Positions 1 through 64,000 of a DNA stretch of 64,000 nucleotides are shown in pieces. Below the pieces are notes generated by a model. The model saw nothing but the letters and a program-made list of their open reading frames with translations, did not search any database and was not told the DNA's origin. Origin of the DNA: Escherichia phage ECML-359; sequence record OL631482.1. The stretch is one strand, 5' to 3'. Numbering within the stretch: the stretch's first letter is position 1; each line of letters opens with the position of its first letter. Both the position numbers and the translations under genes were made by a program.

Positions 1-603
<603 letters not shown>

Positions 604-632
604 AAGTAAAGCAAACTATTAGAGGACTCAAA

Positions 633-2612
633 ATGGCTTTATTATCCCCGGGCATTGAGCTCAAAGAAACAACGGTACAAAGCACTGTTGTTCGTAACGC
701 GACGGGTCGTGCGGCGCTGGTTGGTAAATTCCAGTGGGGCCCAGCTTTCCAGGTAACTCAAATTACAAACGAAGTTGAACTTGTTGATTTGTTTGGTGGT
801 CCGAATAATGAAACAGCAGATTACTTTATGAGTGGGATGAACTTCCTGCAATATGGTAACGACCTCCGTACTGTACGTGTTGTTAACCGTGACGAAGCTA
901 AAAACGCATCCCCTATTGCTGGCAATATTGAAACTACCATCGTAACTGCTGGTACAAACTATGCTGTCGGTGATGTTATTCAGGTTAAACACAACCAGAC
1001 TGTTGTTGAACCGGCTGGCCGTGTGACCAAGGTCGACGTTGATGGTAAAATTCAGGCAATCTTTATTCCTACCGATAAGATTATTGCATTTGCCAAAACT
1101 ATTAACCAGTATCCTAATTTAGGTAGTGCATGGACTGCAGAAGTTACGACCACTTCTTCCGGTGTATCTGGTACCATTACTGTTGGGAAAATTGTTACCG
1201 ATTCTGGCATTCTGTTGACTGAAGCAGAAAACAGTGAAGAAGCAATTACTTCCCTGGAATTCCAGGCATCACTGGCAAAATATGCAATGCCGGGTGTTGT
1301 TGCTCTTTACCCAGGCGAAATCGGTTCGACTCTGGAAGTTGAAATCGTATCTAAAGCTGAATTTGAAAAAGGCGCAGCTGCAAATCTGAATATTTTCCCG
1401 GGCGGCGGAACGCGTGCTTCTGTGGCTCGTGCCGTGTTTAACTATGGCCCTCAGTCTGAAAACCAATATGCAATTATCGTTCGCCGCGATGGTGCAATCG
1501 TCGAAAACGTTGTTTTGTCTACCAAGCAGGGCGAAAAAGATGTTTACGGTAATAACATTTATCTGGATGACTACTTTGCAAAAGGTACTTCCAACTACAT
1601 CTATGCAACATCTCGCAACTGGCCTGTAGGCTTCAGTGGTATCATCAATCTGTCTGGTGGTATTTCTGCAAACGATAAGATTACCGCTGGTGATTTGATG
1701 CAAGGTTGGGACCTGTTTGCTGACCGTGAAGCACTGCATATTAACCTGCTTATCGCTGGTGCAGTAGCTGGTGAAGGTGATGCGACTGCTTCCACTGTTC
1801 AGAAACACGTGGTTTCTATTGCTGACGAACGTCAGGATTGTCTGGCATTTATTTCCCCGCCGAAAGGTCTGTTGGTTAACGTTCCTCTGACCCGTGCAGT
1901 GGATAACCTGATTGACTGGCGTACAGGTGCTGGCGCATTTGATACTGATAACATGAATATCAGCACGACTTATGCAGCGATTGATGGCAACTATAAATAT
2001 CAGTATGATAAATATAATGACGTTAACCGTTGGGTTCCTCTGGCAGCTGATATGGCTGGTCTGTGTGCTCGTACTGATGACGTTTCTCAGCCTTGGATGT
2101 CTCCGGCCGGTTATAACCGCGGTCAGATTCTGAACGTTCTGAAATTGGCTGTTGAACCACGTCAGACCCAACGTGACCGCATGTATCAAGAAGCTATCAA
2201 CCCGGTTGTTGGTTTCGCAGGTGGTGATGGTTTTGTTCTGTATGGTGATAAGACTGCAACTAAAGTTCCATCTCCGATGGACCATATTAACGTTCGTCGT
2301 CTTACGAATATGCTGAAGAAAAATATCGGTGATGCATCTAAATATAAACTGTTTGAGCTTAACGATAACTTCACTCGTGCATCATTCCGTATGGAAACTT
2401 CTCAATACTTGGATGGTATTCGTGCACTTGGTGGCATTTATGAAGGTCGTGTAGTTTGTGATACTACTAACAACACCCCGTCGGTCATAGACCGAAATGA
2501 GTTTGTTGCTAGCATTTATTTTAAACCTGCACGCAGCATCAACTACATCACTCTTAACTTCGTAGCCACTAGCACTGGTGCTGATTTTGATGAGCTGATT
2601 GGGCCACAATAA
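633..2612 (+). CDS. 18: Tail sheath protein gp18
   Basis: 659 aa, same length as T4 gp18; N-terminus MALLSPGIELKETT...; preceded by late-promoter TATAAATA. Confidence 0.95.
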   Translation: MALLSPGIELKETTVQSTVVRNATGRAALVGKFQWGPAFQVTQITNEVELVDLFGGPNNETADYFMSGMNFLQYGNDLRTVRVVNRDEAKNASPIAGNIETTIVTAGTNYAVGDVIQVKHNQTVVEPAGRVTKVDVDGKIQAIFIPTDKIIAFAKTINQYPNLGSAWTAEVTTTSSGVSGTITVGKIVTDSGILLTEAENSEEAITSLEFQASLAKYAMPGVVALYPGEIGSTLEVEIVSKAEFEKGAAANLNIFPGGGTRASVARAVFNYGPQSENQYAIIVRRDGAIVENVVLSTKQGEKDVYGNNIYLDDYFAKGTSNYIYATSRNWPVGFSGIINLSGGISANDKITAGDLMQGWDLFADREALHINLLIAGAVAGEGDATASTVQKHVVSIADERQDCLAFISPPKGLLVNVPLTRAVDNLIDWRTGAGAFDTDNMNISTTYAAIDGNYKYQYDKYNDVNRWVPLAADMAGLCARTDDVSQPWMSPAGYNRGQILNVLKLAVEPRQTQRDRMYQEAINPVVGFAGGDGFVLYGDKTATKVPSPMDHINVRRLTNMLKKNIGDASKYKLFELNDNFTRASFRMETSQYLDGIRALGGIYEGRVVCDTTNNTPSVIDRNEFVASIYFKPARSINYITLNFVATSTGADFDELIGPQ

Positions 2613-2756
2613 TTATCATCGCTTAGAATGAATTAATCAGTTAGAAACCGTAGAACCATTATACAGTGGTATAAATAAAAGCATAATCGGTTCTACGGGC
2701 TCCTGTGGTTGATTCTGGGAAGCCATTATCTTGAGATGATGAATCATATTACCTAG

Positions 2757-2764
2757 TATAAATA
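2757..2764 (+). promoter_or_regulatory. Late promoter for gene 19
   Basis: TATAAATA about 50 nt upstream of the gp19 ATG; a second TATAAATA lies at about 2670-2677. Confidence 0.7.
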
Positions 2765-2816
2765 CATGCATCAGGGACGCGTTCGCGCGACCTGTGTCTA
2801 TAAAGAGGATTCCTTA

Positions 2817-3308
2817 ATGGAGTTGACCGATATCACACGCGCTTTCGAATCCGGCGACTTTGCTCGCCCTAACCTGTTCGAAGTCGAAATCCCATTCCTG
2901 GGTAAAAACTTTGCTTTCCATTGTAAAGCAGCCCCGATGCCTGCTGGCATTGTAGAAAAAGTTCCTGTCGGTTACATGAACCGTAAAATCAACGTTGCGG
3001 GCGACCGTACATTTGATGACTGGACTATTACGATTTATAACGACGATGCTCATAAAGTTCGTCAAGCAATTGTTGATTGGCAAAACCTGTGTCACGGTAT
3101 GACTAACGAAATCACCGGTGCAGCTCCTGCTGATTATAAGAAAACTGCTACTGTCCGCCAGTTCCATCGTGATGGCAAGACCGTTACGAAAGAAGTTGTT
3201 ATTACCGGCATGTGGCCAACCAACGTTGGGGAAGTCCAGATGGATTGGGACAGTAACAACGAAATTGAAACGTTCGAAGCAACGTTTGCAATTGACTGGT
3301 GGGAATAA
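2817..3308 (+). CDS. 19: Tail tube protein gp19
   Basis: 163 aa when started at internal ATG (MELTDITRAFESGDFARPNLF...); the ORF-track start at 2766 is upstream of the TATAAATA promoter and unlikely to be used. Confidence 0.9.
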   Translation: MELTDITRAFESGDFARPNLFEVEIPFLGKNFAFHCKAAPMPAGIVEKVPVGYMNRKINVAGDRTFDDWTITIYNDDAHKVRQAIVDWQNLCHGMTNEITGAAPADYKKTATVRQFHRDGKTVTKEVVITGMWPTNVGEVQMDWDSNNEIETFEATFAIDWWE

Positions 3309-3309
3309 G

Positions 3310-3317
3310 TATAAATA
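3310..3317 (+). promoter_or_regulatory. Late promoter for gene 20
   Basis: TATAAATA directly after the gene 19 stop. Confidence 0.75.
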
Positions 3318-3325
3318 AAGTTATT

Positions 3326-3343
3326 ATGAGGCTTCGGCCTCAT
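3326..3343 (+). promoter_or_regulatory. 5'-proximal stem-loop with UUCG tetraloop in the gene 20 leader
   Basis: ATGAGGC-TTCG-GCCTCAT, 7-bp stem, starts about 9 nt after the late-promoter -10; not followed by a U-tract. Confidence 0.5.
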
Positions 3344-3365
3344 TTCCCAAACTTCGGAGACTCTA

Positions 3366-4940
3366 ATGGCAGGTTTTAACACAATACTAAATTTTCTTAA
3401 GCCTTGGGCTAAAGAAGATGAACAAGAATATAAGCAACAAGAAAAAAATAATTTAGAGTCAATGACCGGGCCGAAGTTTGACGATGGGGCTCGCGAAATT
3501 GAGTCACAAGAACAAAACGTCCCGTATAATGCATTGATGCAACAGATGTTCGGGAGTAATGAACCTGAAGTAAAAAATACCAGGGAATTAATTGACACAT
3601 ACCGCAACTTACTAAATAATTATGAAGTTGATAACGCGGTGCAAGAAATTGTGTCTGATGCTATCGTTTTTGAAGACGGTAAAGATGTTGTAGCTCTTAA
3701 CCTTGATGCTACCGAATTTAGTCAGAAAATTAAAGACCGAATCCTCGAAGAATTCACGGAAGTTAATAACCTCCTCAATTTCGAGCGTAAAGGTTCTGAC
3801 CACTTTAAACGTTGGTATGTGGATTCTCGAATTTTCTTCCACAAAATTATCAACCCAGCAAAACTTAAAGATGGAGTTCAAGAACTTCGTCGCCTTGACC
3901 CAAGACAAATCCAGTTCATCCGTGAAATCGTTACACGCATGGAAAATGGCACAAAAATTGTCGACGGTTACAGAGAATATTTTGTATACGATACTGGCCA
4001 TGAAAGTTATTGTGCCGATGGTCGTATATATGAAGCAGGTACTAAAATAAAAATTCCTCGTGCGGCGATTGTATATGCGCATTCTGGATTACTCGATTGC
4101 TGTGGCAAGAATATCATCGGATACTTACAACGAGCAATTAAACCTGCAAACCAATTAAAACTATTAGAAGATGCTTTAGTCATTTATCGTATAACTCGTG
4201 CCCCAGACCGCCGAGTCTTTTATATCGATACTGGGAATATGCCGTCTCGTAAAGCAGCAGCACACATGCAACATATTATGAATACGATGAAAAACCGTGT
4301 CGTATATGATGCAACCACGGGTAAAATCAAAAACCAACAGCACAACATGTCTATGACCGAAGACTATTGGTTGCAACGTCGTGATGGTAAAGCAGTCACC
4401 GAAGTTGATACTCTCCCAGGCGCGCAAGGCATGTCGGATATGGACGATGTTCGCTGGTTTAAGAACAACCTATATCAGGCTCTCCGAATTCCATTATCTC
4501 GTATCCCTAATGACCAAAACAGCGGCGTTATGTTTGATGCGGGCGCGACAATTACTCGCGATGAATTGAATTTCTCTAAATGGATTAGGCAGCTACAGAA
4601 TAAATTTGAAGAAGTTTTCCTCGACCCGCTTAAAACCAACCTTATCCTGAAAAAAATTATTTCAGAAGAGGAATGGGAAAAGGAACTAAATAATATTAAA
4701 GTTACGTTCAACCGTGATAGCTATTTCACCGAAATGAAAGACGCAGAAATCATGGAACGCAGAATCAATATGCTAACGATGGCTGAACCGTTTATCGGTA
4801 AATATATTTCGCATCAAACGGCTATGAAGGACTTCCTCCAGATGTCTGATGAAGAAATTAATCAAGAAGCTAAGCAAATTGAATTGGAGTCCAAAGAGGC
4901 TCGTTTCCAAAACCCTGAAGAAGAAGAAGAGGATTTCTAA
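3366..4940 (+). CDS. 20: Portal vertex protein gp20
   Basis: 524 aa, same length as T4 gp20; position after gene 19. Confidence 0.95.
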
Positions 4941-5191
4941 TGGATGATTTATTTGAAGCCATTAAATCAAACGACCTCGTAGCCGTTCGCAAATATTTTG
5001 CTGAAAACATTGGCCCAGTATGCGGTAGTTTGATTGAAGAACGTAAGATTGAAATTGCACGTTCCATCATGATTGAAGGCGAAGAGCCTAAAGAAGATGA
5101 TGAAGACGGTAAAGCAGAAAAGAAAGACAAAAAAGAATCTGATGACGCTGACGAAGGCGACGATGATGAAGATGATGAGGACGATGAATAA
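4940..5191 (+). CDS. 67: Prohead core protein gp67
   Basis: 83 aa with strongly acidic C-terminal tail; ATGA overlap with gene 20 stop; T4 position between 20 and 68. Confidence 0.7.
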
Positions 5192-5619
5192 TGTTTATTA
5201 TCCCTGATGATTACGAATTAACTCTTGAAAACATTGAAAGTGTTTCCGAAGAAGCTCAGGGACAATTTGATTCATTATCTGAAGCTTTAGAAAAAGACGA
5301 TATAAATATTATTGTAGAAAACATGTTTGCAGCTGGTGAATATGAAAAAGCAACGGTTATCGGCGCGCTGAATGAAGGTGTTCAGCTTAACGAATTTATC
5401 GTTAAACATGTATCGTCTCGCGGTGAGTTAACCCGCACAAAAGACCTAGCTACTCGTAAGCGTAATGCTTTCCAAACAACTGGTCTTTCTAAAGCTAAAC
5501 GTCGTCAAATTGCCCGTCTGGCTACTAAAACAAAAAGAGCAAACCCATCTACGCAAATCAGAGCAGAGCGCAAGCGCAAAAAAGCTCGAGCTAAGCGTAA
5601 AGCATTCGGACTTGATTAA
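5191..5619 (+). CDS. 68: Prohead core protein gp68
   Basis: 142 aa, basic C-terminus; overlapping stop/start with neighbours; T4 position. Confidence 0.7.
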
Positions 5620-6257
5620 TGGAACAGAAACCAGAGTTACTAATCGAACACTGGGGTCAACCGGGCGAAATTAAAGATGGTGTACCGATGTTGGAATCTC
5701 ATGATGGTTCCAGCACCGGTTTAAAGCCAGGACTTTATATTGAAGGTATTTTCCTACAAGCTGAAGTTGTTAACCGTAATAAACGACTTTATCCTAAACA
5801 TATTTTGGAAAAAGCCGTTGCTGATTATATGACAGAACAGGTTGCTACTAAACAAGCTTTAGGAGAATTAAATCATCCGCCCCGTGCTAACGTCGACCCT
5901 ATGCAAGCCGCTATTATTATTGAAGATATGTGGTGGAAAGGTAATGATGTATATGGCCGCGCGCGTATTATCGAAGGCGACCATGGCCCAGGTGATAAAC
6001 TTGCTGCAAATATAAGAGCAGGTTGGATTCCAGGTGTATCTAGTCGTGGACTTGGTTCCTTGACTAAATCAGCAAAAGGTTATAGCATCGTTAATGAAGG
6101 TTTTAAATTGACGGTTGGAGTAGATGCAGTATGGGGGCCAAGTGCTCCGGACGCTTGGGTCAAACCAAAGCAGATTACAGAATCACAAACGGCAGTTGCC
6201 GATACCAGTGCCGATGACGCCTTTATGGCTCTCGCAGAGGCTTTAAAGACGTTATAA
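5619..6257 (+). CDS. 21: Prohead core protease gp21
   Basis: 212 aa, same length as T4 gp21; synteny. Confidence 0.9.
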   Translation: MEQKPELLIEHWGQPGEIKDGVPMLESHDGSSTGLKPGLYIEGIFLQAEVVNRNKRLYPKHILEKAVADYMTEQVATKQALGELNHPPRANVDPMQAAIIIEDMWWKGNDVYGRARIIEGDHGPGDKLAANIRAGWIPGVSSRGLGSLTKSAKGYSIVNEGFKLTVGVDAVWGPSAPDAWVKPKQITESQTAVADTSADDAFMALAEALKTL

Positions 6258-6260
6258 ATA
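6253..6260 (+). promoter_or_regulatory. Late promoter for gene 22
   Basis: TATAAATA about 30 nt upstream of the gp22 ATG. Confidence 0.7.
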
Positions 6261-6289
6261 AATGTATATCTTAACAACAGGACTACAAA

Positions 6290-7108
6290 ATGCTTAAAGA
6301 ACAACTCATTTCTGAAGCTCAGAATATCGATGCTTCCGTTGCTCTCGATAGTATTTTCGAATCAGTTAATTTGTCCCCGGAAGCGAAAGCTACCTTCGGC
6401 ACTGTATTCGAAGCTACCGTCAAGCAACACGCCATCAAACTGGCAGAATCTCACATTCACGCCATCGCTGAAAAAGCTGAAGAAGAAGTCGAAAAGAATA
6501 AAGAAGAAGCCGACGAAAAAGCAGAGAAAAAACTGAAAGAATCTGCCGCTAAATTCCTGGACCACGTTGCTAAAGAATGGCTCGCTGAAAATAAACTGGC
6601 TGTCGACCGTGGCATTAAAGCTGACCTGTTCGAATCCATGTTCACCGGCATGAAAGAACTGTTCGTTGAGCACAACGTTGTTGTTCCAGAAGAATCTGTC
6701 GATGTTGTTGCAGAAATGCAGGAAGAACTGGCTGAACAGAAAGAAGAAACCGCTAATCTGTTCGAAGAAGTTGCTAAGCGTGATGCTTATATCAATTATG
6801 TCCAACGTGAAGTTGCGTTGACTGAAGCGACTAAAGACCTGACTGAATCTCAAAAAGAAAAAGTTGGTTCTCTGGTAGAAGGCATGGAATACTCTGATGC
6901 ATTCGGTACCAAAATTGGCGCTATCGTTGAAATGGTTAAAGGTCAGGTAGAACCCACCAACAAACCAATCACCGAAGCCGCTATAAATAAAAATGTAGAC
7001 GATGCTGCGGCACTGAATTACATTTCAGAAGCAGTTGAAGAAAAAGGCGCCAAGCCTACCCTGTCCTTCGCGGACTTGTCTGCTCTCGCAGCATCACGAA
7101 TTTCTTAA
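6290..7108 (+). CDS. 22: Prohead scaffold protein gp22
   Basis: 272 aa, acidic, coiled-coil-like Glu/Lys/Ala-rich composition; preceded by TATAAATA at about 6253-6260. Confidence 0.85.
   Translation: MLKEQLISEAQNIDASVALDSIFESVNLSPEAKATFGTVFEATVKQHAIKLAESHIHAIAEKAEEEVEKNKEEADEKAEKKLKESAAKFLDHVAKEWLAENKLAVDRGIKADLFESMFTGMKELFVEHNVVVPEESVDVVAEMQEELAEQKEETANLFEEVAKRDAYINYVQREVALTEATKDLTESQKEKVGSLVEGMEYSDAFGTKIGAIVEMVKGQVEPTNKPITEAAINKNVDDAAALNYISEAVEEKGAKPTLSFADLSALAASRIS
6983..6990 (+). promoter_or_regulatory. Candidate late promoter for gene 23, inside the gene 22 3' end
   Basis: TATAAATA about 140 nt upstream of the gp23 ATG; no TATAAATA in the short 22-23 intergenic spacer. Confidence 0.5.
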
Positions 7109-7129
7109 TTTAATAAGGTTATACAACAC

Positions 7130-8689
7130 ATGAAAAAGAATGCATTAGTTCAAAAATGGTCCGCTCTGCTGGAAAACGAAGCTCTTCCGGAAATCGTTGG
7201 TGCTTCTAAACAAGCTATCATCGCTAAAATCTTTGAAAACCAGGAACAAGATATTCTGACCGCTCCTGAATACCGTGACGAAAAAATCTCCGAAGCATTT
7301 GGTTCTTTCCTGACCGAAGCTGAAATCGGTGGTGACCATGGTTATGATGCTACCAATATCGCTGCTGGCCAGACCTCTGGTGCAGTAACTCAGATTGGGC
7401 CGGCAGTTATGGGTATGGTTCGTCGTGCTATCCCGCATCTGATTGCGTTTGATATTTGTGGCGTACAGCCTCTGAACAACCCGACTGGCCAGGTATTTGC
7501 CCTGCGTGCAGTTTACGGTAAAGACCCTGTAGCTGCTGGTGCTAAAGAAGCTTTCCACCCGATGTATGCTCCAAATGCTATGTTCTCTGGTCAGGGCGCT
7601 GCTGAAGCTTTCGAAGCTCTGGCTGCAAGCAAAGTTCTTACCGTTGGTAAAATTTATTCTCACTTCTTCGAAGCAACCGGTGCCGCGCACTTCCAGGCTG
7701 TTGAAGCTGTAACCGTTGATGCTGCTGCTACTGATGCCGCTAAACTTGACGCCGAAGTTACCAAACTGCTCGAAGCTGGTAAGCTGGCCGAAATCGCTGA
7801 AGGTATGGCTACCTCTATCGCCGAATTGCAGGAAGGCTTCAACGGTTCTACTGATAACCCGTGGAACGAAATGGGCTTCCGTATCGATAAACAAGTTATC
7901 GAAGCTAAATCTCGTCAGCTGAAAGCAAGTTACTCCATCGAACTGGCACAGGACCTGCGCGCTGTTCACGGTATGGATGCTGATGCCGAATTGAGTGGTA
8001 TTCTGGCTACCGAAATTATGTTGGAAATCAACCGCGAAGTTATCGATTGGATTAACTACTCCGCACAGGTTGGTAAATCTGGTATGACCAACACCGTTGG
8101 CGCTAAAGCTGGTGTGTTTGACTTCCAGGACCCGATTGATATCCGTGGCGCTCGTTGGGCTGGTGAAAGCTTCAAAGCTTTACTGTTCCAGATTGATAAA
8201 GAAGCCGCTGAAATCGCTCGTCAGACTGGCCGTGGTGCAGGTAACTTCATCATCGCTTCCCGTAACGTAGTTAACGTACTGGCTGCAGTTGATACCTCCG
8301 TATCTTATGCTGCTCAGGGTCTGGGTAAAGGTTTCAACGTTGACACCACTAAAGCTGTGTTCGCTGGTGTTCTGGGTGGCAAATACCGTGTATACATCGA
8401 CCAGTATGCTCGTGCAGACTATTTCACCATCGGTTACAAAGGCGCTAACGAAATGGATGCTGGTATCTACTACGCACCATATGTTGCACTGACCCCGCTG
8501 CGTGGCTCTGACCCGAAAAACTTCCAGCCGGTTATGGGCTTCAAAACCCGTTACGGTATCGGTATTAACCCGTTCGCTGACCCGGTAGCTCAGGCTCCGA
8601 CTAAGCGCATTCAGAACGGCATGCCAGACATCGTTAACAGCCTCGGCTTGAACGGTTACTTCCGCCGCGTATATGTTAAAGGAATTTAA
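7130..8689 (+). CDS. 23: Major capsid protein gp23
   Basis: 519 aa; long stretches identical to T4 gp23 as I recall it (e.g. GDHGY.ATNIAAGQTSGAVTQIGPAVMGMVRRAIP, PKNFQPVMGFKTRYGIGINPFA, YFRRVYVKGI C-terminus). Confidence 0.97.
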   Translation: MKKNALVQKWSALLENEALPEIVGASKQAIIAKIFENQEQDILTAPEYRDEKISEAFGSFLTEAEIGGDHGYDATNIAAGQTSGAVTQIGPAVMGMVRRAIPHLIAFDICGVQPLNNPTGQVFALRAVYGKDPVAAGAKEAFHPMYAPNAMFSGQGAAEAFEALAASKVLTVGKIYSHFFEATGAAHFQAVEAVTVDAAATDAAKLDAEVTKLLEAGKLAEIAEGMATSIAELQEGFNGSTDNPWNEMGFRIDKQVIEAKSRQLKASYSIELAQDLRAVHGMDADAELSGILATEIMLEINREVIDWINYSAQVGKSGMTNTVGAKAGVFDFQDPIDIRGARWAGESFKALLFQIDKEAAEIARQTGRGAGNFIIASRNVVNVLAAVDTSVSYAAQGLGKGFNVDTTKAVFAGVLGGKYRVYIDQYARADYFTIGYKGANEMDAGIYYAPYVALTPLRGSDPKNFQPVMGFKTRYGIGINPFADPVAQAPTKRIQNGMPDIVNSLGLNGYFRRVYVKGI

Positions 8690-8712
8690 TCCTAGATTAA
8701 GTTAAATAAAAA

Positions 8713-8740
8713 GGGACCCTTGAGGTCCCTTTCTTGTTTT
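8713..8740. terminator. Bidirectional intrinsic terminator between gene 23 and the opposite-strand ORF
   Basis: GGGACC-cttga-GGTCCC hairpin flanked by an A-run upstream and a T-run downstream. Confidence 0.8.
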
Positions 8741-9021
8741 CATACCATACCATTTAAATGAACTTCTACCCGGCGCTTGATGAGGTCTCTGAAGTTAACA
8801 TTGTTTTCTTGAAGTTTCAACCAGTTACCATTTTTATCTTTAGTGTGAGTAGAATAATTACCATTCCACCAGAAATCAGTGTCATATGCTAAGTTTTCAT
8901 ATTTTTTAACTAGTTTGTTCAGAGCATTACCATTAACACCATTTGGGTATTTGTTGACCAATGCAATAACTTCAATTTCCAATTTTTTAAAGGTGTTCAG
9001 AAGGAAAGTTGCTTTGTTCAT
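8740..9021 (-). CDS. Hypothetical protein, 93 aa, opposite-strand insert between genes 23 and 24
   Basis: Minus-strand ORF flanked by a bidirectional hairpin terminator (8713-8740) and an early-type promoter with conserved leader (about 9040-9092); no motif recognised. Confidence 0.5.
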   Translation of the reverse strand: MNKATFLLNTFKKLEIEVIALVNKYPNGVNGNALNKLVKKYENLAYDTDFWWNGNYSTHTKDKNGNWLKLQENNVNFRDLIKRRVEVHLNGMV

Positions 9022-9049
9022 TTTTAAACTCCAGGTTTTGTTTGTTAAC

Positions 9050-9092
9050 TCAGTATGGAATCATTATGTCTTATCTTAATCTGGTTGTAAAC
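9050..9092 (-). promoter_or_regulatory. Early-type sigma70 promoter (GTTTAC, 18 nt, CATAAT) with conserved leader
   Basis: Minus strand reads GTTTACaaccagattaagataagaCATAATGATTCCATACTGAGTTA upstream of ORF 8740-9021; coordinates approximate. Confidence 0.6.
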
Positions 9093-9098
9093 AACTTT

Positions 9099-9106
9099 TA
9101 TAAATA
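9099..9106 (+). promoter_or_regulatory. Late promoter for gene 24
   Basis: TATAAATA about 27 nt upstream of the gp24 ATG. Confidence 0.75.
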
Positions 9107-9132
9107 AAGTATATCACAAAAGGAAAGCGCAA

Positions 9133-10413
9133 ATGGCAAAGATTAACAAATTACTGCGCGAGTCAACTATTACTACCAGCAACTCCTTGGGCCGCCCGAA
9201 TCTTGTTGCTTTGACCCGCGCTACGACTAAATTGATTTACCGCGATATCATCGCTGAACAACGTACTAACCAACCTGTTGCTGCACTGTATGGTGTTAAA
9301 TATCTTACTCCTGATAACGAATTCAGTTTCCAGACGGGCGCTACTTATGGAGGTGAAGTCGGTTCTAAAGACCGTACAACTATTCCAGAATTAGCTACAG
9401 CCACTCAGCCTGTTGCTAAAGGCGAATATGTAAAATACCAAAATATCGTTTACAAAGCTCTGGTTGATAATCCATTTGCATCGACCACAGAAACAGTGTT
9501 ATCTGATGTTCTGCAAGAAGGTCTTATTGCATCGACTATTCGTTTAGTTCCTGATGCTGCACACACCGAAAAATTCGAAGCTGGTGATGTTGAAATTAGC
9601 AATGCTGTATTCCAGGTTAATAAATGGAATGCTCCGGTTAAAACACGTAAATTGAAAACTGCATTAACTGTTGAACTTGCTCAGGATATGGAAGCAAATG
9701 GTTTTAACGCTCCTGCATTCTTGGAAGACCTGCTTGCCACTATTATGGCAGATGAAATTAACAAAGATGTTCTTCAGTCTCTTATTACCGTTTCCAAGCG
9801 TTATAAAGTAACTGGTGTTTCTGACAATGGCACCATCGATTTAACATACGATGCAGCCCCAGAAGGTGCACGTAAACTGTACGAACTGGTTTGCGAAATG
9901 AACTCCGAAATTCAGAAAACTACATCTTATTCCGGTACCTTTGTTGTTGCCTCTAGCCGTGTTGCTGCTATGTTGGCCGGTTCTGGTTGGTTGAAACACA
10001 GGCCAGAAGACGAACAGTGGCTCCCCGAAACAGCGTACGGTTATTTGATTAATGGCCTCCCTGTATTCTGTGATGTTAACAGTCCATTGGATTATGTAAC
10101 TGTTGGTGTTAAAGAAAATTACGGCGGAAACGAAGTCGTAGGCTCAATTTTCTATGCTCCTTATACCGAAGGCCTGGACTTGGATGATGAAGAGCACGTT
10201 GGTGCGTTTAAGGTCATTGTGGACCCAGACAGCTTGCAGCCATCTATCTCTCTGATGGTTCGTTACGCACTTTCAGCTAACCCGTACACCGTTGCTAAAG
10301 ACGATAAAGAAGCTCGTATTATCGATGCAACCAATATGGATTTAATGGCCGGTCAGAGCAATATGTCTTATCTGCTCGGTGTTAAACTTCCGCCAATCAT
10401 TTATGAGGCGTAA
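9133..10413 (+). CDS. 24: Capsid vertex protein gp24
   Basis: 426 aa; N-terminus MAKINKLLRESTITTSNSLGRPNLVALTRATTKLIY closely matches T4 gp24 as recalled; TATAAATA at about 9099-9106. Confidence 0.9.
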   Translation: MAKINKLLRESTITTSNSLGRPNLVALTRATTKLIYRDIIAEQRTNQPVAALYGVKYLTPDNEFSFQTGATYGGEVGSKDRTTIPELATATQPVAKGEYVKYQNIVYKALVDNPFASTTETVLSDVLQEGLIASTIRLVPDAAHTEKFEAGDVEISNAVFQVNKWNAPVKTRKLKTALTVELAQDMEANGFNAPAFLEDLLATIMADEINKDVLQSLITVSKRYKVTGVSDNGTIDLTYDAAPEGARKLYELVCEMNSEIQKTTSYSGTFVVASSRVAAMLAGSGWLKHRPEDEQWLPETAYGYLINGLPVFCDVNSPLDYVTVGVKENYGGNEVVGSIFYAPYTEGLDLDDEEHVGAFKVIVDPDSLQPSISLMVRYALSANPYTVAKDDKEARIIDATNMDLMAGQSNMSYLLGVKLPPIIYEA

Positions 10414-11697
10414 ATGCAAAAGATTAATGCACTAATTCACGAATCAACATTAACGGCGGCCAACCAGGTCGCCCGTCCTAATTTGCTTTCTTATACCCAG
10501 GCTACGAATAAACGAATTTTTAAAGCACTCGTGGCCGAACAGAAAACTACCCAGCCTGTTGCAGCCCTGTATGGTGTTCGTGTTCTGAACCCAGATGATA
10601 AAATGACTTATCTCGGTGGAGCAACATTTGCAGGTCAGATTGGTATGTTCGAGCGTAAGAATATTCCAGAATTTACAAACAAAGACGAAGCTTATGCAGT
10701 CGGCGATATGTTCCAGTTTGAAAGTGTTGTGTTCAAAGTTTTGGAAGCATCCCCATTCGCCGGTACACTCGAAACTGATTTAGGTGAAGTTATTTCTGAA
10801 GCCATTGCTGCTGGGCATATAAGAATGATGTCAGATGCTGCTTTCACTGATAAATTTGAAAAGGGGCATCCTGAAATTGCTGAAGCTGGTTTTCGTATCG
10901 ATAAATGGCAGACTGAAGTTAAATCCAGAAAGTTGAAAACTTCTTTAACTGTCGAGCTTGCCCAGGACCTGGAAGCAAACGGTTTTGATGCAACAGACTT
11001 CATCGATAATATTCTCGGCATTCAAATGGCAGAGGAAATTAATAAGGATGTACTGCAATCTCTTATTACTGTTAGTTCCCGTTTCAAGGTGCAAGGTGTT
11101 TCTGAAAAAGGTGTATTGAATCTTACTGACCCGAAATATGATAACGCACAGGACCGCGCACGAACCCTGTATTATTATATGTGTGAAATGAATTCTGCAG
11201 TTCAACGTCAGACTTCGTTTGCTGGTACATATGCAGTTGCTTCTTCCCGTTGTGCAGCTATTTTAGCCGCTTCTGGCTGGGTTGAGAAAAAGGAAGACCA
11301 GGATGAATTGGCCTATGGTGTTCTGAAGAACGGTTTGCCTCTTTACGCTGATATGAATAGTCCATGCGATTATGTTATTGTTGGTGTAAATGCAGATATG
11401 GGTGAAGGTCAGACGGTCGCATCTTTATATTATGCGCCTTATACGGAAGGACTTAGCGAAGTTGATGATGAGGGGGATACCTCGGTTGGGGAATTCAAGG
11501 TTATTGTTGACCCTGAAAGCTTACAGCCTACGGTTGCACTGTTAGCTCGTTATGCTTTGACTGCAAACCCTTACACCGTTGCTAAAGATGATAAAGAAGC
11601 TCGCCTTATTGATGGAGCTGATATGGATAAGATGGCTAACCAAAGCCAATTGAGTTCTTATCTTGGCGTTAAACTTCCACCGCTGGAAAAAGAATAA
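10414..11697 (+). CDS. Second, divergent gp24-like capsid vertex paralog
   Basis: 427 aa, starts one nucleotide after the stop of the first gene 24; clearly alignable to it (MQKINALIHESTLTAANQVARPNLLSYTQATNKRIF..., shared LQSLITVS, TANPYTVAKDDKEARLID) but diverged. Confidence 0.85.
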   Translation: MQKINALIHESTLTAANQVARPNLLSYTQATNKRIFKALVAEQKTTQPVAALYGVRVLNPDDKMTYLGGATFAGQIGMFERKNIPEFTNKDEAYAVGDMFQFESVVFKVLEASPFAGTLETDLGEVISEAIAAGHIRMMSDAAFTDKFEKGHPEIAEAGFRIDKWQTEVKSRKLKTSLTVELAQDLEANGFDATDFIDNILGIQMAEEINKDVLQSLITVSSRFKVQGVSEKGVLNLTDPKYDNAQDRARTLYYYMCEMNSAVQRQTSFAGTYAVASSRCAAILAASGWVEKKEDQDELAYGVLKNGLPLYADMNSPCDYVIVGVNADMGEGQTVASLYYAPYTEGLSEVDDEGDTSVGEFKVIVDPESLQPTVALLARYALTANPYTVAKDDKEARLIDGADMDKMANQSQLSSYLGVKLPPLEKE

Positions 11698-11720
11698 GGG
11701 CCTTGCGGCCCTTTTTTATT
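11698..11720 (+). terminator. Intrinsic terminator after the gp24 paralog
   Basis: GGGCC-ttgc-GGCCC followed by TTTTTTATT. Confidence 0.8.
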
Positions 11721-12723
11721 CACTAATTAATGCAATCCATACATGTCTTAATGTTTCTTTTACATTTGCGATAAGTTGCTTTTTAACTTCAACAGGATTT
11801 TCTGTCTGGGTTAATTCAAGTCCTTCACGACCCGCTTCTTCCAGGATATCCTGAACAGTCAAACCCATTACCTTCCCAAAATCCTTCGGCGATACTTCCC
11901 CAATCTTACTGATAACATTGTTAATACGGTTGACAGTCACATAATCAGTAAACTTCCATAAAACATCCAGGTCTTCCTGGGACAACACAACAGCAGCCTT
12001 AATAGGCTTATCAGACTTTTTCTTTTCGCTGAATTTAGAGTTCTTACATTTAATCGCTACACGCTCGCCGTTAGGTAACCATGCAGGAACATCAGGTTTT
12101 AATACAAATCCTTCAGCAGTGAATACTTTACCTTCCACCTTTGCATCAAAATCAGTGGTATTTGCTGTAGTCAATCCTGCGTTATCCACTGTAAAATTGT
12201 AATCAGGGACCACAGAATCCAGGTCATTAGGGAGCTTAATCAAGTCTTCAAAGCTTCCGGTAGCCAGGCGCGGAGCAACTTTAAACTTATGAATAATACA
12301 AAAGGCTTCCATCAGTGTGTCAGTCAGGACGGATTCAGTTCCATCTTCTTTAGTAACGCGAATATCAAACACATAAAAATCTTTATCACCGTAATCCACA
12401 TTCTTCTGGATACCTGCCCCGGCAAACTCACCATAAATCTGATATGCCTGGTAATTAATATCCTGCAAAAGTTTCTGCACAGATTTAATAGAATCTGCGT
12501 AGTTCTTTAATACAATTTCATAACCATAGAAATCTTCTGCAGGTAGGATAGGTCCAGTGCGTTTCGCGCATGTCACATTGTCTTGTTCAATGATTAATGA
12601 AAAGTTGGTACCATGAATTTTCTCACGAGCTACCCATTCACCGCTGGTGAAGCCTTGCAGGCGAATCTTTTCAATGAACTTGTTATTATAGTGATTTTCA
12701 AGGCTGTTGTATTTCTTAAACAT
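11716..12723 (-). CDS. rnlB: RNA ligase 2 (RnlB)
   Basis: 335 aa; [19 protein letters not shown]...[10 protein letters not shown] (nucleotidyltransferase lysine motif KxHGxN) matches T4 Rnl2 as recalled. Confidence 0.9.
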
Positions 12724-12820
12724 AATCTCTCACTTTTGATGTTATAAATATCATTATAAATTAGACCCGCTATACTTTCTTTCTTTGAAAGGAATTAATA
12801 GTCACAAAGGGTCTAGAACC

Positions 12821-12846
12821 ATTATACCGCATTTTTATTTGAAGCA
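12821..12846 (-). promoter_or_regulatory. Middle-type (MotA-box) promoter upstream of rnlB
   Basis: Minus strand reads TGCTTCAaataaaaatgcgGTATAATGGTTCTAGACCC: MotA-box-like TGCTTCA about 12 nt upstream of TATAAT; coordinates approximate. Confidence 0.6.
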
Positions 12847-12853
12847 AAAAGGG

Positions 12854-13117
12854 TCAGAATTTTACATACAGCATTGGCTTGGATTCTTGCCAATCATAAT
12901 TCCAGGTAAAAGATGTAAATTTTTCTGCTCGCAGAAATTCAGATATCTTTGCGCGGTTTCCTTCTTCATACTCTTTTTCAGAAACTGCCATATTAACAGC
13001 ATCTTTGCCGTTCTCGGCGGCGGCAATAGCCACTTTGCGAAATATAGAAATAAAGTCATTTGCAACTTTATCTTGTGACTCTTTGGCTATTTGGCGTAGT
13101 TCTTCTGCGAATGTCAT
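12854..13117 (-). CDS. Hypothetical protein (T4 24.2 position)
   Basis: 87 aa minus-strand ORF between hoc and rnlB; overlaps next ORF by 4 nt. Confidence 0.5.
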   Translation of the reverse strand: MTFAEELRQIAKESQDKVANDFISIFRKVAIAAAENGKDAVNMAVSEKEYEEGNRAKISEFLRAEKFTSFTWNYDWQESKPMLYVKF

Positions 13118-13317
13118 TTCTTCACCTTTTTGTTATTCAAACGTTTACGATAAACAATCTTTTCTTTCGCTTTAAATTTAGCTTTGGCTTGTTCTACATC
13201 AACCCAGGCCTTTGCCATCTCTTTAGCAGTCCCGCCTAATACCTTGGCGATTTCAATAAATGTCATACCAGATTCATGCAGAAAATGTACTTTAACCTTA
13301 TCCATAATGATTCTCAT
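13114..13317 (-). CDS. Hypothetical small basic protein, possible helix-turn-helix (T4 24.3 position)
   Basis: 67 aa; segment MTFIEIAKVLGGTAKEMAKAWVD resembles an HTH; lysine-rich C-terminus. Confidence 0.5.
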   Translation of the reverse strand: MRIIMDKVKVHFLHESGMTFIEIAKVLGGTAKEMAKAWVDVEQAKAKFKAKEKIVYRKRLNNKKVKK

Positions 13318-13451
13318 GTTGAGTTAGTGAAGCTATCTTAACATGGAATTTTTAACTTGTAAACATGATTTTTATGCCAGATGAACAATTGCATGGTATG
13401 GTCACAAAGACTCACTAGAGAAGGGTCCAGGTAACATTTGCCCAGTACCAT

Positions 13452-13480
13452 AAAAATAAAGGGACCAAAGGTCCCTTTTT
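13452..13480. terminator. Bidirectional intrinsic terminator downstream of hoc
   Basis: GGGACC-aaa-GGTCCC flanked by A-run and T-run. Confidence 0.75.
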
Positions 13481-13482
13481 AA

Positions 13483-14616
13483 TTAATAAACGTAATCGTA
13501 TATAATACCAGTTTCTAAAGCGGTGCGATGAATAACTCGACCATTACGAGATTCTTGTACATCAACCTCTGGATAGTCGGTAATCATTTTTTGAAGTGTG
13601 TATCGGTGCAAATAATACGGGCTATCCGGGTCATCAGTTTTCCAGTCTTGGCCGGCAAGAGTCATTTTCTGAATTTCATCCATAACCCACCAACCACACC
13701 AGATATAAGCTGAATTACGTACTGGCAATGGGTGAATATATGGTAATTCGCCATCTGGAACTGGTGCGACTTTAGCCGTGACTGTTACATTACCAGTTTT
13801 GGTAACGGTTACAGGGTTATAATCTGTAGCAGATACAACAACAGAAACTTCAATTAACTGGGAACCTTCGGCGCTTGTATCGATTGCTAAAGTATCCGTG
13901 GTACCAGCGACTGGTGAACCATCTTTCTTCCAAGAATAGGCAAAAGTAGCACCAGCAGGCGCACCGGCTACAGTAGCTTTAAAAGAAGCCGGAGTTCCTT
14001 CAGGAACATTAATAGAGGTCGGTGCTAAAGTAACAGAAACACCCGACATAGTTTTCTTAACAAAAGTTACCGCAGCTCCTTTAGATGCGGTGCCATTATT
14101 ATAATCGGGTGCAGAAACAGTAACTTCACAGTTCAATGTATAATTTGCTTCTGCTGATTCGGTGACGGTAATAGTTTTACCAGTTTGACCTGCGATTACG
14201 CTAGTGTTACGTTTCCAAACGTAAGCGATTGTTGCACCAGAAGGAGCGCCTGTCACGTTAGCAGTAACAACTTGAGATTGCCCCACTTCTTTAGTAACAG
14301 AGGCAGGGTCTAAAGTCAATGTAATAGCAGGCATTGTTTTATTCTGGATAGTTAAAGTTGTCTCAGCCTCAGCAGTTTCCGGTTCACCGTCTGCCGGAGT
14401 GGTAGTTGCAACAACTTTAATAGTCTTACTGCCTGCTGGGCCAACAGCGACATAAGTCATTGCTGCAGTCACAGAAGATTGAGGAACGCCATCAACGGTC
14501 CATACAAATGATTCAACACCTTCAGCTGCAGCGCCAGACCCGGTTGCAGTGAAATTGGTTGTTGCTCCAATAACGGCCGTAGCCGCCAAAGGAGCAATAG
14601 CTACGGTATAAGCCAT
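13483..14616 (-). CDS. hoc: Highly immunogenic outer capsid protein Hoc
   Basis: 377 aa; C-terminal part near-identical to T4 Hoc as recalled (NPVTVTKTGNVTVTAKVAP...YIWCGWWVMDEIQKMT...YYLHRYTLQKM); repeated Ig-like segments. Confidence 0.9.
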   Translation of the reverse strand: MAYTVAIAPLAATAVIGATTNFTATGSGAAAEGVESFVWTVDGVPQSSVTAAMTYVAVGPAGSKTIKVVATTTPADGEPETAEAETTLTIQNKTMPAITLTLDPASVTKEVGQSQVVTANVTGAPSGATIAYVWKRNTSVIAGQTGKTITVTESAEANYTLNCEVTVSAPDYNNGTASKGAAVTFVKKTMSGVSVTLAPTSINVPEGTPASFKATVAGAPAGATFAYSWKKDGSPVAGTTDTLAIDTSAEGSQLIEVSVVVSATDYNPVTVTKTGNVTVTAKVAPVPDGELPYIHPLPVRNSAYIWCGWWVMDEIQKMTLAGQDWKTDDPDSPYYLHRYTLQKMITDYPEVDVQESRNGRVIHRTALETGIIYDYVY

Positions 14617-14625
14617 AATAAACCC

Positions 14626-15291
14626 TTATTTTAAAGTGACAAAAGATGAGTTACGAGTTTCTCGTACTAGAACAGACCCATTACGATTGATGTAATAAAT
14701 CAAACTGAATAGGGTTTGATGCGCGGTGGGATGTGGGAAAGCAGTTGGACGTTCTTTCCAATCCGGAGTCTCAGAAATCCACTGATAAATCCACCATGGA
14801 ACAGTACAGAATCCAGGGTTCTTGCCAATAAGCATAAGATTTGGACTAAAGTTTTTTGGTAGAGCAAATACAGGTTTTTCAGATTCGATAACCTTAGCAA
14901 CAGCTGCTTCGAACTTTTCTTCGATAAAAGGAACATCTTCTTCGACCAAAACAACTGGTTCTTCGATTTCAACAACTTCAACCTTTGCTTCGGTTAGAGC
15001 ATCAAATAAGAGTTTAGCTTCTTCTTTAGCTGACTCATCGCCATCAAATTTAGCACCTGACAATTCATCGTCAGCATCAATAAGGTCGGTGATGCTCAGG
15101 CCTTCATTATCATCAGGCATAGGCATGTCAGCAAATGCTTTAAGTCCTGCTTCCAGGTCAGCCAACATATTATCAAAGGTTTTTGTTTTCTTAACATCAA
15201 CGCCAAGTGATGCTGCGTATTCGGCTAATTTTTCTTTGGCTTCTTTTTTCTCGAGGACACGAATTTCCTCAATGTAGTTCTTGTCAATCAT
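14626..15291 (-). CDS. inh: Putative Inh (inhibitor of prohead protease) homolog
   Basis: 221 aa acidic protein at the T4 inh position between hoc and uvsW; assignment by position and size only. Confidence 0.6.
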   Translation of the reverse strand: MIDKNYIEEIRVLEKKEAKEKLAEYAASLGVDVKKTKTFDNMLADLEAGLKAFADMPMPDDNEGLSITDLIDADDELSGAKFDGDESAKEEAKLLFDALTEAKVEVVEIEEPVVLVEEDVPFIEEKFEAAVAKVIESEKPVFALPKNFSPNLMLIGKNPGFCTVPWWIYQWISETPDWKERPTAFPHPTAHQTLFSLIYYINRNGSVLVRETRNSSFVTLK

Positions 15292-15309
15292 GATGAACCT
15301 CGGTTAGTG

Positions 15310-15317
15310 TATAAATA
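15310..15317 (+). promoter_or_regulatory. Late promoter for uvsW
   Basis: TATAAATA about 29 nt upstream of the MDIK start. Confidence 0.75.
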
Positions 15318-15345
15318 TAGATATATTTATTACCTTGGAATCATC

Positions 15346-16845
15346 ATGGATATTAAAATCAACTTTCTAAATTTTAGTCACGTGCATGTTGAATGTGAAG
15401 ATGGAATCTTCTACGAACTCCGTGATTACTTCAGCTTCGAAGCTGAAAACTATCGCTTCAATCCAAAATTCAAGCAGGGAGTTTGGGACGGACGAATCCG
15501 CCTCCTGGATTACAATCGTAAATTACCATACGGTTTGGTTAATCAAATTAAAAAGTTCGCTGACCAGTTTGGCTATTCATTCTGGATTGACCCACAAATC
15601 ACCGAGAAAGAAGAAATCTCTCGCGAAGAATTCGACAAATGGGTCGAGTCAAAAGAAATCTATTCAGGCAATACTAAGATAACGCCCCATTGGTATCAAT
15701 CTGACGCCGTATATGATGGTCTGGTCAACAGAAGAAAGATTCTGAACTTACCTACGTCTGCGGGTAAAAGCCTCATCCAGGCGCTTCTGGCGCGATATTA
15801 TCTCGAGAACTATGAAGGCAAGGTGCTTATCCTTGTTCCTACAACCGCGCTTGTTGACCAGATGATTAATGACTTTGTTGATTATCGGCTTTTCCCTCGT
15901 GAAGCTTGTCTGGGTATTCGTTCCGGGACTAAACGCGATTCTGATGCGATGATTTATGTATCGACTTATCAGACGGCTGTAAAACAACCTAAAGAATGGT
16001 TTGAACAGTTCGGCCAGTTTATGAATGACGAATGTCACATGGCTACAGGTAAATCAATTTCGACGGTTATCGAAGGCCTTACGAATTGTATGTTTAAATT
16101 TGGTCTGTCAGGCTCACTCCGTGACGGCAAAGCCAACCTTATGCAATATATGGGTCTGTTTGGTGATATCTTTAAACCAGTATCAACATCTAAATTGATG
16201 GAAGACGGTCAGGTCACCGACCTTAAAATAAATAGTATTTTCCTTCGTTATCCTGATGAATTTACCGTTAAAATGAAAGGTAAAACTTATCAGGATGAAA
16301 TTAAGGTAATTACAAAAGCTACACGCCGAAATAAATGGGTAACAAATCTTGCTCTCAAGCTTGCTAAAAAAGATGAAAACGTCTTTTTGATGTTTAAGAA
16401 TATCGAGCATGGCAAATCGATGTTTGAAATGCTTAAGGAAGCTGGTCATGAGAAAGCGTATTATGTTTCCGGGGAAGTTGATACCGAAACCCGTAATGCT
16501 CTGAAGGTCATGGCAGAGAATGGAAAAGGAATTATCGTTGTAGCTTCATATGGTGTATTCTCGACGGGGATTTCCGTTAAAAACCTCCATCACATTATTT
16601 TCGCCCACCCGGTCAAGTCAAAGGTAATTGTACTTCAGACAATTGGTCGTGTACTTCGAAAACATGAATCTAAATCGACCGCAAACGTGTGGGACATTGT
16701 GGATGATATGGGGGTCAAACCCAAATCAGCAAACGCTAAAAAGAAATATGTTCATATTAACTTTGCGCTTAAACATGCATTAGAACGTATTCAGCGGTAT
16801 GCAGACGAACAATTCAATTATGTAATTAAACAGGTGGAAATATAA
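15346..16845 (+). CDS. uvsW: UvsW DNA/RNA helicase
   Basis: Starts MDIKINFLNFSHVHVECEDGIFYELRDYFSFEAENYRFNP; Walker A (PTSAGKS) and DECH box; TATAAATA at about 15310-15317; the ORF-track start at 15307 is upstream of the likely true start. Confidence 0.95.
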   Translation: MDIKINFLNFSHVHVECEDGIFYELRDYFSFEAENYRFNPKFKQGVWDGRIRLLDYNRKLPYGLVNQIKKFADQFGYSFWIDPQITEKEEISREEFDKWVESKEIYSGNTKITPHWYQSDAVYDGLVNRRKILNLPTSAGKSLIQALLARYYLENYEGKVLILVPTTALVDQMINDFVDYRLFPREACLGIRSGTKRDSDAMIYVSTYQTAVKQPKEWFEQFGQFMNDECHMATGKSISTVIEGLTNCMFKFGLSGSLRDGKANLMQYMGLFGDIFKPVSTSKLMEDGQVTDLKINSIFLRYPDEFTVKMKGKTYQDEIKVITKATRRNKWVTNLALKLAKKDENVFLMFKNIEHGKSMFEMLKEAGHEKAYYVSGEVDTETRNALKVMAENGKGIIVVASYGVFSTGISVKNLHHIIFAHPVKSKVIVLQTIGRVLRKHESKSTANVWDIVDDMGVKPKSANAKKKYVHINFALKHALERIQRYADEQFNYVIKQVEI

Positions 16846-17078
16846 TGAAATCCTTTGAAGAAATTATGTACGAAGCATCAATTGAAGGCTTTATGGCTAA
16901 GATTGGTTCCTGTCAGACCATGGACGGTCTGAAGGAGTTGGAAGGCTATTATAAAAAACGCAGCAAAGAAGCTGAACTAAAAGATTCCGATGATATCAGT
17001 GTTCGTGATGCTCTTGCCGGTAAACGCGCCGAGCTTGAGGATATGGACGAAGACGAAGACGAAGACGAAGATTTCTAA
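16845..17078 (+). CDS. uvsW.1: UvsW.1-like small acidic protein
   Basis: 77 aa with DEDEDEDEDF tail; ATGA overlap with uvsW stop. Confidence 0.7.
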   Translation: MKSFEEIMYEASIEGFMAKIGSCQTMDGLKELEGYYKKRSKEAELKDSDDISVRDALAGKRAELEDMDEDEDEDEDF

Positions 17079-17126
17079 ATAAAAAGGCCCCAACCAAAAG
17101 GAAGGGGCAAAACCAAAAAATGGTTA

Positions 17127-17303
17127 ACAACACTAGCTAAATTAAAAGTTGGGTCTCGTTCAGTTGCTCTTCTGTATTTTCCGTAACTGGCAAACTCTGA
17201 ACATAATTATAACAGGCGCCCGGATGCACCGGACCTTGGTCTGTATCCACAACCAATGCAGAATCGATTGGAGTTTTACAGACAACACAAATCTTATCTG
17301 ACA
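17127..17303 (-). CDS. Hypothetical Cys-containing mini-protein (about 58 aa)
   Basis: Hand-translated: MSDKICVVCKTPIDSALVVDTDQGPVHPGACYNYVQSLPVTENTEEQLNETQLLI; below the ORF-track length cutoff; coordinates approximate. Confidence 0.3.
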
Positions 17304-17443
17304 TGATTGTCTCCTCAGTTAAACTTACATATCTATTTAGTGCTCTTCATAATAGCAGCACGAGCTTTCATCTCATTAACAATTTCAGTTATTCGGTTTG
17401 CAGAGATAACCATCTCGTCGAGAATCTTACTAATATTTTTCAT

Positions 17444-17677
17444 TTAATTTTCCTTAAAGTATCTCATACCAGTATCTATCCCCATATTGTGAGAATAGAA
17501 CGCATCATCGATGTATCCTGCAAATTTACCTTTAACATAGATAACATCTTCACCGCAAGGGTGGTCAGCGCAGATACGAATATCTGCACGATTCAATTTC
17601 CATTCCTTCATCATATACTTAATTTCTTCTTCGAACTCTTCGTCTTGGTTAAACGCATCGTCGATAGAATATCGCAT
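17444..17677 (-). CDS. Hypothetical protein (T4 uvsY.-2 position)
   Basis: 77 aa, immediately downstream of uvsY on the minus strand. Confidence 0.5.
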   Translation of the reverse strand: MRYSIDDAFNQDEEFEEEIKYMMKEWKLNRADIRICADHPCGEDVIYVKGKFAGYIDDAFYSHNMGIDTGMRYFKEN

Positions 17678-18111
17678 TATTTGCCTGCCTCGAATTGTCT
17701 TATTTCTAACATATGTTTAAGTGCGAAACTTCGCGACTTAACACCATCTAATGCAGCGCTACAGAAGTCCTGGAGTAGTGCCCAATACTGAATTGAAGTA
17801 TCAATCTTCAGTATGTTTGAATCTGCTGCCATGACTGTTTTCAATTCCGACTTCTCGTATACATCCATGCATACTTCTTCCCCTGGGTCACCTCTTCCCG
17901 TATAATGGTCTAGTCGTTTTTTCAGTGCAGTTTTCTTCTGAATCTCAAGACGCATTATTTCTTTCTTGCAGTTGGTATACAATCTCAACCATTTGCTATG
18001 CAACAAAACGTTGTTTTGTGTTTCATATTGAAGTTGCGTACCATCAATTTTTAAATCTGCATCTAACTCATCCTGAAAGACTTCTAACTTATATTCAATC
18101 TCTGTTTTCAT
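17677..18111 (-). CDS. uvsY: UvsY recombination mediator
   Basis: 144 aa from the internal ATG (MKTEIEYKLEVFQDEL...); C-terminal half matches T4 UvsY as recalled (KSELKTVMAADSNILKIDTSIQYW...KHMLEIRQFEAGK); the upstream ATG of the track ORF lies within the predicted transcription-start region of a middle promoter. Confidence 0.9.
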   Translation of the reverse strand: MKTEIEYKLEVFQDELDADLKIDGTQLQYETQNNVLLHSKWLRLYTNCKKEIMRLEIQKKTALKKRLDHYTGRGDPGEEVCMDVYEKSELKTVMAADSNILKIDTSIQYWALLQDFCSAALDGVKSRSFALKHMLEIRQFEAGK

Positions 18112-18139
18112 AATGTATCCAATGTAAGGGTCTAGAACC

Positions 18140-18166
18140 ATTATACAGCCATAAAATTAAAGCATT
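18140..18166 (-). promoter_or_regulatory. Middle-type (MotA-box) promoter upstream of uvsY
   Basis: Minus strand reads aaTGCTTTAattttatggctgTATAATGGTTCTAGACCC; same cassette as at rnlB. Confidence 0.6.
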
Positions 18167-18554
18167 AACCGTTTTGACTTAACTGAATCCTAATTTGTTC
18201 GAGGGTATCAGGGTCATCAACAATGCTGAACTGAACCGTTACGATAATGGAGTTATCATCATACATAGGGACAACTGCAACCTGTAGATTACTTATTCTT
18301 GGTTCGAAGTTCCGCACCGCGGAGACGATGTTGCGTTTAATGGTATCTGTAATTAACGGTGTGATATTCTCAAAAAGCTGATTACTTATATCACATCCAA
18401 ATTCGGGCATAAAAGGCCGTGACCCTTTTCTTGTGGTGATTATTCCCAGAAGACTGTTCTTAACAGACCTTGCACCAGTTACTTTAGCAACGTCTTTATC
18501 CCAACTTGTAGATAAGTTGGGAGATACATCGCTATACATTTTGTTTATATTCAT
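18165..18554 (-). CDS. 25: Baseplate wedge protein gp25
   Basis: 129 aa; MNINKMYSD...TRKGSRPFMPEFGCD matches T4 gp25 as recalled. Confidence 0.9.
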   Translation of the reverse strand: MNINKMYSDVSPNLSTSWDKDVAKVTGARSVKNSLLGIITTRKGSRPFMPEFGCDISNQLFENITPLITDTIKRNIVSAVRNFEPRISNLQVAVVPMYDDNSIIVTVQFSIVDDPDTLEQIRIQLSQNG

Positions 18555-19178
18555 TTACATAAACTTAAAGAATTCTTTAAGCCCCTTAATTACATGGACA
18601 GAATGCGCTCCGCACTCGCAAGAGATAGGAATAGCCATTTGGACCTGTGGCTTGAGAAGTTCTTCGGTTAGTGCATTTATATCATCGAGGGTAATTGCGT
18701 TGTATAGGTCCTCGATTTCGGCTTCATTTAAGTCATCAACAACGATGCGCTCGCCACCTTCCGTGATAATATATTCGATACAACAAGCAATCATTTTACC
18801 TTTATCGCCGTCTTCAAACAACCCAGGATAACGGAATTTAATTTTAAATGCCCCGAAATCACGAATAACTTCAGACTCATCCACGATGCTTGCACGACTT
18901 ATAGTCACAGGAATATCTTGTTCCTTTCCACATTCGCATACCCATGTATGTTCGACATTAACAACCCCAAGACTATTTGCCCAGAGAATAATAAGAAGCA
19001 GCTCAGCTTCCTGTTTGTTTAACCCTTTAGCATCAGTGCATTTATTAAGCAGTTCAATTATTGCAGGTTCCATACGCTTTTCTAATTTTGCCTGAAGCAA
19101 ATCTTTGTATTCGCGCAATGTAAAAGCCCTACAATTTATAGTTTTATTTTTAATTTGGACAATAAATTCATAAGTCAT
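18555..19178 (-). CDS. 26: Baseplate hub protein gp26
   Basis: 207 aa from the internal ATG (MTYEF...), which is preceded by GGAG at good spacing; T4 position between 25 and 51. Confidence 0.8.
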   Translation of the reverse strand: MTYEFIVQIKNKTINCRAFTLREYKDLLQAKLEKRMEPAIIELLNKCTDAKGLNKQEAELLLIILWANSLGVVNVEHTWVCECGKEQDIPVTISRASIVDESEVIRDFGAFKIKFRYPGLFEDGDKGKMIACCIEYIITEGGERIVVDDLNEAEIEDLYNAITLDDINALTEELLKPQVQMAIPISCECGAHSVHVIKGLKEFFKFM

Positions 19179-19199
19179 AATTTGCTCCTTTACTGTATT

Positions 19200-19207
19200 T
19201 ATAAATA
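19200..19207 (+). promoter_or_regulatory. Late promoter for gene 51 (baseplate hub operon)
   Basis: TATAAATA about 25 nt upstream of the gp51 ATG. Confidence 0.75.
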
Positions 19208-19231
19208 TCAATAAAGATAAAAGGGGATTCT

Positions 19232-19984
19232 ATGGCCAATATCGTAAGATGTGAAATGCCAGACGGAGTTCATCGTTTCAAACCGTTTACAGTCGCTGAT
19301 TACCGTGATTTACTGCTTGTGCGAAACGACATGAACAACAAACCCGTCGAAGAACAAAAACAATTATTAGACGAACTGTTGGAAGATTATTTTGGAGAGT
19401 ATCCAAAAGCATGGAGGCCTTACATATTCCTGAAGGTATTCACTTCCTCTATCGGTAAGACAAAAGTCCCGGTAGCGTTTGAATGTCAAAAATGTAAAAA
19501 GACAAAGCAGACTTTGTTTAATATGAGTCAAGGTCCATTGACAAATCCAACAATGGAAACCGCGGGGATAAAAATACAATTTAAGTTCCCTGAAGTAGAA
19601 TATAAAGATAAGTCGGAGCTTGTTCTAAACACCATCCAGACTGTCGAAGACTCAGAACAAAAATACAATTGGGAAGACCTTCCTGAAGAAACGAAGATGC
19701 AGGTTATTGATGCAATTGATATAGAGAGTCTCGAAGAGCTCCTTAAGAAAATGCATTCAGTTTATATTCCATTTACATATGGTTGCTGCGAAAAACACAA
19801 AACCGAATATACAGACTTGATTGATGTCTTTAAGCTTATCCTTAACCCGGATGAAGTCTTTGTATTTTATCAAATTAACCACTTACTGGTAAAGAATCAA
19901 TATACACTGGATAGCATCATGCACATGATTCCTATCGAACGAGGTATTGCTTTATCGTTAGTTGAGAAGGACTTGAAGAAATGA
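19232..19984 (+). CDS. 51: Baseplate hub assembly protein gp51
   Basis: 250 aa; TATAAATA at about 19200-19207; synteny. Confidence 0.8.
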
Positions 19985-21150
19985 CAGCTAAATCTATGCA
20001 GCGTGAAGGCTTTCCTAATATCAGTATACGCCTTTACGAAGATTATGATGCCTGGCTCGAACACCGTTTTGTAGAACTGGCTGCGACATTTACAACCATG
20101 ACCATGCGTGATTCCCTTTACGGAAGAAACGAAGGTCTGTTGCAATTCTACGACACAAAGAACTTACATACAAAAATGAACGGTGAACAAATTATACAAG
20201 TCTCCGTTAAGAATGCCAACTCAGACCGAACCCAATCCAGAATATATGGAAGCAAACACTTTGCAGTTTCTGTGGATTCAAAAGGCGATAATATAATTAC
20301 AATTCAGCTGGCTCCTATTCACGAAATTGAAGACCTGAAATTTAGTCGTATGTTTTACCCGAGTGTACAGGAAACATTAGTCGAAATGACCGGGGTAATT
20401 TATCAGGATAGACCGTTGCTTTCTCCACCAATAAACGGCATAAACGTTTATGCTCCTAACGTTCCATGGTGTGATTCGATGAACCGATATATGGAATTCA
20501 TAAGGGAAGTTGGTCTGGCAGTAGAAACTGATAAATTTGTTTTTGTATGGGAAGATATTGATGGAATAAGTATCCAGGATTATGAATGGTTAACATCACA
20601 AGAGCCAATTAATTTCGTGGTGGGTGAACCTCGATTGGTTGGCCAGTTTGTACAAAACCTCGAGACTCCATTGGCCTTCGATTTTGAATGGTTAACAAAG
20701 GCGAACCAACACACAAGAAAACCATACGAAAACGCAACCGTGTATGCACATTCATTCCTTGACAAGAACGCAACCAGAATAACTTTTGGGGAAGGACAAA
20801 ACAGCATTCTGGTATCTCGTTCAGGCGGCTATTCGGATTATACATACCGAAACGGTTTCGAAGAAGCGCAACGATTAATAACCATGTCTCAATATGATGG
20901 TTACGCGCATTGCAAAACATACGGGAACTTTGAATTAACCCCGGGTGATAAGATAAATTTCTATGACCCGAAGAACCAATTCAAATATGATTTTTACGTA
21001 GACGAAGTTATTCATGAAGTGAGTAACAATACATCAATTACAAACCTCTATATGTTTACCAATGGTAAGCCTATTGAAGTTGAAGAGCCACCAAAGGTTA
21101 AAAATGAACTTAAAACTGATTCTGCCGACGAAGAAAATACAGCTGGGTGA
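19981..21150 (+). CDS. 27: Baseplate hub protein gp27
   Basis: 389 aa; synteny and size; ATGA overlap with gene 51. Confidence 0.85.
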
Positions 21151-21622
21151 TAAAGAGATTCACATTCCTAAGCTGGGTCTTAAACATCACAATCTGATTA
21201 AAAACGAACCTAACCCATACGCTGCCTTAAAAAAGATTATGCAATCGATATTCCCTAATCTTACAGCAGCTGAATCCGACTTTGTATCTTTACATCTTCT
21301 GGAATTTAATGGTAAGCTAAAAGACAAACGCGAGATTGATGGGTTTACATATAAGCTGGATGATGTTTATATCTGTCAGCGCCTTGAATTCTCTTATCAA
21401 GGAAAAACATTTAAATTCCGCTCTAATAAACCGTATGAAGAATTCGGACCAGTAGACAATCTCCTGGAGACCCTTTATCTCGGGGAAGACGTTCCAGACT
21501 TTCTGGATATGCCTGCTTTTGTTGCTAAGTGGGCAGACGATATCACAAGCACATTAGCAATCCCGGGACCGAATGGTCCTGTTAAGGGGTTACTGAAAAT
21601 AATGGAACTCCTAAATGAATAA
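21104..21622 (+). CDS. 28: Baseplate hub distal protein gp28
   Basis: About 172 aa from the internal ATG ([11 protein letters not shown]...), which has an AAGG ribosome-binding site; overlaps the gene 27 3' end in another frame. Confidence 0.75.
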
Positions 21623-23360
21623 GAACTCCGAACAAACAAGCTTCAGACGCGGTGGACCGAATAAAAAGCTTATTGAAGAATTAGCACCACAAAGGAGGGC
21701 GGAAGCCCTCTCTGCCGAACAGAATGACGAACTATCGAATCTGAATACAACTCTTACAAATACACAAGCTGCAACCGAACTTGTGTCGGAAGCTATTGAG
21801 GATAAGGGTAATCAGATTATCGAGAATATCCAAACCAATAATGGAGTCCTCCAGGATATCAGTGCTGGGGTCGAACTGACGGCCGAAGCCACCGAGAAGA
21901 CTCAACAAGGGATTAAAAACCTCACGGATATTCTCTCGGATAAACTCGACAAACTCAGTGCAATGATAAGTGGTAAACTAGGTGTCACGTCTCCTGTAGC
22001 TGGTTCTGAAAGCCTTAAACCTGTGGAGGATGCATTACCAGAGCCTGAAGAGAATAAGCCCACGGCGAGCGTTCCAGAGCTCATACCGCCAGAAGAACAA
22101 AAGCCAGACGCAGACTTCATTCCAGAACCAGAACAACCAAAAAACGATGCAGAAGGCAAAGAGACTAATACCTGGTCACTTAGCGATAAGCTTGACACCC
22201 TTTCAAAGATAACCGAAAAAGGATTTAAGGCATCGATTTCTGTTGCTGACCGAATCTCTGGGATGTTGTTCAAATACACAATTACGGCCGCTGCCGAAGC
22301 AGCCAAGCTTATTGGTGGATTATTGCTGTTGGTATTTGGTATCGATGCGATACGAGTTTATTTTCAATATTTCATGAAACAATTCGAAAAAGGATGGGCC
22401 GAATTTAATGACAAGTTCAAAGAATGGGGGCCATTACTCGAAGGACTAATGACTTGGGCTAAGAATGCTGAAGCGATGTTTAGTGAAAGGAACTGGTTGG
22501 GATTAGCTGAAGCTATTATCCGTGGGATGGTTAACTTAACGAAGAACATGGCTCAACTTCTTATGCTTGGGATTTCGAAACTGATTTCAGCTATCTTAAG
22601 CAAAATCCCTGGGATGGGTGATTTAGCAGATAATGTGGAAGCCTCGGCTTTGATGTCTTATCAGCAAAATACAGGGGCAACTCTGGATGATGAAGACCAA
22701 ACCAAGATAGCAAAATATCATGACAAACGTTCGGCTGAAGCAATGAAAGCTGCAGAGAAGATGAATAAGAAGTATAAGGATAAGCCTGAACTAATTAATC
22801 AAGCCGAAAAATATGGTAACCTTACCAAGGAACAAGCTGACCAGCTTCGCGCGGGTGGTATTGACACAAGCTTCAGAGACCTTCCAGAAGAAGAACGTCT
22901 GGACTATTTCAAGAAGCGTGACAAAGCACAGGCTGATATTATTCGTTTGACCCAAACTGCTGACAACCTAATGAAGCCAGATGCGACCGATAAAAAGAAT
23001 GCGCTGGAAATGAGAGCTAACATTGAAAAACAATTAGCTGACCCTGCTATGGCAAAAGGTGGAGCTCCGAAAGACTTGAATATGCGTGCTCTCCTGGAAA
23101 AACTTGATAAGTCTCTTGAGAAGTTCAAAGATGAACCAAAGGTTAAACCGCCAGACATTAAGACTTCTCCGGATGCGCAACAAGCCGCGAAGGTTGATGA
23201 AGGCATGAAGGCCAAAGAAAATAAATACAAGGATGTACCAGCTCAGGCCCAAATTAACACGGTCAATAATATTCAGAAGACTTCCAGGACGCACTACAAT
23301 ATGCCTCCCCAAAGTTCAACCCCTGCCCCTGGCATGAGACAGGCTACGAGAATTAACTAA
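21615..23360 (+). CDS. 29: Baseplate hub / tail length determinator gp29
   Basis: 581 aa; long, partly helical, low-complexity protein at the T4 gene 29 position. Confidence 0.85.
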   Translation: MNKNSEQTSFRRGGPNKKLIEELAPQRRAEALSAEQNDELSNLNTTLTNTQAATELVSEAIEDKGNQIIENIQTNNGVLQDISAGVELTAEATEKTQQGIKNLTDILSDKLDKLSAMISGKLGVTSPVAGSESLKPVEDALPEPEENKPTASVPELIPPEEQKPDADFIPEPEQPKNDAEGKETNTWSLSDKLDTLSKITEKGFKASISVADRISGMLFKYTITAAAEAAKLIGGLLLLVFGIDAIRVYFQYFMKQFEKGWAEFNDKFKEWGPLLEGLMTWAKNAEAMFSERNWLGLAEAIIRGMVNLTKNMAQLLMLGISKLISAILSKIPGMGDLADNVEASALMSYQQNTGATLDDEDQTKIAKYHDKRSAEAMKAAEKMNKKYKDKPELINQAEKYGNLTKEQADQLRAGGIDTSFRDLPEEERLDYFKKRDKAQADIIRLTQTADNLMKPDATDKKNALEMRANIEKQLADPAMAKGGAPKDLNMRALLEKLDKSLEKFKDEPKVKPPDIKTSPDAQQAAKVDEGMKAKENKYKDVPAQAQINTVNNIQKTSRTHYNMPPQSSTPAPGMRQATRIN

Positions 23361-23368
23361 GGAATAAT

Positions 23369-24463
23369 ATGAAAGTAAAAGAACTCGATATTGATATTGC
23401 GGGTTTGTTTAACGGAGGTTCTAAGACCTCCGCGGGGCAGTCAAAAGCTGCCCCGACTCAAGCTACTATTGTGGCGCAATATCCAGCAGAACGAGCTTCC
23501 GGTAATGATTCTTCAGATGATATGCGAGTTAATGACCTTTATAAAAATGGTCTGTTATTCACGGCATACAATTTCAGTTCAAGAACATCTCCGGAATTAC
23601 GCTCAGATAGGTCAAGCCAATTGACTTCATTAAAGAACGTTTCAAATGGTGCTTCATTTAACCCGGTTAAAAGTTTAACATCTTTTGCTAAATCGAAATT
23701 AACCGGGGCTGGCTCAACAGGTAAAAGTTTTGATTCAAATGCTGTTGCAAATATCCTGTTGCCTCGTTCGAAGTCTGATGTAGAATCCGTGTCGCATCGA
23801 TTCAATGATGTTGGTGAATCTCTTATTACGAAAGGGGGTGGCTCAGCCACCGGTATTCTTAGTAACATCGCATCGACTGCAGTTTTCGGCGCACTCGAAT
23901 CAGTTACAAACGGTGTAATGGCCGACCACGGTGAACAGATTTACACAACCGCACGAAGCATGTATGCTGGCCCGGACAACAGGACAAAAGTTTATACCTG
24001 GGAAATGACTCCACGTTCGGCCCAGGACTTAATCCAGATAGTGAAGATATACGAGATTTTTAACTATTACTCCTATGGGGAAACAGGTAAAAGTTCGTTT
24101 GCTTCCGAGTTGAAAGATAAAATCGACACATGGTATAAATCCACCTTCAAAAAAGAAGCAATCGATAACTTTGATGGTAAGTTACTCGGTGAAGAGATAA
24201 CAAGCTTCCTAACGAACGTTCTGGTGGTCTCTAACCCTACTATCTGGTATATCCGCAACTTCGGTGATACAAGCTCGTATGATGGTCGTGGGGAGCTATT
24301 TGGGCCATGCCAGATTCAGAGCATAAGATTTGATAAATCTCCGGATGGTCATTTCGGTGGATTAGCTATTGCTCCTAACCTGCCATCGACTTTTGTACTT
24401 GAAATCACTTTCCGTGAAATCATTACGCTTAACCGTGGCTCGTTATATGCGGAGGGTTTCTAA
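23369..24463 (+). CDS. 48: Baseplate tail-tube junction protein gp48
   Basis: 364 aa, same length as T4 gp48; synteny. Confidence 0.85.
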   Translation: MKVKELDIDIAGLFNGGSKTSAGQSKAAPTQATIVAQYPAERASGNDSSDDMRVNDLYKNGLLFTAYNFSSRTSPELRSDRSSQLTSLKNVSNGASFNPVKSLTSFAKSKLTGAGSTGKSFDSNAVANILLPRSKSDVESVSHRFNDVGESLITKGGGSATGILSNIASTAVFGALESVTNGVMADHGEQIYTTARSMYAGPDNRTKVYTWEMTPRSAQDLIQIVKIYEIFNYYSYGETGKSSFASELKDKIDTWYKSTFKKEAIDNFDGKLLGEEITSFLTNVLVVSNPTIWYIRNFGDTSSYDGRGELFGPCQIQSIRFDKSPDGHFGGLAIAPNLPSTFVLEITFREIITLNRGSLYAEGF

Positions 24464-25422
24464 TGTTTACTTTACAAGAATTCCAAACGCAGGCGATTAA
24501 TATCGACTTACAAAGGAATAACCTTTTTAGTGTGGTCTTCGCGACCACACCTTCCTCCAAATCTCAGAATCTTCTGGACCAGTTTGGTGGCGCATTATTC
24601 AGCAACCTTCCTGTTAACTCAGATTGGTTTGGTTTAACGCAAGGCGACTTAACTCAAGGGATAACAACTCTTGTTACTGCTGGGACACAAAAGCTTATTC
24701 GCAAATCAGGGATAAGCAAATATCTTATCGGGGCAATGAGTAACCGTGTTGTGCAATCATTATTGGGGGAATTCGAGGTTGGTACTTACCTGCTTGATTT
24801 CTTTAATATGGCCTATCCAACGGCTGGTCTATTGGTCCACTCTGTTAAGCTTCCGGATAACACGTTGAACTACGAAATGGACCTCAACCATAACGCACCA
24901 AATATCAAGATAACAGGAAGAGAATATTCTCCATTGGTATTGAGCTTTAGAATGGATTCAGAGGCAGGGAACTACAGAGCATTTAACGATTGGGTTAACT
25001 CTGTGCAAGACCCAGTTACCCAGCTAAGGGCCTTGCCTGAAGACGTTGAAGCTGATATTCAGGTTAACCTTCACTCACGTAATGGATTGCCGCATACGGT
25101 TGTTATGCTAACTGGTTGTGTTCCTGTAAGTGTATCAGCGCCTGAATTGAGTTATGAAGGGGATAATCAGATAGCTACATTTGATGTGACTTTTGCTTAT
25201 CGCGTTATGTCAACTGGTGCGGTGGGAAGAGCTGCTGCATTGGAATGGTTAGAAGATAAGGTTATTAAGGGTGTATCTGGTATTAGTTCAGATAATAACT
25301 TGAACGCCGAAGTTGCCAAATTGAGTCGCTTGTCTGGTGCTCAATCTGGATTAACAAGTCTATACAATACGTTCACTGGTTCTGGGAGAACAATCTCCGG
25401 TGGAAGTCAACGTATATTATAA
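24463..25422 (+). CDS. 54: Baseplate tail-tube initiator gp54
   Basis: 319 aa; ATGA overlap with gene 48; followed by a strong hairpin terminator. Confidence 0.85.
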   Translation: MFTLQEFQTQAINIDLQRNNLFSVVFATTPSSKSQNLLDQFGGALFSNLPVNSDWFGLTQGDLTQGITTLVTAGTQKLIRKSGISKYLIGAMSNRVVQSLLGEFEVGTYLLDFFNMAYPTAGLLVHSVKLPDNTLNYEMDLNHNAPNIKITGREYSPLVLSFRMDSEAGNYRAFNDWVNSVQDPVTQLRALPEDVEADIQVNLHSRNGLPHTVVMLTGCVPVSVSAPELSYEGDNQIATFDVTFAYRVMSTGAVGRAAALEWLEDKVIKGVSGISSDNNLNAEVAKLSRLSGAQSGLTSLYNTFTGSGRTISGGSQRIL

Positions 25423-25429
25423 AAAGAAA

Positions 25430-25454
25430 GGGACCCGAAGGTCCCTTTTTATTT
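25430..25454 (+). terminator. Intrinsic terminator after gene 54
   Basis: GGGACC-cgaa-GGTCCC followed by TTTTTATTT. Confidence 0.85.
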
Positions 25455-25739
25455 GCGGAATGAAATGAAACCTGCTGCAGTCATTACAGCTTCTTTCTTA
25501 GCAAAGACTGTAATTGCAATTGGTGCTTCAGATTCAAGTTGTCCAGTTACTACACCATTAAAAATATTTTCTGTTTGTTCAGAATTTACAAAGTTTTCAA
25601 CAGGGCGAAGGTCAAACTTCTTATCTTCACCAAATACACGGCGCAATTCATTACCCACCGCGCTGTCAAACTCTTCTGAAGCCGGGATAACATTCTCAAC
25701 TACCAGTTCCTGACCGTTAAAGCGAAAAGATGATTTCAT
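25449..25739 (-). CDS. Hypothetical protein (T4 alt-upstream region)
   Basis: About 96 aa from the internal ATG (MKSSFRFNGQ...), which has a GAGGAAA ribosome-binding site; an early-type promoter lies upstream. Confidence 0.5.
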   Translation of the reverse strand: MKSSFRFNGQELVVENVIPASEEFDSAVGNELRRVFGEDKKFDLRPVENFVNSEQTENIFNGVVTGQLESEAPIAITVFAKKEAVMTAAGFISFRK

Positions 25740-25802
25740 TTTGTTTTCCTCATGTGTAATTGATATGAACATTGTATCGCACTTCCTTGTGCTTGTAAAC
25801 CC

Positions 25803-27863
25803 CTATGAAAGGAATTTAGGAGGAATAGCTTCCAAATTAATACAACTAGCAAGAATACCAAGCCCTTGATTGACTTTCTTCGTTACCCCAGAGGATGCAA
25901 ACGATGCAAAGTCAACAGATTCTACTGGCTCTTCTGTTTCCTCGCCCTGATAAACGACAAGCTCACCAGTTTCTATCAACACATCACCATCATAGATAAC
26001 TGCATTTTCATCCAGTTGGTCCGTGGTCTGGATATCAGCTTCCAGCATTTTGACGTTCGCGTTTCCTTGATACGAAGCATCAGTAATTTTGGTAATCTTA
26101 ACTACAGTCCCACGAGGAAGAATAACTTCCTGCTCGGATGGGTTGCTTGACAATTCCCCAGGAACAATTACGTTAATTAAGTCCGCCCCAGAAATTTTCC
26201 AACCAACATGCATCATTACGTGGTCGCGGCGTGCTTCCGGCATATCTGGTAAAACAATTTCGTCATCAGCCTGGAAAGATGTCCCATCACGATAGTCCTG
26301 ATGAACTGCAGCCATAGCAACGTTCGCCACCCAGCCACCAAAGATAATCGGTTTAAACGACGTTGATACATAGTTCCTGAAATAAAATAATTTAGATTTC
26401 TTAATTTTATCAAATGTAGGAACGTTTAAATATTGACCACGCCAAAGAGTTGTATTAGGCGGCAACTTATGTCCAATTTCAAAGGCCGAATCCAATTCCT
26501 TAATTGTTTCGACAACTCTGTCTAGATTTAGGAATTCAGCTTCTTCTTCATAATATTTGCCCATCAAATAATTATTAATATCGGCATAGTTTGCTCCACA
26601 ATAATCTGCAATTGCTTCTCGCTGACCATAATGGAAACGGTTGTCAGTATACCCTGCTGTGAAATTAAGAGTATTTTCTGATGCTTCTTCAGCAAAGTCT
26701 TTAACTGCAACACGAATGGCGCTTGTGTATTCTTTTTCCCAGAGCGAGGCTGCATAAGTGGCTGCATCCACATTAGGAGGAGCATCATTCATTTTTCTTT
26801 CGATAAATGCGGCTTTGCGAAGGTTAAGAATCTCTGCGCATGATTCGGCAAAAATCTGCATCTGCTTCATACTACCAACTGGAGCACGTTTAAGTTCGCG
26901 ATGCATACGGTTAAAAATTGGGTCAGAGTCTTCAACACGAATTTCTTCTTTCCAAACACCATTTGCTCGCATAGCCGTATCTGCTGCGCGCATACGAGCC
27001 ATAGTATTCGTTTCGGAAGGTCGAACAAAAATTTCCAGTTCTTCATAATCATCGATAAGTTCTGCCGTAGCCGGTCGACTAAACTTAGCAGCTTCTGCAT
27101 CAATTTCGTCCCAACCTTCTGGCACGGAATCCATTGGGGCGTACTGGGCTTGTGCAATAGCTCGGCGACTGATTTTAGTTTTCTGGGCAACAGCAGCATC
27201 GGTCTTTTTGTTTGCTGCGTCAATCAGAATCTCGGCTGCAATTTCTTGTTTGGATACTTGTGCACCATTATCTTTATTGGTGAATACATCACCAACTTTA
27301 GTTTCGACTTTTTTATATTTCTCAGGGACTGGTGGCATACCATCGACTGAAAGCAGGTCAACACCCCTTTTGTACATAATTACATAAGCGTTCTTTTTAC
27401 CAAGGCCAGAAGCATTCGGAAGAACATGATAACGTCCGCTGGTTTTCATTTGAATCAGTCGATTCATAATACGAATAATAGCTTGGTCTTGTCCTTTCAT
27501 CTTTTTGGATGGGAAACGGAACAAGACTACATCAGGTTTGCCTAGTTTAATGCTTTCCCAGACTGTAGTAAAAATCAAGTTAATTGCATCAAGAGGTTTT
27601 TCACCTAAACCACCCTTCAGAGGAACAGCATGGCCATGTGAAGTCCCGGATAACAGAAATACCTCGGCAATTGCATCACCGCGTTTATATTGTTTAACTG
27701 TTTCTTTGCCCGTGAATTGCATCAAACGGGCCATAAGAGAATTGGTCCCAGGAACACCGAATTGCCAAACCTGTGGGACCTTGTATTTTGGATTCATATT
27801 AATGACAGGATAACCGAAGGTTTCGATATATTTGTCAAAGAGTTCATTTAATTGTTCAGACAT
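25803..27863 (-). CDS. alt: Alt ADP-ribosyltransferase (packaged)
   Basis: 686 aa; KVETKVGDVFTNKDNGAQVSK...KISRRAIAQAQ matches T4 Alt as recalled; minus-strand TATAAATA immediately upstream. Confidence 0.9.
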   Translation of the reverse strand: MSEQLNELFDKYIETFGYPVINMNPKYKVPQVWQFGVPGTNSLMARLMQFTGKETVKQYKRGDAIAEVFLLSGTSHGHAVPLKGGLGEKPLDAINLIFTTVWESIKLGKPDVVLFRFPSKKMKGQDQAIIRIMNRLIQMKTSGRYHVLPNASGLGKKNAYVIMYKRGVDLLSVDGMPPVPEKYKKVETKVGDVFTNKDNGAQVSKQEIAAEILIDAANKKTDAAVAQKTKISRRAIAQAQYAPMDSVPEGWDEIDAEAAKFSRPATAELIDDYEELEIFVRPSETNTMARMRAADTAMRANGVWKEEIRVEDSDPIFNRMHRELKRAPVGSMKQMQIFAESCAEILNLRKAAFIERKMNDAPPNVDAATYAASLWEKEYTSAIRVAVKDFAEEASENTLNFTAGYTDNRFHYGQREAIADYCGANYADINNYLMGKYYEEEAEFLNLDRVVETIKELDSAFEIGHKLPPNTTLWRGQYLNVPTFDKIKKSKLFYFRNYVSTSFKPIIFGGWVANVAMAAVHQDYRDGTSFQADDEIVLPDMPEARRDHVMMHVGWKISGADLINVIVPGELSSNPSEQEVILPRGTVVKITKITDASYQGNANVKMLEADIQTTDQLDENAVIYDGDVLIETGELVVYQGEETEEPVESVDFASFASSGVTKKVNQGLGILASCINLEAIPPKFLS

Positions 27864-27888
27864 AATAGGTTCCTTATAAAATATGATG

Positions 27889-27896
27889 TATTTATA
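27889..27896 (-). promoter_or_regulatory. Late promoter (TATAAATA on minus strand) for alt
   Basis: Minus strand reads TAGTATAAATACATCATATTTTATAAGGAACCTATTATG; consistent with late expression of the virion-packaged Alt. Confidence 0.7.
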
Positions 27897-27898
27897 CT

Positions 27899-27916
27899 AA
27901 AAAAGGGCCGAAGCCC
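27899..27916 (-). terminator. Intrinsic terminator after the DNA ligase gene
   Basis: GGGC-cgaa-GCCC hairpin with flanking A/T runs, between the ligase stop and the alt late promoter. Confidence 0.65.
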
Positions 27917-27921
27917 TTTTG

Positions 27922-29454
27922 TTATTTTAATCCAGTCTTTGACCAGTCGCCAAATACATCTTCGAATGTGTCTGCATGGTCTTTATCAAAACGGAACCCT
28001 TTGATAATCGACAGGAACAATGCAACCGTATTATCTTTACGAGTCTCGGAAGTCAACCAACCATTGCATTCACAGTCGGCAATCATTCCAACCAATTCAC
28101 CTTTACGTGCTTTAACCATCAAGGCTTCACGGTCCATTTCATGACGCTCCTCAATCGGAATAGTAACCCATTTTTTGGTTTTCTTATCTTTGACTTGAGT
28201 TGTGTCTTTAAAACCAGAACCACAGTTATTTGTAATCTTACCACAAGAAGAACGAAGCACCACACCGCCAATCTTATTCGGGTCTTTATCGTGCTCGTAA
28301 TATCCAATGATTTCCATTGCAATGTCAATTACTTCTTTGAACTTATACAGGTTCTTTGAGCGCTTGTTTTCCCAAATCGATGCCATGTTCTTAAGGATAA
28401 TACCTTCAAGGCCTTCATCCACGTATTTCTTATAGATAACTTTCGCTTCATCAAGATTGTTAACAACATGGTTTTCAATCAGAATCATGCGGTCAAAACC
28501 ATGCAGCACCACGTTATCTGCAATCATCTTTTCCAGAACAGCAAAACGCACATCGTATTTCAACGGATTGAGAATCTTAACATCAGAATAGACTTCAATC
28601 AGCGGAACATAATCCCAAACCTGGAATTTCATACAAGAAGCTTCTGCTGCAGAAATAGTTCCTTTCAATGATTTGTTTGCCATACCATTTGAAAAGGTTC
28701 TTGATTCAGCAGTTTCTTTTGCAGGAGCAATCTCATCTGAATCGTCAAAAAGGAAGCCCAAACCGTCATTCTGGGGAGCTATTTTCTGTTCATGGTATAC
28801 TAACTCGCCATCAATTAAAACGCCCTCAGGATGTCTCTCGCGCGCTTCACGAGTAGCTTCAATCAATTCCTTTTTAAGGAGGTCAAGCTTGAGGTACTCA
28901 TTTCCGGCTCGGGATAACAATCGAACATCATCCAACTCATCGCCGCGAACTTCTGCAAAACACCGAGCGCCATCGGCTTTCAATTGTGCAAAGGCCGGGA
29001 ACTTAATGTTCTTAGCAATACCAGCTTCATCATAAGAAGAAGCGAGCATCTGCGGTTGTTCAGGAATTAAACCTTTCCAAACCTTATTCGCAATTGATAC
29101 AGATGCACCACATTCCAGGTCACGCATCATCACACGCCGCAAGACTTCAACATCGGCCTTTTTACCATCTGCAATATAACCAGATAATTCCTCGATTGCC
29201 GCATTACCTGTTAATTTGCGAGAGGCTAATGTGAATTCGATAAAGTCAAGCATATCATCGATATTCAACATACCAAAGCTTTGAGTCGTTGCCCCAGGTT
29301 TTGGCCATTTCTTTATATAGAACTGGATGCCTTTGGAATATGTCAAACGATACACGCGTTTAAGGGTTTCATTATCAGAATACGATTCTAAGATAGCTTG
29401 TTTCTCTTTAGTAGAATCGGTTGCAGCAATTTCATTTAAAATATCTAAAATCAT
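27922..29454 (-). CDS. 30: ATP-dependent DNA ligase gp30
   Basis: 510 aa; MILDILNEIAATDSTKEKQAILE...; adenylation motif KADGARC; extensive identity to T4 ligase as recalled. Confidence 0.95.
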   Translation of the reverse strand: MILDILNEIAATDSTKEKQAILESYSDNETLKRVYRLTYSKGIQFYIKKWPKPGATTQSFGMLNIDDMLDFIEFTLASRKLTGNAAIEELSGYIADGKKADVEVLRRVMMRDLECGASVSIANKVWKGLIPEQPQMLASSYDEAGIAKNIKFPAFAQLKADGARCFAEVRGDELDDVRLLSRAGNEYLKLDLLKKELIEATREARERHPEGVLIDGELVYHEQKIAPQNDGLGFLFDDSDEIAPAKETAESRTFSNGMANKSLKGTISAAEASCMKFQVWDYVPLIEVYSDVKILNPLKYDVRFAVLEKMIADNVVLHGFDRMILIENHVVNNLDEAKVIYKKYVDEGLEGIILKNMASIWENKRSKNLYKFKEVIDIAMEIIGYYEHDKDPNKIGGVVLRSSCGKITNNCGSGFKDTTQVKDKKTKKWVTIPIEERHEMDREALMVKARKGELVGMIADCECNGWLTSETRKDNTVALFLSIIKGFRFDKDHADTFEDVFGDWSKTGLK

Positions 29455-29464
29455 TAATCACCTC

Positions 29465-29746
29465 TTAGTCGTTGACTCTATTATATGCCACGTCTTCCAA
29501 AAGCAAATCCAGCCGCTTATGATAAGTGAACACAAATTTAGTTGCCCCGTCTGGTTTCATTTTGGTCATGAAGTGAATATAGATAAATCCTTGCTCAACG
29601 CATTCACGCCAAACGGGGTTATCTTTAGCCGGATTAATATCAAACGAGTAATTATGATTCACATGACGAATAAACTGATTAACATGACCGTAATCCATCG
29701 TGGTAGTTGGACCATGGTCAGAAATAGTATGAACGACAAACATCAA
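29465..29746 (-). CDS. Hypothetical protein (T4 30.1 position)
   Basis: 93 aa; 4-nt overlap with the upstream ORF. Confidence 0.5.
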   Translation of the reverse strand: MMFVVHTISDHGPTTTMDYGHVNQFIRHVNHNYSFDINPAKDNPVWRECVEQGFIYIHFMTKMKPDGATKFVFTYHKRLDLLLEDVAYNRVND

Positions 29747-30567
29747 TTACCCCCTTGGCCACCGGTCGGTTGATTGTACCAGTATTCAATACCAGTACCT
29801 ACACGCTGGCCATATTGATATGGATATGCTGGATTATATCCAGGAGTCCACGGTTGACCAGGCTGCCAGCCTTGCTGCATTTGTTGTTGAAGGCGTCGAG
29901 TTTCACGAAACAGCTCTTCCAGTTTACGGAGTTCATCTGGAGTGAATTCTGGTTTGACTGGTTCATCTTTGTGTTTCAGTTTAAGCTGTCCAGCAACATC
30001 GTCCCAATTAAAAACTTTGGAAGCTGTTTTAGGAATAGCATCACGTTCGCCGCGGGCCATCCAATAAACCGGAACCTCAAGAATTTCACTCGCATGGTCG
30101 CAATGGTGTGCAAGGTCATCAATATAACAAATGACATTATATTTGTCTTTTGCCTTCTGAAACAAATCCTCTTTAGAGGCTGTATGGCCACACATCATCA
30201 CTTCTTTAAACGCTCCAGGGAACAAAGCATTCAGGTTAAATTGACGATTCAAGCGTGCGTCAATGGAATCACCCAGGGCTGTAACAGCCACAAAATCATA
30301 TTGCTCTTTGAGGTTATTGATAACCCTTAATGCATCCGCATAAGGAGACAAATAGCGAATAAAGTCTGAACAGTTATATTTTTCAATTAACTGCGCGCCT
30401 AACTCTTCATCACAATTGAAAAGTTTACCAGGGGTCACAAATTTTTCGTCCTGAATCATCTTAAGGATATGTTCCAGGGGTAAATTATATTTTTGAGCGA
30501 AATAAGGTAAGCCAGACTGCCATGACAAACATACGCCATCAATATCTGTTAAAATAACGGGTTTCAT
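29743..30567 (-). CDS. HAD-superfamily-like protein with Q/G/P/Y-rich tail (T4 30.2 position)
   Basis: 274 aa; N-terminal ILTDIDGV resembles HAD motif I (DxDG); C-terminal about 45 aa is low complexity. Confidence 0.6.
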   Translation of the reverse strand: MKPVILTDIDGVCLSWQSGLPYFAQKYNLPLEHILKMIQDEKFVTPGKLFNCDEELGAQLIEKYNCSDFIRYLSPYADALRVINNLKEQYDFVAVTALGDSIDARLNRQFNLNALFPGAFKEVMMCGHTASKEDLFQKAKDKYNVICYIDDLAHHCDHASEILEVPVYWMARGERDAIPKTASKVFNWDDVAGQLKLKHKDEPVKPEFTPDELRKLEELFRETRRLQQQMQQGWQPGQPWTPGYNPAYPYQYGQRVGTGIEYWYNQPTGGQGGN

Positions 30568-31031
30568 AATGCATCTCTCAATTGGTTAAGTATGTCAATA
30601 AATTCTTGTTCAGTCAATATTGTATCATGAACAGTAAGGTGGCTCGCCATCGAATGCTTTAAAACTTTGCCTTTTGTGGATTGTAACGCATTGCGGAATC
30701 CTTGGTTCTGGAGCGCTGCTTCAAAATATGCATTTGTATACAGCTCTTTCCATGCTGCAGAGTATCTTGAAAAGGGAATTCCAAGCCAGAAAAGCGTCCC
30801 ACGGTCCGCAGCTCTTGCATAAGCTCTTCCACTTTGCTGGGCGGCCAATCCGGACATCCCAAATATACGTTTTTGTTGTTCATGATTTCTCACCTTGCAC
30901 CCTTGTAGGAAGCCTTCAAGACCTCCAAACTGGATACCCTCCATAACAAAAGGCCATTTAGCAAAGTTACTTAATGCACATGATGGCCATGGGAAATTGC
31001 TTCTGATTTCTAACTCAGACATTTTTGACAC
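30564..31031 (-). CDS. Possible NADAR/YbiA-like domain protein (T4 30.3 position)
   Basis: 155 aa; SNFAKWPF...G.EGFLQGCK resembles the SNF..WP...E..FQ..K core of YbiA/NADAR proteins; family call from memory, unverified. Confidence 0.55.
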   Translation of the reverse strand: MSKMSELEIRSNFPWPSCALSNFAKWPFVMEGIQFGGLEGFLQGCKVRNHEQQKRIFGMSGLAAQQSGRAYARAADRGTLFWLGIPFSRYSAAWKELYTNAYFEAALQNQGFRNALQSTKGKVLKHSMASHLTVHDTILTEQEFIDILNQLRDAL

Positions 31032-31227
31032 TGATAATCTCTACATCAGCCCAATGACCATAACCAGGTAAACGGTCTTTAATAGATAATCCGCCGTCAG
31101 ATTTCAGCATTTTAATTGTTTTAGTATATGGTTCAATATTTCGGGCCCATGGACTTACGTCAGTCACGCGATAAGTAACTTCAACCATTTCTGTTCCCAA
31201 AATTTTCTGAATCAGTTTCTTAAACAT
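31015..31227 (-). CDS. Hypothetical protein
   Basis: 70 aa ORF in the 30.x accessory cluster. Confidence 0.4.
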   Translation of the reverse strand: MFKKLIQKILGTEMVEVTYRVTDVSPWARNIEPYTKTIKMLKSDGGLSIKDRLPGYGHWADVEIISVKNV

Positions 31228-31228
31228 A

Positions 31229-31423
31229 TTATCCTCGCTTTAAACATTTGATTACAGACAACTCACCACCCATGCGAACGTCTTCAGTTCCATCAACCCA
31301 CAAGACTGCATATGCTTCTTTAATTTGGGTATTGCCTAATTTAAACGCAGGCAGGACCTTTGAAATCATTCCAGGAATACCCACACCTTTTAACTGAACA
31401 GTTTGTGATAAGAATAATTTCAT
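31229..31423 (-). CDS. Hypothetical protein
   Basis: 64 aa ORF in the 30.x cluster; adjacent start/stop arrangement. Confidence 0.4.
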   Translation of the reverse strand: MKLFLSQTVQLKGVGIPGMISKVLPAFKLGNTQIKEAYAVLWVDGTEDVRMGGELSVIKCLKRG

Positions 31424-31764
31424 TAGAACCTCATCTGGAAACCGTGTGATTTAACATTACCGCCATTAATATCAGATGAATTAATTTCACGTGCTGCAAT
31501 TGGGGCAATATCAATGTCGCGTCTAAGCTTGGTGATTGCCAGAGTATCGCGTCCATTAACAGTCCGGAATTCTAGTGGGCAAACTACATCAACATAGTTC
31601 TTAATGGAATCACGTGTTGGTTCACACCCAGCAGGAACATTAGGGCCTTTTTTAGAGAAAACAACTTCACAGAAATTTTTACGTGTATCAAAGTAAGTAG
31701 TCATAAACATAGTATTTTCCTCAAGGGGCTTTCGCCCCCATTTAAGATTAGATATCAAATTCAT
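31423..31764 (-). CDS. Hypothetical protein
   Basis: Up to 113 aa; true start may be an internal ATG (MFMTTYFD...). Confidence 0.5.
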   Translation of the reverse strand: MNLISNLKWGRKPLEENTMFMTTYFDTRKNFCEVVFSKKGPNVPAGCEPTRDSIKNYVDVVCPLEFRTVNGRDTLAITKLRRDIDIAPIAAREINSSDINGGNVKSHGFQMRF

Positions 31765-32113
31765 TAAGAACTACATCAAAGATTGCTTCCAGGTGTTCAG
31801 GTTTTGCTTTGTTGCTCAGGATGTGACGAATCCAAGTTTTAACCAGAAGCTTGCGATTAACACCATTCCAGCAAGGATGAGTCCCTAAATCACGTTCACG
31901 GAAATCATCATCTAATGCGATTTTGAATACCGAACCTTCCATCGTGATTGAAAGAGTGATACCATTTTCAAATCGCATATAAACGTAGTTAGGAGTCATA
32001 TATTGTTCAATTTCACACACTGAACCGTTTTGATGTTTCCACAAGCAAATAACTTCAGAAGAACCTGGGATGCAGTTAGAAACATATTTGCGTTCAAAGT
32101 TGATGTAGTTCAT
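31748..32113 (-). CDS. Hypothetical protein
   Basis: 121 aa ORF in the 30.x cluster. Confidence 0.5.
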   Translation of the reverse strand: MNYINFERKYVSNCIPGSSEVICLWKHQNGSVCEIEQYMTPNYVYMRFENGITLSITMEGSVFKIALDDDFRERDLGTHPCWNGVNRKLLVKTWIRHILSNKAKPEHLEAIFDVVLNEFDI

Positions 32114-32184
32114 TTTATTCTCCAGTTGTTTTCATTTGTTGGTACAGGTCTATAATATCATAACCTGTACCAAAGTAAACTGTT

Positions 32185-32553
32185 TTATGCGACTTTAATC
32201 CAATTATCTAAATTTAATTCACCTTTAGCTTTCATTTTTTCAATCAGAAGGTCTGCAGTGGTGCGACCATTTTGATACCATGTAACATCTTCAGAATAAC
32301 CAGTTTCTTCATCTTCATAGGTCTTACAACGAATCTTACCCAAAATCAAAGTTTTCAGTTCGTAGGTATCACCAGTAAAAAAGTTTGTTACCATAATTTT
32401 CCAGGAGAAGTCATCAGAAGGACCTTCAGGAGTCATACAACCAACAAATTCAAACTGTTCTTTATACAAGTGCCATTGCATTTCTTTAGTTTCAATGGCT
32501 TTGTAACCGTCGTGGTCTTTACCTTTGATGTATGAGTTAAGATTGATTTTCAT
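32185..32553 (-). CDS. Hypothetical protein
   Basis: 122 aa; preceded by an early-type promoter with the conserved 23-nt leader. Confidence 0.55.
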   Translation of the reverse strand: MKINLNSYIKGKDHDGYKAIETKEMQWHLYKEQFEFVGCMTPEGPSDDFSWKIMVTNFFTGDTYELKTLILGKIRCKTYEDEETGYSEDVTWYQNGRTTADLLIEKMKAKGELNLDNWIKVA

Positions 32554-32589
32554 TTTATTCTCCAGTGTTTTATTGTGTAACTCAGTATG

Positions 32590-32624
32590 GAATCATTATG
32601 CACTGGGCAAATCCTGTTGTAAAC
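32590..32624 (-). promoter_or_regulatory. Early-type promoter with conserved 23-nt leader, upstream of ORF 32185-32553
   Basis: Minus strand reads GTTTACaacaggatttgcccagtgCATAATGATTCCATACTGAGTTAC. Confidence 0.6.
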
Positions 32625-32633
32625 CCCTTTATG

Positions 32634-32663
32634 GAAAATAAAAAAGGGACTCCGAAGAGTCCC
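32634..32663 (-). terminator. Intrinsic terminator after the small basic ORF
   Basis: Minus strand reads GGGACTC-ttcg-GAGTCCC followed by TTTTTTATTTT. Confidence 0.8.
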
Positions 32664-32668
32664 TGAAC

Positions 32669-32830
32669 TTATGCTTTCGGCTTACCAAAGCAAGCTGCAT
32701 CGGCGCGCAATACCGCACGAGCACGAGCCTGAAGTTTATCAGTCACCTGATTGATTCGCTTGTTGGACGCACGCTTGTAACCAGCGCGTTTGGAGGAGCC
32801 ATCAACAACTTTAACTTCTTTCTTAGCCAT
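32669..32830 (-). CDS. Hypothetical small basic protein (53 aa)
   Basis: Hand-translated MAKKEVKVVDGSSKRAGYKRASNKRINQVTDKLQARARAVLRADAACFGKPKA; weak ribosome-binding site; followed by a strong hairpin and U-tract terminator; coordinates approximate. Confidence 0.35.
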   Translation of the reverse strand: MAKKEVKVVDGSSKRAGYKRASNKRINQVTDKLQARARAVLRADAACFGKPKA

Positions 32831-33227
32831 ATTAAATTCTCTTTAAAATAGAAGCAGGACTTATTGGCATTGCCTGCGCAAGCCCTCGAAGGGAACATTA
32901 GGTTTCGGATATTTAACGACAGGATAACCATAAACCTCGTCATCATACCTTATAGCTCTTATCTGTTGCACACCGTTAGCTTAAAGGTTCCGGGTTCGAT
33001 TTCTCGAGGATAAGATATATACTGATGGATATATAGGCCTTGAGGCGTACTCCCGATTGGCCATCACCTCGGGGTAGCATGCACTTGCCGCTATAAGAAT
33101 AACATTCAAGAGGTACACCGTAAAACTGCCGGGGTCTTAAAACTATAATGATTCGCAAATCATTAATCAGACGGTTCGACGGCTCCTCGATTTTCTAGCC
33201 GCACTAAGGTAGCGAATCACCTACAGC

Positions 33228-33482
33228 TTACTTCAGGGTTACGACAAAATGGCGAACAGCTTTACGGGCAGCAGATGCCAGCGGCTTAGCAAATTTCAGT
33301 TCATCTTTTGCTTCGAGCACTGCGCGAAGGTCGGTTTGAACCGGGTTAAGATGTTTGAAATACTGCAGAATTTCCAGTGCTTCGGCTTCAACATCAATAG
33401 ATGCGCCGTAGTTTTCGTGACCGTTATTCCATGCAGTGCGTTGCAGTTCGAGAGCGTGTTGTAATTGTTTGTTTAAAGACAT
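33228..33482 (-). CDS. rIII: rIII lysis-inhibition accessory protein
   Basis: About 84 aa from the internal ATG (MSLNKQLQHALELQRTAWNNGHENYGASIDVEAEALEILQYFKHLNP...), matching T4 rIII as recalled. Confidence 0.85.
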   Translation of the reverse strand: MSLNKQLQHALELQRTAWNNGHENYGASIDVEAEALEILQYFKHLNPVQTDLRAVLEAKDELKFAKPLASAARKAVRHFVVTLK

Positions 33483-33636
33483 TTTAGAAGCCTCAATATG
33501 AGGTGAATATTTGGTGGACACGTTCTTCTGAATTTCACTTCCTTTCGGCAAGTCTCTCAGTTGTAGTCCACCGTTTAGGATTAGCTAACCCCATACACCA
33601 GCAAAGCTCTGTATGACATCAACCAATCCATATTAT

Positions 33637-33644
33637 TATTTATA
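33637..33644 (-). promoter_or_regulatory. Candidate late promoter (TATAAATA on minus strand) upstream of rIII
   Basis: TATAAATA on the minus strand just downstream of the gene 31 stop, about 150 nt upstream of the rIII ATG. Confidence 0.5.
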
Positions 33645-33653
33645 ACGCTAATT

Positions 33654-34001
33654 TTACTTATAAAGACAAGGAACAGCTTTATAATGACAGGTCACAAATT
33701 TCTGCTTAACTTCTTTAGCCTGCTTAAGTCCCAGTGCAACCAGAGGATGTGGAACGTTTGCAATCTTGCCAACCGGAAGAGGAGTCAAATCACCTACTTC
33801 GCAGAATCCTTCAGGAACATCCGGACCAACCGAAAATACTTCACACATCTCCGGGATTTCACCCTGATGGAGTTTTCCGATAACGATACCTGATGCCGTA
33901 GTTTCTTCATCACCAGCTTGCTTTGGCTCAGAAACCAAAATAATATATTCACCTACTGCTTTAATTGGTAATTCCATATTTAATCCATGTTGTTTGGTCA
34001 T
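33654..34001 (-). CDS. 31: Co-chaperonin gp31 (GroES analogue)
   Basis: 115 aa; [18 protein letters not shown]...[16 protein letters not shown]...[15 protein letters not shown] matches T4 gp31. Confidence 0.95.
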
Positions 34002-34032
34002 GTATTAATAATAACATGCATTGTTTGAAGCA

Positions 34033-34332
34033 TTAAAGGACTAGCAAAGTCTCGGTCTGCAGTCCATTCACGGAAATCAATTTATTGAAACAGAATGAAC
34101 GCCATTCATTAAGCTTGGTATCAAATACCCGGATATAGCTAACTGGTTCTTTATTGACTTCTGGTCCAGGGGCCTGGATTTCTTTATACGGAAGCAGGTC
34201 CAGGTCGCGAGTACAAGTCATACGACGGATGCTACCATCTGCTTTTTCAAACAGAACTTCATGAAAGCCGACAGACAAGATAGTCTTGACTTTTTCGCGA
34301 AGGCGAATTGTTTCTTGTTCAGTTAAAATCAT
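34033..34332 (-). CDS. Hypothetical protein (T4 31.1 position)
   Basis: 99 aa ORF. Confidence 0.5.
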   Translation of the reverse strand: MILTEQETIRLREKVKTILSVGFHEVLFEKADGSIRRMTCTRDLDLLPYKEIQAPGPEVNKEPVSYIRVFDTKLNEWRSFCFNKLISVNGLQTETLLVL

Positions 34333-34334
34333 AA

Positions 34335-34568
34335 TTATTCCAAAACAGTTTTAATAGTGGTTGCATTACGCTCTTTTAGAGCACTCAGCAGGGATTTACA
34401 TTTTTCAAAAACCGGGTCCGTTTTATACCGGATGCTTTCGTCAATCCATTCGGATTTATAGTAAGACTTCCAGCGAGAGAAGAAATACTTTTTGTATTCC
34501 ACCGAAAAAGAGATTATACCCGTCCCCCGAGGACTAAGGCTGGTTATTTTAACCATACGAAATTTCAT
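34335..34568 (-). CDS. Hypothetical protein (T4 31.2 position)
   Basis: 77 aa ORF; adjacent to the cd stop. Confidence 0.5.
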   Translation of the reverse strand: MKFRMVKITSLSPRGTGIISFSVEYKKYFFSRWKSYYKSEWIDESIRYKTDPVFEKCKSLLSALKERNATTIKTVLE

Positions 34569-35149
34569 TATTCACCACAAAATTCGTTAATGTTTTCCCA
34601 GTTCAATTTGTCTAGACTACGCTTAGGCACATTGAACACCTCAATTCCCGCGTTCTTCAGGATATCATCCCAACCAGGAATATTCTTATCATACGTTTCA
34701 CAGTAAACCAATTTCTTGATTCCTGATTGAGAAATTGCCTTTGCACAGTCAGGACAAGGGGAAAGCGTCACATACATAGTAGCGCCTTCAATTGACGAAC
34801 CCATCCTTGCTGCAAACAGAATTGCATTAAGCTCAGCATGGATTTCGTTGTTCTTTGACCAGGCAGAATGGGCTTCGCGATGGGCTTTCGCCAATACAAA
34901 ACGGTCAACATTACTGAATCTCACACATTCTGGCTTGTGACCGGGGACGAGAACGGGTTTAGGTTTATTCAGTAACCAACCTTGCTCTTCCGCATGCTCG
35001 CAACAGTTGACCCCACCTGCAGGGGAACCATTATACCCTGTAGAAATAATGCGCCCATTCTTTTCAATAACAGCTCCCACTTTCCAGGAGCAACATTTGG
35101 ATTCTTGAGATACAAGGTATGCGATTTGCAGAACAGTAGTTGGTTTCAT
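34568..35149 (-). CDS. cd: dCMP deaminase
   Basis: 193 aa; cytidine/deoxycytidylate deaminase zinc motifs (CAE...PCxxC: VNCCEHAE, LSPCPDCA). Confidence 0.9.
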   Translation of the reverse strand: MKPTTVLQIAYLVSQESKCCSWKVGAVIEKNGRIISTGYNGSPAGGVNCCEHAEEQGWLLNKPKPVLVPGHKPECVRFSNVDRFVLAKAHREAHSAWSKNNEIHAELNAILFAARMGSSIEGATMYVTLSPCPDCAKAISQSGIKKLVYCETYDKNIPGWDDILKNAGIEVFNVPKRSLDKLNWENINEFCGE

Positions 35150-35485
35150 TTACATCACCACGAGATAATTGGTTTTAATAGTTTCAACACGATATAATTC
35201 ATGTCGCAATTTAGTAATGCTCTTAACATGTGTTGTAATTATACTATCACCGTCGCTGAAGCGTTTTTTCTTATCGTCAAAAATCACCCCAAACATTCGC
35301 TCACCAATTTCTACAGGAGCTTCTGTGATAACAACCGCATCATAATTACTTGGGTGAATACTTTTAAACAGAGCATCATTCGCAAGCGTTACTTTGATAA
35401 ATGCAGTTGTTTCTGGGTCCAACTTACGATGGTCACCTAAATCATTTTTAAGTGATTCTTTGAAAATATCCATTAAATTCATCAT
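35150..35485 (-). CDS. Hypothetical protein (cd.x cluster)
   Basis: 111 aa ORF. Confidence 0.5.
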   Translation of the reverse strand: MMNLMDIFKESLKNDLGDHRKLDPETTAFIKVTLANDALFKSIHPSNYDAVVITEAPVEIGERMFGVIFDDKKKRFSDGDSIITTHVKSITKLRHELYRVETIKTNYLVVM

Positions 35486-35727
35486 TGAATATACACTCGC
35501 TGCGCTTCAACCAGACCATCAGAACCCAATTTTAGTTGGGTCAACTGGTCACCACCTTTTAGAGTAATTTTAGGATTAATGACAATCATAAAACTGCGTG
35601 CAGATTCCTGAATAACTTGCAAAGTCGCGGCAGGGAATCGCTGTGATACGCGGTTAATCATCTCTTGAGCAAATGCCTTCACTTTTTCGTGAAACTCTTC
35701 AACAGTAATTGGGGTTTCGCTAAGCAT
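35482..35727 (-). CDS. Hypothetical protein (cd.x cluster)
   Basis: 81 aa ORF; 4-nt overlaps on both sides. Confidence 0.5.
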   Translation of the reverse strand: MLSETPITVEEFHEKVKAFAQEMINRVSQRFPAATLQVIQESARSFMIVINPKITLKGGDQLTQLKLGSDGLVEAQRVYIQ

Positions 35728-36269
35728 CAGATTGTCTCCTGTTTAACTTGTTTAACGATAGAAACTTTTGCGATATCGCCTTTGATAATATAGCAATCTT
35801 CTGCAGTACCACGGTTTAACAGACGCTCGGCTTCGCCTTCCGCATATTCTTTTGACACATGACGAGAGTTAATCTCAATCTTGCCATTTTTAACCACAAG
35901 CAATTTCCAAACTGATGCAAGTTTTACTGGCACAGGTTCAACTTCTGGCTTAACACCAACTTCCGCCTGGATGAAATAATCAAATTCATCTGACAATGGA
36001 CCAGCGGAAACAAACATTGCTCCACGATGCCTATTCTGTGCGCCAGATATTTTTGCCAAATCCACAAAATCATTTTCATCAATCAAACGAATCTCACAAA
36101 CTTTTTTACCGCCGCTAACAGTATCAGGTAAAATCTTAACTTCAAACGGAGTCATACCGATGTATCCAGCAATTTGGTAATTAGCTGCCCAACCACCGGA
36201 GACAAATTGTTTTTTGGCATTTTCAGATACAAATTTGTAAAACTTACCTTCTTCAAAGAAATTACTCAT
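35727..36269 (-). CDS. Hypothetical protein, 180 aa (cd.x cluster)
   Basis: GAGGAAAACAAA ribosome-binding site and early-type promoter upstream. Confidence 0.55.
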   Translation of the reverse strand: MSNFFEEGKFYKFVSENAKKQFVSGGWAANYQIAGYIGMTPFEVKILPDTVSGGKKVCEIRLIDENDFVDLAKISGAQNRHRGAMFVSAGPLSDEFDYFIQAEVGVKPEVEPVPVKLASVWKLLVVKNGKIEINSRHVSKEYAEGEAERLLNRGTAEDCYIIKGDIAKVSIVKQVKQETI

Positions 36270-36329
36270 TTTGTTTTCCTCATGTGTCGATGAAATTCAT
36301 TATACACCATCCGTGGTGAAAGTAAACAC

Positions 36330-36608
36330 TTAAATTGCTTCTGCAATTGCAGTTTGATTCTGGAAGTCAACCTTGCACGAAACGGTCAAAGTGGCTCCAT
36401 CAATTTTAAACGGAACAATTGCGAATGCTGCACCAGACGTGAGTTTGACAGTGATTGCATCAACTGCATCCGGGAACATGATTTCCAGAATAGCAGACAA
36501 ACGACCGTGCACCTTTAGTTCAGTCGACACGTCGACGCTTTCGTATAGATAATCAGATACAATCTGACTAAAAACTACTTTAACAATTTCAGAATACGTA
36601 GGAAACAT
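36330..36608 (-). CDS. Hypothetical protein (cd.x cluster)
   Basis: 92 aa; middle-promoter-like cassette upstream. Confidence 0.5.
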   Translation of the reverse strand: MFPTYSEIVKVVFSQIVSDYLYESVDVSTELKVHGRLSAILEIMFPDAVDAITVKLTSGAAFAIVPFKIDGATLTVSCKVDFQNQTAIAEAI

Positions 36609-36654
36609 TTCTTTTCTCGCTTAGTTATTGGGGTTATCCAAAGGACCTAGACCC

Positions 36655-36681
36655 ATTATAACATAAAATTTTTAAAGCGTT
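36655..36681 (-). promoter_or_regulatory. Middle-type promoter cassette upstream of ORF 36330-36608
   Basis: Minus strand reads CGCTTTAaaaattttatgtTATAATGGGTCTAGGTCC; variant of the rnlB/uvsY cassette. Confidence 0.5.
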
Positions 36682-36895
36682 AATGGACGGTATGCACCTT
36701 GACATTAACGATGAATCGGTCAATGACTTCAGTCAGCGGAACGAATTCAACATAATATTCGCCCTTGTATCGTTCGTTGATATCATTACGCAGTGCAGCC
36801 AGGTTGTTGATAAGAGCAGGAGACATATTCTGCCCTACCAGTTTCTGAAGCTCTTTATAAGCTTCTTCTTCAACTTCATGGTGTTTGTTATACAT
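36680..36895 (-). CDS. Hypothetical protein (cd.x cluster)
   Basis: About 71 aa from the internal ATG (MYNKHHEVEEE...); overlaps the stop of the upstream ORF. Confidence 0.45.
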   Translation of the reverse strand: MYNKHHEVEEEAYKELQKLVGQNMSPALINNLAALRNDINERYKGEYYVEFVPLTEVIDRFIVNVKVHTVH

Positions 36896-37084
36896 AATGT
36901 TCTTCCAAGAAGGCCAAGAGTTCTGGAGCGGATTTAAAGATACCGCCATCAACCTTGTCTTCATCTTTATAGTCCATTACATCCAGGCCAATACGTCCAT
37001 CGGTTAAAGGCCACACGCCGAAGAAAAAGCATTTACGTTTTTCAATTTCTTCGATTGTACGAAAAATCTTTTCGATATTATTCA

Positions 37085-37085
<1 letters not shown>
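36888..37085 (-). CDS. Hypothetical protein (cd.x cluster)
   Basis: 65 aa ORF directly downstream of pseT. Confidence 0.45.
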
Positions 37086-38303
<1,218 letters not shown>

Positions 38304-38307
<4 letters not shown>

Positions 38308-38822
38308 ACACCAAGCTCCTTATAAAGTTCTTCGCGGCAGGTTTTAAGGATTTTACCAGTTTCATAAGCTGCACTTTCAGAAACATCACCAAGTGCAGCG
38401 GCAGATTGCATTTGACCATGGCGTTTAGCTGCATATTCAAAACTTTTTACTAGCTCACGAATACGTTCTTTTTCATTGTACTCTTCAATGAATTCAGGGT
38501 ATTCCCAAACTGGGCGCATCATACGATACCACTGTTGGATGGTAATATAATTACTTCCATCCAGATTAATAATTTGCGAAGGCTTAATAGCGCCCGGGGC
38601 ATAAAAAGTTACCTGTCTTACTACATCAATACCGTCCACAATAGCCCAAGCAAAATCGAAAGTTGCCTTCTTTTCAATTGGTGTACTTGCACAGGACCCT
38701 AATTTTAAGAGCTTTTGTAATGCAGGGGATTTAACACCTGAAATGTATTCAGGATTAGCTACAAAAGAATTGTCACGTAAAGTCATAGTCATTTCCTCAA
38801 ATTTTATAATCCGTAGGAGCAT
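38304..38822 (-). CDS. Hypothetical protein (pseT.x position)
   Basis: Up to 172 aa; real start probably at an internal ATG about 10-12 codons in, after a GAGGAA ribosome-binding site. Confidence 0.5.
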
Positions 38823-38953
38823 TATACTCTGCTCCCATGAGTTTGTACACTACTTTCCAAAAAGACCTTGAACACATAAAGTGGCCGCAATTCCAAAACA
38901 AAAACAGAATGCACCAAATCTAACAATATCCCAACCAAGGCTACAGGTCTCTA

Positions 38954-39244
38954 TCATTTGCAACGTTCCTCTTTTAGTTCAGAACGATAATAACATAACA
39001 TACCTTTTTGGTCACGTACATATCTTTTTACATCATTCATCCAAATCCTGAATTCTTGCGATGCTTCAAAAGGCATACCAACCCAGGCTTGGCCCTCAAT
39101 TACCTTCACTTCCCATTGCTGTTTGTAATCAGCCAATGCAACAGGCCAATTAGGATGAACTTGGATTGTGGGCTCCACAACGGGCTTCTGGGCACATGAA
39201 ACGAGTCCAATAGCCAAACATACTGCCATGATAGATTTCATCAT
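38954..39244 (-). CDS. Outer-membrane spanin (o-spanin lipoprotein)
   Basis: 96 aa; signal peptide with lipobox LVSC; immediately downstream of the i-spanin; corresponds to the T4 pseT.2 position. Confidence 0.75.
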   Translation of the reverse strand: MMKSIMAVCLAIGLVSCAQKPVVEPTIQVHPNWPVALADYKQQWEVKVIEGQAWVGMPFEASQEFRIWMNDVKRYVRDQKGMLCYYRSELKEERCK

Positions 39245-39594
39245 TTGGTGAGCTCCTGGAAGTCCTGGGCGAACTTATCAAAAGACTGATTAATCTGTTT
39301 TTCAACTAATTTAGGCTTCGCTGCCACAACCTTAGTACGTTTTGCATCTGCACGAAGTTTATCATTTTCCTTCTGTAAGTGTTCAACATATTCCTGGCGC
39401 TGTTGGTCAAGGAGATTAATTTGATTAACCTGGTCTTTTATTGATTGCAGATTTTTCGCATTATCTTCTGCGACTTTGGTGACTTCCGCCACCGCTGTCT
39501 TGAGATTATCCACTTTTGCTTTTAGATAGAAACCACTACCAGCAGTTACTACCAGGGCGAGCATAAGCCCTGCAGTGAGATTACTTATTTGCAT
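39241..39594 (-). CDS. Inner-membrane spanin (i-spanin)
   Basis: 117 aa; N-terminal transmembrane helix then coiled-coil-like periplasmic domain; corresponds to the T4 pseT.3 position. Confidence 0.75.
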   Translation of the reverse strand: MQISNLTAGLMLALVVTAGSGFYLKAKVDNLKTAVAEVTKVAEDNAKNLQSIKDQVNQINLLDQQRQEYVEHLQKENDKLRADAKRTKVVAAKPKLVEKQINQSFDKFAQDFQELTK

Positions 39595-40085
39595 AACTTG
39601 ATGATTACCTCAACAATATCATCCTGGGATAAACCATTCAGGAGGATGTGATTTGTACTGTCAGATGCTGAAATGCGGAACTGATTACCAACTTCATCCG
39701 CCATATCATCCTGGGTTAACACTGGGTGTTTAATTCCCAGGCGGTGTTGAAGTGTCAGGGGTTCAACCACAACATAACAAACACATCCATTGATATGCAC
39801 ATTAGGTTGGGTCTGATTGATGAACACTTCTGCATCATATTTAACCAAATGGTTCTTTAAGAAGTCAACCATTTCAGGAACAGATTCATGCAGTGCTTCT
39901 TTCCGCTCTTCTGATTTTTTATCGCGGTATTCTTTTTGTTTCGCTTTCAACTTTTTATTGGAGGCGAGTTTTTTCCGCAAGTCAGTCATGAGACCAATTT
40001 TCTTGGTCCCTTTATAGACATAAATTCCGTCATGACGGTCACCATATTCATTGACAATCATTTCATTTGAAATCAGTTGCATATC
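39585..40085 (-). CDS. alc: Alc-like protein (assigned by position and size)
   Basis: About 166 aa from the internal ATG (MDMQLISNE...), which has a GAGG ribosome-binding site; sits between the i-spanin and rnlA like T4 alc; identity not verifiable from memory. Confidence 0.55.
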   Translation of the reverse strand, partial: DMQLISNEMIVNEYGDRHDGIYVYKGTKKIGLMTDLRKKLASNKKLKAKQKEYRDKKSEERKEALHESVPEMVDFLKNHLVKYDAEVFINQTQPNVHINGCVCYVVVEPLTLQHRLGIKHPVLTQDDMADEVGNQFRISASDSTNHILLNGLSQDDIVEVIIKLCK

Positions 40086-40101
40086 CATAATATTTTCCTC
40101 A

Positions 40102-40335
40102 TTAGTAGCGGTTATAACCCCGGGGACCAAAAGAGTTGGCACCCAGGCGCTCATCTTTCTTTTTGGCTCTTGCTCTAAACCCAGAATCACCTGTTTGAGC
40201 TTTCAGTTCTTTTAACAATTTGGCCTTCAGGTCAGTAATGAAACCAATCCGGCGGTCTCCCTTGTAGACATAGATTCCATCATTTCTGTCACCATATGCC
40301 TGTGTAACTCTTTCATTTGTAATTAAGTTTAACAT
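40102..40335 (-). CDS. Small ORF paralogous to the N-terminal module of the downstream alc-like gene
   Basis: 77 aa; LITNERVTQAYGDRNDGIYVYKGDRRIGFITDLKAKL vs LISNEMIVNEYGDRHDGIYVYKGTKKIGLMTDLRKKL; early-type promoter upstream. Confidence 0.5.
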   Translation of the reverse strand: MLNLITNERVTQAYGDRNDGIYVYKGDRRIGFITDLKAKLLKELKAQTGDSGFRARAKKKDERLGANSFGPRGYNRY

Positions 40336-40406
40336 GTTTTAGTCCTCATCAGTAGTTGATGGAACCATTATGTATAGAAAGGAGGGGCTTGTACACCCCT
40401 TTTTTA

Positions 40407-41543
40407 TTATTCAGGAAGGATTACTTCCGCTTGGTAGTCCGACGGAATGTAAAGTTTATGATTTTTAAGGAAAACTTTATTGATTTGAGCAATCGTTTGT
40501 TCAGTTTCCTGTGGGCGTTGATAGGTGTTCATTAATACGGAGAACAATCCCGGGTACGGTTTGCACAACTCTTGACCTTTAATCGCGAACTCGCGACGGT
40601 CTTTCCCTGCTAACTGTTTCTGGGCATCAAGCAACAATCCAAGAGTGTTGGACAGATAATCCAGATGCGTTACAGTAAAGGCATTAACTTTTTCGCGAGC
40701 ATATGTATCGCCAGTAAACATGGCAATAACATCATCAGCGCCGCCAGCAACAACAACTTCAAACAGACGCTCATTATTATTAATGGAGTCTTTAGTATGA
40801 TGTAGAGCACAATACCATTCTGTTTTCATCTTGAACTTCTGACCGTTAGCCAGCTCATAGACGAAGCCTTCAATCTCTTTCATACCACGAACATTCTCAA
40901 TGCTCGCCGGGTCATATGCTTCAACCAGGAAAGGACGGAGCGCAGCATCTTTGAACAGTTCCTGATAAGGAATATATTCACCAGTTTCATTATGGCGAAC
41001 GTTCAGTAAAATCAGGTCACGTTCCTGGTAAGGCAAAACAATGCGGTTGGTTGGTGCAACATATTCCATATTGCATGTATAACCAGCTTCAGTGATTTCA
41101 GTTACGCGAGCCCTGAATGCACTGCGATGCTCTTGTTTAAACACCTGCAAGGATTCAGCGGCCTGTGAGCTTTTGATTGACCCTTTGGATTTAAAGGCGA
41201 TATTAGTCTGGTCCATATAAGTAGAAACCAAACTACCATCAGCTTTTGCAGTAACCAGGACAACCTCATCAAGGTTAAGGTCCATGGTCATTGGATTCTC
41301 ACCCAGATTAAAGAATTTTTCCATAGGCCGGGCGGCAATGCGAACTGGACCATTGTCATCCATTTCAAACATAATGCCACGGCACTCCAGCGCATCATCA
41401 AGAAGCCAATCACTATAGGAAGCATAGTTATAGCTAAAGATGCGGAACTTAGTTTCAAATGGAGAAACAAAATCCGTATAGAAAAACTTACCTTTATCGG
41501 ATTCGGCGCAAAGCTTCATTAAGTTATCATATAATTCAATCAT
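40407..41543 (-). CDS. rnlA: RNA ligase 1 (RnlA)
   Basis: 378 aa; FFYTDFVSPFETKFRIFSYNYASYSDWLLDDALECRGIMFEMD matches T4 Rnl1 as recalled. Confidence 0.9.
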   Translation of the reverse strand: MIELYDNLMKLCAESDKGKFFYTDFVSPFETKFRIFSYNYASYSDWLLDDALECRGIMFEMDDNGPVRIAARPMEKFFNLGENPMTMDLNLDEVVLVTAKADGSLVSTYMDQTNIAFKSKGSIKSSQAAESLQVFKQEHRSAFRARVTEITEAGYTCNMEYVAPTNRIVLPYQERDLILLNVRHNETGEYIPYQELFKDAALRPFLVEAYDPASIENVRGMKEIEGFVYELANGQKFKMKTEWYCALHHTKDSINNNERLFEVVVAGGADDVIAMFTGDTYAREKVNAFTVTHLDYLSNTLGLLLDAQKQLAGKDRREFAIKGQELCKPYPGLFSVLMNTYQRPQETEQTIAQINKVFLKNHKLYIPSDYQAEVILPE

Positions 41544-41956
41544 TTCTTCACCTTATGTTGGTAATTCCACGGGGGATTAAAAAGCTTGATGAACATCGGC
41601 TCTTCCAGAGACATCGTTTCGACTGACATTGTGCCAAGTTCATTGGTCATTGACAGATTGAAACATTGTCGTGCATAGAATATCACCTTTTTACCTTCTT
41701 GTAAAGCTTCATGTATCATCCGGGATTTGTTTGAATCACTCGTCTGTTCGATTCGGTTAATTGCAGTCCGGTAATAGTTGATACGCTTCTTAAGGTTGTT
41801 CGTCTTACCAATATACACTAGTTCATCATCAACTGAAATAGCATAGATAACATTTTTCTTGTTTGCGAGAGTAAGGATAGGGATTTTACCATCGACTAAC
41901 TCTAACTCCGCGTATTTTATAAAACTGTATTCATCAGCGATTTGTTTCATGGGCAA
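41540..41956 (-). CDS. denA: Endonuclease II (DenA)
   Basis: 138 aa; GIY-YIG-like region (VIYAISVDDELVYIGKTNNLKKRINYYR); matches T4 DenA. Confidence 0.9.
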   Translation of the reverse strand: MPMKQIADEYSFIKYAELELVDGKIPILTLANKKNVIYAISVDDELVYIGKTNNLKKRINYYRTAINRIEQTSDSNKSRMIHEALQEGKKVIFYARQCFNLSMTNELGTMSVETMSLEEPMFIKLFNPPWNYQHKVKK

Positions 41957-41976
41957 AAAGGGCCGAAGCCCTTTCC

Positions 41977-43155
41977 TTATAGATATTTACGGAAACCAGC
42001 AAGAACATTCTCATCGACGTCATTGTCAATCTGGGCTACCAGGTAAGCAGACAACTCAACTTCTTGTGGCGCAGATTGCACATTATCAGAGTTAAGATAT
42101 TCACGAATCCATGGAATCGGGTGCTTAGTAGATTCTAACACGATTTCACAAGGGAGACCGCATTGCTTCATACGAGAAACTGTCAAATAATCGATGAACC
42201 GGTTAAGAATCTCGACGCTCAACCCGGGGAGTCCACCATCTTTAAACAGATGCACGGCCCATTCTTTTTCCTGGCGGTTAACTTCCATGAAAATGGCTGC
42301 GGCTTCTGCTTCACATTCGTGTGCGATTTTAACCCATTCGTCACCGTCTACACCAGTTTGCAGCTGACGAAGAATATATTGTGTCCCCTTAAGGTGAAGC
42401 TGTTCATCACGGGCGATGAACTTCATTATTTTCGCATTACCTTCCATGATTTCCATGTTCTTATGGAAGTTGAAAGTACATGCAAAAGATACATAAAAAC
42501 GAATAGCTTCCAGTGCGTTAATAACATGCAGGCAGAGATAAAGAGACTTCATCAATGCTCGTTTGGCGATAGCTTCTTGTTTGATAGCTCGTTCCAAACG
42601 TTCGTCCGCTTCGGGAGTTTCTTTGGCCAGTTCAACAAAAGCAATCTGGTTTTGCCATTGACGAGTTTTATTCAGAACATCATCATAGTAATGACCAATG
42701 GATTCTGCGCGCTTCATGATTGCATCATCTAACAGGATTTCGTCGAATACCTTCGCCGGGTCCGTATAGAGATTTCGCATTATGTGCGTATAAGAACGAG
42801 AGTGAATTGTCTCGCTGAATGTCCAGGTCTGAATCCATGTATCAAGACTCGGGTCAGAAACTAATGCGGCTAATGCTGCAGCTGGAGCACGACCCTGAAT
42901 ACTATCCAGAAGTGATTGGTATTTCAGGTTATTTGTAAAAATATTTTGCTGATGGACAGGAAGCTTATTAAATTGAGCTCCGTCCATCATCAGGTTTACT
43001 TCCTCTGGGCGCCAGAAGAATGATAATTGCTTTTCTGTTAATTCTTCGAAAACTTTATGACGCTGGATATCATAACGTGCGATGCCCAATCCAGAACCGA
43101 AGAACATCGGCTCGGCTAAAACATCCACTGGAGTGGTATTAAAAACTGTACTCAT
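41977..43155 (-). CDS. nrdB: Ribonucleotide reductase small subunit NrdB (uninterrupted)
   Basis: 392 aa continuous ORF of the di-iron R2 family; no intron interruption. Confidence 0.95.
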   Translation of the reverse strand: MSTVFNTTPVDVLAEPMFFGSGLGIARYDIQRHKVFEELTEKQLSFFWRPEEVNLMMDGAQFNKLPVHQQNIFTNNLKYQSLLDSIQGRAPAAALAALVSDPSLDTWIQTWTFSETIHSRSYTHIMRNLYTDPAKVFDEILLDDAIMKRAESIGHYYDDVLNKTRQWQNQIAFVELAKETPEADERLERAIKQEAIAKRALMKSLYLCLHVINALEAIRFYVSFACTFNFHKNMEIMEGNAKIMKFIARDEQLHLKGTQYILRQLQTGVDGDEWVKIAHECEAEAAAIFMEVNRQEKEWAVHLFKDGGLPGLSVEILNRFIDYLTVSRMKQCGLPCEIVLESTKHPIPWIREYLNSDNVQSAPQEVELSAYLVAQIDNDVDENVLAGFRKYL

Positions 43156-43193
43156 TTTATTTCCTCAATAGCTCATCCATGAGCATAATTATA

Positions 43194-45449
43194 TCAAAGT
43201 TTACAGGCGGAGCAGTCTTCTGCTTTAGGAGCTTCGATTTCGTAATCGTCTGTTCCGGAACCATCTCTAGTGTTATGATAATAAAGGTTTTTTCCACCAA
43301 AATACCAGAAGTACATCAGGTCGTCAAGCATAACTGACATCGGAACTTTTCCTTTCGGATAATTCTGCGGGTCATAATACGTATTTGCTGATGCTGACTG
43401 ACAAATCCATTTCAACATAATCGCGACTTGGGTCAGATAAGGTTTGTTACCTTGCTTAGCTAGCACCCATGCGTAATCGTACAATCCTTTATTGTGCTCA
43501 ATATTGGGCACGACTTGATTAAAGGAACCCTCTTTTGACTCTTTAATAGAGACTGGCCCACGCGGAGGTTCGATACCGTTTGTACTGTTAGAAACTTGGG
43601 AAGATGACTCACAAGGCATAAGTGCTGATAATGTGCTATTACGGATGCCATGTTCAACCAGGTCTTCCCGCAACTGCGCCCAGTCACAAACGTAGTTTGG
43701 AGCTGCGATTTGGTCAATCTTTTTATTGTACCAGTCGATAGGTAATTCGCCTCGAGCCCAACGAGTGTCTGAATAATATTCGCAAGGTCCTTTTTCTTTG
43801 GCGAGCTTGATTGATGCTCGGATAAGGCCATATTGTAATCTCTCGAACAGTTCATGCGTTAAATCGTTTGCATCAGCGTAGGAAGCGAAATTGCTTGCCA
43901 ACCATGCAGCATAGTTAGTAACCCCAACACCCAGGTTGCGGCGTTTTTTGGCTTTCAGAGCTTCTTTAACCGGATAACCCTGGTAGTCCAACAGGTTATC
44001 AAGAGCACGAACCTGAACTTCAGCCAGCTCGTTAATCTTATCTTGGTCCTGCCAGTCAAAACTATCCAGAACAAATGCAGAGAGGGTGCACAATCCGATT
44101 TCAGCGTCTTCGCTGTTCACATCAGTAGTCGGGATTGCAATTTCACAACAAAGGTTCGATTGACGAATCGGAGCCTTATCGCGGATGAACGGAGTATAGT
44201 CATTCACGTTATCAACGAACTGTGGATAAACCCTGGCTGTACCGGAACGTTCGGTCATGAATAATTCGAACAGGTCTTTTGCTTTGATGCGCTTCTTACG
44301 AACTGTCGGGTCTTTTTCCAAGGCTTCGTATAACTCACGGAATTTATCCGGGTTATCAAAATATGAATAATACAATTCACCACCGGCTTCGTGCGGACTA
44401 AACAGAGTGATGTAATCATTCTTAGCCAGTCGTTCCATCATCAGGTTATTCAACTGGACACCATAGTCCATATGTCTGATGCGGTTTTCTTCAACACCCT
44501 TGTTATTCTTTAGAACGAGTAAATTTTCAACTTCCAAATGCCAAATAGGATAATAAGCAGTAGCAGCGCCGCCACGGATTCCACCTTGTGAACATGATTT
44601 AACAGCCGTTTGGAAATGTTTCCAGAACGGAATAACACCAGTATGCTTGACTTCGCCCATACCGATTTTAGAACCTTCAGCACGAATCATGCCAACGTTG
44701 ATACCGATACCTGCACGCTTACTGATATATTCGATGATTGAATTAGCAGTCTTATTGATTGACTTCAGGGAGTCCGCCGCTTCGATAACCACACAGGAAC
44801 TGAACTGCCTGGTAGGTGTTCTGGCGCCCGCCATGATAGGTGTGGGCAACGAAACCTGACGTGTGGATACTGCATCATAAAAACGGCAAACGTGCTTCAG
44901 ACGGTCCGTTGGTTCATCCTGGTGCAGTGCCATGCCGATAGCCATGATAGCGAATTGCGGAGTCTCGTAAATTTTACCGGTGGTTTTATCTTTAACCAGG
45001 TATTTCTCTTTCAACTGCATCGCGCCTGCATAAGTCAGGTCAAAATCACGTTCGTGCTTGATACGAGATTCCAGATAAGTAATCTCTTCGGCAGAATAAC
45101 TTGATAACAGTTCCGGGTCATATTTGCCTTCATTGACACAATAAGAAATCTGGTCAATAAAAGAACGCGGTTCGAACTGGCCATAAACATCTTTACGCAG
45201 AGCAAACATCGTAGCCTTCGCTGCAACGTATTGGTAATCTGGTTCTTCAACCGAGATAAGCCCAGCAGACACTTTGATGATAACCGTCTGAATATCGCGG
45301 GTAGTCATACCATCGCGCAGATGTGGTTTGATTGTTTCGTATAATTCATACGGGTCGATATTAGTTCCTTCGCATGACCAGGAAAGAACTTTAATAATTT
45401 TCTGGCCATCAAAATCTTGAGAGACGCCACTACTTTTTTGTACTTGCAT
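43194..45449 (-). CDS. nrdA: Ribonucleotide reductase large subunit NrdA
   Basis: 751 aa; class I RNR alpha features including the C-terminal redox cysteine pair (CSACKL). Confidence 0.95.
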   Translation of the reverse strand: MQVQKSSGVSQDFDGQKIIKVLSWSCEGTNIDPYELYETIKPHLRDGMTTRDIQTVIIKVSAGLISVEEPDYQYVAAKATMFALRKDVYGQFEPRSFIDQISYCVNEGKYDPELLSSYSAEEITYLESRIKHERDFDLTYAGAMQLKEKYLVKDKTTGKIYETPQFAIMAIGMALHQDEPTDRLKHVCRFYDAVSTRQVSLPTPIMAGARTPTRQFSSCVVIEAADSLKSINKTANSIIEYISKRAGIGINVGMIRAEGSKIGMGEVKHTGVIPFWKHFQTAVKSCSQGGIRGGAATAYYPIWHLEVENLLVLKNNKGVEENRIRHMDYGVQLNNLMMERLAKNDYITLFSPHEAGGELYYSYFDNPDKFRELYEALEKDPTVRKKRIKAKDLFELFMTERSGTARVYPQFVDNVNDYTPFIRDKAPIRQSNLCCEIAIPTTDVNSEDAEIGLCTLSAFVLDSFDWQDQDKINELAEVQVRALDNLLDYQGYPVKEALKAKKRRNLGVGVTNYAAWLASNFASYADANDLTHELFERLQYGLIRASIKLAKEKGPCEYYSDTRWARGELPIDWYNKKIDQIAAPNYVCDWAQLREDLVEHGIRNSTLSALMPCESSSQVSNSTNGIEPPRGPVSIKESKEGSFNQVVPNIEHNKGLYDYAWVLAKQGNKPYLTQVAIMLKWICQSASANTYYDPQNYPKGKVPMSVMLDDLMYFWYFGGKNLYYHNTRDGSGTDDYEIEAPKAEDCSACKL

Positions 45450-45482
45450 GTTTTCCTCTATAGTTCAAAAGGGTTGGGAACC

Positions 45483-45728
45483 TTAAATTGTCTCTGGCAG
45501 TTCCGAAGACATTTCATCATTATATTCTTCTTCTGACTGGACGGTGATGTCAAAATATGACTGGACGTCACCGGCTGCATCATGACAGTAGACACGTTCA
45601 TGACGTTTGGCCAGAAATTTGATTCCGTCAATAGTGATATAAGAATTTGGTGCCGGTAAATCCTGTTCGGTAAATTGTATCATTTCAAAAATGACTTCGC
45701 CAGTCTGGCGTTTAAATCGTAAATTCAT
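45483..45728 (-). CDS. Hypothetical protein (nrdA-td intergenic cluster)
   Basis: 81 aa ORF. Confidence 0.5.
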   Translation of the reverse strand: MNLRFKRQTGEVIFEMIQFTEQDLPAPNSYITIDGIKFLAKRHERVYCHDAAGDVQSYFDITVQSEEEYNDEMSSELPETI

Positions 45729-45787
45729 AATTTCCTCTCATTAAATTTTAAATAATTATATCACAGTGCCCTGAAGCGGAATCGTAT

Positions 45788-46087
45788 TTATGTTCCCAAA
45801 TCCTCGAGCGAAAAGGTGTCTTTGAAAAGTTTATTAACGACCAGGGCGATAACATCACCATGACATGACTTTGGTTTGCATGTACAGGCTAATCGCATTC
45901 CGCGGAGGGTTTCAAGGTGTTCTCTTTTAATTTCACCCGATTTAATCTTTGATATGAAATATTCTTTAAAGTTCTTTATGTTTTCTTCTCGGGTACCATC
46001 TTTATATGGGTTTCCCCACATGGTACCCCGTTGAATATTCACATCAAAGTCAGATTGATATTTGTTAACAACCCGACATGCTTTCAT
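45788..46087 (-). CDS. Hypothetical protein, possibly DUF4326-like
   Basis: 99 aa; WGNPY...ACTCKPKSCHGDV resembles the DUF4326 signature as I recall it; unverified. Confidence 0.5.
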   Translation of the reverse strand: MKACRVVNKYQSDFDVNIQRGTMWGNPYKDGTREENIKNFKEYFISKIKSGEIKREHLETLRGMRLACTCKPKSCHGDVIALVVNKLFKDTFSLEDLGT

Positions 46088-46148
46088 AGTAGGAAGTTAA
46101 GTCCGACCATTACGACCAGAAATAAAATACCGGCAATTTGAATTTTCA

Positions 46149-46345
46149 TTAGACCTCGACAATAAACCAGATAGACCGATTGAAATCATCATATTCATAC
46201 GATTTAACCACACGCATAACATAAAGTTCTTTGTTCTGGACAAAAATCGTTGTTTTCTCTTTAGGCAGTTCATCGAGACTTATGTTCATTTTTTCAAACA
46301 GCACCTCATTGGTACCGTATCTATTGTTTACTATACGAATATTCA

Positions 46346-46346
<1 letters not shown>
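46149..46346 (-). CDS. Hypothetical protein
   Basis: 65 aa ORF abutting the td start. Confidence 0.45.
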
Positions 46347-48161
<1,815 letters not shown>

Positions 48162-48214
48162 TTTTTAAAGCATTGCATAATAGAATTCATCATTCATAAA
48201 CTCAAATACAAAAA

Positions 48215-48574
48215 TTATATTATCTCCCATCGAAAAGGGTCAGGAGCATATCCGATAGAGTTAATCATTTTAACTAAAGTTACCATTCCTTTGTTAACTG
48301 CTTGTGCGATTTCATCAAAAACTTCATCGCTATCATCATAAAGGTCATTAAAAAGTTCTAACACGTTCTTCTGAACTTTTAATTTATGACCAACAATCTC
48401 GCCTACAGTAAATTCGTTTCCGCCGATTCCAGTGTAAAACGTAATTACACCAGTTAACAGACTTTCGCGAGAATCTAGGTCATGTGATAAATTAATATAA
48501 GCCATCCCGGGTGCAGTTTTAAGTTGGCAACGAATTCTTACTTGGGTAATTCCGGTTACATGAATGTCGGACAT
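48215..48574 (-). CDS. Hypothetical protein (frd.x cluster)
   Basis: 119 aa ORF. Confidence 0.5.
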   Translation of the reverse strand: MSDIHVTGITQVRIRCQLKTAPGMAYINLSHDLDSRESLLTGVITFYTGIGGNEFTVGEIVGHKLKVQKNVLELFNDLYDDSDEVFDEIAQAVNKGMVTLVKMINSIGYAPDPFRWEII

Positions 48575-48584
48575 ATTATTTTCC

Positions 48585-48827
48585 TCAAACAGACTTTTTC
48601 ACAATTTTCCAGTCAGCTTTAAATTGGTCAACATCAGAGTGGTGAATCCAGAAACCAGATGAGCTACCATCTTCATAAAGAGGGCAACCATCACACTCAT
48701 CTTTCCAACCCATTGCACACAAAGTTTCTTCAGCTTTTTCCAGAGCTTCTGGATTGTTACCCTGGATTGTGAAGTACCATTTACCTTTAACTTCTGAATC
48801 TTTGATGCTCTCACGTTGTAATTTCAT
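48585..48827 (-). CDS. Hypothetical protein (frd.x cluster)
   Basis: 80 aa; early-type promoter upstream. Confidence 0.5.
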   Translation of the reverse strand: MKLQRESIKDSEVKGKWYFTIQGNNPEALEKAEETLCAMGWKDECDGCPLYEDGSSSGFWIHHSDVDQFKADWKIVKKSV

Positions 48828-48885
48828 TTTATTCTCCTCAAGTTGGTAAGGCTATAGTATCATTACCATAGCCTGTTGTAAACAT

Positions 48886-49131
48886 TTATTTTTGGATTAA
48901 GCCCATATAAAATTCAGCATCTTCAACATGCATACCATCACAATACTCGTCAGTCATAAAACGAGTAAGGTCTTCAAGAGGACCTTGGATTTCAATTTGG
49001 ATACTGAAGAATTGGGTATCTTTAATATAAGTCATACTCAAAGAAGGATAACGATTACGGATAACTTCGTAAGTGTATTCAAAATCAACAATATCAATAT
49101 TAACTTTAGCCATTTTATTTTCCTCACTCAT
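48886..49131 (-). CDS. Hypothetical protein (frd.x cluster)
   Basis: 81 aa ORF. Confidence 0.5.
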
Positions 49132-49180
49132 TAGTTGATAGGTCTATAATAACATAATCATAGACATTATACACTACTTT

Positions 49181-49447
49181 TTAAATTTTGTCGAGCCATT
49201 TACCAAGTTTGGTCATTTCTTTGGTAGCTTTTTCCAGACTTCTGAACTTGACTAACAAAGGATAAGTATCTACACCCATAACTAAAGTGGTTACAAGACT
49301 ATGCTCGCCTACAAGCCATAGAGAATACGTTTGAACATCAAGTCCGTAATTTCGGTCTTTATGGACACGTACACCCATCACTTCAAACTGTTCGCTGGCT
49401 TTTTCTACTGCATCCAGGAAATCATCTTTAGTCATATTAAATTCCAA
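49181..49447 (-). CDS. Hypothetical protein (frd.x cluster)
   Basis: 88 aa ORF. Confidence 0.5.
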   Translation of the reverse strand: MEFNMTKDDFLDAVEKASEQFEVMGVRVHKDRNYGLDVQTYSLWLVGEHSLVTTLVMGVDTYPLLVKFRSLEKATKEMTKLGKWLDKI

Positions 49448-49802
49448 AGGTAGCTTTAATCAAGGCAATGACTTCAGCAGCATTTTTGTGATTAACCTGC
49501 ACATGAATGGTTTGCGTGTCAACAACAGGAGCATCTTCATCAACTTCCAGGAAGTGGCGGAATTCCCATTCAGCGAGTTCAAAGTACTCATCAGCATCAT
49601 CCATACTATCCAAGATGGTACCATCTTTCATTTCAACTTTTTCAACAAAATAATCGCCATCAATAAAGCACATATCCAGGACTTTGAAGGAACTGCCATG
49701 CTGTTCCATCAGCTTGACCATGCGCGAATTATCATCAGGACTACCAGCGATGAAATGTTTTTTAGCAGCAGGGTCTAATACGTAAGTTTTACCAGTTTCC
49801 AT
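49437..49802 (-). CDS. Hypothetical protein (frd.x cluster)
   Basis: 121 aa; preceded by an early-type promoter with the conserved 23-nt leader. Confidence 0.5.
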   Translation of the reverse strand: METGKTYVLDPAAKKHFIAGSPDDNSRMVKLMEQHGSSFKVLDMCFIDGDYFVEKVEMKDGTILDSMDDADEYFELAEWEFRHFLEVDEDAPVVDTQTIHVQVNHKNAAEVIALIKATFGI

Positions 49803-49839
49803 TTTGATTTCCTCGGTTGTTTATCGTGTAACTCAGTAT

Positions 49840-49885
49840 GGAATCATTATGCCTTAGCTCAAAGGACTTGTACACTACTTTTTGA
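49840..49885 (-). promoter_or_regulatory. Early-type promoter with conserved 23-nt leader, upstream of ORF 49437-49802
   Basis: Minus strand reads GTGTACaagtcctttgagctaaggCATAATGATTCCATACTGAGTTAC. Confidence 0.55.
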
Positions 49886-49912
49886 AAATAAAAAAGGGAC
49901 CCGAAGGTCCCC
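49885..49912 (-). terminator. Intrinsic terminator after gene 32
   Basis: Minus strand reads GGGACC-ttcg-GGTCCC followed by TTTTTTATTTT. Confidence 0.85.
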
Positions 49913-49917
49913 TTATA

Positions 49918-50829
49918 TTAAAGGCCAGCCAGAAGGTCGTCAAGACCATCATCAGAAGGCTCTGGAGTGCTTGGAGCAGTCGCAGTGCGTTCAGACTTAG
50001 CAGGTTTACTGGAAGTGAAATCTTCCATATCTTTATCAAAATCGTCCAGGTCAGCGCCCAGTTTATCAGCTTGTGCAGCAGCTTTAGAAGCAGCACCGCC
50101 GAGAGCAGCCGTACCCATTACTTTAGAGAATTTCTTCTGATTCTCTTCAAGGGATTTAAACACCAGCAATTCATTCAGGTCAGACATTTCGTCCCAAAGT
50201 TTTTTCTGGAATGCTTCATCATTGATACCAGCGATTTCGGACTGGTTCATGAATTTGGAATCATCGTAGTTTTTATAACCGGAAACCAGTTTAGATTTCA
50301 GTACAAAGTTTGCACCTTCAAAAGGACAAGTTACGTCAATAGCTGTTTCGCCCATGTCAACATCGACTTCAACCATCTGGTTAATTTTGTCCATGATTTT
50401 CTTGCCGAAGCGATATTTGAATACTTGGCCTTCGTTAGACGGAACAGCAGGGTCTTTAATGACCAGGATGTTAGCCCAGTAAGAAGTATTACGCTTCAGT
50501 TTACGATATTCGGATTCGTTTGTATTGTACAGGTCATTCTTATTCATGTACGCACACACAGGGCAGTTTTCATAGTCACCGTGAGTGGAAGTACAGTTTT
50601 CAATATACCATTGACCCGCATTTTTAAAGCCGTGGTTAACGAGCTTAATGAACGGAGATGGATTTTCTTCATTCTTAGAAGGCAGGAAACGAATAACCGC
50701 AGAGCCGACGCCATCAGTATCTTTCAGTTTCCATTCTTTTTTATCGTCAGAAGAGAAACCAGAACCACCTTTCAGAGCGTTAAGGGAAGCAGCCAGGTCA
50801 GCAGGGTTTTTACGTTTAAACATAGACAT
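49918..50829 (-). CDS. 32: Single-stranded DNA-binding protein gp32
   Basis: 303 aa; [17 protein letters not shown]...[15 protein letters not shown]...[10 protein letters not shown] matches T4 gp32; acidic C-terminus. Confidence 0.95.
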
Positions 50830-50889
50830 ATGATTTTCCTTAGATTATTTGATTTTTAGCAGTTGTTTTGATTACGTATTAATTATACT

Positions 50890-51558
50890 TCAAAGTGTTT
50901 GAAGCGTTATTTGACAGTTTTTAACGGTCTCAATGAACAATTTACGAGCTTCAAGAGAATCGATATTTAAGATTTTCTTATAGGCATTTAGTTTGGTTGA
51001 ATACTTTTCCCAAACCAAGTCGTTAGTCTGTTCATCATGTTTATTTATAATATCTAAAAATGAATCAAGCAAACAAAACGTTTCAAATGAGATAACATTC
51101 GATTGGAGAAGTTTGAAAATATAACTTGTGTTCACTTTAGTGTTATACTCGAAAATCTCTTGAAGCGATTTGACTTCGACTTTCTTACTGAAGTAATAGA
51201 TATTCTTTATATCATCTTCGTATACTTGTTTAATTCTTTTAAGTCTGCCAATGTATTCTCGATAAAATATCAGAGCATCAGCATCACTTATATCACCTAT
51301 CCATGCATCCTGGTTCGCAACCAGGTTTGACATGAATATTAACGTTAATTCTTTGAGAGTGTACTTATCACTAAGCTTTTCGAAAAAATACTTATCGCGA
51401 CGTTTTTGATAAGCACTATCGGAGATTCGCATGGTCCAGTTATATTTGATAATATCATAACGACCCGAAAAATGCTGTTTGATGGATAAGTACAGTTGAT
51501 ATACTGATTTACCATTTATGTATCGGTTGTTATTTGGAGGCATGCGAATCGTAATCAT
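50890..51558 (-). CDS. 59: Helicase loader gp59
   Basis: 222 aa; YNWTMRISDSAYQKRRDKYFFEKLSDKY...DAWIGDISDADALIFYREYIGRLK matches T4 gp59. Confidence 0.9.
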   Translation of the reverse strand: MITIRMPPNNNRYINGKSVYQLYLSIKQHFSGRYDIIKYNWTMRISDSAYQKRRDKYFFEKLSDKYTLKELTLIFMSNLVANQDAWIGDISDADALIFYREYIGRLKRIKQVYEDDIKNIYYFSKKVEVKSLQEIFEYNTKVNTSYIFKLLQSNVISFETFCLLDSFLDIINKHDEQTNDLVWEKYSTKLNAYKKILNIDSLEARKLFIETVKNCQITLQTL

Positions 51559-51875
51559 AACAAAAAGTCCAGCGTATTAGTTTTCTGTGTACGAGACATA
51601 CTCGGACGAAGCAGGTTATCATCATAGGCTTCGTTCATAATCTTATCAATGATTCCCGCAGGAATGTATCGCGCAAAATTACCTTCAGGAATTCCACGTT
51701 CTTCCAACCAGGCAGTCGCAGCTTCCAGATAAGACATTTCAGTTGACTCAACCATGGCTTCAATATCAAGCCCGTTTTGCTGCTTACTAATCGCCCCGGA
51801 AGGCGATTCAGTTTTCTGTGTATCAAAATTAACTAAAGAGGACATCATAGAGCTCCACAGCTTCGGTTTTTTCAT
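51555..51875 (-). CDS. 33: Late transcription accessory protein gp33 (start uncertain)
   Basis: C-terminal KTNTLDFLL and MSYLEAATAWLEE match T4 gp33; the ORF-track start is a non-ATG codon further upstream (51941); I chose an in-frame ATG giving about 106 aa. Confidence 0.7.
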   Translation of the reverse strand: MKKPKLWSSMMSSLVNFDTQKTESPSGAISKQQNGLDIEAMVESTEMSYLEAATAWLEERGIPEGNFARYIPAGIIDKIMNEAYDDNLLRPSMSRTQKTNTLDFLL

Positions 51876-52098
51876 CTTCAAAACGTTCACGAGTGCCTTT
51901 ATGATACAGGCCGAGCTGTGTATTGAACATCTTACCGTCAACGCCTAATTCAGTTTTTGCCTTATCTTTAAGGTCTTTAATTTCGTCTGCATATGCTTCC
52001 ATTTTTAATTTGGTATCGGAAGCAGCTTTAATCAGCTTGGCTAGCTCAGCACCATGAGTATCAGGACAAAATTCAACTTTCACTTTTTTCTCTTTCAT
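51829..52098 (-). CDS. dsbA: DsbA (late-gene dsDNA-binding protein)
   Basis: 89 aa, same length as T4 DsbA; between rnh and gene 33 as in T4. Confidence 0.7.
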   Translation of the reverse strand: MKEKKVKVEFCPDTHGAELAKLIKAASDTKLKMEAYADEIKDLKDKAKTELGVDGKMFNTQLGLYHKGTRERFEDEKTEAVELYDVLFS

Positions 52099-52106
52099 AA
52101 TATACC

Positions 52107-53051
52107 TTAATAAAATTCAGCAATGTTTGCAGTTAGTTTAGACAGACCAGACTTAACAAAGTAAGGATAAACTTTACTTTTGGCTGGGATAACGTAGTTA
52201 TTATATCGTTCTAAGATTGAAGCAGATATTTCCGTTGGGATAAAGTCCATATCAATCAACAATTGGTTTTCACAGAATCTATTATATTGCTCTTCTGTTA
52301 AAAGCGTTTTCAGCACGTCATGGTCGTAATAGTTGAGTGCAATTTGTTCAAGCTCAGCTGCGCGGGTCGGCGGAGTACGTTCACCTTCTTCACGAGTGTA
52401 ATAAAAATCACCGCGAACCTTGATGCTTGACACGTTATCTTTTTTGTCACCTTTAACAACCTTTGTCACGCAATCCATAAGAGCATCGCCTGATTTAGTT
52501 TTGACATATTTTTTCTGCATCGGTGACCATTGTTTCACCCCAGGGAATTTATGTAACTGGGTAAAGTCGCCATCCGAAGAAACAATCATAACCGGATGCC
52601 CGAGACCAGTGAGCAATTTCGTTAATACTGCAATATGGTCGTCAGCCTCAATTTTATCCATATTCATCACGATGTAAGGCATATGTTTTTCCATTTCATC
52701 AATGATAATGTGCATGGCAGCATGTAGGCCTTCCCAATCAAATTGTGACTCTTCACGAGCTTTTGCACGGTTTTTCTTATAATAATAAGATTTCGTGCGT
52801 CGCCAATAACCATTCTTCGAATTATCAACACAAATAATCGGAATCGTATAACCGAGCTTCTTGAACTGCACAATATTTTTTCGGATGGAGTTCAGAACCA
52901 AGTGTCTGGTCATTGCAGTTGTTACTTTCGGAAAGCCTGCGTCTTTGCCGAATTCCTGGAAGGCAGCAGCCATGATAAGCTGACTAAAATCGAGTAACTG
53001 AAAACCTTCTTTTTGACGGTCTTCTTCAGGGAGTAAAAAATCTAAATTCAT
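52107..53051 (-). CDS. rnh: RNase H (5'-3' exonuclease / flap endonuclease)
   Basis: 314 aa; GYWRR..SYYYKKNRAKAREES.FDWEG...ADDHIAVL...VSSDGDFTQLHKFPGVKQWSPM matches T4 Rnh. Confidence 0.9.
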   Translation of the reverse strand: MNLDFLLPEEDRQKEGFQLLDFSQLIMAAAFQEFGKDAGFPKVTTAMTRHLVLNSIRKNIVQFKKLGYTIPIICVDNSKNGYWRRTKSYYYKKNRAKAREESQFDWEGLHAAMHIIIDEMEKHMPYIVMNMDKIEADDHIAVLTKLLTGLGHPVMIVSSDGDFTQLHKFPGVKQWSPMQKKYVKTKSGDALMDCVTKVVKGDKKDNVSSIKVRGDFYYTREEGERTPPTRAAELEQIALNYYDHDVLKTLLTEEQYNRFCENQLLIDMDFIPTEISASILERYNNYVIPAKSKVYPYFVKSGLSKLTANIAEFY

Positions 53052-53108
53052 ATGAACCTCTGTTCAATTAATTGACTCGATTATATTAGCATAAAAATTT
53101 TAAAGCAA

Positions 53109-53116
53109 TATAAATA
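53109..53116 (+). promoter_or_regulatory. Late promoter for gene 34
   Basis: TATAAATA about 31 nt upstream of the gp34 ATG. Confidence 0.75.
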
Positions 53117-53146
53117 CACATATACCAATCAATAAGGATAAAGCAC

Positions 53147-56100
53147 ATGGCCGATATTTTAAAACCAGCATTCAGAGCAACATCCGGTCTCGATGCTGCT
53201 GGTGAGAAAGTCATTAATGTCGCAAAAGCTGATTACTCAGTTTTATCAGACGGCGTTAACGTAGGTTTCTTTATAGAAGAAAACACAGTTCAACAATATG
53301 ATGCAACACGCGGATACAAAAAGAACTTTGCAGTTATTAATGATAACCGTATTTGGGTTGCTCAACGTGATATTCCGGCACCAGCTGGAGCATTTACCCC
53401 TCAGTATTGGTTAGCAACTCGTACTGACCCGAAATGGGAAACTGTTGCATCTCCAACTCGTCAGCTTAGCTCCGGGGAATTTATCGCAGTCGACTCAGCT
53501 GCAAGCTTTACCACATTTACATTGCCTCCGAACCCGACTGATGGTGATACCATCGTTATTAAAGATATCGGCGGTAATACCGGTTATAATGAAATTAAAA
53601 TCCAGTCAAGCAACGTGCCTGGCCAAGGTAACCAAAAGATTGTTCGCTTTGGTAATCAGTATTCAGAAGTTTTAATTACCAAACCATTCTCTTATAACAT
53701 GCTTATCTTTTCAAACCGCTTATGGCAATTTTGGGAAGCAGGTAACGAAGAACGTGGTATCAGAGTAGAACCGTCGACCGGACGTTTCCATGCACAAGCT
53801 GGCGACTTTATTATGCGTCGTTATACAACTGGTGCACCGATTACTTTCATTCTTCCTAAGTATGCAAACCAGGGTGATATTGTCAAATCTGTTGATATCG
53901 ATGGCATGGGGCCAACGTTCCACCTGATGGTTGAAACCTTTGACACCAGTTCCAGTCTTGGTAAAGCTGGCCAGCATCAAATGGAATTCCGTACCACAGG
54001 TGATGGTTTCTTCGTTTATAATGCTGCCGAAAAACTCTGGTATGTTTGGGACGGTGATTTTAAAACTCGTCTTCGCGTTATTCGCGACAGCGTTAAACTT
54101 TTACCAAACGAAAGTGTCATTGTATTTGGCGAAGATAACTCAACTCCAGCAACGATTAATATCGATTTGCCAACTAATGTTTTGCAAGGCGACATTGTTA
54201 AAATTGCATTGAACTATCTCCGTAAATCACAGACTGTTAATATAAGAGCTGCTGTTGGCGATAAGATTGCAACTGACATTAAATTACTGCAATTCCCTAA
54301 ACGTTCCGAGTATCCACCAGATACAACTTGGGTGCTGGTTGATTCATTGACCTTTAATGGCAACATCAGTTATACTCCGGTTATTGAATTATCATATGCA
54401 GAAGATACAGTGTCTGGAACAAGTTATTGGGTTGTCGCTCAGAACGTCCCGACTGTCGAACGAGTTGACTCATTAAATGATTCCACGCGTGCACGTCTTG
54501 GTGTTATTGCTCTGGCAAACCAGACTCAGGCAAACGTTGACCATGAAAATAACCCAGAAAAAGAACTCGCAATTACCCCTCAGACTTTAGCCAACCGTGT
54601 TGCTAAAGAGAACCAACGAGGCATTGCCAGAATCGCAACGACTGCCCAAGTAAATCAGAACAGTGATTTTGCATTTGTTGATGATGTAATTATTTCTCCG
54701 AAAAAACTCAATGAACGTACGGCAACAGAAACGAGACGTGGACTCGCAGAACTCGCCACACAGCAAGAAACCGATGCGGGTGTAGATGATACCACAATTA
54801 TAACTCCAAAGAAACTGCAAGCTCGCCAGGGCTCAGAATCGCTATCCGGTATTGTAACTTACGTTTCAACGACTGGTGCAACTCCTGCTGCTTCGCGTGA
54901 ATTAAATGGTACAAACGTTTATAATAAAAATACGGTTAATCTGGTTGTTTCTCCGAAAGCTCTTGACCAGTACAAAGCTACTTACACTCAACAAGGTGCG
55001 GTTATTCTTGCGGTTGAAAGTGAAGTAATCGCTGGTACTTCTCAATCTGGCTGGGCAAACGCAGTCGTTACTCCAGAAATGTTGCATCGCAAAACTGCTC
55101 TTGATTCCCGTATCGGTTTAATCGAGATTGCTACTCAGGTTGAAACAGATGCAGGAACCGATTATACCAGAGCTGTGACTCCTAAAACGTTAAATGACCG
55201 TAAAGCATCAGAAACGTTAACCGGCATAGCCGAGATTGCTACGCAATCAGAATTTGATACTGGAACTGATGATACTCGTATCTCAACTCCATTAAAAATT
55301 AAAAATAGATTTAATAATACTGCTCGTACTTCTGTTAATGCATTAAGTGGTTTAGTAGAAACAGGGACGCTCTGGGACCATTATAGCCTGAATATTCTTG
55401 AAGCAAATGAAACTCAACGTGGTACAGCAAGATTAGCGACTCAGGGTGAAGTCAATACAGGCACTGACGATAAAACAATCGTTACTCCGCTTAAATTGAT
55501 GTCGAAAAAAGCCACTGAAAACGCCGAAGGTATTGTTCGCATCGCGACAAACACAGAAGCAACAGCAGGCACATCAAAAGTCTTGGCCATTAGTCCGTCT
55601 GCGCTGAAATATATTGCCCAAACGGAAACAACTTGGGAAGCATCTGAAACACTGCGTGGATTTGTTCGTTTATCTTCCGGTGCAGCTACTTCGGCCGCAA
55701 CTACAACGACGGGCGCGGGATTTACATATGAAAATGGTGTGTATACCCCGGACCCAAGTAAACTGGTTAGCTATGCGAAATCTGGATATGCAGTTTCGCC
55801 TTACGAATTAAACCGCATATTGCAAAACTTCTTACCGATAAATGCGATGGCTGTTAATGCTGAAAAACTGGATAACCTCGATTCGACCCAGTTTATTCGT
55901 CGTGATATTGCTCAGACCGTTGAAGGCGTATTAACCCTTACTAAGCAGACAAATATCTCTGCTCCGGTTGTATCGACGAGCACTGCGGTGTTTACTGATG
56001 TAACGGCTGGTACTTCGACGTTCGGAACTGTGAATGTTGTTAATGGAACTAACAAGTGGAAAATCACTGCTCCTTCCACCGGAACGACAATGACTATTGG

Positions 56101-57103
56101 TGATACGACTAACGTATTGACATTAAACACCGCCTCGGGTAATGCTGCAGTATTGAACAACCTTAGCGCCGGAAATGATGTTCAAGCCAAAAATAATTAC
56201 GTTCTAAATGGTCGTACTATCGCAACCACGACGGGTGAAGTTTCTGGTGCAACTTTGTCTCTGGGTGATAACTCACAGAATTTAGTGCTCAAAACTCTTG
56301 ATGCTGGTAATATCATAGCAAATGGTGGCGGTGCATTTAAAGTTCTGACCGAGAAAAACGCAGTAGAAATTGTTGATAGAAACTTTGTTAACCAGGCTGG
56401 TGATACAATGTCTGGTGTACTCCGTGTGAATGCTCCAGTCCGTGTATTCGGTACGAAACCAAGTCTTATCGCACAAGCTCCGACTGCGGATACTGTTGGT
56501 TTCTGGTCTGTCGATATCAATGATGAACCGACTTATAGCCAGTTCCCTGGTTATTGGACAATGAAGTTAAAACGTCAAGTAAACATTGATACGGTTCAAA
56601 CTAAACCTGCTGGGGTAACTGATGAAGTTTGGAATGCTTCTGGTTGGTTAACTGAAAACGGAACTTTTGCCTCGCCCGCTATTCGTTATCGTACTGATGA
56701 TGGTACACTCGGTGATGAAGTATTAGGTAGCTCCGGACAGAAACTGCGCGGAACCTGGTTTGACTATTCAGTTCGTGATAAACAAATTAAATATCCTGGT
56801 ACATTGACTCAGTTTGGTAATACGCTGGATTCGTGCTATCAAGATTGGGTTTGTTATCCAACTGGATTGAACGGTGGTACTATTCGTTATACTCGTACAT
56901 GGCAGAAAAATAAATCAGCATGGACGACTTTCGCAATGGTTTATACCGCGGATAACCCTCCGTCTGCAGAGGATGTTGGCGCATTACCGGCTGACAACAC
57001 AACGATGGGGAACTTAACCATTCTTGATTGGTTGCGTATCGGTAACGTGCGTATCATCCCAGACCCGACCACTAAATCCGTTAAGTTTGAATGGATTGAA
57101 TAA
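53147..57103 (+). CDS. 34: Long tail fibre proximal subunit gp34
   Basis: 1318 aa; TATAAATA at about 53109-53116; internally repetitive fibre sequence; synteny. Confidence 0.95.
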   Translation: MADILKPAFRATSGLDAAGEKVINVAKADYSVLSDGVNVGFFIEENTVQQYDATRGYKKNFAVINDNRIWVAQRDIPAPAGAFTPQYWLATRTDPKWETVASPTRQLSSGEFIAVDSAASFTTFTLPPNPTDGDTIVIKDIGGNTGYNEIKIQSSNVPGQGNQKIVRFGNQYSEVLITKPFSYNMLIFSNRLWQFWEAGNEERGIRVEPSTGRFHAQAGDFIMRRYTTGAPITFILPKYANQGDIVKSVDIDGMGPTFHLMVETFDTSSSLGKAGQHQMEFRTTGDGFFVYNAAEKLWYVWDGDFKTRLRVIRDSVKLLPNESVIVFGEDNSTPATINIDLPTNVLQGDIVKIALNYLRKSQTVNIRAAVGDKIATDIKLLQFPKRSEYPPDTTWVLVDSLTFNGNISYTPVIELSYAEDTVSGTSYWVVAQNVPTVERVDSLNDSTRARLGVIALANQTQANVDHENNPEKELAITPQTLANRVAKENQRGIARIATTAQVNQNSDFAFVDDVIISPKKLNERTATETRRGLAELATQQETDAGVDDTTIITPKKLQARQGSESLSGIVTYVSTTGATPAASRELNGTNVYNKNTVNLVVSPKALDQYKATYTQQGAVILAVESEVIAGTSQSGWANAVVTPEMLHRKTALDSRIGLIEIATQVETDAGTDYTRAVTPKTLNDRKASETLTGIAEIATQSEFDTGTDDTRISTPLKIKNRFNNTARTSVNALSGLVETGTLWDHYSLNILEANETQRGTARLATQGEVNTGTDDKTIVTPLKLMSKKATENAEGIVRIATNTEATAGTSKVLAISPSALKYIAQTETTWEASETLRGFVRLSSGAATSAATTTTGAGFTYENGVYTPDPSKLVSYAKSGYAVSPYELNRILQNFLPINAMAVNAEKLDNLDSTQFIRRDIAQTVEGVLTLTKQTNISAPVVSTSTAVFTDVTAGTSTFGTVNVVNGTNKWKITAPSTGTTMTIGDTTNVLTLNTASGNAAVLNNLSAGNDVQAKNNYVLNGRTIATTTGEVSGATLSLGDNSQNLVLKTLDAGNIIANGGGAFKVLTEKNAVEIVDRNFVNQAGDTMSGVLRVNAPVRVFGTKPSLIAQAPTADTVGFWSVDINDEPTYSQFPGYWTMKLKRQVNIDTVQTKPAGVTDEVWNASGWLTENGTFASPAIRYRTDDGTLGDEVLGSSGQKLRGTWFDYSVRDKQIKYPGTLTQFGNTLDSCYQDWVCYPTGLNGGTIRYTRTWQKNKSAWTTFAMVYTADNPPSAEDVGALPADNTTMGNLTILDWLRIGNVRIIPDPTTKSVKFEWIE

Positions 57104-57111
57104 GAGGTAAT

Positions 57112-58242
57112 ATGGAAAAATTTATGGCAGAGTTTGGACAAGGATACGTCCAAACGCCAGTTATATCAGAAAATAATGCCGTTAAATTTAAAATGAGTAT
57201 AGCAGGGAGCTGTACTCTTTCCACGGTGAAATCGTATATCAAATTTCAGGATGAACGAATTGGACCAACTACTTTTGGTAATGGTCTGACTCTATTGGAA
57301 ATTGATACAACTACGAATAAAATTGTTAACACGAAAAACTATTCATTAACTAGCACACATGATGCAATCAGTCAGGCATTAATCACCTTTGTGGAATCTG
57401 TTCCAGCCGGAAGATTGATTGCTTTTATTTCTTCAGGGAAACTAAACGCATCACAGCCATTAATTGATTGGTTCCGTAAATGTGGTTCAAGAGCATTCCC
57501 AGATAAATGGCTGATTGATAAAGTTGATACATCGTACTCGGCTTTTTACATAACCGGCCGGAATGTAATTGTTTCGGAGCATGTTAAGTATAATGACGGG
57601 AAGTTAGTTGAGGATGTTTCGACTCCGCTTGAAGTCATTTATGATACCTTTAGTGATATAGGAGCAACAGGCTATCCTGTACGCATAACGGAAGACGAGA
57701 GCACGTATTCATCAACAGGTGATGGAACATCAACCACAATTAAAAGGTTCCCCACAGAGGACCTGGTGACTCCTATGGACACCTATAACCTTTTACCTTT
57801 GGATGTGCTTTACTTGAAGTTTCAGATGTCATTTGACGCTGCACTGAAAGCTGCGGGGACCGTAAGGACTTCGGTTCGATTCTTTAAAAGCCCCAGCACT
57901 TCGCCGATATCAAATACAAACATCGATATCGCAGCAAACGTTCCTGCCGGGGCTTGGGCGAGTTTCGAAAGATATGTCGAGATTCCGCCAGGAGCTGATG
58001 GCTTTACAGTAGTAACATCAAGAACTGTAGCTACCGGAACTGGGTCAATACGCAATATTGTTATTGGTGAGATAACCAGAGGTGACTCTGCGTTCAAACC
58101 GGCTGAATTTGGTGTCAACGGCATAAGGATGTCATATGCAAACGATGCAACAAATACAGGCAATACAATTGTAACATTCCCGGATGCGCAAGCTCCAAGA
58201 GCCGGCAAGATATACGCAGCCGAACTACGAGAAAAACAATAG
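57112..58242 (+). CDS. 35: Long tail fibre hinge protein gp35
   Basis: 376 aa; synteny; followed by a hairpin and T-run terminator. Confidence 0.85.
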   Translation: MEKFMAEFGQGYVQTPVISENNAVKFKMSIAGSCTLSTVKSYIKFQDERIGPTTFGNGLTLLEIDTTTNKIVNTKNYSLTSTHDAISQALITFVESVPAGRLIAFISSGKLNASQPLIDWFRKCGSRAFPDKWLIDKVDTSYSAFYITGRNVIVSEHVKYNDGKLVEDVSTPLEVIYDTFSDIGATGYPVRITEDESTYSSTGDGTSTTIKRFPTEDLVTPMDTYNLLPLDVLYLKFQMSFDAALKAAGTVRTSVRFFKSPSTSPISNTNIDIAANVPAGAWASFERYVEIPPGADGFTVVTSRTVATGTGSIRNIVIGEITRGDSAFKPAEFGVNGIRMSYANDATNTGNTIVTFPDAQAPRAGKIYAAELREKQ

Positions 58243-58264
58243 GACTCTTCGGAGTCCTTTTTTC
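58242..58264 (+). terminator. Intrinsic terminator after gene 35
   Basis: GGACTC-ttcg-GAGTCC followed by TTTTTTCGTT. Confidence 0.85.
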
Positions 58265-58266
58265 GT

Positions 58267-58274
58267 TATAAATA
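58267..58274 (+). promoter_or_regulatory. Late promoter for gene 36
   Basis: TATAAATA immediately after the gene 35 terminator. Confidence 0.75.
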
Positions 58275-58309
58275 CAAAATATCATATGCCGGTTGAAGAG
58301 GACTTATAA

Positions 58310-58957
58310 ATGGCAGATTTAAAACTAGGCTCAACAGCCGGAGGTTCGGTCCTCTGGCACCAGGGTAATTTCCCATTAACACCAGTCAGTAATGACTTAT
58401 ATTTCAAAACTTATAAAATTTATTCCGAATATAACAAGCCACAAGCAGTCGATAACGATTTTGTTTCTAAAGCTCTGGGTGGTAATTATAAAGCAAATGT
58501 GTATTTCGAACAGGGTCTGACATTTAACGATTCAAATGGTTACGGGATTAAGTTAGGAGCAAGAACAGGCGGAACACCATTTACAGCATCTTTCCGTATT
58601 AAAGGACCATTCGGATTTGAGACTGAAACGGGAACACCATTTGTTATTTTTGACCCTGATACTACGACAGGAGCAAAACGTCTTACTGTTATGGGTGATA
58701 CGTTAGCTCGACAAATTTATGATGAAACAGGTCGTGTATTTTCTCCAGGGAATACTCCGTCAAAAGCTCAAGTTGGTCTTGGTAATGTAACTAACCAGCA
58801 ACAGGTAGAACTAAATAATAGTACATTGCAAACAATGACAGGTAACTTGTCAGCACCTAATTTCTTCTCTAGGAACCCAGCATCAGACCCGGCCCATGTG
58901 CCTCGTTTTGACCAAATCGTTCTTAAAGACTCCGTACAAGATTTTGGATATTATTAA
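58310..58957 (+). CDS. 36: Long tail fibre distal connector gp36
   Basis: 215 aa; TATAAATA at about 58267-58274; synteny. Confidence 0.85.
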   Translation: MADLKLGSTAGGSVLWHQGNFPLTPVSNDLYFKTYKIYSEYNKPQAVDNDFVSKALGGNYKANVYFEQGLTFNDSNGYGIKLGARTGGTPFTASFRIKGPFGFETETGTPFVIFDPDTTTGAKRLTVMGDTLARQIYDETGRVFSPGNTPSKAQVGLGNVTNQQQVELNNSTLQTMTGNLSAPNFFSRNPASDPAHVPRFDQIVLKDSVQDFGYY

Positions 58958-58965
58958 GAGGCATT

Positions 58966-61900
58966 ATGGCTACTTTAAAACAAATACAATTTAAAAGAAG
59001 TAAGGTTGCCGGCGTTCGTCCGGCGCCAACAGTTCTTGCTGAAGGTGAACTGGCTATCAACCTGAAAGACCGCTTACTTTTTACTAAAGATGACACCGGC
59101 GCCATTATCGACCTTGGTTTTGCCAAAGGCGGTAATATTGATGGTAATGTTATTCATAACGGTAATTACAATCAAACTGGTGATTATACCCTGAATGGTA
59201 CTTTTACCCAAACTGGTGATTTTAATTTAACCGGCATTGCTCGTGTAACTCGCGATATTATTGCCGCGGGTCAGATAATGACTGAAGGTGGTGAACTTAT
59301 TTCTAAGAGTGCATCGACTTCGCATCTTCGTTTTTTTGATGGTGCATCACGCGAACGCGGTATTATCTTTTCTCCTAACAATGCGGGTTTGACAACTCAG
59401 GTAGTTAATATACGAGTGCAAGATTATGCCGCTGGTAGCGAAAGCACTTACGCGTTTTCAGGCAATGGTCAATTTACTTCACCTGAAGTATCAGCATGGA
59501 AATCTATTTCATCCCCACAAATTCTGACTGATAAAGTTATTACAAATGGTAAGAAAGCTGGTGATTATGATATCTATTCATTAGCAAATAATAATTCTAA
59601 CACAGATAAAAATAATTTACGTGTTGTGCGTACTGATGCAGCCGCCGCAATGCTCCATGAAATTTGTGAAAATAACGGTATCAGTTGGTATTCTGGTTCA
59701 ACCCCTACTGATTATATGTTATCTTTTGCTTATTCAGGTGGTTTTCAAGCTGGACATTCGATTGCAGTGGGTATGGAATCAGGGCCTATGACATATTCAG
59801 CCTTAGGTAAGGGTTCTATTGCTCTTGGTGATAATGACACCGGGTTAAAATGGTACCAAGATGGTTATTTCTATGCAGTAAACAATGGTACGAGAACTTT
59901 CCTTTACAGCCCTGAATCAACTGTAAGCCTTAGAAAAATGGTCATGGGTTATTCTGTAAACGGTAACGATTTAACTACGCCGCCGACAGAAAACTATGCG
60001 CTTGGTACCGTTGTTACTTATCATGATAATAATGCCTTCGGTGATGGACAAACTCTTTTAGGATATTATCAAGGTGGAGCATATCACCACTATTTTCGTG
60101 GTAAAGGCACTACAAACATTAACACCACGGGTGGTTTGTTGGTTACTCCGGGTAATATCGATGTGATTGGCGGTTTAATTAATATCGACGGCCGCAGTAA
60201 TGCTTCAACCTTACTGTTTAGTAGCTATACGTCTGGTCAAAGCTCTGTCGATAATATGAATATACGCGTTTGGGGCGATACTTTTACCACTGTAGACGGT
60301 ACTCGCAAAAACGTAATGGAAATATCTGATGCTACTAGCTGGATGCAATATATTCAACGAACAACTGCTGGTAAAGTCGAATCGGTTCTAAATGGCTCCC
60401 AGATTGTTAATGAAAACCTGACCGTAGTAAAAAATGCTACATTTGATGGTACAATCAGCGCACATGGTGAAATTGCAGGTAATGCTGTTAATGCCCTTAG
60501 AATTTGGAACGACGATTACGGTGCTATTTTCCGTCGCTCAGAAGGAAGTCTTCATATTATTCCTACAGCGTTTGGTGAAGGACAGGGCGGTGATATCGGT
60601 CCACTTCGCCCATTTAGTATGGCTTTAGATACTGGTAAAGTTACTATTCCAGATTTACAATCAAGTTACAATACGTTCGCAGCAAACGGCTATATTAAAT
60701 TTGTTGGTCATGGGGCTGGTGCAGGCGGTTACGATATTCAATATGCACAAGCAGCTCCTATTTTCCAAGAAATTGATGATGCCGCAGTAAGTAAATATTA
60801 TCCTATTGTTAAGCAGAAATTCTTACAAGGAAAAGCTGTTTGGTCTTTAGGTACTGAAATTAATTCCGGGACTTTTGTTTTACACCATCTTAAAGAAGAC
60901 GGGACCGAAGGACATACCTCAAGATTTAATGCCGATGGTACAGTTAACTTCCCCGATAACGTGCAGGTTGGTGGTGGTGAAGCTACTATTGCCCGAAATG
61001 GTAATATCTGGTCCGATATTTGGAAAACGTTTACTTCAGCAGGCGATGTAACTAATATTCGCGATGCCATTGCTACTCGTGTTGCTAAAGAAGGCGATAC
61101 AATGACAGGCAAGCTGACAATAGAAGCCCCTGGTGATGCTTTAGTATTAAGAACAACTACAGGTAATAGTTCACATATCCGTTCTGATGTAAATGGTACC
61201 GGCAACTGGTATGTCGGTAAAGGTGGCAGCGATAATGGAATAGGCCTTTACAGCTATGCTACTAACTGTGGCCTGTATATCACCAATAACGGTGAATTCA
61301 ACGTAGACCTTTCTGGTGCTGGTCTGGCAATGCAAATGAATTATTATCGCATGTATGTTAACGGTCGAGCATGGGTTAATACTCAAGGTCATGGTTACGG
61401 AAACCAATGGCAAACAGAAGCTCCTTATTTCGTTGACTTTGGTGAATCCGTTCCTAAAGATAGTTATATGCCAATTATCAAAGGAAAAAGCACTCTAGCT
61501 ACTGAAGGATATTCTACTAAAGCAGACTTCGGTATTATTCGATTAGGTGGAGCGGCTACCTGGGGTTCTGCTGTTATTCGTGTGGGTTCTGCTGAAAGCG
61601 GCGATGCAAGCCATCCTAATGCGATATACGTTTTTGGCGCCGACGGCACCTTAACCGCCCCTAATGCTTTGAATGCTGCGTCTCGAATGGGCATTGGTAC
61701 ATCATGTTCATTACCAAATGCTTCTATTGCTATTGGCGATAACGATACAGGTCTTGCTACTAGAGGTGATGGTAGTCTAGGCGCGTATGCTAATGCGCAG
61801 AGTGTATTTTTCTGGGAAGCTGGCGGTATTACGACCGAGCAAAATAAGTTTCTAAACGTTAACGCCGGTATGTATGTTCGTGACAACATCGATGTTAACG

Positions 61901-62232
61901 ACGTTTATATCCGTTCTGATATTCGCTGTAAGTCAGAAATTAAGCTTATAGAAAATGCCCAAGAGAAATCTAAACTCTTAGGCGGTTATACTTATCTGCT
62001 TAAAAACTCTGTCACAGATGAAGTTAAACCGTCTGCTGGTTTAATTGCTCAGGAAGTTCAAGAAGTATTGCCTGAACTTGTGACTGAAGATAAAGAGACC
62101 GGCTTACTTCGTTTAAACTATAACGGTATTATCGGTTTAAATACTGCTACTATCAACGAGCATACTGACGAAATCAAGGAATTGAAATCTGAAATTGCTG
62201 AGTTGAAAGCATTAATTAAATCATTATTATAA
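58966..62232 (+). CDS. 37: Long tail fibre distal subunit gp37 with C-terminal intramolecular-chaperone-like domain
   Basis: 1088 aa; N-terminus [13 protein letters not shown] matches gp37; last ~100 aa ([30 protein letters not shown]...[19 protein letters not shown]) resemble the self-cleaving chaperone domain of fibre/endosialidase proteins. Confidence 0.9.
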
Positions 62233-62236
62233 GAAA

Positions 62237-62250
62237 GGGCCTTCGGGCCC
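62237..62250 (+). promoter_or_regulatory. GC hairpin with UUCG tetraloop between genes 37 and 38, abutting the gene 38 Shine-Dalgarno
   Basis: GGGCC-ttcg-GGCCC then tGGAGGttttt-ATG; no long U-tract, so more likely an RNA structural element than a strong terminator. Confidence 0.5.
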
Positions 62251-62261
62251 TGGAGGTTTTT

Positions 62262-63041
62262 ATGGCAGTAGTAGGAATTCCTGGTTGGATTGGAACATCA
62301 GCAGTGGCTGAAACAGGCCAGCGATGGATGTCTGCAGCGGCTGGACAGTTAAGATTGGGACTACCGGTATCAATGTCGCAATTTGCTGGTCGGTCCCGTG
62401 AGATTATTCACACACTTGGTGCGGACCACAACTTTAACGGGCAATGGTTTAGAGACCGTTGCTTTGAAGCCGGCGGTGCTCCTATAGTGTTTAATATCAC
62501 AGGCAACTTAGTATCATATACTAAAGATGTTCCGTTGTTCTTTATGTACGGTGATACCCCTAACGAATATGTTACTTTGAATATTCATGGTGGTGTTCAT
62601 ATGTGGGGCCGAGGTGGCAACGGTACAGTAAATGGAAGCCCGGGCACTAATGGTGGTGACGTAATCCAAAATGATATTGGTGGACGACTTCGCATTTGGA
62701 ATTATGGTGTGATAGCCTCCGGTGGTGGTGGCGGCGGTGCCGCATCATTACAGAATAGTTGGCCTGCAAATGCTACAGCAGGTGGCGGTGGCGGCAGACC
62801 ATTTGGTCTCGGCGGCGGTGGTGTTAATTGGCCAGGCGGCAATGCTAGTTATGATGGTCCAGGTGGCGGTGGTAATGCAAGCCAATTTGGCGGTGGCAAT
62901 GGCGGTGATGCTGGAGGCGCTGGTGGCGCTGGATGGGGTAATAACTTATCCAGGTCGGGTGGTGGTGCTCCTGGTAGAGCAGTATTCGGTTCCTCCCCAT
63001 CATGGGGCGCGACAGGCACTATCTACGGCTCATGGTTATAG
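62262..63041 (+). CDS. 38: gp38 receptor-recognising adhesin (T2 type, glycine-rich motifs)
   Basis: 259 aa; conserved N-terminal attachment domain ([11 protein letters not shown]...[15 protein letters not shown]...[41 protein letters not shown]) then poly-Gly motifs separated by variable segments. Confidence 0.85.
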
Positions 63042-63052
63042 TACATAAGCGC

Positions 63053-63060
63053 TATAAATA
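63053..63060 (+). promoter_or_regulatory. Late promoter for holin gene t
   Basis: TATAAATA about 18 nt upstream of the t ATG. Confidence 0.75.
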
Positions 63061-63078
63061 TCTTTAAAGGAGAAAAGT

Positions 63079-63732
63079 ATGGAACCAAAAGTAGGAATAT
63101 CAATACCCGACCTACTTTTTGGACTTCTTGATAGAATTTTTAAAGATAATGCGACCGGGAAAGTTGTTTTTTCCCGGGTACTAGTTATTGTTCTATTATT
63201 TTTAATGGCGGTAATCTGGTATAAAGGTGATGCACTTTTAGATGCGTACAGGGATGCTTCATATGCCTCATACACTGAAATGATAAGGCAAGACCAGGAT
63301 AACAGATTTAAAATTGCAGCTATCGAGCAAATCCAGATAGTCCACTCGTCAAGTGGGGCAGACTTTACAGCAATATATTCTTTTAGGCCAACTAACCTTA
63401 ACTACTTTGTGGATATGGTGGGTTACGAGGGGATATTGCCTGATACAGTCGACGAAAAAAATTTAGGTGGGTTTCCAATAGATAAGACTTCAGCGGAATA
63501 TTTGGCGGGGGTTAATGGTAATTATTTTGAATCCAGTGTGGAATCTGTATTCTTACCAACAAAGAAAAAAAGCAGCTTCACATATATGTTCAGCTGCCCA
63601 TTCTTTAATTTGGAAAACGTTTATGCAGGCACAGTCTCACTGTACTGGTATAAGCAAAAACCCGACCTTGGTTTTGATAGGCTTTCTTCTATGTGTGGAC
63701 AAGCAGGTCGTACGCTCGGGCGTACACGTTAG
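63079..63732 (+). CDS. t: Holin T
   Basis: 217 aa; LLFGLLDRIFKDNATGKV...single transmembrane segment...large periplasmic domain; matches T4 holin; TATAAATA at about 63053-63060. Confidence 0.9.
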   Translation: MEPKVGISIPDLLFGLLDRIFKDNATGKVVFSRVLVIVLLFLMAVIWYKGDALLDAYRDASYASYTEMIRQDQDNRFKIAAIEQIQIVHSSSGADFTAIYSFRPTNLNYFVDMVGYEGILPDTVDEKNLGGFPIDKTSAEYLAGVNGNYFESSVESVFLPTKKKSSFTYMFSCPFFNLENVYAGTVSLYWYKQKPDLGFDRLSSMCGQAGRTLGRTR

Positions 63733-64000
63733 AATCCGGAGGTATACATCATAAGATAACGGTGTATATCTTCGAATCCTTCGTTAAATTGTTCAATGAT
63801 TTGTTCAATTTCATCTTCAGATAAACTTTTAAACAATTTGTTAAACGATACATTGTTTAACTCATTCCCATTCTCATTTCTCAATCCCAACTCATTCAAA
63901 AACGCGATAAACACATCGCGCTTCATCGTAATATCTTCCCGGTCGGTTTTAATCAAAATTGAAGTTATAGTAACAATTTCAGAAACGATTTCAAATTTAG
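63729..64000 (-). CDS. asiA: Anti-sigma70 protein AsiA, 3' part (start at or beyond window edge)
   Basis: FIAFLNELG...FNEGFEDIHRYLMMYT matches T4 AsiA residues about 18-90; the ORF-track ATG at 63956 is probably internal. Confidence 0.75.
   Translation of the reverse strand, partial: KFEIVSEIVTITSILIKTDREDITMKRDVFIAFLNELGLRNENGNELNNVSFNKLFKSLSEDEIEQIIEQFNEGFEDIHRYLMMYTSGF

What the first reader, a model, noticed from the sequence alone, without database searches (positions are those of the whole stretch)
2647..2700. Antisense middle-promoter cassette and 10-bp inverted repeat between genes 18 and 19
In the 18-19 intergenic region a perfect 10-bp inverted repeat (CCGTAGAACC ... GGTTCTACGG, about 30 nt apart) brackets one TATAAATA late promoter. 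On the minus strand the same region reads GCTTTTAtttataccactgTATAATGGTTCTACGG, a copy of the middle-promoter cassette oriented to transcribe antisense into the 3' end of tail sheath gene 18. This could give an early/middle antisense RNA opposing premature late-gene expression, or the inverted repeat could form an mRNA hairpin that stabilises the gene 18 message.
Basis: partly seen in the sequence, partly recalled or inferred. Interest (0 to 1): 0.5.

Follow-up and report, generated by a model that had tools for sequence, protein, structure and literature searches.

The report
Hairpin-nested back-to-back promoters after sheath gene
Between the tail-sheath and tail-tube genes of this T4-like phage, the usual RNA hairpin that closes the sheath message also holds a late promoter and a probably real backwards-pointing middle promoter; this is a new arrangement of well-known parts, and no transcript has been measured.

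Summary
A perfect 10-bp inverted repeat (2648-2657 / 2689-2698, 31 nt apart) brackets TATAAATA (2670-2677). The minus strand reads ttaTGCTTTT-N13-TATAAT (2686->2658), a good MotA-type middle promoter pointing into gene 18. The window is a Gaprivervirus (VR7/VR20/SP18 group), and the genus encodes MotA and AsiA.

Two functions seem to be superimposed.

1. The repeat is this phage's version of a stable hairpin that follows gene 18 in 54 of 61 distinct T4-like 18-19 gaps, usually abutting a late promoter.
2. The antisense promoter is probably real.
   - Its TATAATGGTTCTA core is shared exactly with the PuvsY and PrnlB promoter homologs.
   - A box-N13-TATAAT module sits inside the post-18 hairpin in three MotA-encoding genera (Gaprivervirus, Dhakavirus, Marfavirus). 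The hairpin arms differ but stay complementary.
   - JS98 keeps the antisense -10 without the late promoter. VR26 keeps both promoters without the repeat.

T4 has no counterpart at this position. T4 does have a precedent, P34i/oriG, an antisense middle promoter inside late gene 34.

An R-loop origin role is unlikely, because there is no strongly unstable DNA downstream. No transcript data exist, so the effect on gene 18 is inferred. Verdict: a new variant of known elements, of moderate interest.

The parts
633..2612 (+). Gene 18 (tail sheath, 659 aa). Its 3' end is the target of the putative antisense transcript.
   Evidence: ORF list. Annotated as tail sheath in near-identical phages.
2648..2657 (.). 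Left arm of the inverted repeat (CCGTAGAACC). On the minus strand it is GGTTCTACGG, the start region of the middle-promoter cassette.
   Evidence: Its first seven bases (GGTTCTA) are shared with the promoters at 12826 and 18145.
2689..2698 (.). Right arm of the inverted repeat (GGTTCTACGG). [quoted passage not shown]
   Evidence: It is deleted in VR26, while the promoter core is kept.
2658..2663 (-). -10 element TATAAT of the antisense middle promoter (ATTATA on the + strand). The predicted start is near 2651 on the minus strand.
   Evidence: It is invariant in the genus. The motif CATTATAC is shared with Dhakavirus and Marfavirus.
2677..2686 (-). MotA box ttaTGCTTTT, read on the minus strand, 13 nt upstream of the -10.
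   Evidence: The consensus (a/t)(a/t)(a/t)TGCTTtA placed 12 +/- 1 bp from the -10 is taken from PMC2988021.
2670..2677 (+). Late promoter TATAAATA (PL1), lying between the two arms of the repeat. The predicted start is near 2683, so its transcripts carry only the 3' arm.
   Evidence: It is absent from the equivalent Dhakavirus hairpin.
2757..2764 (+). Second late promoter TATAAATA (PL2), proximal to gene 19.
   Evidence: T4 also has two TATAAATA sites in this gap.
2768..2797 (+). UUCG-tetraloop hairpin in the gene 19 leader.
   Evidence: Folds. Near-invariant in the genus.
2817..3308 (+). Gene 19 (tail tube, 163 aa).

Best explanation
The element is a composite piece of intergenic punctuation with two superimposed functions.

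1. Hairpin. The inverted repeat is this lineage's version of the stable RNA hairpin that follows the sheath gene in almost all T4-like phages. It forms only in transcripts that read through from gene 18. Its inferred role is to protect or define the 3' end of that message. It has no U-run, so it is not a classical terminator.

2. Two back-to-back promoters nested in that hairpin.
- A late promoter (TATAAATA, start near 2683) fires toward gene 19. A second late promoter lies 87 nt further on.
- A MotA/AsiA-dependent middle promoter (start near 2651 on the minus strand) fires antisense into gene 18.
- The two predicted starts are about 32 bp apart and the promoter elements interdigitate, so only one RNA polymerase can occupy the site at a time.

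The antisense promoter most likely makes a non-coding 'anti-late' RNA at middle times.

What is shown: the sequence features, their excess over chance, and their conservation.
What is inferred: promoter activity, the role of the hairpin, and any effect of the antisense RNA on gene 18.
For: Hairpin:
- 54 of 61 distinct 18-19 gaps from 79 T4-like loci fold far better than shuffles (z < -2), with a hairpin a few nt after the gene 18 stop, mostly abutting TATAAATA. T4 shows the same arrangement.
- The window has no other hairpin there.
- VR26 has its own GGGGA..TCCCC hairpin after gene 18 and has lost the right arm of the repeat.
- Arms anchored on CATTATAC differ between Gaprivervirus and Marfavirus at 5 paired positions, with both partners changed.
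- The Marfavirus hairpin is annotated as a terminator in PhiKpNIH-6.

Antisense promoter:
- It is one of 6 TGCTT-N13-16-TATAAT sites, all on the minus strand, against 0.39 expected.
- The 13-mer TATAATGGTTCTA is shared exactly with the PuvsY and PrnlB homologs.
- A relaxed scan with a perfect -10 gives 12 minus-strand hits and 2 plus-strand hits in 64 kb. By my arithmetic that is about 0.006 expected per 200-nt gap.
- Box-N13-TATAAT modules occur on the antisense strand in three genera and never on the sense strand.
- All three genera encode MotA and AsiA.
- JS98 keeps the -10 and box with no TATAAATA inside the hairpin.
- VR26 keeps the core without the repeat.
- The three variable sites of the core all fall in the 6-nt spacer that belongs to no promoter element. 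By my post-hoc arithmetic, p is about 0.015.

Precedent: T4 oriG/P34i is an antisense middle promoter inside late gene 34. Its homolog is present in the window at 55385.
Against: - There are no transcript data for this or any related phage.
- The repeat arms are invariant within Gaprivervirus, so there is no within-genus covariation.
- The loop is long for an RNA stabiliser (31 nt, or 20 nt with the extension), and there is no U-tract.
- The Dhakavirus inner hairpin is weak on its own, at about -5 kcal/mol.
- T4 and most T4-like phages lack the antisense promoter, so it is not essential to the group.
- The between-genus 'compensatory' comparison assumes the arms are positionally homologous.
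- MotA tolerates box variation, so weak boxes such as CGCTGTA and TGCTAAA are hard to score.
Confidence: 0.55

Rival explanations
1. The antisense 'promoter' is an inactive look-alike. It would be an accidental by-product of A+T-rich late-promoter sequence, and only the hairpin and the late promoter would be functional.
For: The MotA box overlaps the late promoter's start region, and the spacer contains the complement of TATAAATA. T4 manages without it. Nothing has been measured.
Against: - About 0.39 strict matches are expected in the whole window.
- The perfect -10 and the box spacing are conserved in three genera. In JS98 there is no late promoter at that spot to explain it.
- The cassette is identical over 13-15 nt to the PuvsY and PrnlB promoter homologs.
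- Variable sites avoid all promoter elements.
Confidence: 0.2
2. The module is a replication origin of the T4 oriF/oriG type. In that model the middle-promoter transcript forms a persistent R-loop just downstream and primes leading-strand synthesis.
For: - T4 oriG is exactly an antisense middle promoter in a late gene, and oriF is PuvsY.
- The candidate shares 15 nt around its -10 with the window's PuvsY homolog.
- The transcript has no coding target.
Against: - The defining A+T-rich unwinding element is not evident. The 50 bp downstream rank only in the least stable 20% of window segments, like non-origin PrnlB. The oriF and oriG homologs rank at 3.5% and 0.7%.
- Homologs of the promoters of both plasmid-validated T4 origins, oriF (PuvsY) and oriG (P34i), are already present in the window.
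Confidence: 0.07
3. The element is a mobile promoter/stem-loop cassette of the PeSL/PmSL kind, or the leftover regulatory region of a homing-endonuclease-like gene. On this view it is kept because it mediates recombinational shuffling at this gap, not for any transcript.
For: - The core is repeated in the genome.
- The gap is an indel hot spot. VR7-type phages carry gene 19.1 immediately upstream of the element and have a replaced 35-nt block downstream of it. VR26 has the core directly upstream of another 19.1 allele.
- PmSLs, made of a Mot box, a -10 and a stem-loop, have been described in vibriophage nt-1 (PMC4122927).
Against: - In PeSL/PmSL the stem-loop lies upstream of the promoter and a gene with a ribosome-binding site follows. 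Here the arms enclose the promoter and no minus-strand gene follows.
- The fixed position across three genera suggests vertical inheritance.
- Only the -10 and start region, not the whole unit, is repeated.
Confidence: 0.12
4. The repeat acts at the DNA level, as an operator for a dimeric protein or as a cruciform that switches the two overlapping promoters.
For: The arms flank both promoters and are nearly symmetric about TATAAATA. Arm centres are 41 bp apart, about four helical turns.
Against: - The arm sequences differ completely between genera but stay complementary. That is the signature of a nucleic-acid structure, not of a sequence-specific protein site.
- VR26 dispenses with the repeat.
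- A cruciform with a 20-31-nt loop is energetically unfavourable (general knowledge).
Confidence: 0.06

Closest known systems
T4 MotA/AsiA-dependent middle promoters (sigma appropriation)
   Same: There is a MotA box ttaTGCTTTT 13 nt upstream of a perfect TATAAT and no -35 element. MotA and AsiA are encoded in the genus. The site lies on the strand used by all other middle-promoter-like sites in the window.
   Different: No gene follows on its strand, and it points into a late structural gene. T4 lists no middle promoter between map positions 75393 and 109763. Activity is untested.
T4 P34i / oriG, an antisense middle promoter inside late gene 34 whose RNA primes replication
   Same: It is a middle promoter antisense to a late gene with a non-coding transcript. 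It has a similar -10/start region (TATAATGGTCCCAGAG against TATAATGGTTCTACGG).
   Different: No strongly unstable unwinding element lies downstream. The site is in a gap between genes, not inside a gene, and is nested in a hairpin together with a late promoter.
Hairpin-plus-late-promoter punctuation between T4-type late genes
   Same: A stable hairpin directly after the gene 18 stop, associated with TATAAATA, is found in 54 of 61 T4-like gaps, including that of T4.
   Different: Usually the hairpin is short and G+C-rich, has a tetraloop, and lies just upstream of the promoter. Here the promoter sits inside a 31-nt loop that also carries an antisense promoter.
Late promoter placed inside a regulatory hairpin, as for T4 I-TevI, segB, e and soc (PMC2988022)
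   Same: Transcripts from the embedded late promoter lack the 5' arm, so the hairpin forms only in longer read-through transcripts. The VR7 gene 19.1 shows the classical form of this design.
   Different: No ribosome-binding site or ORF is sequestered by, or follows, the 3' arm.
PeSL/PmSL composite promoter-terminator cassettes of T4-like phages (PMC2839356, PMC4122927)
   Same: It combines a promoter with a stem-loop. The promoter core is repeated in the genome. It lies next to an indel hot spot.
   Different: The stem-loop encloses the promoter rather than preceding it. No gene lies downstream. The position is conserved across genera.
'Anti-late RNA' of T4 and antisense transcription of T4 gene 32
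   Same: This is RNA complementary to the message of another temporal class, made from the opposite strand. Basis: my own knowledge, plus the title of Belin et al. 1987 as cited in PMC2988021.
   Different: No defined promoter at the 18-19 gap has been described for T4. The function of anti-late RNA was never established.

Membership tests
MotA-dependent middle promoter | A MotA box (a/t)(a/t)(a/t)TGCTTtA centred near -30 | tested here: met
   ttaTGCTTTT matches 9 of 10 positions; the last A is a T. The same box occurs at the gene-proximal promoter at 29485. The consensus is from PMC2988021.
MotA-dependent middle promoter | An excellent sigma-70 -10 element placed 12 +/- 1 bp from the box | tested here: met
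   Perfect TATAAT with a 13-nt spacer.
MotA-dependent middle promoter | MotA and AsiA encoded by the phage | tested here: met
   asiA and motA are annotated in VR20, whose 18-19 gap is 98.5% identical to the window's. They are also annotated in JS98 and Marfa. The window itself ends where asiA is expected (directly after the holin gene t, as in VR20), so the gene would be cut by the window end; not checked by translation.
MotA-dependent middle promoter | MotA/AsiA-dependent transcript start in vivo or in vitro | not testable with these tools
   No transcript data were found.
T4 late promoter | TATAAATA at -13 to -6, with no -35 element | tested here: met
   Exact TATAAATA at 2670-2677. The window has 20 such sites against 4.45 expected.
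oriF/oriG-type R-loop origin | A middle-mode promoter | tested here: met
   See the middle-promoter rows above. The definition comes from PMC3016281.
oriF/oriG-type R-loop origin | An A+T-rich DNA unwinding element just downstream of the promoter | tested here: not met
   The 50 bp downstream are less stable than only 80% of window segments. The oriF and oriG homologs reach the least stable 3.5% and 0.7%. This is a crude nearest-neighbour proxy.
oriF/oriG-type R-loop origin | Origin activity (autonomous plasmid replication, early copy-number peak) | not testable with these tools
   This needs an experiment.
Intrinsic (rho-independent) terminator | A G+C-rich hairpin with a short loop, followed by a U-run | tested here: not met
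   The loop is 31 nt and the 3' arm is followed by GCTCCTGTGG. The repeat was not called by the terminator scan.
Hairpin-gated late gene (I-TevI/e/soc type) | [quoted passage not shown] | tested here: not met
   There is no Shine-Dalgarno sequence or ORF at or after 2689-2698. Gene 19 starts 119 nt further on, with its own leader.
PeSL/PmSL cassette | A stem-loop immediately upstream of the promoter, followed by a Shine-Dalgarno sequence and the start of a gene; many copies per genome | tested here: not met
   The arms enclose the promoter and no gene follows. The 30-nt core is unique in the window; only the 13-mer around the -10 recurs, 3 times.
Rfam RNA families | A match to any curated covariance model | tested here: not met
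   No hit at E <= 1 in 2300-3100 on either strand.

The most novel reading that the evidence does not exclude
The hairpin-nested antisense middle promoter is a conserved regulatory device of a clade of T4-like phages (Gaprivervirus, Dhakavirus, Marfavirus). It would use a dedicated middle-time antisense RNA, or the act of antisense transcription itself, to time or dose expression of the tail sheath gene. The sense-strand hairpin would control access to the complementary region. Alternatively, it is an undescribed third R-loop origin. Either reading would give the old, unexplained 'anti-late RNA' of T-even phages a defined promoter that can be mutated.
Probability: 0.15. Interest if true: 0.6.

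Novelty: new variant of a known kind. Interest (0 to 1): 0.4.

Why it matters
RNA complementary to late messages, made before late genes switch on, was seen in T-even phages decades ago. As far as I know it was never tied to defined promoters or to a function.

This site is compact and conserved: a consensus middle promoter with no gene to serve, pointing into an abundant structural gene, and locked inside that gene's 3' hairpin. That makes it easy to mutate and test.

It also shows that the post-gene hairpins of T4-like late operons can host promoters on both strands. This matters for annotation: some records call a 44-aa ORF across this element, and one calls the Marfavirus hairpin a terminator. 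If the promoter proves silent, the finding reduces to an ordinary hairpin plus late promoter.

Tried and rejected
- **Coding target for the antisense promoter.** The 338-aa antisense ORF inside gene 18 (1269..2285) is not conserved. The longest open stretch is 148 codons in VR25 and 50 in T4. The first AUG after the predicted start gives 16 codons by my reading of the sequence, with no Shine-Dalgarno sequence.
- **The 44-aa ORF 2637..2771(-), annotated in phage P8.** It has no Pfam hit. It lies across two late promoters. A 2-nt indel in VR7-type phages would shift its frame. It is probably spurious.
- **Known RNA family.** None was found.
- **Small alternative terminator-like hairpin at 2693-2708.** Its pairing is not conserved in VR25 or VR7.
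- **Inner extension of the stem (ATTAT/ATAAT).** It is disrupted by the TC insertion in VR7-type phages.
- **More diverged homologs, to test covariation in the arms.**
  - The IMG/VR pattern scan returned only VR20, VR25 and VR26.
  - The metagenome scan with a looser pattern returned chance hits in A+T-rich DNA.
- **Origin hypothesis.** There is no unwinding element downstream.
- **Literature.** I found no promoter maps or strand-specific transcriptomes for these genera. Miller et al. 2003 is not held in the library.
- **Exhaustive local hairpin scan.** The first script timed out. It was replaced by whole-segment folds.

Full report
**What the window is.** Megablast of 2300-3100 finds 99.6-91% identical sequence in phages of the genus Gaprivervirus (VR7, VR20, VR25, VR26, SP18, Yersinia phage P8 and others). 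There the flanking genes are annotated as tail sheath (gene 18) and tail tube (gene 19). In the window, gene 18 is 633..2612 and gene 19 is 2817..3308. The gap between them is 204 nt.

**Check of the observation.**
- The repeat is exact: CCGTAGAACC (2648-2657) and GGTTCTACGG (2689-2698), with 31 nt between the arms.
- TATAAATA lies at 2670-2677, within a nucleotide of the centre of the repeat.
- Pairing extends by five A-U pairs across a bulged C. As RNA the + strand folds at -19.5 kcal/mol (z = -3.6) and the - strand at -25.9 kcal/mol (z = -6.2). No shuffle out of 200 folds as well in either case.
- A 10-bp perfect repeat within 45 nt is not rare in 64 kb. By my estimate about 2 are expected, and 11 repeats of 10 nt or more were found. 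The case for function therefore rests on position and comparison.

**The minus-strand promoter.**
- The published consensus for T4 middle promoters is (a/t)(a/t)(a/t)TGCTTtA placed 12 +/- 1 bp from TAtaaT, with a stringent -10 and a tolerant box (PMC2988021).
- The site reads ttaTGCTTTT-N13-TATAAT.
- TGCTT-N13-16-TATAAT occurs six times in the window, all on the minus strand, against 0.39 expected.
- By position and sequence, three of the other five are homologs of mapped T4 middle promoters (T4 list):
  - PrnlB (12826) lies upstream of the rnlB-sized ORF 11716..12723(-), as in T4.
  - PuvsY/oriF (18145) lies between the gene 25 and uvsY equivalents.
  - P34i/oriG (55385) lies inside gene 34 and is nearly identical to T4.
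- The 13-mer TATAATGGTTCTA is shared exactly by the 18-19 site, PuvsY and PrnlB, and occurs nowhere else. So 'copy of a cassette' is accurate.
- The left arm of the repeat is simply the start region of that cassette.
- VR20, whose gap is 98.5% identical to the window's, encodes AsiA and MotA.

**Conservation within the genus.**
- The gap matches 33 records, all of them the phages of this group; every one whose taxonomy I checked is a Gaprivervirus.
- In an alignment of 11 representatives, the arms, both promoters and the box are invariant. The only variable core sites (2664, 2665, 2668) lie in the 6-nt spacer that belongs to no element. By my post-hoc arithmetic, p is about 0.015.
- Two natural variants are informative.
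  - VR7-type phages carry an extra gene, 19.1, between gene 18 and the element. They also have a wholly different 35-nt block downstream of it, yet the element itself is unchanged.
  - VR26 has its own short hairpin after gene 18 and has lost the right arm of the repeat. It keeps CCATTATAC..TATAAATAAAAGCATAA, that is, both promoters.
- The repeat is therefore dispensable for whatever conserves the promoter core. It is dispensable precisely where another post-18 hairpin exists.

**Comparison across T4-like phages.** I fetched 79 loci encoding gene 19 relatives, at 100% down to 35% identity.
- A hairpin after gene 18 is close to universal. Of 61 distinct gaps, 54 fold much better than shuffles (median z = -3.5), with a G+C-rich hairpin a few nucleotides after the stop, usually abutting TATAAATA. 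T4 shows the same arrangement. The window has no other hairpin there. The inverted repeat is therefore best read as the local version of this conserved punctuation.
- T4 and most other phages have no antisense promoter at this position. T4's list of about 60 middle promoters has none between 75393 and 109763.
- A relaxed scan finds an antisense box-N13-TATAAT in exactly three clades, and nothing on the sense strand:
  - Gaprivervirus (ttaTGCTTTT);
  - Dhakavirus, the JS98 group (gtaCGCTGTA, with a TGg extended -10);
  - Marfavirus, the Klebsiella phages F48 and Marfa (tatTGCTAAA).
- In the window the same relaxed criterion with a perfect -10 gives 12 minus-strand and 2 plus-strand hits. Background is therefore about 0.006 per 200-nt gap. 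CGCTT boxes are common among the minus-strand hits.
- All three genera encode MotA and AsiA.
- In each genus the -10 lies inside the long hairpin after gene 18. The shared motif is CATTATAC, directly after the 5' arm.
- The arms differ between genera yet stay paired. Anchored on that motif, five positions change on both sides between Gaprivervirus and Marfavirus.
- CATTATAC is partly paired in Marfavirus and unpaired elsewhere. Its conservation is therefore better explained as a DNA -10 element than as an RNA loop.
- JS98 has no TATAAATA inside the hairpin. The antisense -10 is thus not a by-product of the late promoter, and the late promoter in the loop is specific to Gaprivervirus.

**How it probably works.**
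- Read-through transcripts from gene 18 contain both arms and can fold. Transcripts from the embedded late promoter (start near 2683) and from the antisense promoter (start near 2651) each contain only one arm.
- The two starts are about 32 bp apart and divergent. The MotA box overlaps the late start region, and the late TATAAATA lies in the middle-promoter spacer. Occupancy must therefore be mutually exclusive, although the two classes act at different times.
- The antisense RNA has no plausible coding capacity and no strong terminator downstream. It would be a non-coding RNA complementary to the 3' part of the gene 18 message.

**Rival readings.**
- R-loop origin. An oriF/oriG-type origin needs a middle promoter plus an A+T-rich unwinding element (PMC3016281). 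T4's own annotation confirms that the oriG primer RNA runs opposite to gene 34. However, the 50 bp downstream of the 18-19 promoter rank only in the least stable 20% of window segments. That is like non-origin PrnlB, whereas the oriF and oriG homologs reach 3.5% and 0.7%. I rate this at about 0.07.
- Mobile promoter/stem-loop cassette (PeSL/PmSL; PMC4122927). This fits the repeated core and the neighbouring indels. It does not fit the geometry, the lack of a downstream gene, or the fixed position across genera.
- Protein operator. This is disfavoured because the arms covary rather than keep their sequence.
- Hairpin-gated late gene of the I-TevI type (PMC2988022). The promoter-in-hairpin logic is shared, but no ribosome-binding site is sequestered.
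- No Rfam family matches.

**Limits.**
- Nothing here shows a transcript. I found no strand-specific transcriptome or promoter map for these genera.
- Within Gaprivervirus the arms never vary. Covariation comes only from between-genus comparison, which assumes positional homology.
- Searches for more diverged copies gave nothing useful.

**Verdict.**
The promoter call and the hairpin call are both reasonable and compatible. The proposed regulatory effect is untested.
- The parts are all known kinds. The nested arrangement, conserved in three genera and absent from T4, appears to be undescribed.
- I rate it a new variant of a known kind, with interest 0.4.

Noticed in passing
L001 (VR7) 681-1286; L003 (VR26) 820-1503; window 2703-2737: The 18-19 gap is an insertion hot spot. 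VR7-type phages carry gene 19.1 (phrog_5104, with a weak endonuclease VII-like match) between gene 18 and the element. That gene has its own late promoter embedded in a hairpin (GCGCGTA..TACGCGC). The same phages have a completely different 35-nt block in place of window 2703-2737. VR26 carries another 19.1 allele downstream of the promoter core. The pattern looks like a free-standing homing-endonuclease-type gene, with the replaced block perhaps marking its target.
   Followed up: partly
window 2768-2797: A very stable UUCG-tetraloop hairpin (CGCG-UUCG-CGCG, with outer pairs) lies in the gene 19 leader, just after the second late promoter. It is nearly invariant in the genus. The Dhakavirus and Marfavirus leaders carry different hairpins at the same place.
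   Followed up: partly
window 12814-12826, 18133-18145, 36648-36660 (minus strand): Several middle promoters share a conserved start region, TATAATGG(T/G)TCTAG(A/G)(C/T)CC. These are the PuvsY/oriF and PrnlB homologs and the site at 36660. T4 PuvsY has the related GAATCTAAGTCC. The region is partly palindromic (TCTAGA). Its role is unknown.
   Followed up: partly
window 12743-12750 (+) and 12814-12846 (-): A plus-strand TATAAATA in the rnlB-24.2 gap faces the PrnlB middle promoter. The two predicted transcripts would converge and overlap by about 60 nt. The late one would run antisense to gene 24.2.
   Followed up: no
window 19196-19207: Two TATAAATA motifs overlap on opposite strands (TATTTATAAATA) between divergent genes. 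This looks like a compact bidirectional late promoter.
   Followed up: no
window 55273-55405 (minus strand): This is a clear homolog of T4 P34i/oriG inside gene 34, with a nearly identical promoter. An A+T-rich stretch 50-100 nt downstream ranks in the least stable 0.7% of 50-bp segments of the window.
   Followed up: partly
window 2637-2771 (-): A 44-aa ORF that phage P8 (and apparently UPEC07 and pEC-M719-6WT.2) annotates as a hypothetical protein lies across the repeat and both late promoters. It has no family match. The 2-nt indel of VR7-type phages would shift its frame. It is probably an annotation artefact.
   Followed up: yes
window 1269-2285 (-): A 338-aa ORF runs antisense inside gene 18. 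The open stretch shrinks to 148 codons in VR25 and 50 in T4, so it is a chance open frame.
   Followed up: yes
window, minus strand (e.g. 35243, 36660, 45760, 50887, 52286): Five of the twelve middle-promoter-like sites with a perfect -10 have CGCTT rather than TGCTT boxes. This suggests a slightly shifted MotA-box preference in this genus.
   Followed up: no

What the first reader, a model, noticed from the sequence alone, without database searches (positions are those of the whole stretch)
8690..9132. Opposite-strand early gene inserted between major capsid gene 23 and gene 24
Where T4 carries the homing endonuclease gene segD, this genome has a 93-aa ORF on the opposite strand to the surrounding late structural genes. 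It is driven by a near-consensus early promoter (GTTTAC, 18 nt, CATAAT) and insulated by a bidirectional terminator. An early-expressed gene embedded antisense in a late operon is the typical configuration of host-takeover or anti-defence accessory genes. The protein has no motif I recognise and is not GIY-YIG-like.
Basis: partly seen in the sequence, partly recalled or inferred. Interest (0 to 1): 0.5.

Follow-up and report, generated by a model that had tools for sequence, protein, structure and literature searches.

The report
Small early accessory gene between capsid genes
A real, conserved 93-amino-acid gene of unknown function sits backwards between the capsid genes of this T4-like phage, with its own early-type promoter. 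It is already annotated as a hypothetical protein in over 200 related phages, is dispensable, and resembles no known protein, so it is an ordinary candidate accessory gene.

Summary
The window is a Gaprivervirus (VR7/SP18-like T-even phage). A 93-aa ORF lies at 8740-9021 (-) between gene 23 and the first of two gene 24 copies. Upstream is a T4-type early promoter (GTTTAC, 18 nt, CATAAT). Downstream is a bidirectional terminator.

The gene is not new. It is VR7ORF190c / JS98 orf173 / PHROG 6003, labelled "hypothetical" in 237 phage records. It is under purifying selection (dN/dS 0.13-0.19). AlphaFold2 gives a confident small basic alpha-alpha-beta-hairpin-alpha fold with no match in PDB or BFVD. 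It has no Pfam, NCBIfam or PADLOC hit, and no remote homologue among 1.8 billion representatives.

The 23-24 slot has several states across T-even phages:
- empty;
- this ORF alone;
- segD alone (T4, also on the opposite strand);
- ORF plus segD as an operon (38 records);
- a frameshifted ORF (RB69).

Promoter, 5'UTR and terminator are homologous in all filled states. T4 omics data show segD RNA appearing early, which supports early expression here by homology only. One Mosigvirus carries a Dhakavirus-type ORF+segD cassette, so the unit moves between genera. Homologues also occur in unrelated phages, including arrays of small ORFs.

Best reading: a non-essential, moron-like early accessory protein that probably binds a target. 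Any anti-defence or host-takeover role is untested.

The parts
8708..8734 (.). Bidirectional intrinsic terminator. It ends the late gene 23 transcript on the + strand and the ORF transcript on the - strand.
   Evidence: Found on both strands by the scan. Folds at -15.9 and -17.0 kcal/mol, z = -3.7 and -4.0. The hairpin keeps its position in VR7, JS98, Shf125875, T4 and RB3 with compensatory stem changes.
8740..9021 (-). Coding sequence of the 93-aa protein, stop codon included (VR7ORF190c / JS98 orf173 / PHROG 6003 family).
   Evidence: ORF list. PHROG 6003 at E = 8.9e-47, full length. dN/dS 0.13-0.19. AF2 pLDDT 93.4, pTM 0.80, order H-H-E-E-H. pI 9.6, net charge about +4.7. GC 30-34% against about 50% in gene 23.
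9029..9032 (-). Shine-Dalgarno GGAG, 7 nt upstream of the ATG.
   Evidence: Read from the sequence. The GGAG...AAAATGA context is conserved in VR7, JS98, Shf125875 and upstream of T4 segD.
9063..9068 (-). -10 hexamer CATAAT of the sigma-70 (T4 early-type) promoter. Predicted transcription start near 9056.
   Evidence: The homologous position holds TACTAT or TATTAT with an upstream TG in JS98, Shf125875 and T4.
9087..9092 (-). -35 hexamer GTTTAC, the T4 early-promoter form, with A/T-rich sequence upstream.
   Evidence: The TTTACA core is invariant in window, VR7, JS98, Shf125875 and T4 (GTTTACA in all but T4, which has ATTTACA).
9099..9106 (+). TATAAATA late promoter of gene 24, back-to-back with the early promoter and 6 nt from its -35.
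   Evidence: 20 matches in the window against 4.45 expected. Conserved in all compared phages, including the empty-slot phage RB3.

Best explanation
This is a self-contained, moron-like early transcription unit plugged into the variable slot between late genes 23 and 24.

Proposed sequence of events:
1. Shown by sequence and comparison; activity is inferred. Straight after infection, unmodified host sigma-70 RNA polymerase uses the T4-type early promoter (-35 at 9092-9087, -10 at 9068-9063). It starts near 9056 on the - strand and makes an mRNA of about 350 nt.
2. Shown by sequence. The mRNA has a GGAG ribosome-binding site. It ends at the bidirectional hairpin 8708-8734, so it does not run antisense into gene 23.
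3. Shown by selection analysis and structure prediction. It encodes a 93-aa, basic (pI about 9.6), soluble single-domain protein: a three-helix bundle with a beta-hairpin. It has no membrane segment and no recognisable catalytic motif.
4. Inferred. The protein acts by binding something rather than by catalysis. The target would be a host or rival-phage macromolecule, possibly a nucleic acid or an acidic protein given the charge. It would give a conditional advantage in host takeover, counter-defence or inter-phage competition.

The gene is not needed for growth on laboratory hosts. It moves horizontally, sometimes together with the segD endonuclease gene that can sit directly downstream of it.
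For: - Anatomy and statistics of ORF, promoter, RBS and terminator.
- Purifying selection: dN/dS 0.13-0.19.
- The same gene sits in the same slot and orientation in Gaprivervirus, Dhakavirus and Mosigvirus.
- Promoter, 5'UTR and terminator are homologous across these phages and T4.
- T4 segD, expressed from the homologous signals, has 'early' RNA. Its protein rises from 1-5 min, whereas neighbouring gp24 rises late (PMC9697503 supplements).
- Accessory and moron-like character. The slot is empty in RB3 and many others, with terminator and late promoter directly abutting. There is a GC trough of 30-34% against about 50% in gene 23. Frameshifted or truncated copies exist in viable phages.
- Horizontal mobility. 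Mosigvirus AV116 has a Mosigvirus backbone (98-100% to Shf125875 in genes 23 and 24), but its ORF and segD 5' half are 96-100% identical to Dhakavirus IME341.
- Homologues in unrelated phages lie in long arrays of small same-strand ORFs (ABPH49, L010, L018) or at a module boundary of a siphovirus-like contig (L019).
- Binding module rather than enzyme. It is 93 aa with a confident compact fold, always stands alone with no fusions, and hits no domain.
Against: - There are no expression data for this phage or genus.
- The -10 is CATAAT, with a non-consensus first base and no TG extension.
- Conservation of the promoter region could partly reflect the gene 24 late promoter and leader on the other strand.
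- The T4 'early' class in the cited study is broad (215 genes, onset within 4 min at room temperature).
- An older review found no segD-specific promoter in T4 and expected very low transcription (PMC2988022).
- Nothing identifies a target. There is no structural or sequence relative of known function, so step 4 rests on context alone.
- Loss in RB69 and absence from Tequatrovirus show that any benefit is conditional or small.
Confidence: 0.6

Rival explanations
1. The ORF is cargo or a partner of the segD homing-endonuclease cassette. It persists and spreads mainly because it is co-converted with segD, or it modulates SegD action, for example through expression coupling or protection, rather than acting on the host.
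For: - In 38 phage records the ORF is followed after 3 nt by a segD-like GIY-YIG gene on the same transcript.
- The ORF plus segD 5' half has crossed from a Dhakavirus-type into a Mosigvirus backbone, replacing the resident allele, which is only 31% identical at the protein level.
- segD+ genomes carry clustered synonymous changes at the 3' end of gene 23.
Against: - No segD turned up in any Gaprivervirus slot examined: those annotated carry only this ORF and none matched the ORF-segD junction query. About 49 Dhaka-type records and the sampled Mosig-type records also carry the ORF without segD.
- T4 has segD without the ORF.
- Homologues in ABPH49-like and siphovirus-like contigs have no neighbouring endonuclease domain.
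- dN/dS of 0.13-0.19 indicates selection on the protein itself.
Confidence: 0.15
2. The protein has a role in head morphogenesis, for example as a chaperone or regulator for gp23 or gp24, as its position between the two genes might suggest.
For: Only the position between genes 23 and 24, kept in three genera.
Against: - It is on the opposite strand, with a sigma-70 rather than a late promoter.
- It is absent from T4, RB3 and most Tequatrovirus and Klebsiella T4-like phages, which build the same head.
- It is frameshifted in RB69.
- Homologues in other phages are not next to capsid genes.
- Its presence does not track the gene 24 duplication: Mosigvirus has a single gene 24.
Confidence: 0.04
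3. The ORF is non-functional. What is conserved is the regulatory DNA (terminator, divergent promoters) or a non-coding transcript, and the open frame is incidental or decaying.
For: Disrupted copies exist in viable phages. There is no known domain.
Against: - Synonymous changes far exceed non-synonymous ones (pS 0.175 against pN 0.037 for window versus VR7).
- The frame is intact from 31% to 100% protein identity across more than 200 records.
- AF2 is confident with only 18 sequences.
- The RBS and start are conserved.
- No Rfam family reaches threshold. The sub-threshold hits cover only the terminator hairpin and its immediate flanks.
Confidence: 0.04
4. It is a glycosyl hydrolase family 25 lysozyme, as annotated in the Escherichia phage EAWsc9 record.
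For: The product name in PQ341120.1.
Against: - There is no Pfam hit of any kind even at E <= 10, and no NCBIfam hit.
- At 93 aa it is far shorter than a GH25 catalytic domain (about 180-200 aa, from general knowledge).
- The predicted fold is a three-helix bundle with a hairpin.
- All other records call it hypothetical.
Confidence: 0.01

Closest known systems
VR7ORF190c (ADR32565.1) / JS98 orf173 (AAU29301.2) / SP18_gp189; PHROG 6003
   Same: It is the same gene. The window protein is 100% identical to proteins of UPEC01 and vB_YenM_P8, 92% to VR7, 61% to JS98 and about 36% to the Mosigvirus allele. Slot and orientation are the same.
   Different: Nothing substantive. None of these has an assigned function, so filing it here names it but does not explain it.
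T4 segD locus (GIY-YIG free-standing endonuclease between genes 23 and 24)
   Same: Same slot and same opposite-strand orientation. The promoter (TTTACA/17/TATTAT with TG), the GGAG...ATGAA start context and the bidirectional terminator are homologous. T4 segD RNA is early.
   Different: The payload is unrelated: hhalign probability 0.7% and no GIY-YIG motif. In some phages both genes are present in tandem, so they are not alleles of each other.
Phage 'morons' (Hendrix/Juhala concept: an extra gene with its own promoter and terminator inserted between two genes of a conserved late operon)
   Same: It is an extra gene between genes that are adjacent in relatives (empty slot in RB3). It has its own sigma-70 promoter and a terminator. 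Its GC is lower than its neighbours'. It is dispensable and laterally transferred.
   Different: Classical morons are in temperate phages and are expressed from the prophage. This one is in a virulent phage and is presumably expressed early in lytic growth. The terminator is also present in the empty slot, so the insert did not bring it in. The definition is taken from general knowledge, not from a paper read here.
Small T4 early effector proteins that work by binding (for example AsiA, Arn, Dmd, Pin)
   Same: Comparable size (about 60-160 aa), early sigma-70 expression, non-essential, stand-alone and non-enzymatic. This is the functional class it most plausibly works like.

Membership tests
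PHROG 6003 (unknown function) | Full-length match to the family profile. | tested here: met
   E = 8.9e-47, residues 1-90 on profile positions 1-90 of 90.
GIY-YIG homing endonuclease (SegD-like) | GIY-YIG catalytic domain, or any similarity to SegD. | tested here: not met
   hhalign of the family profile against T4 SegD gives probability 0.7%. No Pfam hit.
Glycosyl hydrolase family 25 (annotation in EAWsc9) | Match to the GH25 domain model, with a domain of about 180-200 aa. | tested here: not met
   No Pfam or NCBIfam family at E <= 10. The protein is 93 aa and the predicted fold is three helices plus a hairpin.
T4-type early (sigma-70) promoter | -35 GTTTAC, a 17-18 nt spacer, -10 close to TATAAT, and A/T-rich upstream sequence. 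| tested here: met
   GTTTAC / 18 nt / CATAAT. The motif is 15-fold enriched in the window and found only on the - strand. It is conserved at the homologous position in JS98, Shf125875 and T4.
T4-type early (sigma-70) promoter | Transcription starts there in the first minutes of infection. | not testable with these tools
   Only indirect evidence: T4 segD, behind the homologous promoter, is classed as early RNA.
Bidirectional intrinsic terminator | A G+C-rich hairpin followed by a U-run on both strands. | tested here: met
   Compensatory stem changes between genera.
Moron (extra promoter-gene-terminator unit in a late operon) | The flanking genes are directly adjacent in related phages. | tested here: met
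   In RB3, gene 23 and gene 24 are separated by 83 bp, holding only the terminator and TATAAATA. Many Tequatrovirus and Klebsiella phages span 1439-1446 bp against 1801 bp here.
Moron (extra promoter-gene-terminator unit in a late operon) | Base composition differs from the neighbours. | tested here: met
   GC is 0.30-0.34 across 8680-9239, against about 0.50 in gene 23 and 0.39-0.46 in gene 24.
Known anti-defence or host-takeover protein families | Sequence or fold similarity to a characterised inhibitor. | tested here: not met

The most novel reading that the evidence does not exclude
The 93-aa protein is a new-fold early effector that neutralises a specific host defence or host function, or excludes rival T-even phages. 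It is carried on a portable promoter-gene unit that recombines between Gaprivervirus, Dhakavirus and Mosigvirus, sometimes mobilised together with segD. It has also been picked up by unrelated phages of enterobacteria and Acinetobacter.
Probability: 0.3. Interest if true: 0.55.

Novelty: new member of a known kind. Interest (0 to 1): 0.3.

Why it matters
T-even phages carry many small early genes of unknown function, and several of them have turned out to be inhibitors of host processes or defences. This one is a clean, compact candidate:
- it is conserved in about 240 therapeutic-type coliphage genomes;
- it is under purifying selection;
- its fold is confidently predicted and has no known relative;
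- natural knock-outs (RB69) and presence/absence variants are available for comparison.

The comparative picture also shows the 23-24 gap as a conserved expression socket, with promoter, leader and terminator taking different payloads. It gives sequence-level support for a segD promoter in T4, where an earlier review found none. None of this changes current understanding. It is a reasonable entry for a functional screen, not a discovery.

Tried and rejected
- Pfam, NCBIfam and PADLOC scans: no hit.
- PHROGs: only the unknown-function family 6003.
- PDB sequence profile search: only noise at E >= 0.1.
- Two word-indexed profile searches and one exhaustive HMMER search of 1.84 billion representatives found only the same ~84-93-aa stand-alone proteins and fragments of them. 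The two large proteins that scored (P0025, P0026) are repeat proteins whose weak repeated matches add up, so I rejected them.
- hhalign against T4 SegD: unrelated.
- Profile search of all window ORFs: no paralogue.
- Rfam on the slot: only sub-threshold hits on the terminator hairpin and its flanks. Rfam and tRNA scans of the whole window were empty.
- Literature. Nothing was found under the locus names. The AV110 early-protein screen did not include this gene, because it chose genes by homology to T4 early proteins. PhageExpressionAtlas has no data for a relative. The papers by Sokolov 2018, Zuber 2007 and Miller 2003 are not held.
- I considered a link to DNA hypermodification, since the ORF occurs in genera without glucosyltransferases. 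I dropped it because Gaprivervirus differs from RB69-like phages in its modification genes and the pattern follows phylogeny.
- I considered a capsid-targeting or gp21 cleavage motif. An L-x-E motif is present in JS98 but not in the window protein, so it is not conserved (by eye).
- The CUA3 slot is a run of N, so it is uninformative.

Full report
**What the window is.** A 1.8-kb stretch around the finding is 99.2% identical to Escherichia phage EAWsc9 and Yersinia phage vB_YenM_P8, and 94-95% identical to vB_EcoM_VR7, VR20 and VR26. EAWsc9 and VR7 are classified as Tevenvirinae, genus Gaprivervirus. The local gene order is 67-68-21-22-23 on the + strand, then the ORF on the - strand, then two tandem copies of gene 24 on the + strand, then rnlB on the - strand.

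**Check of the observation.**
- The ORF runs 8740-9021 on the - strand, starts with ATG and encodes 93 aa.
- Upstream on the same strand are GTTTAC (9092-9087), 18 nt, then CATAAT (9068-9063). A GGAG lies 7 nt before the ATG.
- The consensus scan ranks this site best in 7000-13000, with 10 of 12 matches.
- The T4-early-style pattern GTTTAC-N17-19-NATAAT occurs three times in the 64-kb window, all on the - strand, against 0.20 expected.
- The hairpin at 8708-8734 is called as a terminator on both strands. It folds with z-scores of -3.7 and -4.0.
- TATAAATA, the T4 late-promoter element, lies at 9099-9106 (+), 6 nt from the -35 of the divergent early promoter and 27 nt upstream of the gene 24 start codon.
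- T4 carries segD in this slot, and T4 segD is also on the opposite strand.

**It is a real gene and already in the databases.**
- The protein matches PHROG 6003 (unknown function) over its full length (E = 8.9e-47).
- The identical sequence is deposited for UPEC01, vB_YenM_P8 and others. Every named cluster member is called "hypothetical" or "uncharacterized".
- VR7 calls it VR7ORF190c, "similar to JS98 ORF173c".
- tblastn finds it in 237 phage records. Thirty-one are at >=90% identity (Gaprivervirus type), 83 at 60-80% (JS98/Dhakavirus type) and 122 at about 36% (Mosigvirus type). One is an Acinetobacter phage at 33%.
- Close pairs give dN/dS of 0.19 (window against VR7) and 0.13 (JS98 against IME341), so the protein is under purifying selection.
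- The single deviant annotation, "glycosyl hydrolase family 25" in EAWsc9, has no support.

**What the protein looks like.**
- AlphaFold2 with an 18-sequence family alignment gives mean pLDDT 93.4 and pTM 0.80. The elements are helix 3-24, helix 31-48, strands 52-61 and 67-71, and helix 77-90.
- Family members are basic. pI is 9.5-9.7 and net charge +3.6 to +5.6 in nine of ten members.
- Invariant residues are K3, F6, the N30-G31-N32 loop, N35, A45 and Q71.
- There is no Pfam, NCBIfam, PADLOC or PDB-sequence hit.
- An exhaustive HMMER profile search of 1.84 billion representatives, and two word-indexed profile searches, find only about 20 clusters of stand-alone ~84-93-aa proteins and their fragments. 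Two repeat proteins scored spuriously.
- There is no paralogue in the window.
- Function therefore cannot be read from homology or fold.

**The slot is a conserved socket with variable payload.** A distant-mode survey and inspection of representatives show five states:

| State | Example | Evidence |
|---|---|---|
| Empty: 83 bp holding only the terminator hairpin and TATAAATA | RB3; many Tequatrovirus and Klebsiella phages have spans that fit | |
| ORF only | window, VR7, JS98, Shf125875, metagenomic T4-like contigs | |
| segD only | T4 | |
| ORF followed after 3 nt by a segD-like gene | IME341, AV116; 38 records contain this junction | |
| ORF broken | RB69 ORF188c/189c (two frameshifts relative to Shf125875); truncated products in 310Ecol104PP and mogra | |

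In all filled states the TTTACA -35 core (GTTTACA in all but T4), a -10-like hexamer 17-18 nt downstream, the GGAG and the AAAATGA start context align. This includes the region upstream of T4 segD. The terminator keeps its position with compensatory stem changes. The slot is also a GC trough, at 30-34% against about 50% in gene 23.

**Evidence on timing.**
- No expression data exist for this genus in the library searched.
- For T4, the supplements of a time-resolved omics study class segD as early RNA and middle protein. SegD intensities are zero before infection, appear at 1-3 min and plateau by 12 min. The neighbouring capsid vertex protein rises at 12-30 min (PMC9697503).
- T4 segD sits behind the homologous promoter, so early expression of the window ORF is a reasonable inference, not a demonstration.
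- The study's "early" class is broad (215 genes).
- A 2010 review stated that no segD-specific promoter could be found (PMC2988022). The alignment and scan here do show one.

**Mobility.**
- AV116 is a Mosigvirus. Its gene 23 and gene 24 flanks are 98-100% identical to Mosigvirus Shf125875.
- Its ORF and the 5' half of its segD are 96-100% identical to Dhakavirus IME341. Its ORF is of the Dhaka type and only 31% identical in protein to the resident Mosigvirus allele. The unit has therefore crossed genera by recombination.
- More distant homologues lie in long arrays of small same-strand ORFs in Acinetobacter phage ABPH49 and two metagenomic contigs.
- Another homologue lies at a tail/replication module boundary of a siphovirus-like contig.
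- This distribution is what one expects of a laterally exchanged accessory gene.

**Most likely mechanism.** I read the locus as a moron-like early unit, as set out in the best explanation:
1. The sigma-70 promoter fires at infection.
2. A short monocistronic mRNA ends at the shared bidirectional terminator.
3. A small basic cytoplasmic protein is made.
4. The protein works by binding a target rather than by catalysis and gives a conditional advantage.

I put about 0.8 on [quoted passage not shown]. I put about 0.4 on [quoted passage not shown], because that last step rests on context alone.

**Rivals.**
- A role tied to the segD cassette (0.15) is favoured by adjacency and co-transfer. It is weakened because each gene commonly occurs without the other and the protein itself is under selection. 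SegD is also reported not to home its own gene (cited in PMC9523250; the primary paper could not be read).
- A head-assembly role (0.04), a non-functional ORF (0.04) and the GH25 annotation (0.01) are each contradicted by tested features.

**Verdict.** The gene is already annotated as hypothetical in all close relatives and belongs to a small orphan family. Its architecture is that of a familiar kind of element, an accessory early gene in a hyperplastic slot. It is a sensible candidate for a functional screen but not a surprising finding.

Noticed in passing
window 8660-8689 (3' end of gene 23); compare L011, L012, L007 with L006, L004, L013: segD-carrying genomes have clustered synonymous changes in the last ~25 nt of gene 23 relative to their nearest segD-less relatives. 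T4 against RB3: TTC CGC to TTT AGA. AV116 against Shf125875: five codons changed. IME341 against JS98: GTA TAT..AAA GGT ATC TAA to GTT TAC..AAG GGA ATT TGA. This looks like target-site immunity, and the window has the segD-minus version. It conflicts with the report that SegD does not home its own gene (cited).
   Followed up: partly
L007 7215-7290 (T4, upstream of segD): T4 has a promoter-like site (TTTACA/17/TATTAT with an upstream TG, 10 of 12) at the position homologous to the window's early promoter. It also shares the GGAG and ATGAA start context. A 2010 review said no segD promoter could be found. T4 omics data class segD RNA as early.
   Followed up: partly
L012 (Escherichia phage AV116), about 1290-1900: This is a mosaic. 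The backbone is Mosigvirus, but the ORF plus the 5' half of segD is 96-100% identical to Dhakavirus IME341. The 3' half of segD is only 61-90% identical, so one recombination breakpoint lies inside segD.
   Followed up: partly
L015 8292-8532 (RB69 ORF188c and ORF189c): The two tiny annotated RB69 ORFs are fragments of this same gene, broken by a +1 and a -1 indel relative to Shf125875 in an otherwise 97% identical slot. This is either a natural pseudogene or an error in the old reference sequence.
   Followed up: partly
window 9133-10413 and 10414-11697: Gene 24 (capsid vertex protein) is tandemly duplicated with no gap between the copies (426 and 427 aa). The same is seen in VR7 and JS98 but not in T4 or Mosigvirus.
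   Followed up: no
window 11696-11713: A second bidirectional terminator (AAGGGCC-TTGC-GGCCCTT) lies between the end of gene 24 copy 2 and the convergent rnlB gene.
   Followed up: no
window 32595-32624 (-) and 36299-36327 (-): These are the only other two exact matches to the T4-type early promoter pattern GTTTAC-N17-19-NATAAT in the window, both on the - strand.
   Followed up: no
window 9009-9107 (+): A 32-aa + strand ORF overlapping the early promoter and ORF start is annotated as a hypothetical protein (ORF013) in vB_YenM_P8. It is probably a spurious call, because it lies across the regulatory region.
   Followed up: no
L001 3741-4022 (EAWsc9 AJENGE_00050): The identical protein is annotated 'glycosyl hydrolase family 25' in this one record. 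No domain or fold evidence supports this, so it is probably an annotation-transfer error.
   Followed up: yes
L019 6001-6255; L005, L010, L018: Family members occur outside T-even phages. One is next to GpJ-type tail genes in a siphovirus-like contig. Others are in long arrays of small unannotated ORFs in ABPH49-like large phages.
   Followed up: partly

What the first reader, a model, noticed from the sequence alone, without database searches (positions are those of the whole stretch)
9040..9063. Identical 23-nt promoter/leader element repeated at three distant loci
The sequence TAACTCAGTATGGAATCATTATG (plus strand) occurs at about 9040-9063, 32578-32600 and 49828-49851, each time on the upstream side of a minus-strand ORF. 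Read on the minus strand it is CATAATGATTCCATACTGAGTTA, i.e. a -10 hexamer plus about 17 nt of transcribed leader, preceded by a GTTTAC/GTGTAC -35. Exact conservation of the leader is not expected from promoter function alone. It suggests either a conserved RNA or protein recognition element, or recent spread of a mobile regulatory cassette of the promoter-early-stem-loop type that I recall being described in T4-type phages.
Basis: partly seen in the sequence, partly recalled or inferred. Interest (0 to 1): 0.5.

Follow-up and report, generated by a model that had tools for sequence, protein, structure and literature searches.

The report
Repeated early-promoter cassettes in a T4-type phage
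The repeated 23-mer is the -10 box and start site of a family of portable early promoter cassettes in a VR7-like T4-type coliphage, a known kind of element (PeSL) at which these phages gain, lose and swap small genes.

Summary
The 23-mer is present exactly three times, at 9046-9068, 32578-32600 and 49829-49851, with none expected by chance. The window is a Gaprivervirus (VR7/SP18-like T4-type coliphage). On the minus strand each copy is the -10 hexamer CATAAT, a 5-nt discriminator, and a 12-nt start-site core CATACTGAGTTA. These lie in an 85-110 nt cassette: terminator stem-loop (copies B and C only), A-rich tract, GT(G/T)TACA, a 17-nt variable spacer, the 23-mer, an unstructured A/C-rich leader, GGAG, ATG.

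The three downstream genes are unrelated (ORF190c, 30.8, frd.2), so this is not a coding duplication. Related genomes hold 6-7 exact copies and 9-13 cassette-like places.

The cassette matches the published PeSL description. Evidence for exchange:
- A 369-bp gene indel among VR20/VR25/VR26 has its junction inside the core.
- The cassette is about 90% identical in a Morganella phage with unrelated flanks.
- The same promoter is joined to different genes in several cases.
- Leader types alternate at orthologous loci.
- Orthologous promoters in other genera lack the module.

So the identity reflects lineage-specific spread by recombination. No RNA fold is present. Why the 12-nt core stays invariant is unexplained. 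This is a new member of a known kind, of modest interest.

The parts
9046..9068 (-). Copy A of the 23-mer: -10 hexamer CATAAT (9068-9063), discriminator GATTC (9062-9058), core CATACTGAGTTA (9057-9046); predicted +1 is the A at 9056
9022..9106 (-). Cassette A: A/T-rich tract overlapping the divergent + strand late promoter TATAAATA (9099-9106) of gene 24(1), -35 GTTTACA (9092-9086), 17-nt spacer, the 23-mer, leader ACAAACAAAACCT, SD GGAG (9032-9029). No upstream stem-loop.
8740..9021 (-). 93-aa ORF driven by cassette A (VR7ORF190c homologue, phrog_6003, unknown function), antisense between late genes 23 and 24(1)
8708..8734 (.). Bidirectional terminator-like stem-loop closing gene 23 (+) and the 93-aa ORF (-)
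32578..32600 (-). Copy B of the 23-mer (-10 CATAAT at 32600-32595)
32554..32664 (-). Cassette B: terminator stem-loop AGGGACTCTTCGGAGTCCCT plus T-run (32664-32635) ending gene 30.9, then CCATAAAGGG, -35 GTTTACA (32624-32618), spacer, the 23-mer, leader CACAATAAAACACT, GGAG, AATAAA, then the ATG of 30.8
32185..32553 (-). Gene 30.8 (Pfam Phage_30_8), driven by cassette B
49829..49851 (-). Copy C of the 23-mer (-10 CATAAT at 49851-49846)
49803..49914 (-). Cassette C: gene 32 terminator AAGGGGACCTTCGGGTCCCTTT plus T-run (49914-49884), AAAAAGTA, -35 GTGTACA (49875-49869), spacer, the 23-mer, leader CACGATAAACAACC, GAGG, then the ATG of frd.2
49437..49802 (-). frd.2 (Pfam FRD2), driven by cassette C
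49111..49185 (-). Sibling early promoter with the type-2 leader (AAAAAGTA GTGTATA, 16 nt, TATTAT, agacc, TATCAACTAATGAG) driving frd.3. The same promoter drives frd.2b in SP18.
48825..48883 (-). Sibling early promoter with the type-2 leader (GTTTACA, 17 nt, TACTAT, agcct, TACCAACTTGAGG) driving frd.1. The SP18 orthologue carries the CATACTGAGTTA core instead.
40335..40396 (-). Sibling early promoter: GTGTACA, 17 nt, CATAAT, ggttc, CATCAACTACTGATGAGG (type-2 leader)

Best explanation
Each 23-mer is the -10 hexamer, the discriminator and the first ~11 transcribed bases of a sigma-70 early promoter. The promoter sits in a compact expression cassette of the PeSL (promoter-early stem-loop) type. 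The parts, in order, are: an intrinsic terminator that ends the upstream unit (copies B and C); an A-rich UP-like tract; GT(G/T)TACA; a free 17-nt spacer; CATAAT-GATTC-CATACTGAGTTA; an unstructured A/C-rich leader; GGAG; ATG. Host RNA polymerase would fire these promoters immediately after infection to express small early genes (ORF190c, 30.8, the frd.2 cluster).

The three copies are identical because the -10/start-site module is a discrete unit. Within the Gaprivervirus lineage, and also in Gualtarvirus, it has been copied between promoters by short-homology recombination or gene conversion. It then serves as a crossover point at which ORFs are inserted, deleted or re-associated with other promoters.

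Shown here: the architecture, the copy numbers, the unrelated downstream genes, an indel junction inside the core, cassette identity across genera with unrelated flanks, and replacement of the module at orthologous promoters.

Inferred: the transcription start at the A of cATACTG, early timing, promoter and terminator activity, and recombination as the spreading mechanism.
For: Architecture: the -35/17 nt/-10 arrangement and the terminators are called at all expected positions, and alignments of 26 exact copies show them too.

Family size: VR20, VR25 and VR26 hold 6-7 exact 23-mers per genome, all on one strand. Gaprivervirus genomes hold 9-13 cassette-like places each.

Not a coding duplication: identity ends at the ATG. 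The downstream proteins fall in different families: no Pfam family / phrog_6003, Phage_30_8, and FRD2.

Exchange:
- VR26 lacks a 369-bp ORF-plus-promoter segment present in VR20 and VR25. The junction lies exactly in the repeated CCATACTGAGTTA..CAAATAAA, fusing the promoter of one cassette to the leader and gene of the next.
- The roughly 85-nt cassette is about 90% identical between VR26 and Morganella phage MP1, including 14 of 17 spacer positions, while both flanking genes are unrelated.
- Near-identical spacer-defined promoters precede different protein families in at least 4 cases.
- The frd.2 promoter carries the core in the window and VR26 but CATCAACT(G/A)CTGAT in VR7 and SP18. The frd.1 promoter shows the reverse pattern. 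frd.2a and frd.3 are present or absent between cassettes.
- SP18 has gene 30.6A, with its own stem-loop, inserted next to copy B.

Lineage-specific spread: orthologous promoters of copy A in JS10 and PhAPEC2, and of copy B in PinkRuby and Klebsiella PhiKpNIH-6, keep the terminator, -35 and SD. From the -10 onwards they have TACTAT or TAGTAT followed by TATCAA or TTACAC instead.

Discreteness: among 52 distinct early-type promoters found without using the core, 28 match it exactly, 1 has one mismatch, none have 2-4 mismatches, and 23 have 5 or more.

The published PeSL description matches.
Against: No transcript or reporter data exist for these sites, so the TSS, timing and strength are inferred. 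Copy A lacks the stem-loop. Between the window and VR7, none of the larger indels (five distinct regions) lies at the three copies, so shuffling at these particular copies is only seen against SP18 and as leader swaps. Most related loci were retrieved with the core or the 23-mer as the query, which inflates the share of exact copies. Recombination alone does not explain why the core stays invariant while the adjacent hexamer and discriminator vary.
Confidence: 0.8

Rival explanations
1. The 12-nt core CATACTGAGTTA (-1 to +11) is a specific cis-element, either in the DNA or at the mRNA 5' end. It would be recognised by a phage or host factor, for example a factor that shuts off or modulates a subset of early promoters, or a start-site/escape or sigma-dependent pause signal (cATACT is -10-like). 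Selection for that recognition would keep it invariant. This is compatible with the cassette reading.
For: The core sits at a fixed 5-nt distance from the hexamer in every promoter-context copy. It stays exact while the hexamer (CATAAT, TATAAT, TATTAT) and the discriminator (GATTC, TATCC, GTTCC, GGTCC, AAACC, GATTT) vary, including in Morganella phage MP1. The mismatch distribution is bimodal with no decayed intermediates. In sibling cassettes the spacer carries its inverted repeat, so two half-sites flank the -10. The T4 review states that the cause of early-promoter shut-off is still unknown (PMC2988021).
Against: No candidate factor has been identified. The window's three copies have no second half-site. 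Other early promoters in the same genome work with different leaders. Orthologous promoters in other genera lack the core. The invariance is partly a retrieval artefact. Stem-loops overlapping the -10 are an already described PeSL subclass.
Confidence: 0.2
2. There is no exchange. The three copies are independently retained ancestral promoters, kept identical by purifying selection for an optimal strong promoter and initial transcribed sequence.
For: T4 early promoters are known to carry consensus beyond the -35 and -10 (PMC2988021), and a preference for C at -3 to -1 has been described for RB69, RB49 and 44RR (PMC1524935). From memory, strong T5 early promoters also share downstream-region homology.
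Against: Orthologues of copies A and B in Dhakavirus, Mosigvirus, a T4-like coliphage and a Klebsiella phage carry a different -10/start module in otherwise alignable cassettes. The frd.2 and frd.1 loci are polymorphic for the module within the genus. So the shared 23-mer is derived, not ancestral.
Confidence: 0.07
3. The leader folds into a conserved RNA structure such as a stabiliser hairpin, riboswitch or sRNA.
For: None beyond the conservation itself.
Against: Five leaders, folded from +1 to about +20 of the coding sequence, have energies of -1.6 to -2.9 kcal/mol and z-scores of +0.1 to +1.4. They are no more structured than shuffled controls. No Rfam family reaches threshold anywhere in the window.
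Confidence: 0.03
4. The copies are remnants of segmental duplications that include coding sequence, or they encode a + strand micro-ORF (ATGGAATCATTATG.., MESLC..).
For: A + strand ATG lies inside the 23-mer. ORF 8879-9079 (+) overlaps copy A.
Against: The flanking genes are unrelated. By direct reading of the + strand at the three copies, the micro-ORFs have no SD and their tails differ: 11, 11 and 15 codons, ending in the -35 box in copies A and B (the copy C stop lies past it). The longer + strand ORF exists at copy A only.
Confidence: 0.01

Closest known systems
PeSL (promoter-early stem-loop) cassettes of RB49/phi1 (Arbiol, Comeau, Krisch 2010, PMC2839356)
   Same: Both are composite intergenic elements with a stem-loop terminator, an AT-rich tract, a sigma-70-type -35/17 nt/-10 promoter, then SD and ATG. 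Both have many copies per genome conserved over about 100 bp, lie next to small ORFs, and flank indels between close relatives. In RB49/phi1, crossovers were mapped between the -10 and the SD/ATG; the VR20/VR25/VR26 junction lies in the same interval. Sibling cassettes here have the stem-loop overlapping the -10, a subclass described for phi1.
   Different: The sequences differ: RB49/phi1 use TTGACA/TATAAT with G-run/C-run stems, while these use GT(G/T)TACA/CATAAT with GGGACC..GGTCCC stems. About 10 copies per genome carry this leader, against about 50 PeSLs in RB49/phi1. Here the exactly conserved part is a discrete -10/start-site module with a free spacer. Mini-circles and promoter or terminator activity are untested. 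Copy A has no stem-loop.
PeSLs of PST/T4 and nt-1/KVP40 (Comeau, Arbiol, Krisch 2014, PMC4122927)
   Same: The T-even version has the consensus TTTACW, N17, TAYWAT with the stem-loop just upstream of the promoter and SD/ATG at the 3' end. This is the layout of copies B and C. It includes 'half' or degraded elements and a single PeSL next to an indel.
   Different: The VR7/SP18 group was not analysed in that paper. A conserved transcribed core is not mentioned in the parts of the paper read here.
T4 early promoters (Pe)
   Same: They share GTTTAC at -35, an A-rich UP element, a near-consensus -10, extra consensus beyond the hexamers, and C-rich -3 to -1 positions in relatives.
   Different: Orthologous T4-like promoters (RB14 frd.1, PinkRuby 30.8) carry TACTAT or TAGTAT followed by TATCAACT or TTACAC, not CATAAT-GATTC-CATACTGAGTTA.
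Conserved promoter-containing elements flanking T-even internal-protein (IP) genes (Repoila et al. 1994, as cited in PMC2839356)
   Same: They are early-promoter-based repeats that bound a shuffling gene set in T-even phages.
   Different: They are confined to the IP loci and are known here only from the citation. They were not compared at sequence level.
Morons of lambdoid phages
   Same: Cassette A plus its ORF and terminator forms a self-contained transcription unit. It is inserted antisense between two late genes.
   Different: Moron flanks are not conserved repeats and are not thought to mediate their own mobility (discussion in PMC2839356).

Membership tests
PeSL cassette | Sigma-70-type early promoter: -35 and -10 boxes about 17 nt apart | tested here: met
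   TTTACA or TGTACA, 17 nt, CATAAT at all three copies (9-10 of 12 positions match)
PeSL cassette | [quoted passage not shown] | tested here: met
   TTTTATTTTCAAAAAGTA (C), TTTTATTTTCCATAAAGGG (B), TTTATTTATAAAAGTT (A)
PeSL cassette | Stem-loop (terminator/attenuator) adjacent to or overlapping the promoter | tested here: inconclusive
   Present in B (8 pairs plus T-run) and C (9 pairs plus T-run). Absent in A. Sibling cassettes have a 10-11 bp stem spanning the -10, with z-scores of -4.3 and -6.8.
PeSL cassette | Shine-Dalgarno sequence and start codon of the downstream gene at the 3' end | tested here: met
   GGAG or GAGG lies 6-8 nt before the ATG in all copies
PeSL cassette | Many copies per genome with conservation spread over about 100 bp | tested here: met
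   3 copies in the window; 6-7 exact 23-mers and 9-13 cassette-like places per related genome
PeSL cassette | Preferential location in hyperplastic regions next to small non-essential ORFs | tested here: inconclusive
   B and C lie in the 30.x and frd clusters of small early ORFs, while A lies inside the head-gene block. Only 64 kb was examined, and no statistical test was made.
PeSL cassette | Indels or replacements between close relatives with junctions in or at the element | tested here: met
   369-bp indel in VR20/VR25 vs VR26 with its junction in the core. Promoter/gene re-associations. frd cluster compared between the window and SP18. 30.6A insertion in SP18. However, no window-vs-VR7 indel lies at the three copies.
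PeSL cassette | Demonstrated promoter and terminator activity; formation of mini-circles | not testable with these tools
   Needs reporter fusions and inverse PCR on infected cells, as in PMC2839356
T4-type early promoter (Pe) | GTTTAC-like -35, A-rich UP tract, near-consensus -10, host sigma-70 dependent | tested here: met
   Sequence features are met. Sigma-70 dependence and early timing are not testable here.
MotA-dependent middle promoter | MotA box (a/t)(a/t)TGCTT(t/c)A centred at -30 in place of the -35 | tested here: not met
   The three copies have GT(G/T)TACA and no TGCTT. True MotA-box promoters occur elsewhere in the window, with -10 hexamers at 2663-2658, 12826-12821 and 18145-18140, and have a different downstream motif.
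Structured RNA leader / Rfam family | Conserved secondary structure or a match to a curated RNA family | tested here: not met
   z-scores of +0.1 to +1.4 for five leaders; no Rfam hit in the window

The most novel reading that the evidence does not exclude
The invariant 12-nt start-site core CATACTGAGTTA, and a parallel CATCAACTACTG family, may be a discrete, exchangeable regulatory module that defines sub-classes of early promoters. It would be read by a still unidentified phage or host factor, or by RNA polymerase itself during escape or pausing. It could then bear on the open question of how T4-type early promoters are differentially boosted and shut off.
Probability: 0.2. Interest if true: 0.6.

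Novelty: new member of a known kind. Interest (0 to 1): 0.3.

Why it matters
This extends the PeSL concept to the VR7/SP18 group (Gaprivervirus) and to a Morganella phage. It gives a base-resolved example of a gene indel whose junction lies inside the repeated promoter core. It also shows that the exchanged unit can be smaller than the cassette: a -10/start-site module that replaces the ancestral one at orthologous promoters.

Practically, the motif marks early transcription units and likely gene-insertion sites in phages used for therapy and engineering. The cassettes are candidate strong, compact expression modules. If the core proves to be a recognition element, it would give a handle on sub-classes of early promoters.

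Tried and rejected
- RNA structure of the leader: five leaders folded, none more stable than shuffled controls. Rejected.
- Rfam scan of the whole window: no hit.
- Coding duplication: rejected by alignment and by the families of the downstream proteins.
- + strand micro-ORF in the 23-mer: no SD and non-conserved tails. Rejected by reading the sequence.
- MotA middle promoter: no MotA box.
- IHF-type site in the core: compared with the consensus by eye, no match. Not pursued.
- Window vs VR7 indel map: five indel regions, none at the three copies. So shuffling had to be shown against SP18 and in VR20/VR25/VR26.
- Literature search for the motif string and for VR7 promoter work: no relevant paper in the library. 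The MP1 paper only lists 12 promoters found by MEME.
- 16-17-mer scans of IMG/VR also returned 10 chance hits in unrelated contigs with no promoter context. Discarded.
- The information-content profile of copies retrieved by the core is circular for the core itself. It was replaced by a census that does not use the core.
- A whole-genome census in one relative was not done. Per-genome counts rest.

Full report
OBSERVATION. The 23-mer TAACTCAGTATGGAATCATTATG is present exactly three times on the + strand, at 9046-9068, 32578-32600 and 49829-49851. There is no additional site even with three mismatches allowed, and no match in 100 shuffles. The first coordinate in the finding is about 6 nt too low. 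Each copy lies just upstream of a minus-strand ORF: 8740-9021, 32185-32553 and 49437-49802.

CONTEXT. The window is a T4-type coliphage of the genus Gaprivervirus, the group of VR7, VR20, VR25, VR26 and SP18. It is 98-99% identical to MN01, TH22, TH55 and UPEC07 at the loci tested. On the VR7 map the window runs from gene 18 through the head and baseplate genes, alt, 30, the 30.x cluster, cd, pseT, nrdAB, td, frd and 32, then onwards.
- Copy A lies between the late genes 23 and 24(1). It faces a 93-aa ORF of unknown function (VR7ORF190c, phrog_6003).
- Copy B lies between 30.9 and 30.8 (Pfam Phage_30_8).
- Copy C follows the gene 32 terminator and precedes frd.2 (Pfam FRD2).

ANATOMY. Read on the minus strand, each copy is the -10 hexamer CATAAT, a 5-nt discriminator GATTC and a 12-nt core CATACTGAGTTA. 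TTTACA or TGTACA (within GT(G/T)TACA) lies 17 nt upstream.
- Upstream there is an A-rich tract. In B and C there is also a G+C-rich stem-loop with a T-run that ends the preceding gene. Copy A has no stem-loop; its A/T tract overlaps the divergent late promoter TATAAATA of gene 24(1).
- Downstream there is an A/C-rich leader, GGAG or GAGG, and the ATG.
- The 17-nt spacer differs completely between the copies, and identity ends at the start codon.
- With the usual 7-nt distance, and the C-rich -3 to -1 positions reported for T4-type early promoters (PMC1524935), the predicted +1 is the A of cATACTG. So about 11 of the 23 nt are transcribed, not about 17.

THE FAMILY OUTSIDE THE WINDOW. An exact scan of IMG/VR found 6-7 copies of the 23-mer per genome in VR26, VR20 and VR25, all on one strand. 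BLAST with the whole cassette gave 9-13 places per Gaprivervirus genome. The 12-nt core, always 5 nt after a -10 hexamer and with the same AAAAAGTA-GTGTACA upstream part, also occurs in other phages:
- Morganella phage MP1 (Gualtarvirus), at least 5 copies. Its authors annotated 12 promoters found by MEME.
- A Dhakavirus (IME341).
- A Tequatrovirus record (ECp13).
- Phage fDHCT2.
In these copies the hexamer (CATAAT, TATAAT, TATTAT) and the discriminator vary, but the core does not. Ten other hits of the 16-17-mers in unrelated contigs have no promoter context and are chance matches.

The copies are not part of longer duplications with coding sequence. The flanking genes are unrelated at DNA level and at protein level.

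EVIDENCE THAT THE CASSETTE IS AN EXCHANGE MODULE.
(i) In a tandem cluster, VR20 and VR25 carry a 369-bp segment (a 98-aa ORF plus the next promoter) that VR26 lacks. The junction falls exactly in the repeated CCATACTGAGTTA..CAAATAAA. VR26 therefore keeps the promoter of one cassette (TATAATTATC) fused to the leader and gene of the next.
(ii) Between VR26 and Morganella phage MP1, the cassette from the stem-loop to the core is about 90% identical, with 14 of 17 spacer positions matching. The genes on both sides are unrelated.
(iii) Near-identical spacer-defined promoters precede different protein families in at least four cases.
(iv) At the frd.2 locus the window and VR26 have the core. VR7 and SP18 have CATCAACT(G/A)CTGAT in an otherwise orthologous cassette. 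At frd.1 the pattern is reversed: SP18 has the core, and the window has TACCAACTTGAGG. SP18 has frd.2a and lacks frd.3. The promoter TATTAT-agacc-TATCAACTA drives frd.2b in SP18 but frd.3 in the window.
(v) SP18 has gene 30.6A, with its own stem-loop, inserted between the 30.9 terminator T-run and the copy B promoter.
Against this, the five indel regions between the window and VR7 do not touch the three copies.

THE 23-MER IS DERIVED, NOT ANCESTRAL. The orthologous promoter of copy A in JS10 (Dhakavirus) and PhAPEC2 (Mosigvirus) keeps the late promoter, the A/T tract, GTTTACA and the SD. From the -10 onwards it reads TACTAT-AGAC(C/T)-TATCAA. The orthologous promoter of copy B in PinkRuby and in Klebsiella phage PhiKpNIH-6 keeps the terminator, GTTTACA and GGAGAATAAAATG, but has TAGTAT or TATAGT followed by ..CTTACAC. 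T4-like RB14 and a Mosigvirus have TATCAACTAAGGAG-type leaders at frd.1. So the -10/start-site module was introduced into several promoters within the Gaprivervirus lineage, which is concerted evolution. A census of early-type promoters that does not use the core found 52 distinct sequences: 28 with the exact core, 1 with one mismatch, none with 2-4, and 23 with 5 or more. The last group falls mostly into a second discrete family, CATCAACTACTG. One caveat applies: most loci were fetched with the core as the query. The two unbiased stretches (the window and 50 kb of VR7) show the same all-or-none pattern.

WHAT THE CORE DOES. It is not an RNA fold. Five leaders are no more stable than shuffled controls (z +0.1 to +1.4), and Rfam finds nothing in the window. 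The leaders look selected for openness around the SD. In sibling cassettes that lack an upstream terminator, the spacer carries the inverted repeat TCAGTATGG(G/A). This gives a 10-11 bp stem spanning the -10 (z -4.3 and -6.8), a PeSL subclass described for phi1. The window's copies have no such stem. Why the core stays exact while its neighbours vary is open. Possible causes are start-site or escape optimisation, a sigma-dependent pause (cATACT is -10-like; inference only), a binding site for an unknown factor, or simply efficient homogenisation. The T4 review notes that extra consensus exists in early promoters and that the cause of early shut-off is unknown (PMC2988021).

COMPARISON WITH KNOWN SYSTEMS. 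The element works like, and by its features belongs to, the PeSL class (PMC2839356, PMC4122927). The promoter, AT tract, SD/ATG, multi-copy and indel-junction features are met. The stem-loop is met in B and C but not in A. Location bias is inconclusive. Activity and mini-circles are untestable here. It is not a MotA middle promoter; those occur elsewhere in the window with their own shared motif. The motif string was not found in the searchable literature, and the VR7/SP18 group was not covered in the PeSL papers.

VERDICT. This is a new member of a known kind. It adds two modest results: a discrete, exchangeable -10/start-site module and a base-resolved recombination junction. Interest is 0.3. 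The reading that the core is a true recognition element has a probability of about 0.2.

Noticed in passing
window 2653-2692, 12816-12855, 18135-18174 (minus strand): Three MotA-box middle promoters (TGCTT at about -30) share TATAATGGTTCTA, two of them followed by GACCC, downstream of the -10. This is a second repeated promoter-plus-start-site family. At 2651-2692 it lies back to back with a + strand late promoter TATAAATA.
   Followed up: partly
window 13303-13326 (+ strand); VR7 L044 13665-13690: A degenerate inverted copy of the element (CATAATGATTCTCATGTTGAGTTA) overlaps the start codon of gene 24.3 on the minus strand and is conserved in VR7. The -35-like TGTACT lies only 11-12 nt upstream, so it is probably not a working promoter. 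It sits about 60 nt from the site where VR7 carries two extra + strand genes (ORF196w/197w).
   Followed up: partly
window 25736-25766 and 36266-36296 (minus-strand leaders): A third repeated leader family, ..ACACATGAGGAAAACAAAATG, lies downstream of two further early-type promoters (-10 hexamers at 25776-25771 and 36304-36299).
   Followed up: no
window 40362-40396, 49146-49174, 48854-48883; L017, L025, L044, L051: A discrete type-2 start-site module, (C/T)A(T/C)CAACT(A/G)CTG.., occupies the same register as the core in other early promoters and alternates with it at orthologous loci.
   Followed up: partly
window 8705-8737, 11688-11720, 13451-13483, 25421-25453, 49887-49919: A family of terminator-like stem-loops (GGGACC or GGGCC, 4-6-nt loop, GGTCCC or GGCCC), flanked by A-runs on one side and T-runs on the other.
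   Followed up: no
window 9133-10413 and 10414-11697: Two tandem paralogues of the head vertex gene 24 (24(1) and 24(2)), as in VR7. They share a 197-nt stretch at 72% identity.
   Followed up: no
window 2603-2627, 13382-14353, 37085-37101, 45459-46337 vs VR7: Relative to VR7, the window lacks gene 19.1, ORF196w/197w (a collagen-like and a Hoc-like gene) and a mobE-like homing endonuclease. It has about 880 bp of extra small ORFs between nrdA and td.
   Followed up: partly
L003/L005/L011 (VR26/VR20/VR25 tandem cluster); L020/L029 (Morganella MP1): A 13-member set of small proteins (71-147 aa; MKTSKLVKYV.. is its representative) is repeatedly found downstream of core-bearing cassettes in both Gaprivervirus and Gualtarvirus. 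The 3' ends of several of these genes are also similar (..SYASNFRK..).
   Followed up: no

What the first reader, a model, noticed from the sequence alone, without database searches (positions are those of the whole stretch)
9133..11697. Tandem duplication of capsid vertex gene 24
Two full-length gp24-like genes (426 and 427 aa) sit back to back, the second starting 1 nt after the first stops. The first is close to T4 gp24; the second is clearly homologous but much more diverged. T4 has a single gene 24, and gp24 is itself an ancient duplicate of gp23. A second vertex paralog raises the question of whether both are incorporated into capsids (mixed or specialised vertices) or whether one is a decaying copy. 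Both ORFs are intact and full length.
Basis: partly seen in the sequence, partly recalled or inferred. Interest (0 to 1): 0.55.

Follow-up and report, generated by a model that had tools for sequence, protein, structure and literature searches.

The report
Known paired capsid vertex genes
This T4-like phage carries two intact, back-to-back versions of the capsid corner (vertex) protein gene; the pair is old, conserved and already annotated in over a hundred related phages, but nobody appears to have shown what the second copy does.

Summary
ORFs 9133-10413 (426 aa) and 10414-11697 (427 aa) abut. They are 55% identical to each other, and 69% and 55% identical to T4 gp24.

The arrangement is not new. 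The window is a Gaprivervirus (99% identical to phage TH40). The same pair is annotated as 24a/24b in JS98, 24(1)/24(2) in VR7 and vertex protein I/II in VR20. A copy-2-type gene occurs in 116 phage records, and six genera among the loci fetched carry the pair. In all 31 pair loci examined both ORFs are intact, and copy 1 lies directly upstream of copy 2.

It is not a recent duplication. The copies were never sister groups in 1,400 bootstrap trees, and copy 1 groups with T4 gp24.

It is not a decaying copy. Both have dN/dS of 0.02-0.07, and copy 2 is slightly lower.

The genes form one late operon: one TATAAATA promoter, a -4 to +1 nt junction with an embedded Shine-Dalgarno sequence, and one terminator. 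Both keep the invariant Glu10/Ser11 maturation site.

Paralogue-specific residues are enriched (p = 1e-4) in the N-arm and I-domain linker 1, which tie neighbouring subunits of a pentamer together. The hexamer-facing periphery is almost unchanged.

My best reading is two co-expressed vertex subunits that probably form separate pentamers. Virion incorporation is untested.

The parts
9099..9106 (+). T4-type late promoter motif TATAAATA, 26 nt upstream of the copy-1 start codon
   Evidence: The same motif sits at the same position in all 10 pair-bearing phages. None lies inside copy 1, and there is no other + strand TATAAATA until 12743.
9120..9127 (+). Shine-Dalgarno region AAGGAAAG for copy 1
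   Evidence: Read from the sequence. AAGGAAAG or GAGGAAAG is present in 9 of 10 related phages; Cronus has AAGAGAGAAG.
9133..10413 (+). Copy 1 (426 aa): orthologue of T4 gp24 capsid vertex protein (= 24a / 24(1) / vertex protein I)
   Evidence: 69% identity to T4 gp24. phmmer E = 2.8e-193 to 1YUE. Pfam PF07068. Groups with T4/Mosigvirus/Karamvirus gp24 in 70-94% of bootstraps. dN/dS 0.03-0.07 in unsaturated pairs.
9133..9162 (+). Copy 1 residues 1-10 (MAKINKLLRE), the propeptide removed in T4 gp24 by the gp21 prohead protease (cleavage after Glu10)
   Evidence: Identical to T4 at 9 of 10 residues. Mature T4 gp24* chains in the PDB start at residue 11. PMC9546572 states that 10 N-terminal residues are cleaved. 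Cleavage in this phage is inferred.
10405..10408 (+). GAGG Shine-Dalgarno for copy 2, embedded in the last codons of copy 1, 5 nt before the ATG
   Evidence: GAGG in 7 of 10 pair-bearing phages; F48, Marfa and Cronus have GAG only. Gene gap is -4 to +1 nt in all, which suggests translational coupling (inferred).
10414..11697 (+). Copy 2 (427 aa): ancient second gp24 paralogue (= 24b / 24(2) / vertex protein II)
   Evidence: 55% identity to T4 gp24 and to copy 1. E = 4.3e-148 to 1YUE. Pfam PF07068. AF2 model best matches in-capsid T4 gp24, 5VF3_a, TM 0.79/0.81. Monophyletic clade (92%; 100%). dN/dS 0.02-0.05 in unsaturated pairs. In all 31 pair loci examined copy 1 lies directly upstream; this was an open test for the 21 loci retrieved with copy-2-type queries.
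10414..10443 (+). Copy 2 residues 1-10 (MQKINALIHE) with a retained [L/I]-x-E|S maturation-site context
   Evidence: E10 and S11 are invariant in 48 gp24 homologues of both types. I8 and L7 are invariant within the copy-2 clade while positions 2-6 and 9 vary. Cleavage itself is inferred.
11698..11717 (+). Intrinsic-terminator-like hairpin GGGCC-TTGC-GGCCC followed by TTTTTT, closing the two-gene late unit; it overlaps the 3' end of rnlB on the minus strand
   Evidence: Read from the sequence. An equivalent hairpin follows copy 2 in 9 of 10 related phages.
7130..8689 (+). Context: gene 23 major capsid protein (519 aa), the more distant paralogue of both copies
11716..12723 (-). Context: rnlB RNA ligase 2, the conserved downstream neighbour of gene 24 in T4 and relatives

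Best explanation
The two ORFs are a conserved bicistronic late operon encoding two ancient paralogues of the T4 capsid vertex protein. Copy 1 is the orthologue of T4 gp24. Copy 2 is a second vertex-type subunit under equal constraint. Shown: both are intact in every pair locus examined, both are under strong purifying selection, and they have co-diverged across at least six phage genera. They share one late promoter and one terminator, are joined by a -4 to +1 nt junction with an internal Shine-Dalgarno sequence, and keep the invariant Glu10/Ser11 maturation site. Copy 2 is predicted to have the gp24 fold, with the same flexible segments as T4 gp24. Inferred: both are made together late in infection, enter the prohead, are trimmed by the gp21 protease and sit in the gp23 lattice as vertex capsomers. 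The hexamer-facing periphery (I-linker 2, the strands after it, the spine helix, the C-terminal third) is almost unchanged between the paralogues. Fixed paralogue-specific residues concentrate in the N-arm (T4 aa 21-40) and I-domain linker 1 (aa 56-81). In T4 these two elements pair between neighbouring subunits of one pentamer. I therefore think the two proteins most likely assemble into separate homopentamers that share the eleven non-portal vertices, either at random or by position. Rough probabilities: about 0.75 that both are functional head structural proteins; about 0.35-0.4 that they form separate homopentamers.
For: Coordinates and homology. Breadth: a copy-2-type gene is in 116 phage records. 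The tandem pair is annotated in Gaprivervirus, Dhakavirus, Gelderlandvirus, Kanagawavirus, Marfavirus and Roskildevirus. 17 of 17 IMG/VR loci and 4 of 4 deep metagenomic loci have copy 1 directly upstream of copy 2. Both ORFs are intact in 31 of 31 loci. Selection, unsaturated pairs, dN/dS copy 1 / copy 2: WIN-VR7 0.040/0.029; CIP9-Kos305 0.028/0.022; F48-Marfa 0.068/0.042; IME08-Bp7 0.059/0.054. Co-divergence: the copy-2 clade is monophyletic with internal branching that mirrors copy 1. Operon layout is conserved in 10 phages (window). E10/S11 are invariant in 48 homologues. No gene conversion: the longest shared nucleotide run is 17 nt, and codon identity at identical residues is about 0.5 in every segment. 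Diagnostic sites: 48 columns are fixed differently in the two clades. 14 of 26 comparable columns differ in aa 21-40 plus 56-81, against 34 of 197 elsewhere (Fisher OR 5.6, p = 1e-4). Roles of these segments in T4 are taken from PMC9546572: aa 26-29 beta-pair with an I-domain linker of the adjacent subunit in the same pentamer; linker 1 is stabilised by intracapsomer contacts; aa 11-20 and linker 2 contact hexamers. AF2 model of copy 2: pLDDT 72, low confidence at 1-33, 67-74, 153-157 and 348-359. These overlap the segments (11-20, 60-81, 143-154, 348-359) reported disordered in at least one T4 gp24 structure. Best PDB match is in-capsid T4 gp24.
Against: There is no direct evidence that copy 2, or even copy 1, is in the virion of any pair-bearing phage. 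No proteomic, genetic or cryo-EM data were found in the searchable literature, and the PDB holds only T4 gp24. The JS98 genome paper (PMC2168658) is not held, so published virion data may exist that I could not read. In T4 one gp24 fills all 11 vertices without notable conformational differences (PMC9546572), so geometry does not demand two proteins. The interface argument rests on T4 contacts transferred by homology and on approximate domain boundaries. Enrichment of diagnostic sites in flexible linkers could partly reflect relaxed constraint at the time of divergence. Diagnostic sites also occur in the central aa 223-347 region (21 of 76 columns), whose contacts I could not resolve. Codon adaptation to gp23 usage is slightly lower for copy 2 (0.42 vs 0.49), which is uninformative on stoichiometry.
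Confidence: 0.62

Rival explanations
1. Mixed vertices: copy 1 and copy 2 co-assemble within the same pentamer as heteropentamers of fixed or variable composition. The paralogue-specific N-arm and linker-1 residues would then form complementary copy1-copy2 contacts.
For: Tight translational coupling is conserved across six genera and is typical of subunits that assemble together. Diagnostic sites lie in the elements that contact the neighbouring subunit, which a co-evolved hetero-interface would also predict.
Against: Five-fold symmetry cannot accommodate a regular alternating heteromer. A heteropentamer would contain both like and unlike interfaces, so a clean fixation of different residues in both partners of the contact is less expected. 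There are no data either way.
Confidence: 0.2
2. Copy 2 is functional but is not a stoichiometric vertex component. It could be a conditionally used alternative vertex protein (for a different host, temperature or stress), an assembly factor that is later lost, or a decoy against host defences that sense capsid proteins.
For: T4, Mosigvirus, Karamvirus and Jiaodavirus manage with one gp24. VR-type phages were isolated as low-temperature phages (my recollection of the literature, not checked here). Strong purifying selection shows function but not which function.
Against: There is no separate promoter, and the junction is coupled in every genus, which argues against conditional expression. The protease site is retained, and the hexamer-facing periphery is nearly unchanged. 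The full gp24 fold is predicted. All of these fit a lattice-embedded subunit. Both copies are retained in phages of six host genera.
Confidence: 0.12
3. Recent, lineage-specific tandem duplication of gene 24 in this phage group, with copy 2 then diverging rapidly. This is the reading suggested by the finding's title.
For: The two genes are adjacent, of equal length and in the same orientation. At 27 of 48 diagnostic sites the single-copy gp24s agree with copy 1, as accelerated change in copy 2 would predict.
Against: Copy 1 plus copy 2 are never monophyletic (0 of 1,400 bootstrap trees under three distance corrections and three column sets), whereas copy 1 groups with T4/Mosig/Karam gp24 in 70-94%. 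At 11 diagnostic sites distant outgroups share the copy-2 state, against 12 for copy 1. The pair has co-diverged through six genera, with copy 2 as conserved as copy 1. Synonymous sites between the copies are saturated.
Confidence: 0.03
4. Copy 2 is a redundant, decaying duplicate.
For: None beyond its lower identity to T4 gp24.
Against: It is intact in 31 of 31 loci. Its dN/dS is 0.02-0.05 in unsaturated pairs, lower than copy 1. 297 of 462 alignment columns are conserved in at least 9 of 10 copy-2 sequences, against 284 for copy 1. Its start, Shine-Dalgarno sequence and terminator are conserved.
Confidence: 0.02

Closest known systems
T4 gp24 capsid vertex protein (PDB 1YUE, 5VF3, 7VS5/7VRT, 8GMO)
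   Same: Same length (426-427 aa), same locus (after gene 23, before rnlB), same late promoter motif, same Glu10|Ser11 maturation site, same Pfam family. Copy 1 is 69% and copy 2 is 55% identical over the full length. The copy-2 model superposes on in-capsid gp24 with TM 0.79.
   Different: T4 has one gene and one protein at all 11 non-portal vertices. Here there are two co-expressed paralogues, with fixed differences concentrated in the N-arm and I-linker 1.
Annotated 24a/24b pair of phage JS98/IME08 (Dhakavirus) and 24(1)/24(2) of vB_EcoM-VR7 (Gaprivervirus); 'capsid vertex protein I/II' of VR5/VR20/VR25/VR26/CJ20
   Same: This is the same feature. The window's region is 92-99% identical in DNA to Gaprivervirus records. 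Copy 1 is 97% and copy 2 is 98% identical to the VR7 proteins, and 89% and 96% to IME08. The junction, promoter and terminator are identical in layout.
   Different: Nothing material. The window is simply another isolate or contig of this group.
The gp23/gp24 paralogy itself (a vertex specialist derived from the major capsid protein), and gp24-bypass mutations in gene 23
   Same: Another round of duplication and specialisation inside the same capsid-protein family. Divergence again maps to intracapsomer contacts; the bypass-24 substitutions lie at subunit interfaces in the capsomer (PMC9546572).
   Different: gp23 and gp24 are about 21-29% identical, differ in length and propeptide, and have known distinct positions (hexamers vs pentamers). 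Copy 1 and copy 2 are 55% identical, equal in architecture, and have unknown positions.

Membership tests
T4 gp24 capsid vertex protein family | Full-length sequence similarity to T4 gp24, clearly closer than to gp23 | tested here: met
   Copy 1 69% and copy 2 55% identity over about 424 aa, against 28-29% to gp23 over about 250 aa. phmmer E = 2.8e-193 and 4.3e-148 to 1YUE.
T4 gp24 capsid vertex protein family | Pfam PF07068 (Gp23/gp24 capsid family) above the gathering threshold | tested here: met
   329 and 327 bits against a cut-off of 24.4. PHROG 138, head and packaging.
T4 gp24 capsid vertex protein family | HK97-type fold with the T4-specific insertion domain and linkers | tested here: met
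   AF2 model of copy 2 (pLDDT 72, pTM 0.67). Top Foldseek hits are T4 gp24 5VF3_a (TM 0.79/0.81), 7VRT and 1YUE, then gp23 at about 0.55. Copy 1 was not modelled; it is inferred from 69% identity.
T4 gp24 capsid vertex protein family | Short N-terminal propeptide cleaved after Glu10 by the gp21 prohead protease | tested here: inconclusive
   The site context is present and E10/S11 are invariant in 48 homologues (N-termini). A gp21 homologue is encoded at 5619..6257. Actual cleavage cannot be tested with these tools.
T4 gp24 capsid vertex protein family | Late gene located directly downstream of gene 23 in the head-gene cluster | tested here: met
   The order gp21-gp22-gp23-(small ORF)-copy 1-copy 2-rnlB matches VR7 and T4. 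TATAAATA at 9099-9106.
T4 gp24 capsid vertex protein family | [quoted passage not shown] | not testable with these tools
   Needs virion proteomics or cryo-EM. No solved structure of a pair-bearing phage exists in the PDB copy.
Known 24a/24b tandem vertex-gene pair (JS98-, VR7-, S16-, CIP9-, Marfa-, Cronus-like phages) | Copy 1 orthologous to 24a / 24(1) and copy 2 orthologous to 24b / 24(2) | tested here: met
   Each copy falls in its respective clade. Copy 2 is 100% identical to TH22, UPEC07 and vB_YenM_P8.
Known 24a/24b tandem vertex-gene pair (JS98-, VR7-, S16-, CIP9-, Marfa-, Cronus-like phages) | Same orientation, -4 to +1 nt junction, single upstream late promoter, terminator after the second gene | tested here: met
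   for 10 phages; for the window.

The most novel reading that the evidence does not exclude
The two paralogues form distinct homopentamers that occupy geometrically different vertex classes of the prolate head, for example the apical vertex opposite the portal versus the ten shoulder vertices, or the portal-proximal versus the distal ring. This would make these phages the first HK97-lineage capsids known to use position-specific penton proteins. My evidence is compatible with it: a paralogue-specific intrapentamer interface, a shared hexamer-facing periphery, strict co-expression and long co-retention. It does not demonstrate it.
Probability: 0.2. Interest if true: 0.65.

Novelty: already known. 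Interest (0 to 1): 0.28.

Why it matters
As a discovery it matters little. The paired vertex genes have been annotated in public records such as JS98 (24a/24b) and VR7 (24(1)/24(2)), and a copy-2-type gene recurs in at least 116 phage genomes. The JS98 record dates from about 2007 by my recollection.

As a biological question it has modest value. T4 is the reference system for prolate-head assembly, and there one gp24 suffices for all vertices. A large group of close relatives, including Dhakavirus, Gelderlandvirus and Gaprivervirus, has kept a second, equally constrained vertex-type protein through a long co-divergence. That means the second protein does something the first cannot.

If the two occupy different vertices, this would bear on how a prolate capsid distinguishes its caps from its shoulders, and on capsid stability engineering for phage display or therapy. 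The question is directly testable with routine virion mass spectrometry and vertex-focused cryo-EM.

Tried and rejected
1. Literature. All ten full-text searches, plus targeted reading of papers on F48, Marfa, Kosakonia 305, Yersinia gapriverviruses, Tevenvirinae genomics and the T4-relatives review, found no statement on the function or virion presence of the second copy. The JS98 genome paper (PMC2168658) and Chen et al. 2017 are not held.

2. PDB. Only T4 gp24 and gp23 chains match. There is no capsid from a pair-bearing phage.

3. Gene conversion between the copies. Rejected: the longest shared nucleotide run is 17 nt, and synonymous codon identity is uniform at about 0.5.

4. Stop-codon read-through fusion. 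The two ORFs are in frame in the window, VR7 and IME08, but the frame relation differs in the other genera. Rejected as a conserved mechanism.

5. A gp23 tree as a species proxy, to count gains and losses. The deep nodes are unresolved (20-59% support), so I cannot decide between ancient duplication with several losses and import of copy 2 from an unsampled lineage.

6. A copy-2-type gene occurring alone. None was found in the 21 loci retrieved with copy-2-type queries from IMG/VR and metagenomic contigs.

7. Codon adaptation as an expression proxy. The difference is small and uninformative.

8. My first tree script timed out. It was replaced with a faster NJ implementation. No maximum-likelihood program was available.
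Full report
**Observation**

The window contains ORF 9133..10413 (+, 426 aa) and ORF 10414..11697 (+, 427 aa). The TAA stop of the first (10411-10413) is followed directly by the ATG of the second. The two proteins align end to end at 55% identity and 75% similarity, E = 1e-172. Copy 1 is 69% identical to T4 gp24 and copy 2 is 55% identical. Each is 28-29% identical to the C-terminal ~250 residues of the upstream gp23-like major capsid protein at 7130..8689. Both hit Pfam PF07068 at about 328 bits. T4 has one gene 24 at the equivalent locus. The description is therefore accurate.

**Identity of the window and prior knowledge**

Megablast of 8700-11800 finds 90 phage records. The best is Escherichia virus TH40 (99.0%), followed by Yersinia phage vB_YenM_P8 (98.9%) and the VR7/VR20/VR25/VR26 group at 92-94%. 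That places the window in genus Gaprivervirus (taxonomy).

These records already annotate the pair:
- '24(1)' and '24(2)' in VR7
- '24a' and '24b' in JS98 and IME08
- 'capsid vertex protein I/II' in VR5, VR20, VR25, VR26 and CJ20

tblastn with copy 2 at E <= 1e-175 finds a copy-2-type gene in 116 records. I fetched representatives, and all carry the tandem pair at the same locus:
- Dhakavirus: IME08, Bp7
- Gelderlandvirus: Salmonella phage S16
- Kanagawavirus: Enterobacter CIP9, Kosakonia 305
- Marfavirus: Klebsiella F48, Marfa
- Roskildevirus: Erwinia Cronus

Single-copy lineages include T4, Mosigvirus, Jiaodavirus, Karamvirus, Acinetobacter phages, Krischvirus, Slopekvirus, Muldoonvirus and a Vibrio phage.

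In IMG/VR, 17 of 17 loci with a copy-2-type gene have copy 1 directly upstream. The most divergent copy-2-like proteins in the large protein collection (68-69% identity) also sit in gp23-copy 1-copy 2 tandems on metagenomic contigs. Both ORFs are intact and 422-432 aa long in all 31 loci.

**Age and origin**

In a neighbour-joining tree of 30 gp24 homologues, all copy-2 proteins form one clade. Support is 92% and 100% in the replicate analyses. Its internal order is Cronus, then Marfavirus and Kanagawavirus, then S16, Dhakavirus and Gaprivervirus. This mirrors the copy-1 clade, the pattern expected from one old event followed by co-divergence.

Copy 1 groups with the single gp24 of T4, Mosigvirus and Karamvirus in 70-94% of bootstraps. 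Copy 1 plus copy 2 are never monophyletic: 0 of 1,400 replicates across three distance corrections and three column sets. At 48 columns fixed differently in the two clades, close single-copy proteins agree with copy 1 at 27 and with copy 2 at 7. Distant outgroups split 12 to 11. The split is therefore at least as old as the radiation of these genera.

Where copy 2 attaches is unresolved. It pairs with Jiaodavirus gp24 in 38-61% of corrected-distance replicates. A gp23 tree is too poorly resolved to count losses. Both an ancient duplication with several losses and an old lateral acquisition remain possible.

**Selection**

In comparisons where synonymous sites are not saturated, Nei-Gojobori dN/dS values for copy 1 and copy 2 are:

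| Pair | Copy 1 | Copy 2 |
|---|---|---|
| Window vs VR7 | 0.040 | 0.029 |
| CIP9 vs Kosakonia 305 | 0.028 | 0.022 |
| F48 vs Marfa | 0.068 | 0.042 |
| IME08 vs Bp7 | 0.059 | 0.054 |

Copy 2 is at least as conserved as copy 1 between genera in most comparisons. Against IME08, identity is 96% for copy 2 and 89% for copy 1. Against Marfa it is 78% and 73%, and against Cronus 67% and 64%. Only in the Kanagawavirus comparison is copy 1 slightly more conserved (about 82-83% against 81.5%).

There is no gene conversion. The longest shared nucleotide run is 17 nt, and at identical residues the same codon is used about half the time in every segment. The 'decaying copy' option is excluded.

**Expression anatomy**

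- A T4 late-promoter motif, TATAAATA, lies at 9099-9106. It is 26 nt before the copy-1 ATG and is followed by AAGGAAAG.
- There is no further + strand TATAAATA until 12743.
- GAGG at 10405-10408, inside the last codons of copy 1, precedes the copy-2 ATG by 5 nt.
- A GC-rich hairpin plus T-run follows copy 2 at 11698-11717.

The same layout holds in all ten annotated phages: one promoter, none inside copy 1, a junction of -4 to +1 nt and an embedded GAGG or GAG. A hairpin follows copy 2 in nine of the ten. The two proteins are thus made from one late transcript, probably with translational coupling (inferred).

**Signs of a structural role**

In T4 the prohead protease removes the first 10 residues of gp24 (PMC9546572). 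Mature PDB chains begin at residue 11. Glu10 and Ser11 are invariant in 48 homologues of both types. In copy 2 the [L/I]-x-E|S context is kept although neighbouring positions vary.

An AlphaFold2 model of copy 2 has pLDDT 72 and pTM 0.67. Its low-confidence stretches are 1-33, 67-74, 153-157 and 348-359. These overlap the segments (aa 11-20, 60-81, 143-154, 348-359) that PMC9546572 reports as disordered in at least one T4 gp24 structure. The model's best PDB match is in-capsid T4 gp24 (5VF3_a, TM 0.79/0.81), well ahead of gp23 at about 0.55.

**Where the paralogues differ**

223 alignment columns are conserved in at least 9 of 10 sequences of both clades. Of these, 175 carry the same residue and 48 carry different ones. 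Differences are rare in I-linker 2 (1 of 6), the strands after it (2 of 20), the spine helix (2 of 24) and the C-terminal third (5 of 45). They are frequent in T4 aa 21-40 (7 of 14) and aa 56-81 (7 of 12). The combined enrichment gives Fisher OR 5.6, p = 1e-4.

According to PMC9546572:
- aa 26-29 of gp24* form a parallel beta interaction with an I-domain linker of the adjacent subunit in the same pentamer.
- Linker 1 is stabilised by intracapsomer contacts.
- aa 11-20 and linker 2 contact neighbouring hexamers.

Both paralogues therefore keep the surface that docks into the gp23 lattice, and each has its own version of a subunit-to-subunit clasp within the pentamer. This is an inference by homology with approximate domain limits. 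It favours separate homopentamers over random mixing but does not exclude heteropentamers.

**What is not known**

All ten literature searches and targeted reading found nothing on the function or virion presence of copy 2. The JS98 genome paper is not in the library. No capsid of a pair-bearing phage is in the PDB. In T4 all 55 gp24* subunits are alike, so geometry alone does not require a second protein.

**Verdict**

The feature is real, ancient, conserved and clearly functional, but it is already annotated in many genomes. It counts as known rather than novel. The residual interest is the untested role of the second vertex paralogue. The sequence evidence here supports a concrete, cheaply testable hypothesis: two co-expressed, protease-matured vertex subunits, probably in separate pentamers.

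Noticed in passing
window 8740-9021 (- strand): A 93-aa ORF of unknown function (PHROG 6003, E = 9e-47; no Pfam hit) sits between gene 23 and copy 1. VR7, IME08 and Bp7 carry a 282-nt minus-strand ORF at the same position. T4 has homing-endonuclease ORFs at this position, and IME08 has segD plus this ORF.
   Followed up: partly
window 13318-13482 (between 24.3 at 13114-13317 and hoc at 13483-14616, both - strand): The window lacks about 2.3 kb that VR7 carries here: ORF196w (collagen-repeat protein) and ORF197w (Hoc-like). An alignment shows the window running from the 24.3 side straight into the hoc 3' end.
   Followed up: partly
whole window: TATAAATA occurs 20 times against 4.45 expected from shuffles. 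This is consistent with T4-type late promoters and could be used to map late transcription units.
   Followed up: no
L003 5006-6193; L010 4827-6342; L045 4890-6427; L048 5326-6841; L009 4820-5611: The slot just downstream of copy 2 is variable. IME08 has a tail-fibre-like gene. Cronus and three metagenomic relatives have a ~340-aa plus ~165-aa gene pair, annotated in Cronus as tail fiber protein plus Hoc-like head decoration. Marfa has a 263-aa hypothetical protein. In the window rnlB follows directly.
   Followed up: no
L011 3501-4781 (Klebsiella phage JIPh_Kp122, Jiaodavirus): The single Jiaodavirus gp24 is 63.5% identical to both copies. By my tally of the table, it is copy-1-like at most of the N-arm and linker-1 diagnostic sites and copy-2-like at many central sites. 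It groups with copy 2 in 38-61% of corrected-distance bootstraps. This could mean hidden paralogy (differential loss) or a near-ancestral sequence.
   Followed up: partly
window 10411-10416: Copy 1 and copy 2 are in the same reading frame (TAA then ATG), so stop read-through would give an 854-residue fusion. The same holds in VR7 and IME08, but the frame relation differs in the other genera, so it is probably incidental.
   Followed up: yes
window 13483-14616 (- strand): The Hoc-like protein (377 aa) shows an internal repeat visible in the translation: '...GAPSGATIAYVWK...' and '...GAPAGATFAYSWK...'. This is consistent with tandem Ig-like domains.
   Followed up: no
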